Shown piece by piece: positions 1 to 64,000 of a stretch of 64,000 nt of DNA. Numbering within the stretch: position 1 is the first letter of the stretch; each line of letters opens with the position of its first letter. The DNA is from Rhizodiscina lignyota. Lineage: Eukaryota. The notes under the pieces are model-generated. The model ran no database searches, was not told the DNA's origin, and saw nothing but the letters and a program-made list of their open reading frames with translations. The position numbers and the translations under genes were made by a program. The stretch covers positions 372,001 through 436,000 of the forward strand of contig ML978128.1 in assembly GCA_010015805.1 (NCBI GenBank), given 5' to 3'.

Positions 1-786
1 GGAACTCGACATCGTGAGCGGCGCCCAGGTTAGTGAGCATATCTTCAATGCTTGCCAGCTGCTCAGGCAGCAAGACAAGCTATATATGCTGCTGCTCGCA
101 AGGCTGAGGCTGAGCTAGAAGACTTCGCCGGGCCAATATCTTCTAATTGGGCGCCATTTGCTCCAGGGTGCGGCCACCCGTTGGGCTACCGTATCCTATC
201 AATTCATTGAGAACAAGTATCGTGACTTGATTTGCGTGCCTCCGCGCTTTTTATCTAGGTAGGTTGAAGAAGAGGATTCAAGTTCACTGCACTCCCGAAT
301 TCGGACAACCTGCAACCTCCACTGAGGAAGTCACGTAAAATGTGATCACGTGAGCACCTTCGGAGCTGGAGTACATCTGTACAGTGCAGAAAGTCGCTCT
401 AATTGATGTCTACATCTCGTCTCAGAATAAAAGTCTAATGTCTATGGTATAATCCCGCTAATCCAATGAACGCCAGCTCCAGAACCGACCAACGCCAATT
501 TTTCCATTCCAGCCCAGCGTTAATCCTCATTACACACATTATCCGGTCTCAATCCGTACAAGCAGCCTCATCTATCTCCTAAGTTACCATCGGATTGAGC
601 TCTAGAGGCGCTGTAGTCGGGTCCAGCTTGCATCAGATAGCGGCTGTATGATAAGGTCGCTCTCGATCGCGTTACGCCCGGTGCCCACCCAGTGGTTCCT
701 CAATCCGTCAATAGCGGTCTATTTTAAAGCCTTAGTCAATCCCGCGCCATTTTAAATCACCAGTTCGTCTCAAGCTTCCTCTTCAT

Positions 787-2600
787 CTACGTCTTTGTCT
801 CTTTCGTTTCCTGCTGAGCAGGCTCTTCCGCCTCCTCTTTATTCCCTTCGATCCAGTTGCGCATCTTTTCTCCAGAGTGCGTGGTCAGCATGACAAAGCC
901 AGTCGAGACGACAATGAAAACACAGGAAATCGTGCTAAACCATCCAACACCAATCTTCTCAATCGCCGGGAGACATGTTGCGGAGCCGAGGGCTGCGAAA
1001 AGGTAGCGGAGCAAGTAGTTCCCAGCTGCCGACAGATGTCAGTAAAACTTAAAAGGAGAGACCCGACGGATGCCAAACATACCGACGACTTCCGCGCTTC
1101 TTCTTTGCATAACGTCCAAACAGTACGTATTCAAGCTTGGGAAGCAGAATAGCTGTGCTATGCCCTGGATGAACATGACTATCACAGGCAGCGGCACGCC
1201 ACCAACAGCTTTCTCTACACTCCAGCCGTAAATGAGCATACTGAAGGCGACGACAAGCATGGCTACTAAAGCGCTTCGTAGGCGGTCCTCAGGTACGCGT
1301 CGTCCACGTTTGCGAATCCATTTTTTGACGATATAATCGGCCCAACGTCCACCAAAGAAGGTTCCGAGGAGATATCCGCAGCCGGGAGCGATGTAGAAGA
1401 GTCCGGATTGGAGAGGCGTTGTTAAATGAAAGCGGGGGTTGAGGACATAACGGATGGGTGTGAGAAGCGAGTACATGTTCCAGACGAGGGATGATGAAGC
1501 CATGCCCTATTTATTCAATCAGCTCCGCCATACCTTAACAACAGCTCGCAGCGATAACAGTTGAACGTCTCGTTGCCACGAAATTACTTACCACAATGAG
1601 GAGGTTCGGATACTTGTAAAGTTTGAGAACACGCCATGGATTCGTCCACTCCCACATCGTCTTGATATATTGCTTGCGCGTCATTCCTTGCAACTGCTCA
1701 GACCGTTTGTAGTGGATGGTCTCAGGCAAGAAAAAGAAAACAAGGACAAGCGCAAGGCCGCCAAGAGCAGACTGCAGCCAGAATATGTCTCTCCAGCTCT
1801 TAAAGGTGACAATGATTCCTCCGATGAACGGTCCAAAAGCGGGACCGATAAGAGTGCCGCTCAAAAACCAGCCTAATCCAGATGCTCGCTCAGTCTGCAA
1901 AATCAGTCAGAACTCATAGTGGCTTTCGAAGCGGACGGCTTACAGGTCTGAAAATATCTCCAATGCAGCTTGCTCCAACAATCAACAGGCACGTGCCTTG
2001 GAAAGCAGTTAAAATCCGGAAGATAAAGAATGCCACTAGGTTTGGCGCCAAAGCACTGCCAATGGAGAAGGCAAGGAACATCACGAGTGCGTAAATACAG
2101 ATCTAGAGTGGTTATATATCAGCCACTTGAGTCTGCATGCCAAGCCGAAGGTCCAAGATATTTTGACGTACCCATCGTCGCCCGTAGCATTGCCCCAGTG
2201 GTCCCCAGAATACCGGGCTGATACCCATGAAAACCATATACAAAGCATTAGACAAGTTTATGATTGTTCCAGTAGTGTTGAACGTTTCAGCAACTTCGGG
2301 CACGGCGGCGAGTACTGTTGTCGAGGAGATTGGGGCTAGGAATCCGCATAGCGATAGAATAGCTGTGATGATATGCTTCCTGGTGAGAGACAGTCTATCG
2401 TACACCTCATCACCAGCTTCGATATAAGAGACAACTGGGTGCATATCATGGTTGCTAACGCGGCTTGCAGTCTGCTCTAGCGCCAGGCAGTCGATGTCAT
2501 CTGGAGTAGATACTATGGGAGCAAAGTGTGACTCTTGTTTCTCGAGGTCGATCTGATCGAGAGCCTTCTCGCCAGACCTAGGATCTGAGGTTTCTGCCAT
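787..2600 (-). CDS. MFS drug:H+ antiporter (DHA1-like), 5 exons
   Basis: Spliced ORF pieces give multiple TM helices with DHA1-type motifs (WGPLGQCYGRR, GPAFGPFIGG, WRDIFW, FFLPET, PEDRL). Four GT-AG introns with branch points at ~2171-2104, ~1944-1896, ~1591-1507 and ~1083-1027. Confidence 0.9.
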
Positions 2601-3580
2601 GTTGCTGTATCATCTGAGGGCCGTATGCGAGATCTATTGAAGCAGAGAAAGGAAGAACAGATTCTATCAAAGAGAAAGGAAATGCTTATGCGTGGGAAAC
2701 GCCAGAGACGAGCAAGAAGGAACCTTAAAAACTGACTCGAGCAATCAGTTTCACCTATCAGATATGCGGTCTGCGGCCCAAGACTCTCCGAAACAAACAT
2801 AGTGCAATCTAGCATTTCCGAAGAACTGGTAGTGAAAGTCCTACCAACGGTGCTGCCGAAATTCACCGTTGGGGGTGATCGGAAGAGCTGAATTTTCTCG
2901 TTGTGGCGCGTCATGCCGTTCTAGCCGTGCCGGTTGGACGGCGGCCACGTTCCCCAAGCTCTTATTGCTTCAAACGATTGAGACGACGAGGTCTATTACT
3001 GGTTCACGAAAAGACTGACGCACAAGATTGATGTTTTGCTGTCCTCAAAATGAAAAAAATACGAAGTGACGTTCGAAGACTGTGCGGAGACAAAAGTGAT
3101 GGAGGTGTGAGAACTTCCAGAGTTTGCTTTATAAGTGTGTCTCACCCAATCTACATGTGAAAGCACATCATTTCGAAAAAGCACGTGCAATATGCATGGA
3201 ATATTTAATACCATTGAAGTCGCTCTTGGGCCTATGCACTGTTCTGATGCAATAGAAGGACCTATGCGGAGTCGTTTACGAATAATACAGCTTCGCAAAT
3301 GGATCAACGCTTCGCAGCAAAGGAATATCGAGATCGCGAAGGGATCTTTTTTTGAAGTCGATACCGACCGCAAAACTATATACAGAGGTTGGAAAGGTCC
3401 TAATGGCCCTCAGTTTGCGGAGCCATGAGCTATGAAGCCGCCGAAGCCTGTCTTGAGCAAGCTAAGTACCCTATATTTTTCTGTGATTCAATGAGAATCT
3501 CCGTCCCACGCAAGTGCGCTGTATGCCGTAACGCCAGTTAATGCAATTCATCAGTCATCGATAATCGTACTCATAACTCC

Positions 3581-4126
3581 TCACAAACTCAATCTATCCA
3601 TGCTCAACCGGTCCACACTCCTTGGTCTCTTTACCATGCTAAGCTTGTAGAACCTCTCCTCTCCATTCGGTGCTCGGCCACCAATATACCACTTCTCCGA
3701 TCCCAGCGTATCCCTGAAGCCTTCTGATGAGCTGTCAGACCCTCTTCGTTGCCTGCTCGCTGCGCCACCTATCGGAGTATGGCTGGGGTACGCGGGTGAG
3801 CCAGGCGAGCCAGGCGATCGCGAATATGGTGATGCCGCGTGTTGTCTCGTTGGCTGGAACTGGTGCCCTGATTGGATTGCCATACTAGTGGCTCCGGTTC
3901 CAGAGCTCTCTGAAGTCGCTTTCGTGGATATTGAACGCGCTCCTGATACATTTGCGGCCGCTGTGAGTGTTGATGTGGCGCTCGTCGCAGAGGACTGCGC
4001 GAAGCTGGCTTGTGTAGTAGACGCAGCTGTAGCAGAAGTTGAGGTAGAAGTGGCGGCTTTTTGGAGGACGGACTGAGCGCGGAAGGCAGCGAGAAAGTTG
4101 GAGAAAATCGGTCGGTTTGTAGGCAT
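3581..4126 (-). CDS. Ser/Thr/Ala-rich hypothetical protein with a conserved-looking C-terminal motif
   Basis: 181-aa intronless ORF with a good start context (ACCATG). The low-complexity middle is followed by RRGSDSS...WYIGGR...EERFYKL...DRLSL, which resembles fungal conserved hypothetical proteins. Confidence 0.75.
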   Translation of the reverse strand: MPTNRPIFSNFLAAFRAQSVLQKAATSTSTSATAASTTQASFAQSSATSATSTLTAAANVSGARSISTKATSESSGTGATSMAIQSGHQFQPTRQHAASPYSRSPGSPGSPAYPSHTPIGGAASRQRRGSDSSSEGFRDTLGSEKWYIGGRAPNGEERFYKLSMVKRPRSVDRLSMDRLSL

Positions 4127-5319
4127 GGTGAAGGCTGAATGTAGGTGACTAGTATTTACAGCGGTTTAAGTGATCGAGGTGCTCTTTCGCCTGCTGGGGG
4201 TGTCTCCAGCCCTTTTGAGAGCTTCTGGCCCGGCTATATGACTGCAGACATGAGTTTTCGCGTCGTTTGAGATCTCTCAAATTCGTCAGGCCACCGTCGC
4301 GGGCAGACTCGGGGGCAGATATTTAAACTTGTCGGATGCTTGCGCAACGATGAGCAGGTGTGGTAGTTGTTTGTATAATGGCAGGCTGACTAGGAGATGA
4401 GAAATGCCTGTGATTTTATTCGTCCTCGGCTTGGGTGTGCGGCGTGTGTAGTGAAGTAGGGTGCTTGGTTGCGGGTACTTCAATATTTAAAACTCGGGTG
4501 ACGAAAACCACCCGGCGCTGTTTCCTTTCGCCCTTTCCCGCCGTGTACCGCGAACCCTAGCACTCGAACGAGACAAGCATGAAGATGATTCAGGGCCCTG
4601 CAATGGACTGAGCGGTCGATCAATTTGAAAACGTGGAGAAGGAGTTAATCGCCGTTTATAGAGGGCGTGTTGTGGGGAGAGCGCGCCATCAGTCAGCCAC
4701 TATCAGATCCTCGAAGCAGGTTGCTTTTACTGCATCATACCATCATCAGTTCATCCCTATCGAGCATCATCAATTCATCACCTATCGAGCCGTGCCCCTC
4801 CTCTATGCAGCCAACGACGTTAGTTCAGGCATGTGATGGAGGGGCGGGAGAGTGCGTTTCACTCTTGCTGCCCTGCAAGAGCTCACTTTAACGCCCGTCG
4901 ACGCGGGATGCTGAGAAAGATCCAGCACCGGGAGGTAAGACTGTTGCAAAAGCATACATAGTTGGGGCTCCCGTGCGCCGAGGTCAATGCCAGAGTACTG
5001 CTTGGCTCTACATTCGGCTCAATATCTGGACTCCGATGTATGGAGCCGGCCAGGCCGTTCCGCGTCCTATGGTAGACTGTACTTGAATCCATAAATAGTA
5101 AAGTATACATTATGAATGAGCCTGGCACACTTTTGTGTAAATAGTAGGAGATGCTGCTGTTCGTACATCGATGTCCAACCACGCGACATCCAGAAACGCC
5201 TTTGTGGAACTGAACGCTTCAACAAATTGATTGAAGAAGAACAGGCACGCGAGAAGGGAAATCGATCCAAAACGTAGACATCAAAGTGGAGGAAAGACGT
5301 GAAACCCAGTCACAATATT

Positions 5320-6178
5320 CTAATGGTCCTCAGCACTGTCGACAAGTGTATGGCCATCACCATCAGTCATCTCCGCCTCTTGGGCCATCTCTCCATCTTC
5401 CTGTGGAACCTGCTCCGTCGAAGATTCTGCCTGTTCCCCCAATTTCTGCTCCGCTTTCTCAACTAACTGAACTTTCTCCACCTCTTTCGCAAGCATCTCT
5501 TCCCGCGGATCGGGTACCGATTCTGGATCCAGCTTCCATGCTTGCATGCCCAGTATGATGTCCACTGCCAACTGGCCGTTCTTTCGTAGCGCCTTATCCC
5601 AGTGTGCAGGAATGCCGTCTCCCAGAGCAAGCATGCGGGCTACAGACCCAACCAGCAGCTGGCGCATCGGGCTGTCTGCGTCGGTATTCGCGTAGATGTA
5701 TTGCACACGACGGAGGCCGGGGAAGGTCTGCGTGTGGCGGTAGAAAGCCCGGACAGTATCAAGGACGTCTCTCACGAGCCCTGTTATCTGCCACTTCTCT
5801 CCCATAAGATATAGGTCGAAGAGGTTTGCCAAGTCCTTCTCTTCTTCCGGAGCGGGTATCGCAGCACTGTATAGCCATCCTACGAACATACGGAAGGGCT
5901 CGTCTTCATCATCGGGCAGGCCAAATGTTTTCGACTTCGAGTTGGCTTCCGAGCCGGTGTAGAATATCTTTGCAAAGTATTTTGAGCGTGCGCAGAGTAG
6001 TTTTTCGTGGAGGATCCAGTGGGTATTCTCCGAACCGACGTAGATGTCCACCATCGACCGGGAGAGAAGTCTGGAGACAGATGTCAGCTGAATATGCATT
6101 TGCGACATTGATGGGGTTAAATAGAGTGCCACATGAGACAACTCACTCATGAAGAGGGCGTTCGCGCTCCATTGCCAT
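5320..6178 (-). CDS. BTB/POZ domain protein
   Basis: MVDIYVG...LHEKLLCARSKYF...LPDDED..F..FVGWLY is a fungal BTB fold. The likely true start is ATG 6178 (MAMERERPLHE), followed by a GTGAGT...CTGAC...CAG intron at ~6146-6071. Confidence 0.85.
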
Positions 6179-7330
6179 TGCTACGACTGAGGTGGAGGAT
6201 TACTTGAGATATTCGGAGATGTGAGACGAGAGGGGTGTAGAGCAAGTGACCGCGACTGTACCACGTCGATTCAATGTGACGAGTATAAATATCGAATTCA
6301 AAATTCGAAATGCGACAATTGTGCTCTTTTCAATGTGGCATACTAGAAAGAAAGGAGAGAGAGTCTCGACCCTGCAGAGAAATACATGATCACACGGGGA
6401 GGTTGGCCAAAGCAGCATCGGATTCCTCTAGCAATCCCATGGCCTGGAATGACGCAGCGGCTGCATATTCATGGCAAATCCAGCAAATCATGACATGGAA
6501 GCGAGACGGGCTACCCATGCCAATTGTTGCACAGACTGCACTTTACCTGAACAGGACGACGATCGGCGATTGAATATGCGAATTACATGGGGATCGGACA
6601 CTTTGGCCAGCGGTGAGAGGCTGGTGAGACGGACTTGGTGTGGCTGGAAATTTAGTCCTACATACGGAGTATGGACTAAGAAAAAGCAACGAGGAGCTGG
6701 CCAAGTTGAGAAACTCAAGGATTCAATCGGACCTAATTCGAAGTACGATCTGGAGTTGAAGGAGCTACCCGTGGGAAGCGCATTGCTAGCACGTCGTGAA
6801 TTTTGAAGACTGGCTCACCACAGCACGAAAGGTCAGGACGATTGATTGAATCCACACTCGTTACTAACTTTTTGATGATTGAGCCCTATCGCTAATGTTC
6901 ATACAATGCTCGTCATGTCGTGGTTATGTGAAAAGCGAAAGCATGTCACTCCCCAGCGTCTTTCAGCATCAGGAGGACAGACTAGAAACCAAGCGTATTC
7001 ATCCCGAAACCAGCAAACCATCGTGATCCGTGAAAAGCAAAGATTACCCAGGGTATTTTCCATCATGAGTAGCTCCCCGGGAAATTGGAAATGAGTGCAA
7101 AGTGAAATCAGAATCCCCGATGCATCGGGTAAAGGAGTGGCTGTTGTAATCCGCAAAATTGTATACAGCAAGGAAAAGGCGGCCATCAGGCGTATTTCAG
7201 CCTCATCAGCGCCCAAAAGGACATATAGTGCCTCGTAGAGCAACTAAGACGTGATCCAAAGAAGCTCGACCAGCTAAACCAAATCGCTAATCCTATAAGG
7301 ATGCAGCCAGAGCGCTTCAATGAATCTCTC

Positions 7331-10300
7331 CTACTCGGGGTATGAAAACCCAAATAGCAGGAAGTCGCAGGCGATGTGCGCATCATTCCCTCTGCTGAGC
7401 TCGTTCTTTAAGCTCCCCAGTACGTCGATCCAGCTGGTAGATGTGCGGGAGCACCGGATCGGTACTATTGGTGTTCGCAATTTGCATGTAGAGCGATTTC
7501 AGCCTCTGCGAGATGATATCCATAATGCGAGGCGTTAGTTCTCGGATATCCGCTTCCTATAATTCGAATGCACGTCAGTATCCTGCATGTTAATGTAGAC
7601 GAGGAAGCATATCACGTACCGTTGGGTCGAGGCTGATGAGAATGTTGTCGAGCCATGCAAGACGCTGGTGCATATTCGGCTCCCATGGTTGGGTCACCGC
7701 TGCCGCCGCAGACATGGCTACAAGGCCAGGCAAGTTGCGCACGTAGACTGGATTGTACCGACACAAGACTGCTTCGAATAACTGAACTTGGCGAGGAGAC
7801 TGAACCCAACTGGAGACGGCTGCTTCGATCTGTCCTTGGCGTAGAAGCGCGCGCATCTCATCCATCTCAACCTCTTCATCGCTCTTAGCCTGCACCTGCA
7901 CAACCTGACTAGTGCTTCCGGATATAGACCTCGAAGCAGCCTCTTGAGCCTCTTGAGCCGGTCCAACAGTAGCGACTTGACGCTGCAGTCTGAGGATTTC
8001 ATTCTGGAACTCACTCTGCGTAGCCGCCATGGAATGAACCGTCTCACTCAAACCTCTCACAAGGTTGGTGAGTTGGTCGATCTTGCCAGAGTCGTGCTGT
8101 CTCTGAGCATCTGCTTGCTGAAGCATGATGCTCATACGCTGCTCCATATCGCTCGCAATTTGTTGAACAGCGTTGACGGTCATCTTCGTGAACGCAGGCG
8201 TGATAGACTTGGTGATGGCAGCGGAGAGATGAGAGTCGATGTGCGAAGCTACGCGTTTGACTACAAACTCGCCCAATCCACGTTGAAATTCGGTGTCCTT
8301 TGAGATATTTTGGATTGCAGATGAGACCGCTCCATTGTGATGTTGTCCTATTGCATTGCTGACCTCCTGTGGGACCTCTTGGAGTTTGCGCTCAAGGACA
8401 GCACCAACATGATCAGATAATGCTGGGAGAAGGGTCATCGAGAGGCTTGATCCGACAATGCGCGAGAGGCTCTTCTCCACATTTTCTGTGAGTGTGCTCG
8501 ATACCAGGCGCAGGATAGCATCCTGCTTGGCTGCACCAGCTGCATCTTGGATGCGCTTGTCCTCGTCGAATTTCTGATACATGGCCGCAAGTTCTTGGTT
8601 GAACAAGCTAGCAAGAGCAGCAGTCAGATTGTCCTCTAACTGTTTGATCGAGGTGGCATTAACGCCAGTCGGCTCCACGGGTCCACTAGCCTTGGATTCG
8701 GAAGGACCGGCAGGGGTCGGCGTGGCTGGAGGAGGTATCTTAGGCTCCACGGTCGTCGGTGGCATCCGTGGTGGCGTCTCTATGACTGGTTGAGCCACGG
8801 CCTTTGCATAAGAGGAGGGTGGCGGTGGCGCAAAGTTGACCGCCGTTGTTGGCGCACTGGATACTTGCGATACAGTATCACTCGCCTTCTTCGCCTTCTT
8901 CTTGTCCTTCTTCTCTGTCTTCTCAGTGCCGTTGATGATAGCAGCACGCGCTGCATCTTGTTTGCTTTCGACGCGCGCAAGTGTCGTTGCGACAACCGTA
9001 TCAGCCGGGCGATGCGGCTTGGGGGTCGGAATCTCCTTCTTCTGCACCGAGGACTCCCTAGTCGTCGACCTACTCGTGGTGCTCCTCGGCGGATTGTCTC
9101 CATTGACAGAAGCGTCGCTCGGCTCGACCTTAATGGCCTTGAGCTCAGAGACGACCACCACGCCAGCTTTCTCGGCATCGATAGGGTTCAACACATTGTT
9201 GTCATCTCCCCAGCCCATATCCTCTGTCTTCACGCTAAGTCTACAGACGCCTTTCGAATGCATGACGTATAGCTCGAACAGAACGTTGTCTCCAGCATCA
9301 CCCGAGATGGAACTCGGATTGTCAAGGCTCTCGAAGCTGCGAAGCTGGCCAAATGGAGCAAATGAGAACTCCCGAATGCCAGTCATGATCGCGGTAGACT
9401 CGATCTTAGGCAGATTCTTATCCTTCTCAGCCACACGAGTAAGGAACTTGGCCTGCGACATGGGAGGAAGCAGATAACGCGGAGCAGACAAGTGGATAAA
9501 GTAGATCGAGTTCCTAGTAGGATGGCCGACCGAGATGATTCCAGATTGTGGATGATAGGTAACGCTGCAAATACCATCCGACTCATTTTCATGAGGCAGA
9601 TTGATCTCCTGAACTGCCTTTTCCAGGCAAAGATCCCACAATTGCAGAGTATGATTTTGCTTCATCCCGACAATGAGGTATCTGCAAGCAATACCCTTGT
9701 TGTACGGACGTTCCTTGTCGAGGAACATGATCGATGTAGGCCAGGACTTATCTGCTGGAGATGTAGTCGCAAGAGTTTGGATCGGCGTCTTGATTTCGAT
9801 CGGTGCCAACTCGCCATGCTCGCCCTTCGAGGTGTTAACCAGCTCCCGAACATCCCAGAACCTCATCTTGCCAGTCTTGTCCAAAGAGGCGATGACTGTG
9901 TCGCACTGGCTGAATGTGAAGTCCTTACCAGCCTTGCCCGTAGCAATCTTGAGGTTTCGCTCTCTCAGGTACTTGCCACTGTCACAAACATGAGTAGCTG
10001 GGTCCGTATACCGAGAGGAACGAGCGACAAATGGCCACACGATGTGGATTGACTTTCCGCGTCCAATGGCAAAGAATTGGGGATGGCGAGAAGAACGCCG
10101 AGCACGTGTCTTCAGCTGTCCGCCAGAGGTATTGTCATCGTGGACAGGGAACGGTGGGAAGATGAAGCTGCGCTCGTCAAGGTTGTCACTGAATTGCTCG
10201 CCCTTTGCACTGCTGAGATGTGTCCAAAAGACCGAGCCATTGACGCCAGTCGCCAGAACTGTATCACTGTCAACATCAGGCTTGACAGCTGAGCAAAGAG

Positions 10301-11880
10301 CGAGATTGACAATGCGCTCATGCGTCTCTGCAAAGAGGTTCTTGTAGCTCCCGTTCTCTTGGCTGAGCACACGGAAGCCGCCGTGCTTTGGTGTGACATA
10401 TGCAATGTACCGTTCGGACGCTGCAACAAGCGCGCGGTCGTTTTGATCGAATTCCTTCTTGACACGGGCAAGGGCCAAGAAAGCATCTTGCTTGAAAGTC
10501 GACGACATAGGTAGATCCTTGATCTCGAGGGAAGTAAAAGGCTTCATGGGGAAGTTGTAGACGCGAACATCTTCGCCCTGGTTGGCCGTCTCCTCTGCAT
10601 CAGCGCTTTCCCAACTGTCGCCACCGCTCGCACCCGCAATCTCGTTGGTGACTTCTTCCAAAGCCTCTGTCGTCGGCTTTCCGATGACACGCTCGATTTC
10701 GCGGCGCGTCTGGTCGTCTTTCAGATCCTGCTTGATTTCTGCTGCACCGTCGCGAACTGCTTCTCTCAGAGCCATGACTTCTTCCGCCGCCTTAGCATCT
10801 TCTAAGGCTTGTGACTCGTCTTCAACTTGAGCGAGGACTTGCTCCACTTGTTTATCAACAACTTCACCGACTCCACCGACAGCTTCTGAGACGGTTTGAG
10901 GAGCAACAGTTAGCTCCTCCTCCTTGTTGTCCTCCTCGTGCTTGAGTATTTCTACTTTCGGAGGGCCTGTCGCCGGGTGAGGCTGGAAGACAGGAGTGTG
11001 GTTGCGGGGAGACGAGGCAGAAAGCTGCTCAAAGGGATTGACGTAAGTGAAGACCGCAGGTTTCGCAGGCCCTTGCTGGGGATCTGATACCTCAAATTGA
11101 CCTGGCCCTTCATGTCCCAAGACGTGGAACGGTGAGGGCTTTCGCTCCACCTGTGGCGATGAATGTGTTTCCTCGAGGGACGCGTCCTGCAAGTCTTGCG
11201 TAACATCATCCACCGCAGCTTCTGGAACAGCTGACTCGACTGCAGAGATTGATTCTTCTGCATGAAGCGATCGCAAGCTGCTTGCGCGACTCGGCTGCGA
11301 TGGCTTTCCCTGATTGAGGAGATTTAGAAGATATGCCTGTGAGCTGCCGCCCGCAGAAGCGCTCACTTCACCCGGCTTTGTAGAGACAGGTGATGCGACC
11401 GTGGGTGAGTGCAACGAGGACGAGGAAGGCTTTCGCATGAATGAAGCCACCAGGTCTGACGCGGAAATTGCGCTATCGTGAGGAGTAGCGCTGGACATTT
11501 CAGTACCAGCCTGCATACTCTGCGATAGCGCAGACGTCGGGCGAGGTGAGTTTGAAGAAGGCTGGCTAAACTTCAGAAGGTTCAAAAGGTTCGCGCTTCG
11601 GTTGTTTTGCTCTGGAAGTGGTGTTTGCGAAGTGGACGGGACGTTGGGACTCTGCGCGGCGTGAATTAGTTAGAGAGTGAAGTGTTCAAGTGAAGTGACG
11701 AAGACAGCGACTCACCATAATCGCAGAGTCGTGATGAGGCTGAGGACCAGAGGGGGAAGGAGTGACAATGGGCGAAGATACGCTTGGATGTTGGTAATTC
11801 GCTGTCGTCGCAGGATTGGGTGGAAGAGCAGAGCTTGCGGATTGGTTCAGACGAGCGAGAAGCTCTTGCAAGTCCGCCAT
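7331..11880 (-). CDS. Edc4/Pdc1-like mRNA decapping scaffold (WD40-like propeller plus C-terminal helical region)
   Basis: 1331-aa ORF extended by exon 1 (MADLQELLARLNQ, ATG 11880, intron ~11715-11666) and a last exon after intron ~7619-7557 that ends at TAG 7331. Architecture: disordered N-terminus, WD-like core (KMRFWDV, LQLWDL), helical/coiled C-terminus. Confidence 0.7.
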
Positions 11881-12248
11881 GACGCGCTGAGAAGCAAAGC
11901 ACTCTTCACCCGTAAACGAAGCTCCAGCGGTAAAGCCAGGGAAATGCAGTGAAATGCACAACGCTGCAAAGGAGAGTGGAGAGGTTGGTGAAGGGTGGTT
12001 GGCGTTGTTGATCGGAATATAAAGCGGCAGCGTCACTTTTCAAAAGGCCCGTGCTTCAGCGCGTCAAGGAATTGCCAAATGTCGAGCTGCCAGGTGGACA
12101 GCACATCGCATTGCATTGCGCCTAATGACATGCTTGCGCTATTCACACCTGCATTTCAGATTGAGATTACTTAAAAGATGGTCACTCGCCAATCTCATTC
12201 GATCATGTTAATCGCTTTTTTGACGTTAATGGTTCTGGCAAAAAGTCA

Positions 12249-14349
12249 TCACAGACGCGCGCTATCAACCCTTTCGAGACCGTATCGCCCATCATCCTCC
12301 TTAATCAAATCCGCTCCCTTCTCAGCAACAGCATAAGTCGTGCTCATGATATTTCCACTGACATGAGTGGGGAAGACGCTAGCGTCCACGACCCGCAGCT
12401 TGGACACTCCCTTAACCTTCAGCCTGTCGTCGACCACCTCTCCCATTGCAGCAGTTCCAATCAAGTGATACTGAGTACTGATGTGATTCCTGACAAACTC
12501 CATCCTCTCCTCTTCTGTCTCGAGGCTCTGGTTGGGCAGCGGCTGAACTCTCTCGCCCAAACTCTTCTGCAGTAGCGGGTGCTTGCTGACTTTGTCCATC
12601 CATTTGATACCAGCAGCCATGACCTTGAGGTCTGCCGGGTTCCGGAAGTATCCAGGATCTATGCGTGGAGGCTGTAGTGGATCGGAAGAAGTGATGTGTA
12701 CAGTACCACGCGAGAGCGGATGCTCAAGACAGACGAGGAGGGAGAGCTGATTTTTTCCCTTTGGTGGAGCACTAAAGAATTCGATTTGTGAATGGCCGGC
12801 CGATAGATCAAGTCTGCACGGAATACAGAATATCTGGATGTTGGCAAAGGTTGGATTGGTGAGCTGCCTAACGATGACCTGAGTCTCTGTCAGCTCCGTT
12901 CCAATTGGAAATTGACCTTGGTCATACCTCCTCCTGGGCCTTCTCGAAGGGCGTTTTTGCAAGTGTATTCTTTCTGATATCTGCGATCGTCTCCTCGAGC
13001 TCCTTTTTGTCTACCAGAGAGGCGTATGAGACGAATCCCATCAGCATACCGGGGCTGCCGTAAGGTCCTGTCTGAGTCGTATCATAAAGGTCTTGTTGAA
13101 CCTTTGCGTATTCCTCATTGTGTAGCTCATCGAGCGACTTAACTCCATCGGCAAGGTCGAAGAGCATACCACCCAAGACGTGATCCTGGAAATTTGCACC
13201 AACCTTGTCGTTCTCAACGATGCACTTTACTCCTACCTTTTCCAGAATTGCAGGATCGCCAACGCCGGAAAGCTCGAGTAGTTGAGGCGTTTGGATGACT
13301 CCGGAGCTGAGTACTACCTCATGGGATGTATGCACTTGGTAAGTCTTGCCTCCATGAATGAACTCGACTCCTGTTGCCTCTGCCTCATTTCCCTCACTCT
13401 TCAGTAGGATCTTCGTCGCGTGGGCTTCGGTTAAGACCTTAAGATTTCTCCGGCCGAGATTTGGCTTCAGGTAACCGGTTGCAGCATAACTCCTGTTCCC
13501 CCTGTCGTGAGTCCGATCTATGGCTCCAAGACTATTGAAAAATCCGTAGTGCTGACCATTCCAGGCGTCAACAAGTTTGTTTTGGGAGCCTTCAACTTCG
13601 AACGCGGCCTTGACGAAGTCTTCCTCCAACGGCATGTAGTGATCGTTGAAACTCGTGTGGATCGGCCTGTTGAAGACGCTGAGAACGAAAACACTAAAGC
13701 ATCAGTCGTTATGTGGACTATACATACCCGTTTGTCCCGTGATACTTGTCCGCTGCCGCAAGTGGCATGAACTGGGGATCTGAGGGCATTTTTTCTGGTG
13801 TGTCGAGCGTTTGATGTTTCCTAAAATAAGGAACAATGTCGTTCCACCCCCAACCCTTGTTACCCATAGAAGCCCAGCCATCATAATCTTCTCGAGAGCC
13901 TCTGACATACCTGCCAGCAACAGTTAGCGCAGCTTGTGGACTCATATTGTGCCGCAGGATACATTAGATAGTTAATAGCGGAGCTCCCGCCGAGAACCTT
14001 CCCTCGGGGCATCGAATACGTCTTGTTCCCGGCGTTTGGCTTGTACGTGTCTGTCAGCAAATATGATAATCTCTTGCTTCCTGAGGACCTGACTTACCTG
14101 CGGCACGCTGCTCATGCACCAGTCGTACTTCTCCCTCCCGATCATCGTGGGATAGAGACTTGGTGTGGATACCTGCTTGTCGTCCATACGGTTCGCACCA
14201 GCCTCAATGACCGCCACTGACACATCTGGATTTTCTGACAGCCGGGCTGCCACTACCAGGCCTGCTGTACCTCCACCCACGACAACATAATCGAAAGTCT
14301 GCGACGCGAGCTCATCTACGCTGCAGAGAGCATTGCCGTTCGAACCCAT
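12249..14349 (-). CDS. GMC oxidoreductase (FAD-dependent, probably intracellular), 5 exons
   Basis: FAD-binding [29 protein letters not shown], active-site YHLIGT and [11 protein letters not shown] (His/Asn pair). Four GT-AG introns. No signal peptide seen. Confidence 0.93.
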
Positions 14350-15366
14350 TGTTACATGCAAATAGTTACAAAGAGAGCAAGAATATGAGACAGTGATTTG
14401 ATATTGAAGTTGAATTGCATGAAACTAATGAAGAGCGGAGAAACCTGACGACGGACAGTATGAGCACTCAGGGAACAAACTCATATATATATAAAGTTAA
14501 GCTTAAAGTTTCGGTTGAATGGAGAGCGCATTTGAGCCTAACTATAGCGGACCGAAATCGTAAGCTCCGCTCTTCGTCATTGAGACTAGAGCTCTCTATG
14601 TGCAATAGCATTGCAGTATCCGAAATGCAGCGCAATGCCGCGTCGAGCGGGGATGCAAGGATGTTGTGTACACTCTCATGGTCTTGCGAGTCTTCAGATC
14701 CGCAAAACGTGGGGCACGGGAATGACGGAGTATAAGACTGTCCGGACATTGAGACTTTTGGCTGTGTCCTGGGGAAAGGCGAGTCAATTAAAGCTGAGAA
14801 GGCCACTTGGTAGATTTAAAAGGAGCAACAGAAAAGACGACGTTCCATATCACGCTAGCCGAAAATGGATTTGTATCGAGGTTACTTGGTTAGTTCACCC
14901 GCCGCCTTCGCAAGCTCTTTATTTCATGTGTGAACGATATTACGTTCTTGCCTCTTTAGACGGAAGGAGCGACGCTTGCCCAAAATGCACTCAAGATGAC
15001 TTCATGTCACTGGCAGGAGGTGATCAGTCCGCCTTAGCGCTCTCCTGTATAAGCGGGAGAGCTTCCTTCCTCTTCTCACCTTAAACGCAGTTACTTGTTT
15101 TGCTCCAAGGTAGATGAAGGAAGCATGATGCTTCTATTGGTTGACAAAATCATGTGCTAACTTCTCTCATAATGTACAGTCGAAAGACGAGAGCATCAAG
15201 TCAGAAGCTTATTCGATCTTCAAGAACAATACCGCCCTTGACGGATAGCTGAAACCCAGAACCGAAATAACCTCATTGCCACTTGGGCTGGTATCACTTG
15301 CGCAGAACAATAATACAGAATATCAAAACCTTTCCTGCCAGCTTGTCTTTAACAAACGCCATCTCT

Positions 15367-17604
15367 TTAACGCAAGCGAAATCCCCTCATGATGGATCCT
15401 GTTCGACTCCGGGAGGAAACCGTCGTACCAGCATCCGAATTGTTCGCCAAATATTCCTGAATCACAAAATCGATTTCTCTGGACCCGGTGGACTTGCGAG
15501 ATTCGGCCACTTTAGCACCAGCCGGAAGGAGAGCCTGAACCATGCGGAGTTTCTTTTTCCTGATGGCAACTTGAAGCGGAGTCTCCGATGCCTTGTCAAT
15601 GGCGTCAACTTTGGCTCCCCTGCTGATCAGCTGTTTGGCAATGCTGACATTATCGAACTCGGCGCAGATGTGTAGTGGTGATGTTCCATACTGGTCTCTA
15701 GCATTGACGTCCGCTCCGTACTCGAAAAGGATTGGTATCACATCTTGGCCGCCGGTCCCGTGGAGGGCCAGATGTAATGCTGTTCGCTGCTTACTATCTC
15801 TTGCATGGACGTTTGCTGGAGTGACATGGTTTTGTACAAGAAGTTTGGATTTTGCTTTTGCGGCAGAGAGTAGAAGCTCGCAATCAGCAGTGACAATCAT
15901 CTCTCGGTGTTCTGTGCCCGACTTGTAGCCCGTTTGGGGTGCCGGCGGAGGTCCATCCAGAGGACTTGATGCTGAAACCTCGGAGACGCTGCCGCGCGTG
16001 AGCGATGGCGGCTCAGATATGGTGCGTGGCCCATCTTGTATTTCCAATGCTAACGCCGGATTGATGACGCCAGATACAGAGGGATGTCTAGTTTGGAACG
16101 TCTTTGCACCAACATGATCTCCTCTCCATGTAAACAAGTCAATCAATGCTTGGACGGACTCCTCCAGGAATGGTTGCGGCGAGACTGTTGATTGCGAAGC
16201 TATAAAATAGGACTGTGTCGCGTATGTTTCAAGAAGTTGGAGGAGCCTCTCTTCTTGAGTATCACGATACCAAGCTCGATATAGCTTCGCTAGAGCGCAA
16301 TTGAGTCGTCCAGGGTCTCCTTGACTTCCGTTGGTAAGGTGGAATGTCCGCTGCAATGTGTGTTCTGCAGATTTGTATTTCTTCTGTCCAATTTGCGCTT
16401 TTGCAAGTTTGATGCTGATATCAAATCTTTCCGTGAATGATTTCTGGTAAGCTTGCTCCCGCTGTTCACCGTAGTCAAGAGCATGTTGTAGGTTGAATTC
16501 TGCACTCACATAACGAGGAGGATCATCAGTCAAATCTTTGGTTGCTTGGCTTCGGTAGTTTTCCACCATGTCCTCTATGGTCTCCAATGGGAGGACAGAG
16601 AGTGAGTATGTCCGGCTTGGTTGTTGAAGCTGATGATATCGGCCGAGGATTGGCACCTCTCGAAGTGGTTGCGGATCTCCGAGGATGACAGGAATTACGC
16701 CGTGGCCATGTTCTGGGATGTCAAGCGCCACTCCACCGTCAGAGACATCTGGTTGTTGTAGACGAAGGTTGTCTTCCTGATATACGGTTCCGATTTCTGT
16801 ATGGACATCCGACCGTATATCTTGCGGATCGAGTGCCTCAGAAATGCTATCGCTTGAATCGGATCGCCCAACAACACTTCCACAGGTAGAAAACTTCTCA
16901 TATAGAGATTCTGCGACATCAAGCGTGTTCTTCATCCGGTTCAGCATCGCTCCATCAGTATCAACTTCGTCAGATACGCCTTGCTCGCCATGGAGATCGA
17001 TCGAAGAGACCGGACTCTGAATAGAAGCCCGAGAGAGGCGTTCCAATGCCTTCCGTAAAGCAGAGATATCTGACTGCATTGCCTCGAGATGGTGTGCTGT
17101 ACTCTCATTGTTAATCGCCAAAGGAGTCATTGTCGCTTCTGTAACGAAAGGCTTTAAATAGGAGGAGAAGGTCTGCAGCAACGTGATATTTCCGTAGACA
17201 TTTCTTTCCAATTTCAGGATTTTTCTCTCGTTCCAATCGAGCTTGAACTGCGTTATGGTGCGACCGTAAAGACTACTGTTTCCGGGCCCTATTGACTCGA
17301 GTCTCTCAGCGAAGCTCTCCAGGTCACTTTCGCAGCATTTCAGGAGAGACTGCATCTTCAGCATGATCTTCTTTTCGTCATCATTCACGGGCTTTAAGGG
17401 TTCCTGCTCATGTCGACGGCCCATAGAGGTCTTGATAGTTTCAACTATGACCTTCAAGTGATCGAGGTTTTCGAAGAGCCCATCTGCAGTAACATTCGCT
17501 TCTCGAAGATCTCGAATGAAACGGATGATCCTTGCCCCGGCCGTAGTAGCAACATCTGCGACCTGGAGTGCATTGACAACCGCTGAGAAAGGATCCACCA
17601 CCAT
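15367..17604 (-). CDS. HeLo-like N-terminal domain + TPR-like helices + C-terminal ankyrin repeats
   Basis: Intronless 745-aa ORF. The N-terminus VDPFSAVVNALQVA.. is typical of HeLo-like/SesA domains. About 4 ankyrin repeats (TALHLA, GADVNARD, SPLHIC, TPLQVA). Confidence 0.8.
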   Translation of the reverse strand: MVVDPFSAVVNALQVADVATTAGARIIRFIRDLREANVTADGLFENLDHLKVIVETIKTSMGRRHEQEPLKPVNDDEKKIMLKMQSLLKCCESDLESFAERLESIGPGNSSLYGRTITQFKLDWNERKILKLERNVYGNITLLQTFSSYLKPFVTEATMTPLAINNESTAHHLEAMQSDISALRKALERLSRASIQSPVSSIDLHGEQGVSDEVDTDGAMLNRMKNTLDVAESLYEKFSTCGSVVGRSDSSDSISEALDPQDIRSDVHTEIGTVYQEDNLRLQQPDVSDGGVALDIPEHGHGVIPVILGDPQPLREVPILGRYHQLQQPSRTYSLSVLPLETIEDMVENYRSQATKDLTDDPPRYVSAEFNLQHALDYGEQREQAYQKSFTERFDISIKLAKAQIGQKKYKSAEHTLQRTFHLTNGSQGDPGRLNCALAKLYRAWYRDTQEERLLQLLETYATQSYFIASQSTVSPQPFLEESVQALIDLFTWRGDHVGAKTFQTRHPSVSGVINPALALEIQDGPRTISEPPSLTRGSVSEVSASSPLDGPPPAPQTGYKSGTEHREMIVTADCELLLSAAKAKSKLLVQNHVTPANVHARDSKQRTALHLALHGTGGQDVIPILFEYGADVNARDQYGTSPLHICAEFDNVSIAKQLISRGAKVDAIDKASETPLQVAIRKKKLRMVQALLPAGAKVAESRKSTGSREIDFVIQEYLANNSDAGTTVSSRSRTGSIMRGFRLR

Positions 17605-19059
17605 CGTCAGGCTAGAGTGTGCCTTGCAGGCTGACGTTGCTTTGGTGTCGTCGAGAGGGCCAAACGGAGCCCATCAGTCGCGCGGATAATGCTTTTAGAC
17701 GTGGATAAGAAATTTGGTGTGTTCTTCAGAGCGAGAATGAGTGTGTTTGAATTGTGGAGACTAGTTTGCGGAGAGAACGACGACAGTTGCAAAGCGAAAA
17801 GGAAATTACTTAGCCGTCAGCCTCATCGTACGGCAGGAGGTCACACAGCGACGAACAAGTTCCGTGACTCCCCAGCTGCGCTTACGTACCTCGTACGGAG
17901 CGCAAATGACCAGCGCCCAGAATGCATGCTTCTGAGGCGCAGCGTGTTTAACGAGTCGCGCAATCGGAGAAGGAGGGTCATGGTGGTAGCAGGGAGCGCC
18001 GTCGGGCGTGAAATATCCAGATCGCTGGCCAATCAAAGTATTTCAGGGCGAGCAAGGCTTGGCTTGGCGATCGCGGATGAGGCGCATCCAACCTCAAAAC
18101 TGCGAGTAACTAGATTTAAAGCCGATCGAACACATCCCCTGACGACGGAAACGTTTGCCAGTCCACCAGACCCTGCTCTCACAGAAGAAGAAGTAGAAAG
18201 CATCGTGGTTAGAGCTGCTCCGTACATATCGCCCGGTATGAACCGCGAGATCCGGTGATGTCCTGACCGGTGGACTTCCAGCCTGGTTTCATAACATCAC
18301 GTATTCTGTCTTCCTCAGTCCAGCTTTGTTACTCTTACCTCTTGCTCTCGAGTTGACCCTTGTCTTATATTGAGGGGCTTTGCGAGGCTGCTGTGTTTCT
18401 TTTATTTCATTTGCTGAAGACACTATCAGGCTGAGCCGAAGATATGGATCAAGGCCAACTCGCACCAAACGTATGCACAGTAAAGTATTGACAGCACTTT
18501 GTACCTGCGAAAGATTTCATATTCAGCAGCTGTAGAATGCGGCATGTGCGACTGCGGATGCAGTTCTGCAATATTTCTTGTAAGGCTTGACTTCAGCTCC
18601 TGCATGATTGAGCGTCGGATTTGGCCTCTCGTTCAGACATATGTATTTCTGAGAGCATTCTTTTATTTCAACGCTGAATCGGGTAATTCGGATCGCTCAT
18701 TACCTAATATTGGGGCTGTGTTGACGTGTCCTTATTGGAGGAGTGTTCGACAAGGCAGACAAGGCAAACAGTAATTATGTTCTTACCATCTGCCCGTCCC
18801 ACGCCACTCGAGATGCACGCCGACCAGCCCCGTTGCCTCGTAATTTACGGATTGACCAGTTCTTGTGCTACTCGTGCTTCTGGTTCCTTCTACGTGGAGT
18901 CATGGACCAAGCCAGTCGAGAGGCTGTGCTCAGAATTCGTTTCTTGCCAAGGGCGGCTCTGTTAACGCGCCCGGTTCCATAGGAGTTCTTTTATCATGTA
19001 AACGTGTCGGCATGAGTCTGTGCCTTCGGATATCTTCCATACATGTTGAAATGTAAAAC

Positions 19060-21376
19060 ATGGACAACTCACAACGAGCCTCGAACGGAGCTGCAAACGG
19101 AGGATACAACGAAGTGAGTGCGCTCAAATACTGAATTTATTGTTATAACAAATGCTAACCATGAAAGCTCCGAGCACGAAGAGGTCGCAATGTAATCGAA
19201 GAGCGACTGCGGAGCAATGATCGTGGAATGTGAGTTGTCATTCAGGCCTTAGAGATCATGCTAATGCTGCCGAGTTAGAATCGACAACCCACTGAACTAC
19301 CGCGACGAAGAAACGGAGCTTCCGCAAGATGTGAAGAGGTTTTTCGATGACTACGGGCTTCAGGAGGTCGCGAGCGAGAAATTGCTCTTACGTGGAGCAC
19401 TGCTGGCCCAAGACGAGCAGAGGTTCAAACGCGGAGAGTATGCGCCCAGCCAAATCGAGAGCGCTGCATTAGACAGAGAGGAAGATCCAAAGTTCAGCGA
19501 GCAGACCAAAGAGCTCAAGGTCATACTTCTTACGTGCTGCGTTGCGGCTGTGGTCCAAGGCTGGTCTCAAGCGTCGATAACTGGTGCAAATCTTCAATGG
19601 CCAGTTGAGTTTGGACTTCGCAAAAGCTTGTGCGGACCAATCGACCAAATCTGGATCTTTGGTATAGTCAACGCCGTCACATATTTTGCCGCAAGCGTTC
19701 TTGGAGCTTGGGTCAGCGATCCGTTCAACGAATACTTCATGGGTCGTCGAGGTGCTCTTTTCGTCGCGGCACTGTTCACCATCGGAGCTTCCATTGGATC
19801 TGCTTTCACAGTCTCCTGGCAGACTCTCTTCATTTGTCGCTTGTTCCTGGGGATCGGCTATGGCGCGAAGGCCTCTGTGGTGCCGATATTCGAGGGAGAG
19901 GTAGCACCTGCTCAAATTCGTGGTCGCTTGTTGGTATCGTGGCAGACGTTTACAGCCGTGGGGATTCTCTTGAGTTCCGGCTTCAATCTGATCTTCCACG
20001 CACCGGGAGCTGACAAGAACGACGCGTGCAACTTCGCGGACGGCTGGCGGAAAGAAGTAGCATGGAGGCTACAAGTGGGAAGCACAATCATTCCGGCTAT
20101 TCCACTGCTCTTTCTCGCCTTTGTCTGTTCGGAGTCACCCCGATGGTATGCTAAGAAGGGGAACTACTGCAAAGCGTTCCGTGTGCTGTGCAGACTGCGG
20201 GAGACGCCTTTACAAGCAGCTCGTAAGTTATCTGATCTGCTACAAGGGCATTTGATTAACTTTGTATAGGCGATCTTTACTTGATCTACTCACAACTGCG
20301 AGTCGAGACTCTTGTCTTCTCTAAGATCTCTGACGTAGAAGCGAAACTGGATGACTGGAGCGATGATGCTGAATTCCAGCGTCAGCTCCGAAAGAGCACA
20401 TATCCACGTCGTCTGCGGCAGCTTTTCACCGTCAATATCAACAGAAGGGCTGGTCTTGCAGCCTGTATAGTGATGGTCGCCCAGTGAGTCCCCTGAAACC
20501 ACGATGATGTATTCAACTTTAATCACTACTCCAGGCAATTCTCGGGCATCAACATCTTCGCATTCCTTGCTACGACGCTATTCAATGCCGGCGACAAGCA
20601 AGACCCGTCAGGAGGGAATCAGACAAGCCCCCATTTAATCCAGAATCTTTGGCAAAGTTTCGGCTTCGCTCTTGCCAACGCATTATTCTCCCCTCTCGCC
20701 TACTGGTTCATCGATTCGAAGGGCCGCCGCTTCTTGCTTCTTACGTCGCTTCTCCTGATGATCCCACTGCTGCTCGCAACGGGGTTGAGCTTCCTGTCAT
20801 CAAGCAACGTGCCTCATGAGATCTTCCTGATCCTGTACACAGCAGCATACTCGCCCGGAGCGGGAGTCATACCATTCCTCTATTCGAGCGAGGTGTTCCC
20901 TCTGCCGAATCGTGAAGCCGGAATGTCGCTGGCCTGTTCCGTCAATTTCGCCCTCGGCGGAGTGCTCGCGTTGGTGGTTCCACAATTGGTCAATAGCCTT
21001 GGGGTGACGAAGCTTTTGGGCTTGTTCGCGTAGGGTTGCTCCTGCCATAGTCCAAGCACACATGCTAACCGAGCACAGAGGCCTCGATGCGATCGCAGCA
21101 ATTCTTGTATGGCTTTTGGTGCCTGGGACGGACCAAATTATGAGTTTGGAAAATATGAGCTACATCTTTGGGGTCCCGACTACGAGGCACATTCAGTATC
21201 AAATCAATACTGTCTTCCCCCATATCTTTCGACGTCTTGTACCTTGTTTATCAGTGAAAGGCGACTTGCCTCCGCTGTACATTTGGAACACACGCAGAAG
21301 AGATGCCCAAGAGCTGCAGCAGTGGCAAGTGCAGCCTCGACATGAGACGGATACGGAATGGATCTCCGGTAATTAG
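19060..21376 (+). CDS. MFS sugar porter family transporter, 6 exons
   Basis: GRRGAL, EVAPAQIRGRL, ESPRW, QQFSGIN (split by an intron), GRRFLLL and SEVFP motifs. Five GT-AG introns join from ATG 19060. Confidence 0.9.
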
Positions 21377-21734
21377 CCTTTTAGTGCAACGGCGGTAACT
21401 GCCAGTTAAGGAGCAAATAAAGTTCTTGACTCAAAACCTTCGCAAAGTGATGCCGTTTTGCGAAGCGCTCCTACCTTTTCACTGCTCCTGCTCGCCGAGA
21501 ATGAGATGTCTCTGCTGCCTCCCGTGAAAAACTGCATGTGGCACTCACCGATGAGTCGGCGCTCGCAATTCCGAGAGCTTAATTGGCTGGTTTGGCTTTC
21601 GAGATCGGACGATTAGGCCAAATACGCTCTAGTCGGTGGGGATGAGTGGGTCCAGCTCCTTTCGCAGGCAGTCACCGCCTGGCACATTCCGTCTGGTCGC
21701 CAAGCTTTTCGTCTGATCCCTGGAGCCCTCCGAG

Positions 21735-21840
21735 TATATAAACCCCTCGACCTTCGCTCCAACTCTCTCTTTTCTTTCCTTAGCTCTCTTTGCCTTTTGG
21801 CTTAGATCAAGTGTAGTATCTGTTCTTTTCAGTTTAATCT
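21735..21840 (+). promoter_or_regulatory. Putative Pol II core promoter (TATA box plus CT-rich tract) with no evident downstream CDS
   Basis: TATATAAA at 21735-21742 followed by a pyrimidine-rich tract at ~21760-21830. Confidence 0.35.
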
Positions 21841-24233
21841 CTGAAACGAGGCTACGGCCTCATATTCAAGATTAATCTTATTTTTGGACCCCGGGGGGAT
21901 TCCTCTGTGCATGCACATGTCTCCTCCCACAGTGTCGCCGGTATTGCACTACCTCCGGCTGACGCGACCCTTTTTGATTTCTTTTCATTGACATTCCCAC
22001 CTGGTGTGGGCGGTTGACGAAGAGATTGACTTTGCTTGAAACTCCGGATGTGGTTGAGATACAATGCAGCGTGATCGATCTGTTGATGGTTTAAGTTCCA
22101 AGTGGGCGATCGGTGCTTTTGTGACCGTCGCGTGACGAGAGGGAACCTATGTGAATTACTGTCGGCAGCAACCCTCAGTGAGGGTGAAGACAAGCTTTGC
22201 AATGAAGCCAGTGTGATGCTCGACCACAGCAGGTGACGTATAAGTGTGTGCTAAGTGTATGTTGTCGTCATTTCTCTTGTTCATCATGTCCGACGGCAGC
22301 TGGGTGCACGTGGAGTTTGCCACTTGGCCTCCTCACCTCGTCGCAGCGTGTAATACCACAACTGGATAGATGCATCCAAGACTCCACTCATCACTGGATA
22401 TGACGAGTATGACTTGACAGATCCGCAGCTGTCTCATGTCGGTCAGTATGAACCAATTCTCCTGACGGAAGTATATACGTACCTCGTGGCTGGCTGTCGC
22501 TGCATGGAGCCTCATTAAGCGACGCAAAAGCACACTTGCTCGCCACAATGCGCCCTCGAATCAAGAGGGAATGCAGAGTGCTCGATCCGTAGAGCAGTAC
22601 TGCGCTACGCCTAGCGAAAAGTGGGCTCCTTAGGCTTTCCATGTGCGTTTCCCTTGCTTTGTCCACAGATCAATTCAGGTGAAGTGGTCTTACGAAGGAG
22701 ACAGCACCCCAGGCGCGACATGTTTGGGTGTGGTGGTACCGAGTTTTAGATGTGCTATGCACCCAAAATCGGTGGGGCGGTCCCTCCCGTGCTAGGTACG
22801 ACTACGCACCCCACACATGGAAGTATGGGCGCAGACTGCTCAACACACGCATGGCTGTTGGAAAGCAAAGATGTGTTAAGATTGCACATTCGCCACAGCC
22901 CATTATTCGATAGGCATCAGCAGCGAAAAGGTTTTCGCCGAGTCGACTGACAACATGCCCAGCACACCTAAAGAGCCATGCATGGACGGCATTGTCGAGG
23001 ACCGTAGACATCTCACATGCAGACAATGTCCACGTTTGACATTTGACAGCGCATGCAGGAACCCCTCCCTGCGTTATTTCGGCTTCTACGAGCCCGCATA
23101 GAGGACGGGTTGCTATGTAATTTTCTATGCAAGGATATGCTAGTTATATGGCATATATATGGCAGGGCGGGAGGAAACAAGAACATGGAAGAAATGAGAG
23201 CCACGACGAGAGTCTCTTGAAAAGCTGTAATTACGAGAATAGAAGCTTTGGACAGAAAGAAACCCACTTTCACCTCGAAGCCCTCTCAGCGGAGTCGGTA
23301 GGGTTTCGGTTCGCTGATGAGTGTGAAAAGCTTGTCCATACCCCAGGATATCGGACATTAGATGAAGGGCACAGACCCCTGAAAGAAGATTCTTTCTGAA
23401 TAGGCAGAATGCTTCTCAATATCTAGAAATTATTAGCGACATGCATCACGATAGAAAACTGTCGGCGCATTGGGTCGTGAGAGAGGCGAGCTGAAGGCGC
23501 CTTCGCGAGCACAACACGCGCTGTGGCTTTGGAAGCCGGCGCAAAATGAACGCGCGTTCGGTTCGCAATGATTTCTCGAAGAGCGGAAGATGCTCGTAGA
23601 AGACTCAGCTAGCTTGTGTATAGGTGTAAGCGAATGTCGAGTCTGGATGGCGGAGTCATTTCGCAGGCCTTGGTCCGGGGCGTTGTTGTGGCCAGTGTAA
23701 TGCATCGAAGGAATTTAATTTGCGGCCTCGTGGTGCAGCACGCACTCTGACGTCGCTGGAGGCCTGCAAAGGAGCCAAGCAATGCCGGCGGGCATGAAGC
23801 AGCCAATACCTCAGCCGTACGTCAATTAACGTCTGGCACCTGGGCTGTCTCGGAATCACAAGACCCCAGCGATCGGCCAGGATGGGCGCGTTTGCAAAGA
23901 GAGAGAAAGCCGGCCCCTGGAACTGGTGCGGTCTGAAGATCGCTGCCGCCCGCGTCGCAAATGAGCTCACGGCACACGGGAAAACTTGCTTTGCTGATGA
24001 AACAATGCGCTCCTCATATACCTTCATGCCCACCCCCGACACCACCTTTTCTGCTTGAAGGCAGCAGACAAACGACACCTACTGTTCCACCGCCGCACTC
24101 CTTCTTCGATCTTTCCTCGAGTCCACACTGTTCCGACTACCATAAGCGCGCGACCTCGCCGACCGCCAACAGCGATCTCACTGTCTTCCACTCCCTAACT
24201 CATACGTACGACTGTGTCGCGCATCTAATCGAA

Positions 24234-24828
24234 ATGGCCTTCATGTTCACTCTCCCGCTGCGCGCGACGCAGGCGGTATTCACTGTCATTGTGCTTGGAT
24301 TGACCGCATATGGTATGACTTCTCCATTGGGTCGGACTTCCAAATGCTGACAGGATACAGTGTCAAATTGGTGGAATGGCTACTGGCACGACATGTCTCC
24401 CGACGAAATCAACTTCCTCCTCTTCTGTTCCGTATGGACCATTCTCTCGCTCGCCTACCTCATTGTGGTGCCATGGAGGTTTTCGAACAGCGCTGTCGGC
24501 CACAAGTACGGCATCTTGGCCGCTGAGGCGCTCACCATGCTTTTCTGGTTCGCCGGCTTCGTCGCGCTCGCTGTCTTCCTGAGCAACCGAGTCTGCTTCG
24601 GCACCGTCTGCAACATCGCAAAGGCAGCTACTGTTTTTGCCTCTCTTGAGTGGTAAGTGGCAGTGCGGCTGAATCGCATGTGGAGCTCGACTGACGTCAA
24701 CATTTAGGCTCGTCTTCGCCATCACGACCGGCATGGCCACACTCCACGTCGTTCGCACTCGCGGCACCAACAACACGAGAGCAGATCCTCAGATGGAGGT
24801 CACCGAATCCGCGAAGAACCACGCATAA
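24234..24828 (+). CDS. MARVEL / membrane-associating domain protein, 3 exons
   Basis: Four TM helices (LRATQAVFTVIVLGLTAY; INFLLFCSVWT; EALTMLFWFAGFVALAV; AATVFASLEWLVFAIT). Introns at ~24313-24360 and ~24653-24707. Confidence 0.88.
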
Positions 24829-25567
24829 ACGACAAGCGCATTGGTTGCGCACCTTATCAACGATACCCAGATGCATTCAAATTCATTTCAGCCGCTTCGG
24901 GGCGTACAATCGATTGAACAAGCCTGGTGCACGGCCGTCGGTGTCCCAGTTGCATACTTGACTACCATCTTCGTCACATTTTCATGAGTTATAATGTCTG
25001 TCAATGGGTTTAACGAACGACCAATTTGTGTCCGCCGTTGACGGCCCCCTTCCAAGCCTGCCGGTGCAAGAGCTTGACACTCTGGAGTGCGGGATCTTCA
25101 GTTATTTTCTCTCCTCTTGGAAGGGTTGTATATCCAGTTTGCGTATACCAATATAGTTTTATCTTATCGAATCTACATATCGCTCTTACTCCTACGCTTC
25201 CCCTGAGGCCGTACATGAACTTCTCGGCTCCCCAAGTGTTGCGATGCATCATGCCACAATTGACGCCTTCGATATAGCCTAGTTCTAGCCTAGTTCAAGC
25301 CTCGCTCGTCGCGTTATCAAATTGAGTCGTGTGTTTGCCAAGCTATTAATTTCCGCTTTATCGATAGAAAGGTCCGCCACGAAGCCCCCATCGCTCATGG
25401 CGTTTCCACGTTCTCCCACGTGGTGTGGCTTGGATGACGCGCTTTGATTACAAAAGAACCAAGGTGACGAACGCCCGAGAAGCCTACAGAAAGCGCATCA
25501 CAATCAACCTTCAAAATTAACCTCGTAATGTCTCTCCAACCTACATTTCAGTCGAGAAGATTTAAAA

Positions 25568-26716
25568 ATGGCTTCTACAGTAATGGATGACACCAACGAA
25601 GTATCCATGCCTTCAAATCAGGCTGAAAATACCGAATCCATGGATCTATCAACGGATGCGCCAGAGCATCTCGAAGATGATATCGAGCTAACCATATTAC
25701 ATCATGGCAAACCGCATGCCTTCAGCTTCTCGTCTTCATCTTCTCTGCAAGACCTTTCCGATATTGTCGCCGCAGAGTTCTCCATCCCCGAATCAAACCA
25801 GAAGTTCCTCGTCGCTCCAAAAGTCGGCCTCCTCAAGCCTCCCTTCTCCGAGTCGACCGTAGAACTCTCCTCTCTCGTCGGCAAGAAGATCACACTCATG
25901 GGTAGCACGACCGCCGAAATCAATACCATACAATCCAACATCGCCGCTTCCACTTCATCCGCCGCCCGTAGAGGCGGTCGTCAAGGCCCCGTCAAAGCCG
26001 CCACTCCATCGCGAACGCGCGACTGGAAGCGCGCAAAAGAAGAGGCAGAATATACATTCCACACGCTCCATCCTCTACCTTACCTCCCCCGACCCGAGCG
26101 CTCCCTCCGCTTCCTCGAGATCCTGCGCGACGACCCAGGCATCCGCGCCGCAATGCGCACACACAAGTTCAGCGTGCCACTGCTCACAGAGATGGATCCC
26201 GCTCAGCACACGACGCACGAATCGCGCACGCTCGGGCTGAACCGCAACCGCGGCGAGGTCATTGAGCTGCGGCTGCGGACGGACGCGTACGATGGATACA
26301 GGGACTACAAGACGATTCGCAAGACGCTGTGCCATGAGCTGGCGCATAACGTGTGGGGCGAGCACGATCGCAACTTCTGGGACCTGACCAAGCAGATCGA
26401 GAAGGAGGTCGAACGGAACGATTGGACGAGGGGTGGGCATCGGCTTAGTAGTGAGGAGTTTTATAATCCGAATGATGGGGGGTATGAGGAGGGTGTGGCG
26501 GATCATGGAGGGTGGACGGGTGGCGAGTTTGTGCTTGGGGGTGGTGGGAGCAACTCTGGCGGCGCGGAGACTTCGACGGCTGCGGCTGGTGCGAGTCCGT
26601 TGAGTCGGAGGGAAATCCTCGCGAGAGCTGCTGAGGAGAGAATGAAGAAGGCGAAGGATGTGGAGAAGACAGCGGAACCTGGACGCGAGGGAAGTTCGTC
26701 TTCCGATGGGAAGTGA
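25568..26716 (+). CDS. Ubiquitin-like + WLM zinc metalloprotease (Wss1/Wss2 family)
   Basis: N-terminal UBL-like segment (ELTILHHGK...QKFLV...KKITLMGS). WLM core LGLNRNRGEVIELRLRTD and HELAHNVWGEHD (HExxH zinc motif). Confidence 0.9.
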   Translation: MASTVMDDTNEVSMPSNQAENTESMDLSTDAPEHLEDDIELTILHHGKPHAFSFSSSSSLQDLSDIVAAEFSIPESNQKFLVAPKVGLLKPPFSESTVELSSLVGKKITLMGSTTAEINTIQSNIAASTSSAARRGGRQGPVKAATPSRTRDWKRAKEEAEYTFHTLHPLPYLPRPERSLRFLEILRDDPGIRAAMRTHKFSVPLLTEMDPAQHTTHESRTLGLNRNRGEVIELRLRTDAYDGYRDYKTIRKTLCHELAHNVWGEHDRNFWDLTKQIEKEVERNDWTRGGHRLSSEEFYNPNDGGYEEGVADHGGWTGGEFVLGGGGSNSGGAETSTAAAGASPLSRREILARAAEERMKKAKDVEKTAEPGREGSSSSDGK

Positions 26717-28724
26717 TCAACTTCTGTCTGAAACCTGCTCATTGCATAGCGTTGGCGTTTGGAAAGCGCCCTTTGGTATGTCAACTATCATAATTCCTGT
26801 CATGTCAGCCGCATCATTTGCGTTGTAATTCTCAAGCACCTCTTGCCAGCGAGCATCGTTCATCCTTACCACCAATAGTTCTGCAGGAATCATGGTTTCT
26901 TTAAGGCCTGGATAGACCGATCCAGCCTCCAGACTCTCAACAGTGTGGGATAAATGAAAATCAATCAATTTGACTTCTCCAGTTCAGTCGAACGTCGAGA
27001 ACAGTGGATCAAACTCGTCGCTGGCACGTCGGAGTCTCGTCCCTTTCGATCATTCGGGATTCAAGTGGAGAAGCATAAACTCAATTGCTGTTGGAGTGCT
27101 TCAACTGCACCTACTCAGCGCAAGAGCTCTAGCACGCCCTCTGGCAATAGATGAATCATTTGTTTAACCGGCGGCCCGTCATGCCGGCCAACTAGAACTA
27201 ACCGACCTGTAGCGCGCGGGTGTCAAATGGACGCCACGAAGTAAGTAGCTTAAACTCGTTTGTGGAAAGGGGTTAACTTTTTTCGAGTCAGATACCATAT
27301 GCACGCGTAGTCCAGGATTCGTTGTTCCATACCCCCTTGCAGAACGTGGAGACACGCACCTGCATGCATGCGGTGCGTCTGCGGGGGTCTTGACTCTTGG
27401 ACTACACCATGTAGACTGGCACTTCTGGCATATCGGAAAAGACTCATTTCGTGACCAGGATCTAGTAGCGATGCTTTGACCAGTGTTTCTGAAAACGGCA
27501 GGGGAATTTTTTCACATCGATTTCTCATCGACGACAAAGATGCGCTTAGCGATGAGCGCGTTAGTGGAATTTCAAAGACTACAGTGTAAAGGATTGCAAT
27601 TGTACGGAATTTCCGAGCTCCTTCTGAGAACGGTCTTTTCTGTGGCGATCCGTGGCATCAATTGAGGGCTTAGAGCTCTCAGTGCCCATTCGTACAGTGT
27701 ACTGAGACCTCAAGTGACCATTCCATTCAAATACGTTGCTTTCACTAAATCTGCCAGGGCGTAAAAGGGCCCTCCAGATATAATCAATGTTGTCCTCCTT
27801 CGGGAGCATTGGAGCTCTGCGCTAGCACAGATAGATCAAGCAAGCGCTCCTTCAAGGTGTGGCTCTGCCCTCCATCTTCTACCTCTGGCACGACTGGAGC
27901 TCGAGAGGCGACATCGCTCCCCTCCGACTGTCGGATGACACGTTTCTACCAGCAATGCTATCTATAAAACAATCACCATGTCAATCCCAGAACTCTACTG
28001 GAAGTGCAGTATTCCCACTGCTGGCAGAGCCCGGAATGGCTATGGAAAAAACGAAGCGCTGGAGCGGATCGTGATCTCCATTGCGGCCGAGGAATGAAGC
28101 TGTAGAATCAGCCACGGGCTTTCGGAGTTATCATACAAAGGATAAGATGTTGATTTTCACAAAGCCTATTGGAGCGTAGAAAATGACTCCGTGTATACTC
28201 AAACACATAATATTTCGTCAAGGTCGTTAAACATACTGTATACACAAGTCAAGTGACTTAGCGAATTCAAGATCTCGTGTACTGTGTGCAGAATCCTCAA
28301 GTGAGTGTTCCCTTGAAATGCAGTGATTTTCACCGAGTCTGCCAGAACGTGGAAGGAACCTCATGGTATAACCAAGCTTCTCCTCCTCCGCCGGGAATGG
28401 TTTATGTACAGAAGTCGAAGAAGTTTCAAAGTGGAGGCTCAGACCATGCCGACAACGCTCTAATTGGCACATTGGTACTGTGCCTCTTAGACTTGTACCA
28501 ATATGATCGGAGAAGATGTCAGTGGTCGAGTGGTATGGAAGGACGGTAGTGTTTTTTCAGCGAGAAAGCGTAGATAGAAGCTCGAATATCAAAGTCATAT
28601 CCCTCCATCTATCGACGGGCTGCCCACGAGGGAGGTTGATCGTGTATTGGACTATTGCCGAGCAATGCATGAACTGTAAATCGGCGCCTCGGCAACTCTG
28701 GGTCAACATAGAAGTTGCTTGGGA

Positions 28725-31014
28725 TCAGTACTTGTAGTGTTGGATCACAACAGGCTCCGGCTTCTGCATGCTCTCGGGAATCAGTTGGCGGTCGAAGCTG
28801 CTTAAGCTTCCTGAGCTATCCGGCGGAGACGTGTGCTTGTTCACGTAGCTCTTCTCCGTCGGGCGGAAGATCTCTCGCGGGCCAGAAAGACCGCGGATGA
28901 ACCATGGGAGCTCGCCAGACGGTTTGTCTGAAGAGGTGAAATGTTAGTACTGAGCTGCATATCGAAAACTCGGAAGCGACAAAGCCGGAAAGGACGAGAA
29001 TTAGTGCATGTGGTAGAATGAACTTACAGGTCCAGTACTCCTTGTTATCGTAATCATCTGGGACAATGTGGCCGCGTGTCACGAGCTTCACGAGATACGT
29101 GAGGCCGTTGAGGATAATGTATGTCATGAGGCCACTACACAGCGATCAGTAAGAAGTTCTGAGGGGGTCGAGAACTGGGGAAACTCACGCAATGACGCCA
29201 TATGCAATTGAATAGCTGAATGGGATAAAGAGCAAAGTGACAAACGCCGGTACGGCATCGCCGATATATTTCCAGTTGATCGAGACAACCTGGCGCATCA
29301 TCATACAGCCGACCTGTGAGTCTGTTAGTAACGAAAGAGGTTGGAGAGTGACAGAAGATACACACCAGAATCAGCGTGCATCCAGTAGCCCATGGCGGGA
29401 TGGATGCAAAGATTGGCGCGAAGAAGATCGAGATGAAGAAACACAAGCCGGTGGTGACAGCTGTAAGGCCAGTCTTTCCACCTTCGGCAATGCCAGCGCC
29501 GGATTCAATGAATGCAGTCACAGAGGAGGTACCGAACAGTGCTCCAATCGAGATGGAAAAGGCGTCGGTGCAGTAGGCAATCGTCGAGCGAGGGAAGTCT
29601 CCAGTCTCCTTGTCGACTACACCGGCATAACGAGCCATGCTGTAAAGTGTACCCGTGCAATCTGTAAACCGAATTTAGCCATGTGGGGGACTAGAGACTG
29701 AAAAGAGGTTCCTTACCTATGATGTCCACGTAGAGGAAGGTAAATAAAGCAAGTGCGAATTGGCCAGGGGCTGCGCCGATGTTCCAGTCGATCGCGTTGA
29801 GGGTGTTCTGAATTGGGTGGAACGTTACGACGTTCTTGAAGAAGTCGAATAAGTCATCACCCTCTGGCGTGTGGGGAAAATACGTAAACGAGGTGGAACG
29901 ACTGTCACAAGTTAGCCCTCGGTGTCGACTGGGTCTGCATGAAACTTACGGCCACGAGATGATGGAGACGACGAGGATGCCTATTATTATTGCACTTTTT
30001 ACCCTGTAACACATCAGGAACGCCGTGAGGATGCCACCACACAGGATCCCGATCCACATCTAACGAAAAACGAGTTAGTGCTGGCGAGAAGAGATATCGT
30101 AAGGGCCTGCTTACCGAGATACTGCGCATCTGGTGGCTCGTACATGCACCAGTAGTCGCATCGATGAACTCTGCCGGACATCCCGCGATGGTCACTGGAT
30201 TGGTAGTGTCGCCAGATATTGCGCCAATACCTGCAGATCCGGAGAGGCCGATCTCCGCCAGGAAAAGGCCAATGCCGACAGCGCTCGCAATCTTAATCGA
30301 AGTCGGTAGCAATTTGACAAGCCACTGACGCATTCCGATCAAGGCGAGGAAGACGAAGATAAAGCCCTCGATGAACACAGCAGCGAGAGCAAGTCGGTAA
30401 GGAACAGGTCCGGTGCCATGGTAGCCAACAACTTGGTAGGCGAAGTACGCGTTGAGTCCCATACCAGGAGCAAATGCCACGGGCAGGTTAGTGAATAATC
30501 CGAACATGACCGAAGCGAGGCATGATATGGCCGAAGTTGCAGTGATGAGATCTCGGTTTACAGCTAGAAGCTCCCAGTCAGTTCACATTGACATTTATAC
30601 GATGAAATTGAGACACTGACCATTCAAGCAGGCATTATAGTTAGGATCCGAAGCACAAGTCGGGTCTTTCGCATCTGTACACACGCATGTACCGCCACTG
30701 TCTGTCAACACAAGCGCCTGGTCGGGATCAGCAGAGTATTACCATAAACAAGACATTGCGACTCACGTTGACAGAGATGATGTAAGCCATGGTGAAGAAG
30801 GTGGTGATGCCAGCTCGGACTTCAGTCAAGAAGTACGAGTTTGGGATTGCTTTCTCCTATTGAGCTACGTGAGCAGGCCGCATTCGTCCAAGGCACGCGC
30901 TGGAAATCGTACATGACCTGAACCTTCGAGGCGAAAGATGCGTCCTACGATCGACCTGCCAACTGCGTGGTTGAGAACGCTGATGGTGTTCTTGGCGCTT
31001 TTGGCACAGTCCAT
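28725..31014 (-). CDS. azgA: AzgA-type purine (hypoxanthine/adenine/guanine) transporter, 10 exons
   Basis: EVRAGITTFFTMAYIISVN, APGMGLNAYFAY and FIESGAGIAEGGKTGLTA motifs. Nine canonical introns; the spliced frame ends at TGA 28725. Confidence 0.9.
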
Positions 31015-32469
31015 ACTTGCGGGATTGACGTACGATAGATGAGAACGTGTATAAAGACAAATTGAAATGCCCAGACAACAACCAGGAAGTACTAGGGACT
31101 GTACAGATATTGAAGAATGTACGACTTCCCAGCAGCCACGATAAATGTGTGAGACTTGAACGATACGAGAAAGGGAATCTTTGATAGCCCGCCTGTACTA
31201 TATAATCAATAGTCCCAAGCCACAGCTAGATCCCCTTTGCAGAGCTGCTGGAAGACAAAGTTGGCACATGCTTCAAGATGCAGTTGACGACATTGACAGG
31301 CTTGTCTAGCTACGCGGACCGGTGCGCAAAGAGGGGAATACGGTCCGTGGAAGAGGATAATGTCGAGTCGGTCGCTGGGCTCGTGCAGCAATATGGAGCA
31401 GAAACTTCGCGCCATTGTTTCAATAGCTAGCGATGCTTGCCGTCGATCTTGAGCTTGACAAACGCCGCACCCACCGGCATCCAGACCGACTTTCTGAGTG
31501 TCTCTGTTGGGAGGTGGAAGGCCGTTGGCATTTCGAAGATGCTTGCACGATGCGCAACGGTCTCTGCACGGGGCAGTGTCTGAGCCGTGTCCCGAAATGC
31601 AAGCTGCAAGGGGCACTGACTAATTCGGAAAGGTGTGGGGAAGTCCCTGACTCGCAATAGCACTAAAAGGACGATGATACAAGCGCATGCACCCCAAAAG
31701 CTTCACGCCACGCCTGTCCAAGTAACTCATGGACTGGGTCCTGTCGCAGACGTCCTGTAAGGGACGCTCACCTCCCTGCTTGGCCGGCTTCCGCGCTGAC
31801 TTGACTCGGATGGGAGGCACGGCTCGAACGGGCGAAGCCGAAGATGGCGAAGATCTGATCGATTAAGGTTCTAAACAACCACGACGCATTTCCGCCGGAG
31901 TGCTACGATATCGCAGGGATCGTTCAGCGCTCTACACATCTCGTGTGGCAGCGGCGTGTGCCATGCTTCGTGCGATCCTGCTCTCCGGGGGCTGGTGCTA
32001 GCCTCCATTTTGCAAACTTGCTGGACTTGTCAATCTTTGCCTCATGAATGACTTAGCGAGCCTCCACGTGCGGCTTGCTCGCTTCGCCAGGCCTACAATC
32101 CAGGCACTTTCCTGTGCTTGACTCGCATACGGCACTTCCGAGCTGTAGGATAGATGAGCCACGAGGTTTGCGCGGCGGGAGAGCTCGATCCATACTCTCA
32201 TTCTTCGACTTCATTCCCTGTCAAGCAACTTCATGAGACATAGCTTGCGTGCTTCGTCAGAGCACCCTGAAAGGAAGCTATGTCTGGCGCCGTTTCTTGG
32301 TTCATTGCCCTCCGTGGGTCCCTCGCTTGATATCAGCTCTCCACCGACAACTTTGATTTAATCCCAACAGGAACGTTCTTGAAGATACGATCCGCACGTG
32401 GTCTGCATTGCGCCGCCCTCAGAAAACCCAATTTACAAGCTTTTCGGGTTCCATTTCCTTCCTCTACTC

Positions 32470-34888
32470 ATGTTCACCGCGGATCTCACGTGGGACACTG
32501 GCCCAACTGAAAAAGTGGGAGAGCGCAGAGAGCGCAAAGAGAGGCAAAGAGCAGAGTCCGTCAATAGCGGTGACCAAGCAAGACCAAGCTCTACAAGCTC
32601 TGGCAGACGCTGGTTGAAGTCTAAGAAACCATCTGAAGTTTCTGCCACCGCTATTCCATCGTCCACTTATGCGCCAATCTCACATCCAGAAACAACATCA
32701 ACATTGCCGCTATCCTCACCAGCGCCGGGGTATGTCGGTGAAGCAATTACTCCATCCCGCACTCGTAGTAGAAAGCAATCAAGGGCGTCAAGGAAAGCGG
32801 TACCACCCCCGGATCCACTGAACGCCAAAGATCCATTAGAACAGCCGGACTGGACATTATCTGCGACATTGAATTCAGGAAGACTACCCTCCGGCGCTCC
32901 TTTAGATCCCCCCAGAAGCCTTACACGACCAAGCAGCTCAAGACCGGGATACCACGGACAGATAAATCCCAGTATGTCTAGTTTCCATGCTACCAGACTA
33001 TGCTGATGCTTTCAGATTACACTTTCGATCAGAAAGCCTCTCATCAGCAATGGGTTGCACTTCTCAAGGCTCACGATCAGAGTACTCAAATTCCATATGG
33101 GCAAGGTCAAGAAGAACGTGTTCGACCGTCTTATGAGAGCCGAGATGACTCCGAAGAAGTATTGTTGCCCTCAGAGCAATCCATTTCAAGGACCACAGGG
33201 GTTAGTGGCTCTGTCACGTGGTTTCAGACGTTCTCATAGCTAACCTCAGTCAGGTTCGAGTCAGTGGAGAAGAGAATTGCACAGATGGTCCTTATGAGCT
33301 TCCCGCGTGGGATGTCCGAACCAGGACGAGTTTGGTTCCGATGAGTCCTCAGAATTCGCCTCTACCAGTCCGGAATCGACTTCCACTACATGGGCAAGGC
33401 CACAGAAGATTGCGCAGCGTAAGCTCGGCATACTTTGTCGAGACACGACCCATGTCCTCAGCGCCTGGGTTAGAACGTAAAGATGAACCAAATGCGGTAC
33501 CCTCGCCTGCGCAATTAACCTCACTCTCCATACCCATGGAGGCTCTGTCTCTTGATTGGAACGACTCGGACTTCCTGCCTCGCACGGCCGTTGACCAGGT
33601 ATCTAATCAATCTGATTGGAAACCACCAAATGACTGGGAAATCATGGAATCATCCAAAGGAGAGTCGGAAGAGAGCTGCAGGACTTCAAGCCTGACAAGC
33701 TCATATCCGGATGATTCATCAACGCATAACTCTAGCAGAACGGCGGAGCAGTCGCACTTCCAGCGTTTCGTTGGCCGCATGGAAAGCGCAGGACCCAAGG
33801 TCGTCCTTGACCGCTTGAAGGAGGACTGGAACGGCCCAGTAGATGATACTACACGTGACGAGCTGGAACTCGAAAAGCATCTATGGGCATTAACTGCACT
33901 GCAACTCAAGAATCTCGACAGGTTCGCTCAATCCGCACAAAATATCATAATGCTTCCTCAGCCAGACGCCGCCTCAAAGCGTCGACGACGTATTCTCGAG
34001 CTCGGCGGTAAACTTGGTAAGCCTTCTGGATCTCCATGATCTTGATGATGATGAACTGATCTTCTCCCAGCCGAGTTGTATCAGCTCTCCGCAATCTTCC
34101 CAACAGCAGCAATCCACCACCTCACGCTATCAACTCGCGTTCCGTCGCCAACATCAATTCCACTTCCCTCGCAAATCACCCACACCCACACCGTCGCGGC
34201 GACCACATGCAACGAGCCGTCAACTCTTCTCCCACTCCCCTACGCTTCTAGTACCCTCACCCATATCCGAAGCTCCGTGCTCCCCGCTCTTCTCCCGGTC
34301 GCCCAAGTTCCCGACCTCCTGTGGGAGTGCCACCGCGTGCTCATGCCCGGTGGGGTCTTGGAGCTGCGTATCGTGGAACCGTTGCCGGAGCGCGGCACGG
34401 CGGGACCCAAGATGCGAGCATGGCTCGACGGGCACTGCAATCTGGAGAGGCAATTCCGCAATTCGCGGCTCAGTACGTTAATCGAAGGATGGGTTGGTGG
34501 TGCAGGATTCAGGGTTCTCGGTACTAAGGGTGAGAGGGAAGGCAGGGAGCACGGATTGCAGAGATGTCTGAGGCTACCCGCTGCAGTCGCGAGCGAGGTG
34601 GAAGGGAGAGTTGTGTCGACGAGTGCGTCTAGCAGTAGGACTGCATCGGGATGGTTTGACGAGGGGGCTTTGATTGATGGGTATGCAGATCCAGATGTCG
34701 ATGCGCAGGTTGGCAGTTTGGTGTTGAGGGCACTTTGGAGGGATGTCTGGGGCGCGTTCGTCTACACAAGTTCGGAGAACAGGAGTGCGAGATGGTGGTG
34801 GCAAGACAATGAATTGCTCAGGGAGTGCGCGGAATGGGGCACAGTGTGGGAGTTGGGTACGTTAGTCGCAACCAAGGCAGCATCATAG
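32470..34888 (+). CDS. Long disordered N-terminus + class I SAM-methyltransferase-like C-terminal domain, 4 exons
   Basis: Starts MFTADLTWD..EKVGERRERK. Introns at ~32972-33016, ~33202-33253 and ~34017-34070. C-terminal ILELGG, LPY.SSTL and LWECHRVLMPGGVLE motifs. Confidence 0.7.
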
Positions 34889-35190
34889 ACAAGCATATAT
34901 GGATACCCGAATTACCTAAGTCACTTCAGTGCCTATATATCAAATGTTCCTGGCGAGCGAGCATACGTTTGATTATATATAGCAAATTCAACTCTTGCTC
35001 TTGAGCCTGAGCTGAAAGCGTTTATGGTATAACTGAGCACTGACTAAGCGGCCCTCCCCTCCCTGTCGCCCAGATAGGCAGTGGTGATCCCCACATTACT
35101 CGTAAGCTGAAATCAAGCTACGTCTATGAAGGCTAGGAACACAAAATTCCCATCATTTTCATGACTTGAAGAGTTCGAATTTCGCACAGA

Positions 35191-36360
35191 ATGACAACTG
35201 AAATCCGCACAAGATGTTACTGCGGCACTTCTCATTTCACCTTCACCATCCCCACCTCTCTTCTCCCGCTCCCCGCGAACCTTTGCCATTGCAACATCTC
35301 TCGGCGCATCTCGGGCACAATCTGTACTTCATACGTCGCAATTCCTCTTGACTGTCCACCAACACCATCTCAATGGCAGAAGACACTGACAGCATACCAT
35401 TCGTCCGATATTCTGACGCGATGGTTCTGCACGACTTGCAGCACACAAATGTTTCTGGAATACGCGAAAGACGGGCAGCTGTGGACTTCTACGGGAACGC
35501 TAGACGCGGAGACGTCTGATGGGATAATCAAGTTCACGGGCCACATGTGGATCGAAGATACGACCGACGGTGGAGCCAGCGACTTTATCCCGAGTGTCGA
35601 TGGGAGCGCATTGAAGAGATGGCTCGTCGCTCCGGAACAAAGCCCTGAAATCACTCTCGGATGGAAGGACTCCTCCCACCAACCTCGCACATCCGATGAA
35701 GACGCTCCGCTAAAGGTCCACTGCCACTGCAACACTGTGCAACTTCTGATAACCAGGCCCAACGAGCGATCATTGGACGCAAGCTCTCCGTTCCCAGACC
35801 TTACGCACCCTTCCAAGTCCGCCCACTCGCCAAATCCAAACAACGAAGCCTGGTGGATCTCCAAGGACAAGAAACGCTATCTCGCCGGCACCTGTGCATG
35901 TGAGTCTTGCCGGCTGCATACCGGATTTGACATCATGTCGTGGTCTTTCGTTCCAATGTCAAATGTCACCTTCACGGATGGGGCGGCCATTAAAGGTACG
36001 AACGATGGTCTGGACTCGGATCCACGCATTAACCAGATGATGGGGATGGTTAAGAGCCCGACGGAGGAAGGGACGAAGAGGCATTTCTGTCGGAAATGCG
36101 GTGCTACGGTGTTTTGGTGGGGTAGTGCGAGGCCTACGCTCCTCGACGTTGCGGTGGGACTGATAGATGCACCGACGGGGGTGAGATGTGAGGAGTGGTT
36201 AGAGTGGCATGGCGATAGGGTCAGCTTTGCTGAAGAGGCCTTCAATAAGGCACTCATCAAAGGCCTTGCAGAAGGCCTGAGGGAGTGGAAACATGGGAAA
36301 GTAGCTGAAGAGCGTAAGGGAACTGCTGCGGAAGCTGATTCACAAGTGCATCCAAGTTGA
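35191..36360 (+). CDS. Tandem GFA/CENP-V (Mss4-like) zinc-binding domain protein
   Basis: Two Cys-motif sets: CYCG/CHCNISR/RWFCTTCST and CHCN/CACESCR/RHFCRKCGA. Intronless, 389 aa. Confidence 0.9.
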   Translation: MTTEIRTRCYCGTSHFTFTIPTSLLPLPANLCHCNISRRISGTICTSYVAIPLDCPPTPSQWQKTLTAYHSSDILTRWFCTTCSTQMFLEYAKDGQLWTSTGTLDAETSDGIIKFTGHMWIEDTTDGGASDFIPSVDGSALKRWLVAPEQSPEITLGWKDSSHQPRTSDEDAPLKVHCHCNTVQLLITRPNERSLDASSPFPDLTHPSKSAHSPNPNNEAWWISKDKKRYLAGTCACESCRLHTGFDIMSWSFVPMSNVTFTDGAAIKGTNDGLDSDPRINQMMGMVKSPTEEGTKRHFCRKCGATVFWWGSARPTLLDVAVGLIDAPTGVRCEEWLEWHGDRVSFAEEAFNKALIKGLAEGLREWKHGKVAEERKGTAAEADSQVHPS

Positions 36361-36371
36361 AATTATGAACG

Positions 36372-38069
36372 CTATACCATGTCGCGAGGTACAGCCCGCC
36401 GCTCATGTCGCGACCTTGAACGCACTCCTCCTCGTCTCAGTGACAGGTGTCTTCTCTCACTTCTTCCTCTTTCCCACGTGGCCTGCCTCTCTATTGCATT
36501 CCAACCTCCCTCGTCTCTATCCTCTTGTTTCTCAGGCCACAAAATCTGCTTGAGAATCACAGCTCTGATCATCACGAAAACCACGAAAAACCAGAATATG
36601 ATCAGCCCAATCGTCATGACACAGCCCAATATTTCGATCGGACGGCTGTTGTCGAGGGCTTTGGCGACTGCGAACGTGGCGGTTGTCAACGCTGTGTTTG
36701 GGAAAATGAAAGAGAACCAGGTCATCGCGAACTCCATCCTTCCGTGCGTTGCTGCGCTGAAATGTGCCCCTACAGACACAATGAAGAACCAGAGCGCCAG
36801 GCCCCATAGCCACAACCCCATCCAATTCGCCATTATCTCGCTGACTTGTCCTGCGAGTTTGCCATTGCCCATGAAATCGTCAGGGACCACTGACGGAAGG
36901 ACGTGGCCCATGGAAATGATACCGGCGATGGTGAAGCCACTCGGACCAACACTGATGAACATACCGGGTCGCGTGGACTCCGCGGGAAGCTTCTGGGTCA
37001 TGAGCCGGTAGATGAAGGCTGCATAAACCATGAGAGATACTAAGAATCCGATGCCCTGAAGGATAAAACCCCCGATGATGATATCTAAGGCACGATCCGC
37101 AGAGACTTTCGCAGACAGATTGCCCGCATGTGGACCTATTATTAGGAGCGGGTAGGCCGGGAAGATCCAGACAGGTGTCATTTGGGCAATGGTGTATGTT
37201 GTCGTAGACCATCTGCGAATATCTGTTAGAACATTCTGAAAGCACAAAGTCCTGGGGAAAGGAAGGGACTTACATCATAAGATAGATGCCACAAGAAAAT
37301 ATGACTGCTAATGCACAATCAATCCAATACATGATAATCATAGTCTTCGTAAGCCACTCTCCTGCTCCATTTCCAACGCCATACTGGCTAATGTTTATAA
37401 GGATGGTGCCAAAGCTGATCACAAGTGCCGGTGTGAAAAGCGACTCGGTCGGATGCGTTAAACTTGCCCGGAAAGTATGCGGATAGTAGTAAAAGCGGAA
37501 GCTTATCATAGTGCAATTGAATATGAAGAGGACGATGTTGAGCAAGAAGAATATACAGCCAATCGCGTAGAGGCCATGGAAGCGATAAGGGTCAGGCACT
37601 GTAAGGAGGATAGTCAGACATAGCTCTAGACGATGATTTGAGCATCGATATCATTCTTCGCACACATACCTTTGTACAAAACATTGGCAATGCCTCCAGT
37701 TGCCATTGTCATCGTGAACCATGTCCATGTGAAATGCTTCACCCTCTCCCTAAATTTCAAATGCTGTCCGCTCGGGACACGCAGTGTGTCCCCCTCCTTC
37801 TTTGATGCATGCTTCTTCTCAAGTTCGAGTTGCAGTACCTGACCCCCCGAATGCAACCTGATCGGTTTCCGGCGCGGAGGCCGTTGAGAGGTTGGTGTTA
37901 ACGGCAGCCCAGAAGACGTCGATGTCGGATCAGACGCCTCGCGCTCGACGGGGCCCCCGGTATTCTGAGCGGTGATTCGTTCGTCGGTATTTCCGAAGTC
38001 TTTCTTTGTCGTTGCTCGCATCAACTGATCATCAACCGAAGTACTGCTCATATCGTGGCGGCCGGCCAT
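36372..38069 (-). CDS. C4-dicarboxylate/malic acid transporter (Mae1, SLAC1/TDT family), 3 exons
   Basis: [51 protein letters not shown] and WFSFIFPN motifs. Introns at ~37668-37600 and ~37273-37213. Confidence 0.92.
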
Positions 38070-38637
38070 CTTCGTAGGTGCCCCTTGGACGTGGGCATGT
38101 CGGAAGAGCGACAGAGTGTGAGGTGTGGGAAGGCGAGGACGTAGCTCCCATGGCTATCAGTGTGAGCAGGGAGCGAGGCTATAAATCACGAATGAAGGCG
38201 GGTAAGATGCCGCCAATAGCGGCGGTGAGTATCGTGGCCGCCGATCGAATTGGCGATGCTGAGCGAAGCGTCGGAAGCTCCCGAGCATTCCCCGGATGCA
38301 TGGAAGTTCACGATACTTGGCGGTTACTGATCTGTAAAGCTGTAACCATATTCCTAATCTTGCTGATTAAATTCAATTGAACCCAGCTCCAGCCCCTTTG
38401 TGGAGCTTCTTAGATAGAAGTACCTGTCAAAGCTTCCAATTTTTGAAAATCAAATGCTAGGAAAACAGCGCCGTGCAAATGCCGCTGGATCCGAATCCCA
38501 GCCCAATTCCCGTCAAATCGCCCTTGCAAATGCGATCCATTAAACCACCGCAGAAGCGCCGAGACAAACCGAGCCCTTTCCAGGATATCTAAACTACCAA
38601 AAAGAACCCTTAAGCTGCAGAAGAAAATGCGGCACGA

Positions 38638-41600
38638 TTACCAGAAACTGCACCAGCCTATGTAGTGCTGACACAGATTCTCCAAGTTTGTCGCCTCGCG
38701 GATCAGCCTGTCGACCTGCTCGTCAACGTTCAACTCCTGCTGGCCTCTAAAGTCATTGCCAGTTAACTTCTCCTTCACGCGGCCTAGGACCTGGATCGCC
38801 CTGGCATTCTGCACTTCCTTGGCCTCGACATCGTTCATCTGCACCTGTTGCTGGAATGCGCTAGAACGATTGCGGGGCCTAAATGAAGATTCTCCAGGAC
38901 GCTCGCGAGACATAGTAGCAGCAGTAGGGTCTGTACCGATGATGCTGGCGCGACGTTCGGATGTGAACGACGTTTCATGCGGAGACTCGCGGTTGTTGAG
39001 ACGCCAAGTGAGGAGAGGATCGTGGATGAACTGTTTCAAGTGTTAGCATTCGCTCGTTAGCACCAGTGAAATTGAAGAACTTACAGCTTCAAGCACCGCC
39101 ATGACGCTCTCCTTATTCTGCCTCAGCACTCTCATGACGTGTTCGCACGTGGTACGGTAGCTTCCCTCAATATTACTGACTTCCATAGCGTAGGTCAACA
39201 TCCTCGTCAGACGGAACGGTACTCTCTCAGGATACTTCTCGCGATGCATCGCAACCTCGAAACAGTCACCAAAATCAACATGCACAATATTGCCCGTGAC
39301 CTTGTCGAGCATAATGTTCGACGGATGTCGATCGCCAAGTCCGAGGATGTAGCCGACCATGGACATAACTGCCAAACTACGGGTATAGTTGGTCCTCCGT
39401 CCCAACCATGCCTCGGAGCTCTTGCTCTTCAACCAAAGGACACGGTACAAGTCTTGGCCAGTAGTATTGTCGAGCGCATATCCAAACACCTCTACCTTCT
39501 GCATCAGGGTGAGAGAATCATAGTCTGGAGCCATCTGCAGCATAATCCTGTGCTCGATGTTGAGAAGGATCTTCCGGCCCTCCCTGTATTCTCGGATCAA
39601 CATGTGGAGAGTGTCAGAATTCGGCACCCATCCAAGCAATCCAGACTGCGTGGACAAAGGAATTGCAGAGTACCGCTGGATCTTGAGATGCCGCTTGCGG
39701 CACTCGTTGTCGTTGTCAAGCAGCGTATTGCATAGTCCGAAGAGTTGCATGACACGCTCATCCTGCCGAATGTCCTCATGACCCTTCAGCAAGTACATGT
39801 AATCGACTCCATCAGAGCCTTTGAGAATAAGTTGACGGGGCCGCTGCTTGGACGTGACAACAGTGGATACCGGATTGAAGGAGGCGATGCGAACAACCGG
39901 CTTGCCACTACGGTATGTTCCAGGCACTGCGAGGTCAAGATCTTGAACGGCCTTAAGCTTCGGCGACACATATTGCAGCTCAAGCGTCGTGAGCGAGGGC
40001 AACTGCCGCGCGATTTTGCGGAAGACTTGATAGTAAAGGTCCCAGGCCTGGTTGAGATCGCCGCGGTCACCCGATTGCTTGAAAGTTGTGCACCAATCAT
40101 AGGCTTCCTGCAGCTCGCGACCAAACGATTGAATGAAAGATATTTCTCGCAATGTCTCCGGTCCTTTCTCGAGCATGTTGTGCAACGGCGAAAGCACTGC
40201 AAACATGCCGTCGATGTTGTGGTCACCGAAGTACAGGCGTGAAGCCTCTTCCAGACCCTCGTGCCACTGCTCATGCCAAAGAACAGCGATACGGATAAGT
40301 TCACGGCTAACGAGCTCGGCCTGTTCTACCAAGATCGGAGAATGCTGTCTCATGGCTTCCATCAGTTGCATCGCCGACCTTGATCGCTTGGACATATCCG
40401 AATTGACAGCCACCGTAAGCGGGAAGACAAGTGCTTGAGGATGTGCGCGGCCAAGATCCATAAGCAGCTTATGGATTGATTGGCGGACTTTTGGGTTCGG
40501 CTGGTTGATACGCGCAAGGAGTTGAGGAATCACTTCCAGCCATGTATCAACACTGACTGTTCCGACGCCCTCGGTGACAGCTTGGTTGACCTCTGGATGT
40601 CCTCCATGAGCGAACCAGAGTGTCAGAAGACGCAGAGCATCTTGGAGCGAACTGGTGGATGAGAGCGCGATCGAATGAAAGAATCCATGAATGGCTGGTA
40701 CGACATGATCATGTATGATGTTTGGGGGTACATCTGCCGTCTCTTTCTCTCTAGCAGACGTTAAGGACGTAACGACCTCAAAATTCGCGAGCGCCCAGGC
40801 ATGCCAGGCCTTATACCACGTTGGATTGTATCGAGTTGCCGCATGGTAGGACGATAGAATGTCGTGGACGTGCTCGTGCTTCCAGTCGCCATTATACATC
40901 ATTGCCTGCCACTCGCCCTGCTTCAGGAAACATTTTGCAAGAAGCTTGTAGTCTTCTGTGAAGTCCTTCGGTGCTGGTTGACTTGCAGAGCCACCAAGCC
41001 CTCCATTCATCGTGCCGTTGATTCCGTTTAAGGCATGAACGTTGGGACTTGTCGCTGAACTCATAGCAACTTCCCTTGCTTTTCCCTGGACTTCGTCTGC
41101 GATTTTGCCGCTGAAATTCTTCAACGTCTCCAGTGCGATTTCCCTCTCACCGGTCGACCACATGAACTTGAACGCAGCGTAGGCGACCGGGTAAGGAATG
41201 TTGCTCTCCGAATTCCTGACATAGTCCTGGATTCTCTCATTTGTGTTCAAAAGACCGTGCAAGCTCTTCTCTGCAAGTCCCATCCTTGAGTTCTTCCGGC
41301 ACAAGTTCGTGAATTTGATCCACATTTGCATGTTGTCCTTGGGGCTGATGACCAGGGCTCTGACTTTCAGCATCCGCTGCCAGACCTCCGGGTTTGGTTG
41401 GCAGCCTCTCAGTCTCTTCATCCAGGTCTCAATCATAGTTGCTAGCTTTTCGGGGTTGTTGAGATTGCGCTTGTACTCGATGATCTCTTCCAACTCGGCG
41501 AGCATCTGCACCCTCAGCATTTGCAAATAAGCTCTGTCGTAACTCTCTCCCAGTAAGGCGCTTAGTTCCGTTTCAATCAAGCCTCGCGCTTTATCGATAT

Positions 41601-44600
41601 GCTTGTTCGCATCCTCGAATTGATTCCGATGAATTGCTAGGATGGCTGCAAAGAAACTCTTGTCCGGACTGCTGCTCTTCATGATTGACAGATAATTGTC
41701 CATAAGCTCCCATTGGCCCAGGCCCCACGCGGCGCTGGCGGCAAGCTGAGCGATTGTCTTGCGGACTTCGTTGCTTGCATGATTCCATTTCTCCTGAGCC
41801 AAGTTTGACAAGGTCTCCCATTCTCCCAGGGCATGAAGACAACGCATCTTGCCCATGGTGGTCTCAAATGTCTCACCCTCCTCTTTCTCGCGTTTCTGAT
41901 ATGATGTCAGTGCTTCTTCCCATCGGAAGAGCTTCTCGAACCATGATTCTTTCAACTCGACATCGTGATAGTTTTGTGCTTTGCGGAGAATGCCAAATGC
42001 TGCGTCGTATTGCTGGAGCTGGTTGTTGATGGATATCAGAGCTTCGACGGCGCTTGGATTTTGCTCCGCGTTGAACTCAAGCTCCTTGTAGTGTAAGGCT
42101 TTCGCAAAGGCGTGGCATTTAGCGGCGTAAAGACCTAGGGCGCGGACATCGATCGGCAATGCTTTATCGTCGTGCTCCATAAACTCAGCTAAATTCAGAA
42201 GGATATGCAAGATCTCCGGCGGCGTATTGTCAGCAGTAAGCGCCGTCTCAATAGCTCGCACAAGCTCCTCCTGATACTGATCATAGAGTTCAGTCCAGCA
42301 AGAGATAAAGGCGGAATTGAACAGGCTTCTTGCAACGGGTCCATAAACAGCAGCAAGAGGCGTGCAGGCTCTCAAAGCTTGTTGAGGTGATTCACGCAAA
42401 AGCTCGACGCTGAATCTACGCATCCATTCCATCCAGTCTTCACGCGTCGATTTAGACTCGGCATCCCAGGCACTCTTCAGATGTTGCTGGTTGACTGCGA
42501 ACTTCTTGGTCTGAATTTCGGTGAGATGCGTGTCTTCGTCATCGTCGCCATACCTCTCGTCTGGGCTTAGGTCTTGAGGTAGAGGCTCGCCTTTTTCCAA
42601 TTTGCTGACGATTCTGGTGTAGTTGTCGTGTGTGATTTTGTTCGCAGCAAGGACCTTGTTCACCGTCGGAATGAAATGTATATAGTCCGGGCCAAGTTGA
42701 TATATAAGAGCGCAGAGAGTGTCGAGAGCAGTTGCTCGGAGGTTGGGATCGCCGCCTTGCAGGATTCTGATGAGTGGGTGTATCATTCTTGCAGCGAACT
42801 CAGATATATTGACTTGTCTTGACAGCCTTCCAAGTGTCTCAATCGCCTGTCTTTTTATAGGCAATGGCTGTCCAGGTTTGTCGAACATCCGGACGATTGT
42901 TGGAATTATCAAATGCATGTACTCCTCAGCGCTGGAGCCAAAGACCAGAAATGCATGTAGGACTCTTATGGATGGGACCCTGTTGGGTGTTGTGTCTGAG
43001 TCGAGAACCCCAAGCATCAAGGGGAGGATGCTAGCCAAGTGGACTTTGAACTCTCCTTCGAGAGATCTCGAAATGGATTCAATAAGTGAGAGGATTGTTG
43101 CCTGCCTCGTCTCATCTCGGTAATTCCAGAACTCGCCAACCGTGGCCAAGATATCCGGTAGAAAAGGTCTGATGTGCTGCCTCACGATCCTCACAAGCAT
43201 GCTTAGCTGGTTGAAATAACCGTGCACATTTCCAGGCGCGGCCGCATGAATAACAGAGAGAAAGCCAGGAACAACTTGGTTGAGGAATGGCACACACTTC
43301 AAGCCCATTGTGGCGTAGATGTTCATGACTGCCTCAATGACTGCTTGATGGTATTGCGAGAGGGAAGTGTCTTTCAAAAGACCCATGAGAGTGTTGATGA
43401 CCACGGTAGGATAATATTCCTCATTCGAGGGAGTGATTCCTTGCATGATCAGCGATACGTCGGTGACCGCCTGAGCTTCGGCGACAAGGTTGCTCTCGGG
43501 TGACTGTTCAGAGATCTTTTGCTGCTCATCAGGGTCTAAAGCACCAAGAATACCCATCAACTTCACTGTTTCACGACGTAGTTCGTTCGCATCCTCTCCC
43601 TTGACAATGTTCTTGAGAATGAGTAGTAGCTCCGGATACTCTTTGTACGGCTCAATAACATAGCCGGCACTTTCGGCTAGCTTGCTCAGCGCATGTAGAG
43701 CTGCGATTCTCTTTGTGTTAGAGCTGAGGTCCTGCAAATTCTCGATAATGATGCTCATAAGCTTCGGTATGTACTGCTTCATGTCTTCGCCTCCAACAAT
43801 CGAAAGATTGCCGATAGCTTCTAGCGTTGCTGACGAGACTTCAGGGTTGTTGTCCCTTGCCTTGGGCAAGAGCACCTCAATCATTGGGGTGACATAGGGC
43901 TTGATAAGTTTCGAGGAAGCATTGACCAAATGACTGATGAGCTTCGCACTTTGCTCCTTGTTCCTCGGACTGTCAGAGTATTCGACTTCTGTGAGCAGCT
44001 GGATGAGAACCTTTCGAAGCGATGGGAAGACGTAGGCTGGATTGACGTTCGTCAAGCGGCCAATGATGGTCATAGCCGCTTCGCGAATAGGGAAAATTTC
44101 GTCATTGAGAGCCAGGAATAGCGTCCTGACATTCTCAGCTTTTCCAAGGTGCCTGTCAAAGCGTGCGTCAAGAGACATGAGCACAGTCCGGCGGATTTCA
44201 GGCTCATTGTCGGCAACTCCAACCGTAAGGAGCCTCTCGATGACATCGCCCACAACTTGAATTGCATGCTGACTGGTTTGAAACACGATCGGGTCTCGGA
44301 CAAAGAGCTGACAGCAAGTTAGAGCTGCGGCTTTTCGAATCTCCGGATTGTCGGCGTCGACATATTTTATGGCGACATCCCGCACAAACTCATTCAGCAC
44401 ATGACCCGAGAAGTCAAAACTGCCGAGTGTGTGAAGGGCTAGAGCAATTTCGGCTTCCTTCTGCACAACCACTTGAGGGTCTTTGTGATCTCGCGTCCAG
44501 ATCAGAGGTCGAGCTGCGGCGTGGTAAGGGCTGCCTAGAGCTAGGAATGGGCGGCCACAGAGAACTTGGCTGAGGAGGTCGAGAAGTTTGTCTTGGATCG

Positions 44601-46024
44601 CAGGTTTGGAAGGTGGGACGTAGTGTGCCATATCCACCAAAGCCTGAGTCAGAGAGTCACTGAGACCGCACTGGAACATCGGGTCCAAAAGTCCAGGAAC
44701 GTATTTACTGAGCGTCTGTTCGACGGCAATGGAGACCATGCTGAGACATTCAAAGACGGGTGCCTCATCGATCTGCTTGTTTCTTCTGCAAGGGTTATAG
44801 GATCCGTATTAAAGTGTTCGAGAAGATTGGACTTACGTCTTCGCGAGTAGGGCGTCACGGATGTGGCTGAGAATGCCATCCACATAAGGCACAATCTTTG
44901 CCTTAACCGCCAGCGCAATATTCCCAATCGTGACAAAAGCTGCAGTGTTATCTTTTAACTTTCTGTTGATGAGATTCTGGAGCCAAAGCATGCACATGTG
45001 AAGGTAGTTGTTAGTGAACTTATCCGGCGAGTATCCTGCAAGTGTTGGAATAATGTTGAGGACCTCTCGCCTAATGATCGGATCTTTGTGCTCCTTGTAG
45101 CGAAAGACGATGTCGCAAGCCTCTCGATATCTGTTGCCGTCCATGTACATTCCACCCTTTAACAGTAGCTGCTTCACGGTGAGCAGTGACCCGTGGATAG
45201 ACTCTGTCGTGTTGAGCGCAAAGCCCTTGAGAACTTCGTCGTAGAGACGAGAAAAATTCTGCATCCGCTGTCTCTCATCTCGCTGGGTGGTGATCTCCAA
45301 GCAGGCGCCCACTGCGTCTGAAGCCGTCTCTCGAATCAAGTATTTTGGATCCCGAAGTGCTACCCAAATGAATTCGAGGACTGTCGGAACGTACTGGTAC
45401 ATCAGCGTGGCCGAACTTTTCGCAAGTTCACGCATGATGAGGACAGCAGCAAGTCTGTGGTTTTCCACCCGTGTAGGATCCTGCAAGTATTCCAGCGCAT
45501 TATGTATCTCAGATTCCACCAACTCAGCAGTGAGAGTGCCTCCAGGTGTAGCCAGCCGACCTATCGCCTGGGCTGCGAGAAACATAGCTGCGGTATCATT
45601 TCCAGCAAGGACTCCGTTAAGGACGTTTGAGAATCGCGTCGTCTTTTGTCCGGCATCATCGCCTTTGAAATCGATCATGGCAATGAGGGCACGGATGCCC
45701 CCGATGCGCTCATTCGTGTCGACGCCATGAGAGACTAAACGCGTTATGCGGTGCAGGATATCGTTGTAGTTGGCCTGAAACTGGCCGGCAGGGAGCTCTG
45801 TAGACGTATTAGATCCAGAAACCAATATGATGCCTCTCCAACATACCGCGATATGCGACATCGGTATTTTGGCGAAGGGTCGCCGCCGCCCTCTGCCTCA
45901 CTTCATCATTTCTGCTGCTAGTGTCAGTAGGATTTCGTGATTGAAGCTGCAAGTGAAGCTCGTACCTGGATCTTAGCTCCTGGAATATGCGATCCAGAGC
46001 CTCCCTCGAAACTTGCGCCGCCAT
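38638..46024 (-). CDS. TOR: TOR phosphatidylinositol kinase-related kinase, 5 exons
   Basis: HEAT repeats, FAT, FRB ([18 protein letters not shown]...[10 protein letters not shown]), kinase ([23 protein letters not shown]) and FATC ([12 protein letters not shown]). Four introns. Confidence 0.98.
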
Positions 46025-46387
46025 TTTGGTGAATTCGGGCTCTGCCTCCTCAAGCCCGTGTAGATTGAAGCTCCCCTGCGGCCATGGGCTCGCAAGAGAA
46101 AGTTGACAAGATTGTGAGGGCTGTCAACTTTCTCGGTGAAACGGGCACAAGAGCTGGTGGTCATCTGCGGCGTTGGAGTGCAACCTTGCAGGATAATGTC
46201 ACCGCCTCAGCTACAGCCCGCCGTAAACTTTTATTCCCCGCAAAGCTGGCCGTTTGCTTGGCGTGTTTCCCTGCGCAACACATCAAAACACCGTCGCCTC
46301 ACCATCACCATTGGACCTCCACAAGTGCACTTTCCGGCATTTCTCTTTCGACTTTACTTTCGGTACACTCATTCTCGATTATTTAAA

Positions 46388-47899
46388 ATGGCGCAGCGAG
46401 GCCACGAGGCTCCCATGGATTTTTCATGGAACGACGGCGTCGGACCCGTCGATACTGCGTCGCCTTTCGCCAGCGTCTCGCGCACTACAAACGCATTCAA
46501 AAGTACGACAGCCACGCTCTCTCCTTTGGCCTCAACATGCGAAGAGACTAACTTGCGCAATTTCCCAGATCCTTTTGGAAGTTTCCAATCTCAATCCCAG
46601 TCCCAACCTCCGATCATGCGAGCACCAGCCTCCCAGCCACATTCCTTTTCGAGCACGAACAAGCCACTGCCAGCGCGACCATCGAGCAGCGCCGCTGACA
46701 GCAAGTCTCAGCCGATTGACTTCGTCACCCCACGAAAGCAAAAGCCTCTCGTCGACCTTGACACATCTGGGGGAGAAACACCAAATACGCCAGATAACAA
46801 CGCGGACAGCGAGGCCACACCAGCGTCCAAAATGGGTGTGAAGAGCTTCATCTTTGGCGCTAGCACGAAGGACCCTTCGAGCCCTAGTCCTGACAAGGCG
46901 GGGAAGAGACGGAGAGAAAGCGTCTTCAAGAATTTATTCAGCAGCTCAGGAAGAGGAGAAATACGCCCACTCCCACACAATCCAGAGAGCAAAGTCAAGA
47001 AGAAGCGCTCGAAGAAGGCTTTGATTCGCAAGCTAGAAAAAGAGGATACAGACTATATTGATGAAGATGGTGACAGCAGCCCAGTTGCGCCAAAGAATGC
47101 AAAGCCGCCCAAAAAGAAGCGAAACGTTTCCAACAATGCTGCCGCCATGACCCTCGCAGATCAACACCCGCAGCAGCGGACCGCGAATGGTTCTTGGTAC
47201 TCCTTCTTCGACTTCCTCGAATCACATCCATCACTCCCTACCGTCCTCTCATATTATGCTCAGCTTCTCCTGAACTGTTTCATAATCTTCGGCATCATGT
47301 ACATCTTCTACTCCTTCTACGCCACCATCCGTTCGGACGTCGACGAGGCGGCAGCACATGCCGAGGCAGAAGCGCTAGCGGAGATTGTTCTCTGCGTGAA
47401 GAACTACAAAGAGAATGAATGTGACGGTGGAGCGAATGGAAGAGTGCTGCCAGCAATGGAGCAAGTGTGCAAGAACTGGGAGCAGTGCTCGAAGCGCGAT
47501 CCAAAGAAAGTCGGCAGAGCGAGAGTGAGCGCACACACATTTGCGCGCATCTTCAACTCCTTCATCGAGCCGATCAGTTACAAGGCCATGATTTTCACCC
47601 TCTTCGTCATCTTCGGCACTGTGTTCATCTCGAATCTCGCATTTGGCTTCTTCCGCTCCAAAGCCGCCGGTGCCGCATCCTTTACTCCTCAGCAGTACCT
47701 ATATCCACCAGCAACTCCGTCAAGACATCCAAGCGGGGCTGGCATGCTGGAAGGACCGTATGGTGGACCCTTTACGCCGCATCATCCGCAGTGGCAGTAC
47801 GGCATTGAACCAGCTCCAAGTCAGGTGTTCGGTAGAACTCCAAGTGGTGGAGCAAGTCAGGGACAAGGCAGCCCTGTGAAGAAATTGGACTTCTTGTAA
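46388..47899 (+). CDS. BRL1: Brl1/Brr6 nuclear envelope protein
   Basis: Two TM helices flank four Cys (CVKNYKENEC...CKNWEQC), plus ARVSAHTFARIFNSFIEPISYK. Start MAQRGHEAPMDF at 46388. Probable 66-nt intron at 46503-46568. Confidence 0.88.
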   Translation: MAQRGHEAPMDFSWNDGVGPVDTASPFASVSRTTNAFKSTTATLSPLASTCEETNLRNFPDPFGSFQSQSQSQPPIMRAPASQPHSFSSTNKPLPARPSSSAADSKSQPIDFVTPRKQKPLVDLDTSGGETPNTPDNNADSEATPASKMGVKSFIFGASTKDPSSPSPDKAGKRRRESVFKNLFSSSGRGEIRPLPHNPESKVKKKRSKKALIRKLEKEDTDYIDEDGDSSPVAPKNAKPPKKKRNVSNNAAAMTLADQHPQQRTANGSWYSFFDFLESHPSLPTVLSYYAQLLLNCFIIFGIMYIFYSFYATIRSDVDEAAAHAEAEALAEIVLCVKNYKENECDGGANGRVLPAMEQVCKNWEQCSKRDPKKVGRARVSAHTFARIFNSFIEPISYKAMIFTLFVIFGTVFISNLAFGFFRSKAAGAASFTPQQYLYPPATPSRHPSGAGMLEGPYGGPFTPHHPQWQYGIEPAPSQVFGRTPSGGASQGQGSPVKKLDFL

Positions 47900-48605
47900 A
47901 TTATCGCATGTTCGGCTTCTGCGTCTGCTTTTATCTGTTTGGTCAACAAAGCCGGTACTTTGCATAGCGTGGCAAGGAGGCTGGGATTGGATATATTGGA
48001 GCAATGCAGTTTACAGTAACACGTCTAAATATCACATCCTTTTTGCCGGTAATCCCTACCCGGTGATCATTATCTCCTTGAGTTATTACGAAGTGTGTCG
48101 TTTGCTCTCTGAGCGCAGGTCTAAGGTCCGTGTATCGGGTACTCTACTTTTCGTAGAACATACAAGACACCTCAATGCTTGTGTAAATCGTGATGTGCTG
48201 TTTCTTCTTCGTATTGAACCAGGCCCAGGAACTTTCCGCGGAAGGAGTTGATTAGCCTATTCCTTGCAAGTTTGTGCACCCTACTTTCGGACGCCTTAAA
48301 CAATTAATGAAACATTAATGCTGGTCCGGTGATATAAGGTAGGCAAGAATGCGGCCGCGCGCATCTTCGCCGACGCAGCCAACCACTGCAGCGACGATCC
48401 ACCTGTCTATAGCCTTCCGTCCATGCCGAAGCGTCACACGGCAGACCGCATGAGGTTCCTCACGAGTGGGCGTACGTGAGATACATCATTTCTCGGAAAT
48501 CCATACACAGGCAAAAAACACGAACCCCGACGGAGGTTTGATGTAGCCGACCCCCTCATGGCTCCTCATAATTCACCCGAACACGCAGCAGAGGCAAGAA
48601 AGATA

Positions 48606-49647
48606 CCGAGGCGAAATCCTCATGTGAGCTTGAATTGACGAATGGAACAGTTCCAGGATCGGGATTCCAGGGGGACGAGGAAGCTTCTGACATCAGCTTG
48701 TTGGGCCTGCTAGCCTAGATCCTCTAGTCCCAAGATGCAATTGGTCTATAAAAATTTCCTAATGTGAGTGTAGAACCCACGAAATGCGAAACTCTCTCTC
48801 GAATAAATATTATATTTGTTCGAGGCTCAGGAGGAGAGAACCTCGCGGTGCAAATATTCGTCCGAGCGGTTCAACAGCGGCGCTCTTTTCTCGCATAGGA
48901 AATGTTGCGATGCAATGGCGATGGAATAGTGCGGAATGCGCACTATGATGCCAGGGATGCACACTCATTTCAGCCACGATCTGCCGGTACCGGCCCGCTG
49001 GGCTTCTTGCATGCCATGCGTCACAGCGTCTGTAGCTCGCCGAGTCGCATCTCATCCTCAGCGGTCACCGACAAGCTGACTGTCTTCAAATTTTGTGGGA
49101 AGTGAAGGGGAGGAAAAGATTAATCATCAAATAAGACGCCCATGAAGACAATTGTTCTCACCCTACCTCACTATTTTATACTACGCCCTCCGGACACTGA
49201 ATTCCGATTGCTTTGCCGCTGAGTCGGAACTCGTAGTGTTCGTCTATTGGAGAGAGCATTGTACCCATTCGGGCCCTTTGGACAAACGTGGCAGGGGCAT
49301 GCATCACAGAGTCGGCGATAAGTTTATTTCGACGTCAAAACTGTCAGCGTTATTTTCGGGGTTTCCTATCCCTGACCACCACAGTCTCTCTTTGCCTACC
49401 GAGGCGCGGACGAAAGCGGCCTAGCTACGTGCGTATCAATGAGCCGCGCGTAGCATGAAGCCGCGGAGACTTGCTATTTGCTGTATCGTATCCTGTATTC
49501 AACTTCGTATCGCACGAGCCGTTCATGGTTGCTGGTAACTTCAACAGAGGTTAGAACTTCTTGGCTTGGGAGGTCCAGCCTCGTCCAATGACAGGTATCC
49601 TAATTCGTCTTAGCGAAGACGTTGGCCTGGTTGGAGGCTGGCCGAGG
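48606..49647 (+). promoter_or_regulatory. Three CCGAGG (FarA/CTF1-type) motifs upstream of the CYP52-clan gene
   Basis: CCGAGG at 48606, 49399 and 49642. The first two share the 10-mer TACCGAGGCG. Confidence 0.35.
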
Positions 49648-50298
49648 AATTTCGAGAACCTCTTTTGCCTGGGCATGTGGGGAAGGCGGGATATTGCAGG
49701 AATAATCCAAGAGACTGGCTAGCCACCGTTCTGGACATGACGGAAGCGTAGACAAGTTTAGCAGTTCGCCCGAAAGTTCGTGCCTAGTTACCTGATTTCC
49801 ACGGCGGTCGACGGGCCTTGTGCATGTCTGTGTGCATGTCTGCTGGAGGAGTCAAGAGCCAGCCATCCATCCTTGCCGTGGCCGCCAGAAGGGGCCCAGG
49901 AAAATCGGATACCACGAGACGGCGTAAGACTGCGTCCGATCGCTACGCTAGGTCACACTCGAGAGTTCTCAGCCCGTCGTCGCTCCTCGCTGTTTTAAGC
50001 TTAACTTGAGATGGACAAGGCCTGAACGTCAGCTCTTGCCCCCGCCATGATGTCGCTTAGCTGTCTTTAAGCGTCCCACTCCCGCCTTTGTTCTCTCAGG
50101 TTCTGAACGTCCTTACGTCTCATCTCATATCTACCTTTGTCCCTTCGGGCTCATTTTCAACTGTTTGAGTCTATCTCTTTGCCGCTGTAGCCAAATTTCA
50201 ACTTGGATCTGTCGTCTAGTGTTCTACGATTTTGTGGAAGATAGGGAGAGAAAGAGCGCTTTTTACAGACGTTGTTGTCCAACTTCGAACTTTCCATC

Positions 50299-51903
50299 AT
50301 GGCAATTACAGACGCTATCAGGCTGACGCCGACGACCCTTGCGGGCGTGTTCGGTGTAGCCCTGTTGCTCTACACCATCTACAGCAGAATCACTTTGCGC
50401 CTGTCTCGTCAAAAAGTGATGCGAGAGAACGGATGTCAACCACTCGTGCATAAGATCCCGCTGAAGGATCCATTCCTAGGCATTGATCTCATCATGGAGA
50501 ATGCGAAGGCAGCAAAGGAGACCAGGCTCCTCGAAAACGGACAGGCCCGCTTCCACAAGTACGGCAGGACGTACAAGAGCAAGCTCGCCGACAATGACAT
50601 GATAATAACGATGGAGCCGGAGAACATCAAGACCGTCCTCTCGCTGAAGTTTAAAGATTATGTACTCACAAACCGCATGCGGCTTCTCGGGAGATTGCTT
50701 GGCCCAGGTATCTTCACGTCGGACGGAGAAGCATGGCAGCACTCGCGAGGACTGCTCCGTCCAAACTTCGCCCGTGACCAGCTTGCCGACATTGAGGCTT
50801 TCGAGGGCCATATCCAGTACATGTTCAAGGCGATTCCAACAGATGGCCGTACTGTCGACTTGCAAGAGCTCTTCTTCCGCCTGACCATCGATTCCGCCAC
50901 CGAATTCCTGTTTGGTGAGAGCGTTCACAGCCTTCGTATGACCAGCGATAAAGGTGGCCCAGACGAATCCAACTTCACTTGGGCATTCACCTACGCCCAG
51001 GATGCCGCTGTCAAGCGATCTCGATGGGGCAAGCTCGGAATCTTCTTCAGCAACAAAGACGAGGATGAAGCTTGCAGGATGTGCCACGAATTTGTGGATC
51101 GCTTCGTTGACAAGGCCGTGCGTTACCGGGAACAGGAGGATTTGGAGAAGGGATCAGGCGAGAAACCCTCGGATAAGCATTACATCTTCTTGTACGAGCT
51201 GGCCAAAGCAACCAAGGATAAGGCCCAGCTAAGGAGCGAGATGATGAACATCCTGCTTGCAGGAAGAGATACGACGGCTAGCTTGCTGAGCAATATGTTC
51301 TTCATGATCGCAAAGAACCCACAGATATGGGAGAGGTTGCAGCGCGAGGTCCAGGACACGCTTCACGGAGAATTGCCCACGTATGAGCAGCTGCGTAACA
51401 TGAAGTACCTGAAGTACTGCCTAAATGAATGTAAGAGTGTCTCGCCCAACTACTGACGTTAATGATTGCTGACATGATATCCTGTAGCTCTCCGCATCCA
51501 CCCCGTCGTCCCCGCCAACTCTCGCCGTGCGATCCGCGACACCATCATCCCTCTTGGTGGCGGTCCAGACGGCCGTTCCCCACTGCTCGTCGAGAAGGGC
51601 ACTGTCGTCGGTTATTCCCCGTGGTCCATGCACCGCGATGAGCGCTGGTACGGCCCCGATGCTGCTGAGTACCGACCAGAACGCTGGGAAAACCTCCGAC
51701 CGGGATGGGAGTACCTTCCATTTAACGGCGGCCCTAGAATCTGCCTTGGCCAGCAGTATGCGCTCACAGAGGCAAGCTACACGACAGTCAGGATCTGCCA
51801 GCAGTTTAGCAAGTTGGAGAGCAGAGATGACGGCCCGTGGAGGGAGGGCCTCACATTGACGATGTGCTCGAAGAACGGGTGCCATGTTGCACTTTCGCCG
51901 TAA
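50299..51903 (+). CDS. Cytochrome P450, CYP52 clan (alkane/fatty-acid hydroxylase-like), 2 exons
   Basis: N-terminal [23 protein letters not shown] (I-helix), ESLR across intron 51431-51487, PERW, and heme motif [10 protein letters not shown]. Confidence 0.95.
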
Positions 51904-52282
51904 GCGATGAAAGAGAATTGGTTTTTGTTAGGAAAAGGATGTGATGGAAATTTCTTTGGACTTGAGGGACGGAATGGATATGAGTTGAAAGAGATCATGA
52001 TCTACACCACGGCGGGCTCGCCCTAGGTTCGGCGTAGAGCGGCGTCCTTCGCGGGGTCTGTAAAGCCTTTTGAGACGGTCTCATGTACGTGGTAATTTTA
52101 ATTTTTTTGCCAGACCTCTCTACTTATTGTTAACCGGCCTTGTGCATTACTCAAACTCTCCGATGATAATTTCAGTGTTCAAAGTTTGATATTGTTCCGT
52201 GGTGTAGTCTTGGCATACCCCATGTGTGCAGATTGCAGATACATTTATATACAAAGTTCAATTAGCAACTCCCGGACGAATA

Positions 52283-52419
52283 GGTAGTATGGCTCAGTGG
52301 TTCGCCGCGCCTCCCCATACTTCCTCCACGCACCCCCGGAGTAATGCCGAGCCGGGGCTGTTAAGGTTTGGAATAGGTTCGATTCCCACGGGGATCGAGC
52401 CTATTCCTTTTGCTTTTTT
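52283..52419 (+). ncRNA. Putative RNA polymerase III-transcribed structured ncRNA / tRNA-derived element (not a canonical tRNA)
   Basis: A box TGGCTCAGTGG (52290-52300) at the tRNA +8 position, B box GGTTCGATTCC (52376-52386), T4/T6 runs (52408-52419) and upstream TTTATATA (~52244). Three hairpins; D and T arms do not form a cloverleaf. Confidence 0.6.
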
Positions 52420-53126
52420 CTTTTGCATATATCTCCTTTTTTTTTTATATCATCAGTCCTCCATTTGCTAGACACATTACAAGCGCCATAAATATCAATA
52501 TTCTTTGCAAGCATTACTGAGAGCTTGTAATTGCCTGTTTTCGGACTTCCTGCTCCCGCCCTTCGTGGGCCACAGGCTCTCGCACTCACGGCCGGCACAC
52601 TCACCACACGCTTTAAACAAGAAGATTGGCATGGGTTTCGAACAAGGCTGCAAAAAGAAGCGAGTAGTAGCCGATTCTTTAGGCTTGATAGACGGCACTG
52701 TCTCAACGGTTTCTACCAAGTACAGCGTTGCACACAGAGGATTGGCCTCAGCACTCGGAGCTGGTATCATCCTGTATACGCTTAAGTTTTATTTTCCTGC
52801 TGATCTTTCTTTTATTCCTCACAATGCGTCAAGCTCGCACCTCAAATGCAGATTCGCCTCTAAAAGTTGAACACTCGAAGTCATGTTGCTTAGTCATCAA
52901 GCATATTGAAACGAAAAGGCATTTCATTTCATGAGGTTGGAATAAAGTTATAGTTGCATATCAAGCCTCTACCGATTGCGCGTTAACCCTCAAGCATCGG
53001 TGCTGACGATCAATTCGCCCCTATACCAACGCCGATAATGTCAGATGCGGAAAAACCATGCACGAGGGTGGATATTTCAGTCATATTCTCGCATGACAAC
53101 AACTGGCTACACGTATTCTACTTCAT

Positions 53127-56100
53127 TCACACTCCTCCGACCCAACCCAGTACACCTCCGACTAATCCAACAAGTCCCTCGAGCCTCTCCGTCTCGAGCC
53201 TGGCCTCCTCCCTCCACAGCTGTAGCGCTTCTCTCACCTCATCCAAGCCATCCTCCTCACCTGACAGCAGCAGACTGCCGTGGCATTTGACCCACACGCC
53301 GACCCACACATTGACGAGCTCGAAGTCCCTCCGCTCCCTTACGCGCGTAGTGATGGCGTTGAGGAAGGTCACCAACTCGGTATACGGAGGGGCCGGGTCG
53401 AGACTCCTGATCGCAAGGTCGGCAGCTGAAGGAGGAAGGGCGGCGAGGTACTTGGTTAGTCGGGCGTAGTGTTCAGTGCTGGCGGATGTCGATGCAGTGT
53501 GCAACAGGGAAGTGAAAGTATCGCGATCTGCCGTGCGGCCGATGGCCGTGGACTTCGATAACCGAGACAACTCATTGCTCTGTTTGTCCGCTGTCCCTGA
53601 GCTTGCAACAAGTTCTTTCGAACTAGCGTCACGCTTCGACGCTGAAGAATCTTGTATGCTGGGGAGGAAGAATGGAGCCTTCTCAGGTGCTTTAGGAGGC
53701 TCTTTCGGCTTGTTCCTCTCACGAACGAGATCCAGATTCCGCAATGTCTGCCACTGAGCTTTTGGAACAAGACTCAGGGTGACCAGGTCTTTGCTCAGCT
53801 GGTCGATTTCTGGCAGAGCCGCCACATCATCGTCGTCGCCTTCACCAAGCTCATCGTTCGGTGCACCATTAACGTCGGAATTCGATTCTGTAATGGCAGA
53901 TGCGATGAGAGTCGAGCCACCTTCACCACTTGCAGAAGGAAGTTGGACGAGATCTGCGACATCTTCTGCCGCGATTCGCCGTGTCGGAACGTGCGTGAAC
54001 AATGTACGGTTTGTCCAGATGTCAATACCAACACTGTCAGAGGAGGATGTCGCCAGATACTCTCCGGTGTTGGAGAATGCCAGCGCGGTACATTGTCCGC
54101 GTAGTTGGAATGCGTCGATAAGATGTGCAGTGGGAAGATCCCATATCCGCACTGTAGATCGAGGCGCTTTAGAGATAGCTGAACCCTTCCTCGAAGATTC
54201 CGCCATTTCAGATGATGCTGCAACCATCCACCGTCCGTCATTTGAGAACAAAAAGTCAGCGATGGCAGTCTCGCAACCCCAGAGTTCGCGGACGAGTTTC
54301 TTAGTTGCAATATCGATTATGCGTATGCACGCATCCGAGCAACTCAACGCGAGCAGATCACTCGACCGATGGAAGCGTAGCCCTGTGATTGTAGTCATGG
54401 GAGACCAATCAAGCTCATACGTGAGAGAGCCGCTGGAGAAGTCCCAAAACTTGATCTTGCCATCCAACGAACAGCTGATAACAGTTCGGTTGAGATTATC
54501 GACGACAATCCCCGTGACAGGTCTGGTGTGCTTTCCTTGACCCTGATGAAACTTCGGAGAATCTGAGGTAGAAGCCTCGGAGTGGGGTTGAAGCTGCAGC
54601 AGCTTGAGACGCTTTGCTTGTGCCGGTGTCAGGCGTGGCGGAAACCGTCTTCGATGAATACCAGACTGCAGATTGAACATGTCGACTCCACCGCTCGCTG
54701 AGCCGACCAGGGCAAAGGTGCCACAGGGTGACATTGCCACAGCTGTGACATTCGCACCATCCCCGGTCTCGAACGCCCATCTGCCAGCTCGCTTGCGTCC
54801 CCAAAACCAAGTTCGGGCAAACTTGTCTCCCTCATGGCCTGTTATGACACTTTCCCAGCCCGTAGTAGCGCTCTTTTCTGTGCTGTTGGAACCTTTGCTC
54901 TTGGATCCCTTCCCACTCGTCCATATACTCTTCTCTCCAGGCATTGCACCCATGCCCCCATCGCGGTTCATAGAGCACGCCATGCATGTGATTCTTGGGA
55001 CCTTCAGATCTTCTAAGCTCATGCCCTTATCGCGCTCATGAAGGGTAGCGTGGCTGAGCAGTCCCATCTTTTTGGCCTTTTTACGCGATGCGCCCTGACT
55101 CAGCTCAGTACTTTGGCCATCCCTTCGCAGACTCCAACCCCAAAAGCTTCGATCATTCGAGGCACTGAGAATCCATTTCCCTCCAGCCTCTGCGCCGTCG
55201 AAATCTGAGGGTAAAAATTCCAATGTCGATACGGGTGCGGCGTGACCTGCTCTGGAATGCAGGATTCGCGGAACTGGACTAAAGGGCGTTGCATCAAATA
55301 TCCACGTCTTGAGACTGTTGTCAAGCCCACTTGATGCGATTATGTGCTGCCCGGCCAGGAACTCGATCTTACTTATGCCTCCCGCAGCCTTTTGCCCGTC
55401 CGTCAGAGACGGCAGAGGCGGATTATGGGCCCCATAAAGCACGCCCATTTTGCGTCCTCCTTGATTCAGATCCCATATCGATATATCTCCAGCTTCAGTT
55501 GAAGCAGTAGCCATCACACCTTCCTCACGTCCATCGTGCCCTGCGCCGAGTCCATCAGTGCGGAAAGTTATCGACGTAACTGGATATTTCTCAGAGCCAG
55601 CCATGATCGTGAGGATTGGGCTATCTGCCCTAATATCACGTATGACTACCGGCCCACTTGCGTATGCGATGGCAAGAAGAGAGAGAGCGGGCGCGGCTTC
55701 GAGCGCCGTGACAGCTCCGATGGACTTGCTCGGAGGCTCTAGTGTATGGATCAACTTGCTTGTGCTGACATTCCATATTTGTACCGATCCGTCTCTTCGA
55801 CCAACAAACACTTTGTTTATGTAGGTTGGAACCGTGCTGATGACACCGGTAAAGCTGGGTAATTGCCCGCTTCGTGTCGGCTTGCTATTGTAAATCGTCG
55901 TGTGGTGCTCGAGGGTGAACGCATTCCAGACCTCTATCCGATTTAAACAGCATGCCGCAATCCATGTCCCAAAGACGATTATTCGTTTAATGTCATCCTG
56001 GAAGTCCTCTGGAAGCGGCAATTCGTCCACTTTCTTGCCGCGCTTAAATATCCAGACACCGCTCTGCGTATTTGACCTTGAGTCCCCGAATGCCGCTATA

Positions 56101-56452
56101 ACCTTGTCTTTCCATGATGCAGTCGCTGTTATAGTCGTGGGGGTTTGCGGACGGGTAATGAAGACAAGGTTAAGTCCTCTACGGACATCGTAGGTTTGAA
56201 GACTTCCGCCGACGGAAGTAGTCAATTGGAAGCTCGTCTTGCCCAGCGGGACAGAGGTGAATGGCACGGTGGTAGGAGATACAAGCCCGACTGTCTGTTA
56301 AAAAGAATTAAAAATTAGAATTAAGTTCAAAGCATCAAGTTGCCTATACTCACTCTGAACGGCGCGAAAAGTTTAGATGTTGTCCGCTTCACTGGGGTAG
56401 CTTCTGGTCCCCCATTTACCCTCTGGCGTTTGACAGATCGACCGCTGTCCAT
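53127..56452 (-). CDS. UTP21: U3 snoRNA-associated protein 21 (WD40, SSU processome), 2 exons
   Basis: Exon 1 ends SKLFAPFR, then intron ~56353-56295. Multiple WD40 repeats and the Utp21 C-terminal motif RERNKPKEPPKAPEKAPFFLP. Confidence 0.95.
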
Positions 56453-57158
56453 CTCGGCCCTCTTCCATCAATTAAAGTGACGGGAATCTGGAGTGATGCG
56501 ATCAGCACAAGCGAGTGTGCAATTATTGAACTTTTTTTGGATGCCAAGATTTCATCATGCAAGATATTTGGCCTTGCCGAATTGGGTTAGCTTAAACAGC
56601 GATCTTCACCTCACTCTTTGGACGGCATCAATATCCAATTTCAACCTTGTTATGATGAAAGCGAGGAAGCATGTCCAACTCAGAATCAAGGCGGCGCACT
56701 ATGTATTGTCAGCAGGACGTCTGAGAGCATGTCTCAATCTTCCGACATGCATCACTGATCGCCACCAAGTCTGAACTCACTTTTTACACTTGTTCTCATG
56801 GCCCAATACGTCCAAGACAGACGTGTTAAACGCCCGTATAAATGTTCCGGAGCAACGACGTAAACAAACGTAGAGTCTGCTCGTGAGACCTCGGACGACT
56901 TAGGCATTTATCGCATAGATTACATTGAACACTAGTCGCAGGAGAGATTTCATTGATTTACAAAAACCAAAAAAACGCCCAAGAAAGTTCATCCAACTTT
57001 TACCTCTCTTACACTCATCCTTTGAGTTCCAAAACTGCTTCAGAAGCAGCATCAGAGGATCTGTAGAAAGGGAGGCCGCACTCGCACATGTTAAATACAA
57101 ATTGGAAGAGAGAGAAAAATAATTAAATGCCTCCGCCGCCGCCGTGCAACAAAGTGCC

Positions 57159-59122
57159 CTACTGGGCAGACGTGGGAGCCGCCAACATACTGTACTGGCC
57201 GCCCGTGCCAGCCCAGTTGAGCATTTTGCCGTCCACGGCCTTGTTATGAATCTCTGTCGCCACATTAACGTCATCATCATGACCGAGGCCTAATTGATAA
57301 TTCACGTTAAATCCCCACGCGAAGGCCTTGCCGTCCTTGGTGACGGCGAGAGTGTGCTCCGGGCCGCAGCAGGCATGCGAGGCGTTGACGTTAGGAACCT
57401 GCATTGGCTGCAACAAGATGCGCGGCCGACCACCCTCGTCCTTCATGATCATATCCTCATCGTCCATGGGGAGGGCGTCCTGTGCGATGCCGATCTGGCC
57501 GCCGTCCATACGGCCCCAGAGGAAGCATTCGCCGTTTTCAGTAACGCCAGCGGAATGGTGGCCGCCTCCAACCACCAGCTTCATGCCCTTGCCGGAGAGG
57601 TTCTTTGCGATGGTGGGCCTGCCGATGACCGCATTATCTCCACCTGCGCCCTCGGGAATACCAGTCTCGCCGAAGTTGTTGAGGCCCCAGGCCCAGACCT
57701 TGTCGTTCTCGTCGATAGCGAAGCTGTGATAGCTTCCAGAGCCGATGGCCTTGACTTTCTTGACGGCGATAGTGCTGGGTTCAAGGGCAGTGTAGGCGTT
57801 GCGCTCAACGATGCGACGGCCAAGCTGGTTCTGCTGGCCAGCGCCCCAAGCATAGACTAAGCCCTTCTTGTCAAGAGCGAGCATGTGGTTGGCGCCCGCG
57901 CAGATGTCAATGATATTCTTGAGCTTGGCGATGTGCATTGGAGTGTGCTGGACGACATTGATGTCCTTGCCCTCGCGGGAGAAGCCGAAGACGCCCTCGT
58001 TGCCCTGTGACATGTCGTGTTAGTGTTTAAAACAGTAACAAATAAACAACAAAAACAACCACTTACGCGAAACGTGCCCCAGCCGTACACTTGACCGTCA
58101 TCGGTGAGAGCAAAAGAAGCGCTGTCGCCAGCAACGACCTTGACGAACTTGGTGCCTTCTGGAAAGGCGTCTTGGGGAATGGCAGTGGGAATAGCCTCGT
58201 ATGGGTTCAAGTCAGTGAGGGCCTCAGGGTCATCAGAGTCATCATTGTCATCTCCAGTATTGCCCCTGGTCCTGTCCCTCCATTCCGAGTCACGGCCAAG
58301 CGCGCCTTGGTCATTGACTCCCCAGGTGAGGATGCGATTGTCAGAGGTGAGAGCGGCGGCGTGCATTCCACCAGCAGCAACTTGGACCACCTTGCCAGAA
58401 AGGTGGGGGTTGAGGCGTGGACGCTTGACGTCAATGCACTTGTTTTCAACTCCAAGGCCGAGCTCGCCAGAACCACCCTCACCGAAGACGAACACATCGA
58501 GGGGCAACTTGGGAATCTCGTTGATGGCGACCTTCTGCTTTGGGGACTTGGGAACTGGTTTTGCCTTTGGGGGAGCCTTTGGCTTTGGGGGAGCCTTTGC
58601 GGGAGTTTTTGCTTTTGGTGATGGCTTGGCCTTCTTTGCGGCAGGTTCGTCGTCAGAGTCGTCAGCAGCAGCGCGTTTTGGTCCCGCCTTTGCTTTCGTT
58701 GTAGCCTTCGGTGTGGCCTTTGGTGCAGTCTTTGGTGCAGCCTTTGATGCAGCCTTTGATGCAGCCTTTGGTGCAGACTTGGGAGCAGCTTTCGTTTTCT
58801 TTGTCTCGGGTTCGTCTTCCATGGACGATTCTTCGCCATCTTCGTCTTCGTCATCTTCGTTTTCGTCATCGTCATCAGCGGGAGCATCCTTCTTGGTCTT
58901 GGTGGCAGTAGCGGCCTTGCGCTTGCTTGCTGCGGTGCTCTTTGCAGCCGCTTTGCCCTTGGCGGCAGGCTCGCGCTTTGCGGAGGTATTCGCTTCGGCC
59001 TGCGTTGCCCTTGCTTCTTCCGAGGGGGTGTCGGCGACGGGCTTGGTCTTGACGCGCTTAGAACGCCTGTTGCTTGCAGCATCGCCAGCAGCAGAAGCAG
59101 GTGGAGCGCGCTTTGGAGGCAT
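57159..59122 (-). CDS. RCC1/Pim1 Ran guanine-nucleotide exchange factor, 2 exons
   Basis: Lys/Ala-rich and acidic N-terminal tail, then RCC1 repeats (VFVFGEGGSGELGLG, TWGVNDQGALGR, YGWGTFR, AWGAGQQNQLGR, AWGFNVNYQLGLG). Intron ~58066-58006. Confidence 0.93.
58713..58778. repeat. Coding 12-bp imperfect tandem repeat (GCAGCCTTTGRT, about 5 copies) encoding KAAS/KAAP/KTAP
   Basis: Directly visible in the sequence. A second ~18-bp duplication (CTTTGGGGGAGC core) lies at ~58565-58595. Confidence 0.75.
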
Positions 59123-59826
59123 CTTGACGCGCGTGAAGAACGACGCTTGTCACGTTGTTGTGGTGACGCGCGAAGACTAAAATTTCGAGTTCGAGCAGCG
59201 AGAACTCGGAGAAGGGGAGTTTTGACGCGGCGAAGCGGCTGAAGTAGAAAGTTGTAAGTACAAGAGCTTGAGGAGGTCAATCGCTGATGTAGAGTGGACA
59301 GTACCTCGTTGAGCTCTTTGTTCTTCGCGTTGACTGTTGTGTAAACAGGAAGAAGCTCGCGAAAGATATAGTCGGAGTTTGCGCGCACGGACTCCCGTGT
59401 TCGCGGATGACAGGGGCCCTGGTCAAAACAAGAGCCGCCACGGCAGCATGCGCTAGTCCTGTTGGGGCGCGAGGGTGCTTGCGTGCCTGCCGAGGAAAGT
59501 GAAGGTCCAATACCACCGCACCGAAATCTTCACCATGGCAGTGTTCCCAGGAGTGTTCCATAGCAATCATATTGCATAGAGTCCCACGCCGATTGGACAC
59601 CGTGTTGATTATACTCCTGTTGTGCTCGCATTATATTTTTCACTTATGCTCTCTCCAAATTAATTTTATACCGGAGAACTCGCGTTTCCTCGACACGCAC
59701 ACGCTAGAACATTTTCGGATTAGCTCTCACGGGAGCGAATCATGACGCAGCAGCCGCATCGTCGTGCGCCGCCTTGTATATCGAATGCGCGTGGTAAACA
59801 TAGGATGTTGACCATCTTCGTCCATC

Positions 59827-61931
59827 ATGCCTGACTATCTTTCGTGGATACTACTAGCTGTCGCTGGCGGCGCATTTGCTGCTCAGCCTGAAGCGCCCCA
59901 GCCTATCGCCGCACCTCTGCGAGAGCTGCCTTGGGCTCAACTGAACTTCTTACATACAACTGGTACGCTAGTCCCCCGTCCGTGACAGGTGGACCACGGT
60001 TCTCCGACGTCAACTCTTCTTACCATTGTCTGCGCTACATTCTGTAAATATACTTACATCTGCACAGACACACATGGCTGGCATGGTGGACATCTGCAAG
60101 AGTACGAACTGTCTCATCATCATGTACGGCTGTGCTAAGCTTCTCCAGACCCTCCTTCTCCGGCGACTGGGGCGACTATGTATCCTTTGCGAAGCATATG
60201 CGAGACAAGGCAGATGCTGACGGGTCTGACCTCCTTCTCATCGACACCGGCGACCGAATCGAGGGCAACGGCCTGTACGACGCCTCTGAACCTAAGGGCC
60301 AGTATGCATACGACATCGTCAAGCAACAGCAGATCGATCTGATCTGCACTGGCAATCATGAGCTGTACAAGGCAAATTCGTCCGAAGACGAGTTTTACTT
60401 TACCGTACCAAACTTTAAAGATGGATATCTCGCTTCGAACCTTGACATATACAATCCAGACAATGGCAAGCTGGAGCCGCTAGCTCCACGATACAAGAAG
60501 TTTACGACCAAGAATCAGGGGATTCGAATCTTAACATTTGGTTTCCTGTTCGATTTTCAGGGCAATGCGAACAACACTGTTGTGCATATGGTGGAGGACA
60601 CAACAAAGGAGGACTGGTTCCAAGAAGCCATCCGCGATCGCGACGTTGACCTGATTCTCGTCTTTGGTCATGTCGCCATTCGTTCCAAGGAGTATGACCA
60701 TCTCTTCAAGACGATCCGTTCCGTGCAATGGGATACTCCGATCGCCTTCTTTGGTGGCCACACACATATCAGAGACTACAAGACGTACGATAGCAAGGCA
60801 GCTGCTCTCGAGAGTGGTCGCTATATGGAGACAATTGGCTTCATGTCCATTTCTGGCCTACATGGCACCAAGTCCAAGAAGCCGAATTCAACCAGCGAGA
60901 CGGATATCTACGACGATCAGACACTCATCAAAGGCCCCAAATTTGCTCGCCGTTACATCGATAACAACCTGTTCTCTCTCTACCACCACTCAGGCAAGAA
61001 TGATTCAACATTCCCGACTGAACATGGTAAAAACACGTCTATTATGATTTCAAAAGCGCGCCATAAGCTCGAACTCGACTCCATTCGAGGATGTGCGCCA
61101 CAAGACTTCTTCCTCAATCGCGCACCCTATCCGCACGCATCCTCTATCCTCTCGCTGCTAGAGCTTAACATTCTTCCTGATTCAATGGCGAAAGCACCAC
61201 GTGTTGACAAAGAGGATAAGAAAGCCATTGTGCTCACGAATACGGGTGCTATCCGATTTGACATTTTCAAGGGGCCATATACACATGACACAGAATATTT
61301 GGTTTCGCCGTTTACCAGTGGCTTCCGCTATGTGCCAGATGTGCCTTACGACAAGGCGAAGCGCGTCATTGATCTCATGAACAATGAAGGTCCATTGTTC
61401 GATGACATTGCTAAGCTAACTGGGCTTGAGAAGTGGATGTTGCTTCCACCCGAGCAGTACCAGGGTCGGAAAGATGTTCACATCGAACCTGTCGTGGAGT
61501 CAGAGAGTGACACGCAGGGGTGGCTTGACACCATCAAGAGCATGGGACAGACCATTCTGAGACCGGTAATAGCAAAATATGGCGACAAGAAGAAGGATAA
61601 GCTCATACCCGGCTACACGACGCAAGATGACCTCGGAAACGACGGCGACGATACAGTGCACTCACGAATTGCCTTCTACAATGTTCCGAACTGCATTCAG
61701 TCACCGATAGGCTTTAACCCCTCCGACGAAGATGACAAGCCAAAAGAGCCAGAGGTCGTAGATGTTGCGTATAACGAATTTATCGAGGCGTGGGTGCTGC
61801 TTGCGTTGAAGTACCTTGGTCATGATGTGAAACAGGAGGACACAGCTGTCTTCATGCAGAAGACTATGACTGACATTCTTACGGAGTGGGTGCAGGAGGC
61901 TTGGCCGCCCAAGAAGGGAAAGTGTGGTTAG
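59827..61931 (+). CDS. Secreted calcineurin-like metallophosphoesterase / 5'-nucleotidase family, 3 exons
   Basis: Signal peptide MPDYLSWILLAVAGGAFA. Motifs TTDTHGW, DTGDRIEG, GNHE, FGH and GGHTH. Introns 59963-60067 and 60102-60148 flank a 34-nt exon. Confidence 0.9.
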
Positions 61932-62247
61932 CGTGTCTAACGTATGTACTTGAAATTGTAAGGGATCGGAGCTTATTGGCAACATTGCCCGTATCAATCA
62001 CGTTAACTACAGACTGGTCTATTGGTTCTGAGGGATCTGGCGTTGGACAAGGCTAAAGGCATGGATGAAAAGGTCTATTTACTAAGCCAGTATGGGATGT
62101 ATTAAAGCTCGCAGGTATTGAAAGATCGCCTACATATCGTTCAGGGCTGTGTGTATACTCGCCATCTGTATGTATTTCAAGGCTGGATAGGAGCGCAAGG
62201 ATCAGGGCGTAGATATCAATCAAAGTGCACCATGTATCATCAATTCA

Positions 62248-63021
62248 TCATTTTCCTTCGATAGCTACTGCCTCAGGTAGCTTCGCGTTCTGAAAGATCA
62301 CATCCCGATAAAACTTCGCTTCCCTGATACTCTCCAAAATATCCTCCCTCGCTTCATGCAGCCCTTTCTTCTGCGGACTCTTCGCCAGCACCTCCCGTGG
62401 CACCCACCGCCTCGCCGCCTCCTTAATCGTACTCACGTCCAGAATCCTGTGATGCAGGTGCCTCAGCACGACATCATACGGCGGCTTCCTCAGAAACGCT
62501 GCATCCGCGTGCACAGAGTTGCCAGCCAACAACGCCCTCCTTGGATCAGGGGCATGCAGCTGCACGTACTGCAGCAGACCCTTTGCCGCGTCGTCTGCGG
62601 ACGTGGTAGACTCTATACACGCGGCTGTAAGGCCGGACGCGGCGTGATGACTGGTGCACCAATCGTCCATTTGGTCAAGGCGTTCTTTGGAATGGTGGAT
62701 CACGGCCTCGAATCCATCCTCGTCGAGAACGTCGAGGTCGTAGTCTGTCACGAAGCAGGCGATTTGCATGATGGAGTCGTTGTCGCGGTCGAGCCCGGTC
62801 ATCTAGAGAAGTTAGTCAATTCGAAATGTAGACAATGTCGTTCATACTTCGCAATCTACCCAGACGAGCGGCTCGCGGGATACGCTTTCTGGCATGGTGG
62901 ATTGCAAGCGAATGAAGCCTGGAGGGCGAAAGTTGCTTCGATTTACAGGCGTCCAAGTGCTGTGGACAGATTGGTAATTAATATCGATACGCCTACATCT
63001 GATGTATCCAGTACGGAGCAT
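62248..63021 (-). CDS. REX2: Oligoribonuclease (DEDDh, Orn/Rex2), 2 exons; start at 63021 or 62895
   Basis: LVWVDCE|MTGLD, LAGNSVHAD, LDVSTIKE and HEAREDILESI motifs. Intron ~62846-62803. Confidence 0.93.
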
Positions 63022-63265
63022 CAGAATATCTCCTTCCTGGGGAGTGCGCGACGTGAACCGCAATGTTAAAGAAGGGAGGATATGTTCGAGTGTAAGGGAG
63101 ACATCTACGTCGTGTCGTGTGGCTGTGTGGCTGTGCAGATTTCAGCTTGTCCCAGCGTTGGCGCCTGTCCAGATTCAAGACGTAAAATGATCTATACAAT
63201 CATAGAGTTATATGTTCTATTACCAGGCTGCCTATTCGTCCCCACATTCTTGGAAACGTCTTTGT

Positions 63266-64000
63266 ATGGTCATGAACATGCCGCTCGTGAATTCCGAGTG
63301 GCGGGCAGTCGTTGTAGACGAGGTTGACGAAAACGAACTCTATCTTGGAGCAGATGGCCGATATCAAACGCTACACGATCTTCCGACTACGACTCTAAGA
63401 GCTGTGCTTTCCTGCGGATTCAAGGCCAACATTCTATTCGCATGGGAATGTCCTTTGGCCACAGAGCTGTTACCTAACGATGATCCTCGAGTTGCGATTC
63501 TCTCCTGGAGGTGGGACGGCAAAGCACTCAGTCTGAACCCAGCAAGCGGATCTCGGAATATCCTGCGAGCTCTAACTTATGCTAAAATGAGTGGCATCCG
63601 GTTCCTCTTCGTGGACATTGTCTCCATTGACCAGACTGCGGATAAAGCAAGATTACTCGAACAAGTCATAGCGTTCTCTGAGATGTTCAAGACCGTTAGA
63701 GTCATCTGTGCCTACGAGCAAAGTGCAGGAGATACGCTCGACACCCTTCACCGGCCTTGGATCAAAAAGGAGATGCGCGACATGACTTTCAATCCTACCG
63801 TGGTCACATACTTATCCCGTGATGTTCAGGAGCCATCCTGGCAGGACGTGGACATGTATCAGCGCGCCTTGGGGCATCATACTGGTTCCGATTTCATTCG
63901 ATTCGAGTACGAGTTTAGTAGCAACACGGGCCTAGACTTTACCGATACCATCCTTCGGGTGCTCTTTGGACTCTTATCGATGGTTTCAGTTAATGACTTC
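63266..64000 (+). CDS. Divergent HET-domain (heterokaryon incompatibility, TIR-related) protein, 3'-truncated by the window edge
   Basis: Open frame from ATG 63266 to the window end, absent from the ORF track because it has no stop. VAILSWRW, FLFVDIVSIDQ, EQVIAFSEMF and HRPWIKKE parallel the HET motifs ALSYxW, LWIDAICINQ, QVxxMxxIY and RxWxxQE. Confidence 0.65.
   Translation, partial: MVMNMPLVNSEWRAVVVDEVDENELYLGADGRYQTLHDLPTTTLRAVLSCGFKANILFAWECPLATELLPNDDPRVAILSWRWDGKALSLNPASGSRNILRALTYAKMSGIRFLFVDIVSIDQTADKARLLEQVIAFSEMFKTVRVICAYEQSAGDTLDTLHRPWIKKEMRDMTFNPTVVTYLSRDVQEPSWQDVDMYQRALGHHTGSDFIRFEYEFSSNTGLDFTDTILRVLFGLLSMVSVNDF

Follow-up and report, generated by a model that had tools for sequence, protein, structure and literature searches.

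A candidate Pol III-type unit with a tRNA-gene promoter layout located between two convergent fungal genes

Results

Genomic setting of the element

The window analysed in this work is a stretch of 64,000 nucleotides (64 kb) of eukaryotic, fungal-looking DNA, in which an element of about 175 bases, carrying all the start and stop signals of a Pol III gene, sits between two fungal genes. One neighbour is a cytochrome P450 gene on the + strand, with two or more exons (50245-51456 and 51478-51903), and the other is a UTP21 gene (53127-56297, - strand). They form a convergent pair, and the element occupies the 1.2-kb gap that separates their 3' ends. A coding reading of the element was rejected, as the open frames located over or beside it (52208-52468 and 52102-52284) matched no Pfam family at E values up to 1; the open frames 52472-52870, 52401-52712 (- strand) and 52987-53469 likewise matched none at E values up to 0.01.

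Other features of the window include a complete U2 snRNA gene at 21780-21973 (+ strand; RF00004, 159.1 bits, model positions 1-192), the sole Rfam family reaching its gathering score within the 64 kb. The intergenic gap also holds a perfect 11-nt inverted repeat, CTACACCACGG at 52002-52012 and CCGTGGTGTAG at 52197-52207, whose arms are 184 nt apart. Some 80 nt separate the second arm from the element downstream of it, and together with the T that precedes it this arm resembles the 5' end of a tRNA; ARAGORN returned nothing credible for this arm as a tRNA start. The pairing of TCCGTGGTGTAG (52196-52207), taken as a tRNA 5' end, with CCACGGG (52386-52392) was discarded, the T-arm register being 4 nt off.

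Promoter and terminator signals

An initial annotation of this DNA had proposed a small Pol III RNA gene with a TATA-like box, an A box at the tRNA +8 position, a B box and a T4-GC-T6 run, and all of these signals were located, at the positions it gave, by reading the + strand. A TATA-like sequence, TTTATATA, occupies 52244-52251, and it overlaps the TATA-like box TATATACAA (52246-52254), which is common to other loci of the genome (see below). From this box it is 37 nt to the tRNA-like +1 (G52283) and 44 nt to the A box, TGGCTCAGTGG (52290-52300; pattern TRGCNNAGTGG), which falls at position +8 when G52283 is taken as +1. The B box, GGTTCGATTCC (52376-52386), is separated from the end of the A box by 75 nt and is the sole match to GGTTCGANNCC on both strands of the 64 kb. 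The terminator-like run begins 22 nt 3' of the B box, directly after the last of three hairpins described below, and is composed of T4 (52408-52411), GC (52412-52413) and T6 (52414-52419). In yeasts, T4 by itself is a weak terminator. A longer T run (T10; repeat spanning 52434-52446) is found 15 nt past T6, and could represent a putative back-up terminator.

When considered separately, the two boxes occur at chance level, with one B box found against 0.56 expected and two A boxes found against 0.85 expected in the 64 kb. Their combination was assessed in 4000 simulated windows generated with a first-order Markov model, which contained 1873 B boxes in total; a strict A box located 20-120 nt 5' of a B box was found in only one of them. 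The order of the boxes, their spacing and the T run after the B box, together with the upstream TATA-like box, correspond to the type-2 Pol III layout that had been attributed to the element, and given the rarity of the A and B co-occurrence in the simulations (1/4000), this layout did not come together by chance. The window has one further strict A-box match, TAGCCAAGTGG (43032-43042, + strand), which has neither a B box nor a T run within the next 180 nt, and it was therefore taken as a chance occurrence.

Predicted fold of the element

The minimum free energy fold of 52283-52410 reproduced all three hairpins of the initial annotation in the same positions, at -59.1 kcal/mol (z -4.8; none of 200 shuffles equal). 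Hairpin 1 (52283-52324, + strand) has a 10-pair outer stem (52283-52292/52315-52324) with one U-U mismatch (T52285/T52322), and it encloses the A box as well as GTGG-TTCG-CCGC (52297-52308), a UUCG-capped stem of four pairs, one of them G-U. Hairpin 2 (52334-52357, + strand) is formed by CCCCGG (52334-52339) and CCGGGG (52352-52357) around a 12-nt loop. Hairpin 3 (52370-52407, + strand) is a near-perfect palindrome of 38 nt in which 17 pairs (52370-52386/52391-52407), including two G-U pairs (T52378-G52399 and T52384-G52393), close a CACG loop, with the B box contained in the 5' arm.

These hairpins differ considerably in their departure from shuffled sequence. Hairpin 3 lies far beyond chance (z -8.1; 0/300 shuffles equal), hairpin 1 is marginal (-14.2 kcal/mol, z -2.4; 4/300) and hairpin 2 is at chance level (z -1.3; 32/300), while hairpins 1 and 2 taken jointly gave z -0.9, with 48 of 300 shuffles equal. 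As neither hairpin 1 nor hairpin 2 is clearly better than shuffles, the proposed three-hairpin body rests statistically on hairpin 3, and it stands in that part only.

On the + strand hairpin 3 reaches -28.2 kcal/mol, compared to -21.3 kcal/mol on the - strand, and this difference of 6.9 kcal/mol between modelled folds may be taken as a weak hint of selection at the RNA level. The initial annotation had read G-U wobbles in the stems as a sign of such selection, an argument that is weakened here, since it concerns just the two G-U pairs of hairpin 3 and two transitions of this kind are not rare. A scar of repeat-induced point mutation (RIP) was also considered as the origin of these pairs. RIP needs far longer repeats and prefers CpA; with arms of 17 nt and candidate C-to-T sites located in CpT and CpC rather than CpA contexts, this origin is unlikely.

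The foot of hairpin 3 shares a direct repeat, GAATAGGT, with the predicted 5' end of the RNA (52278-52285 and 52371-52378, + strand). The first seven letters, GAATAGG, are found at both 52278-52284 and 52371-52377, and either copy can pair with CCTATTC (52401-52407). When a terminal panhandle between GAATAGG and CCTATTC was enforced, the fold reached -44.4 kcal/mol against -60.0 kcal/mol for the free fold, a cost of 15.6 kcal/mol.

Further observations concern possible remnants of tRNA arms. Excising 52386-52400 by eye leaves a stem of eight pairs closed by TTCGATT, a canonical T loop, and on this basis hairpin 3 may be a T-arm-like hairpin that was lengthened through inverted duplication. Right after hairpin 2, CTGTTAA (52358-52364) resembles the anticodon loop of an Asn (GTT) tRNA; it forms no anticodon arm, because a complementary stem strand exists upstream and is absent downstream, and the resemblance may be either a trace of tRNA ancestry or chance.

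The element is neither a tRNA gene nor a member of an Rfam family at threshold

ARAGORN found no tRNA gene in the whole 64-kb window with the intron option either on or off, and only poor calls at lowered thresholds. In a permissive Rfam covariance scan of the 351 nt from 52150 to 52500, with E values up to 10, no tRNA-family match was obtained, and the would-be T stem of the element has three of five pairs and its acceptor strands are mismatched. The earlier view that this is not a tRNA is corroborated by these searches and by the failure of computational intron removal (see Discussion). U6, 5S, SRP and RNase P/MRP RNAs, none of which had been recognized in the initial annotation, were also missing from 52150-52500, both at Rfam gathering scores and at E values up to 10. 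No family reached its gathering score over the element, and the permissive scan gave four weak matches, among them mir-354, the best miRNA-family match (17.9 bits, with 50 needed), and Vault (15.0 bits, with 34 needed). The element is neither a tRNA nor a member of an Rfam family at threshold.

Other copies of the promoter-proximal part

In order to describe copies of the element, the contigs of the one public sequencing run listed as containing the stretch, with a share of words of 1.00 and probably derived from the source genome of the window, were compared with 52000-52700 at 80% likeness; as the DNA source is probably identical, these contigs do not constitute independent support. Four contig records matched, one of which was the window's own DNA (0 differences). 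The second and third records match 52260-52302 with three differences each and then end, and the fourth matches 52273-52308 with two differences and continues unlike the window. Taken together, these three records define a 5' module at 52260-52308 (+ strand; 2-3 differences) that contains the predicted-start region, the 5' strand of hairpin 1, the A box and the GTGG-TTCG-CCGC mini-hairpin. The element is thus not an entirely unique gene, given that the TATA box and these promoter-proximal 49 nt recur at other loci.

The contig loose ends, with 30 letters each, were further compared with the window by hand. For two pieces, the upstream loose ends give a consensus in which all nine letters of TATATACAA are found in the same register (52246-52254), and the flanks have diverged, with agreement at 5 of 16 positions upstream of the box and at 1 of 5 between it and 52260. 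As the register is kept and the flanks differ, the shared unit extends from the TATA box to 52308, the TATA box being an island of identity. The two upstream pieces had depths of 145.5 and 175.7 and the downstream piece that they share a depth of 326, compared to 154.4 for the window's contig, which suggests two further loci with one common downstream sequence. In these other copies GCTACC, located 19 nt past the end of the shared part, can pair with GGTAGT from the 5' strand of hairpin 1; this pairing, read by eye from 30 letters, hints that hairpin 1 may be kept there with a longer loop.

Past the shared part, the remaining two thirds of the element, which hold hairpin 2, the B box and hairpin 3, had no other copy at 80% likeness or above in the contigs of the run. 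As it appears single-copy there, the locus could have arisen by fusion of a partial duplicate with unrelated DNA; the other loci could in turn hold a bona fide RNA gene. Within the 64-kb window, BLASTN of 52230-52430 recovered the element itself and its own inverted arm, and the remaining matches were of 9-14 nt with E values of at least 0.59. Metagenomes scanned for the two-box pattern and for a 19-mer taken from the 5' module gave 0 matches in each case, and strings of the element had no occurrence in the literature searched. The TATA box is in register among the copies, and a copy made through RNA would start downstream of it, which points to duplication as DNA with the promoter element kept, and not through RNA.

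Discussion

Predicted transcription of the element

Considering the signals and copies described above, we favour a reading to which we give about even confidence: the element, probably transcribable, would belong as a diverged copy to a small family of Pol III-type units that have tRNA-promoter ancestry and were duplicated as DNA. Such a unit would keep the promoter logic of a tRNA gene and no longer encode a tRNA, its nearest known relatives in kind being the AfuSINE2 sequences of Aspergillus. Transcription of the element, the points where it would begin and end, and whatever role the RNA may have are inferred from the sequence.

In the proposed course of events, TFIIIC would bind the A box (52290-52300) and the B box (52376-52386) and place TFIIIB on TATATACAA (52246-52254), and Pol III would initiate near 52271-52278 on the + strand, a start zone predicted from two spacing rules. 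In yeasts, Pol III starts about 28-32 nt past the first T of the TATA box, which agrees with 52271-52278. The other rule places the start 9-12 nt 5' of the tRNA-like +1, which here corresponds to 52271-52274 (as given in the part of PMC3082873 drawn on here). Termination within T4-GC-T6 (52408-52419) would then release an RNA of about 131-149 nt, in which the final 38 nt ahead of the U residues would form the very stable 17-pair hairpin, possibly shielding the 3' end.

Alternative explanations

The most serious alternative, which we regard as possible but clearly on the improbable side, is that of an inert relic: part of another Pol III gene, namely its promoter and the first ~30 bases of its transcribed region, would have been duplicated as DNA and joined to unrelated sequence with a B-box palindrome, and the product would now be either silent or the source of a transcript with no role. 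This is what one would read from sharing with other loci that is limited to the TATA box and 52260-52308, from hairpins 1 and 2 that together are no better than shuffles (z -0.9), and from the lack of a cloverleaf and of any tRNA-model match up to E = 10. However, the locus is complete, since its B box fits the consensus and is suitably spaced and a T run follows 22 nt further on, a completeness that is unexpected for a random fusion, and the combination of A and B boxes arose in only 1 of the 4000 simulated windows. The same completeness of promoter and terminator would fit the opposite extreme, an undescribed structured Pol III ncRNA gene, or small paralogous family, that is under selection and has a cellular function. 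The TATA box kept in register among copies with differing flanks, the greater stability of hairpin 3 on the + strand (-28.2 vs -21.3 kcal/mol) and the possible persistence of hairpin 1 at the other loci, where its 3' strand would be another one, as read by eye, also argue in this direction, but hairpin 2 is at chance level, hairpin 1 is marginal and the strand argument is carried by just two G-U pairs, and we consider such a gene unlikely. More doubtful still is a reading in which the element would belong to a lineage-specific family, in a filamentous ascomycete, of predicted structured Pol III RNAs of ~135-145 nt, with a common promoter cassette made up of the TATA box and an A-box hairpin, fast-diverging bodies and the B box held in a 17-pair hairpin abutting the terminator. 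Such a family would be a putative fungal counterpart of small regulatory RNAs derived from tRNAs, such as 4.5SI or BC1, or a terminator-defined hairpin precursor.

The remaining alternatives are far less probable. A retroposed copy of a tRNA-derived SINE, which we consider improbable, would be short, with tRNA-type A and B boxes and partly multicopy sequence as in this element, and it has a named precedent in Aspergillus, as described in the relevant part of PMC5063351. Nevertheless, the TATA box lies upstream of the predicted start and is common to the copies in register, and a copy made from RNA should lack it. The head of a SINE had been one of the suggestions of the initial annotation, and it finds no backing in the flanks: the lone flanking direct repeat, TTTATAT (52244 and 52444), is at chance level, since 486 of 2000 control pairs shared a word of at least seven letters; moreover, the TATA box itself is one of the two copies of this repeat. 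There is also no A-rich or simple-repeat tail, the element ending in its own T run; the 64-kb window has no second copy; and the 5' region has the boxes yet no similarity to the tRNA model. With target-site duplication and tail absent, the element was not filed as a SINE. Even less probable is a tRNA gene split by mRNA-type introns, to which an AG immediately 5' of GTTCGATTCC and the Asn-like CTGTTAA after hairpin 2 could be ascribed. From 52180-52440, the 127 GT..AG segments with lengths of 15-200 nt were removed one at a time and in all non-overlapping pairs, but only two of the resulting 1721 products received an ARAGORN call; both calls were poor, with two mismatches in the acceptor stem, three of five pairs in the T stem and a start located 90 nt upstream. 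In addition, the letters that follow the T loop, CCCAC and then GGGGATC, have no complementary 5' strand upstream. Hardly credible, finally, is a vault-RNA-like panhandle RNA with paired ends and internal A and B boxes. Cmscan did align 52278-52410 end to end with the Vault model, using GAATAGG/CCTATTC as terminal stem, but this alignment scored 15.0 bits where the gathering score is 34 (E = 1.5 in the 351-nt search), and forming the panhandle in place of hairpin 3 costs 15.6 kcal/mol. Vault particles are generally reported to be missing from fungi.

Comparison with known systems

The diverged, DNA-duplicated Pol III-type unit favoured here shares its layout with several known systems. Canonical tRNA genes (RF00005) have the same consensus boxes, an A box at +8 relative to a 7-nt stem strand, a TATA box and a T-run terminator, but the element has no cloverleaf, its boxes are 75 nt apart, its T stem has three of five pairs and its acceptor strands are unmatched. 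Vault RNA (RF00006) presents the same order of parts, from a 5' stem strand and an A box across a variable middle to a B box near the 3' end, a 3' stem strand and a U run. In contrast, the element scores 15 bits where 34 are needed, its terminal stem loses to hairpin 3, and its host is a fungus.

The closest parallel is found in AfuSINE2 of Aspergillus fumigatus Af293, described in the part of PMC5063351 drawn on here as sequences of 140-493 bp that are present in low or single copy, carry A and B boxes yet lack a cloverleaf, and are transcribed in 5 of 8 cases. Both AfuSINE2 and the element are thus short, in low or single copy in a mould genome, and provided with A and B boxes within a non-cloverleaf 5' part, and the B-box letters GGTTCGATTCC are identical in the element and in one AfuSINE2 family (PMC5063351, same part). 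The definition of AfuSINE2 in that source comprises target-site duplications of 4-14 bp and a tRNA-unrelated tail (PMC5063351), whereas the element has no target-site duplication beyond chance and no tail, and its TATA box is common to copies. This likeness is one of description, and three motif strings were absent from one supplementary text file. We take the element to be a probable low-copy Pol III repeat or young gene family of the AfuSINE2 sort.

A second parallel is provided by the rodent 4.5SI RNA genes, which are tRNA-derived and have A and B boxes as well as a TATA-like box at -31/-24 that aids transcription, according to the part of PMC10137851 considered here. The element and 4.5SI have in common tRNA ancestry (putative in the element), internal boxes, a TATA-like box about 30 nt upstream and small lineage-restricted families. 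However, 4.5SI belongs to mammals, is a proven RNA and has no sequence relation to the element, which would be a functional analogue with a candidate RNA. 

The initial annotation had also suggested a milRNA precursor with products of ~21-25 nt from hairpin 3. In the miRNA precursors of bovine leukemia virus, the 3' end is set by the terminator. These precursors are Pol III-transcribed hairpins with an internal type-2 promoter, as described in the part of PMC12498455 drawn on here, and the element resembles them in its internal type-2 promoter and its hairpin RNA, which here is predicted. Nevertheless, the stem of the element has just 17 pairs and lies at the end of a predicted RNA of ~135 nt; products of ~21-25 nt appear strained for a stem of this length, and mir-354 scored 17.9 bits against 50.

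Significance

Low-copy Pol III units of tRNA-promoter type are already known from AfuSINE2, as presented in the part of PMC5063351 drawn on here, and the locus studied would add another case. The promoter cassette common to its otherwise diverged copies argues for duplication at the DNA level and against retroposition. If transcribed, the element would represent one further locus in the little-studied set of non-tRNA Pol III units of moulds. Furthermore, it places a candidate TFIIIC site between two convergent genes, and TFIIIC-bound sites of such kind can act on chromatin between genes.
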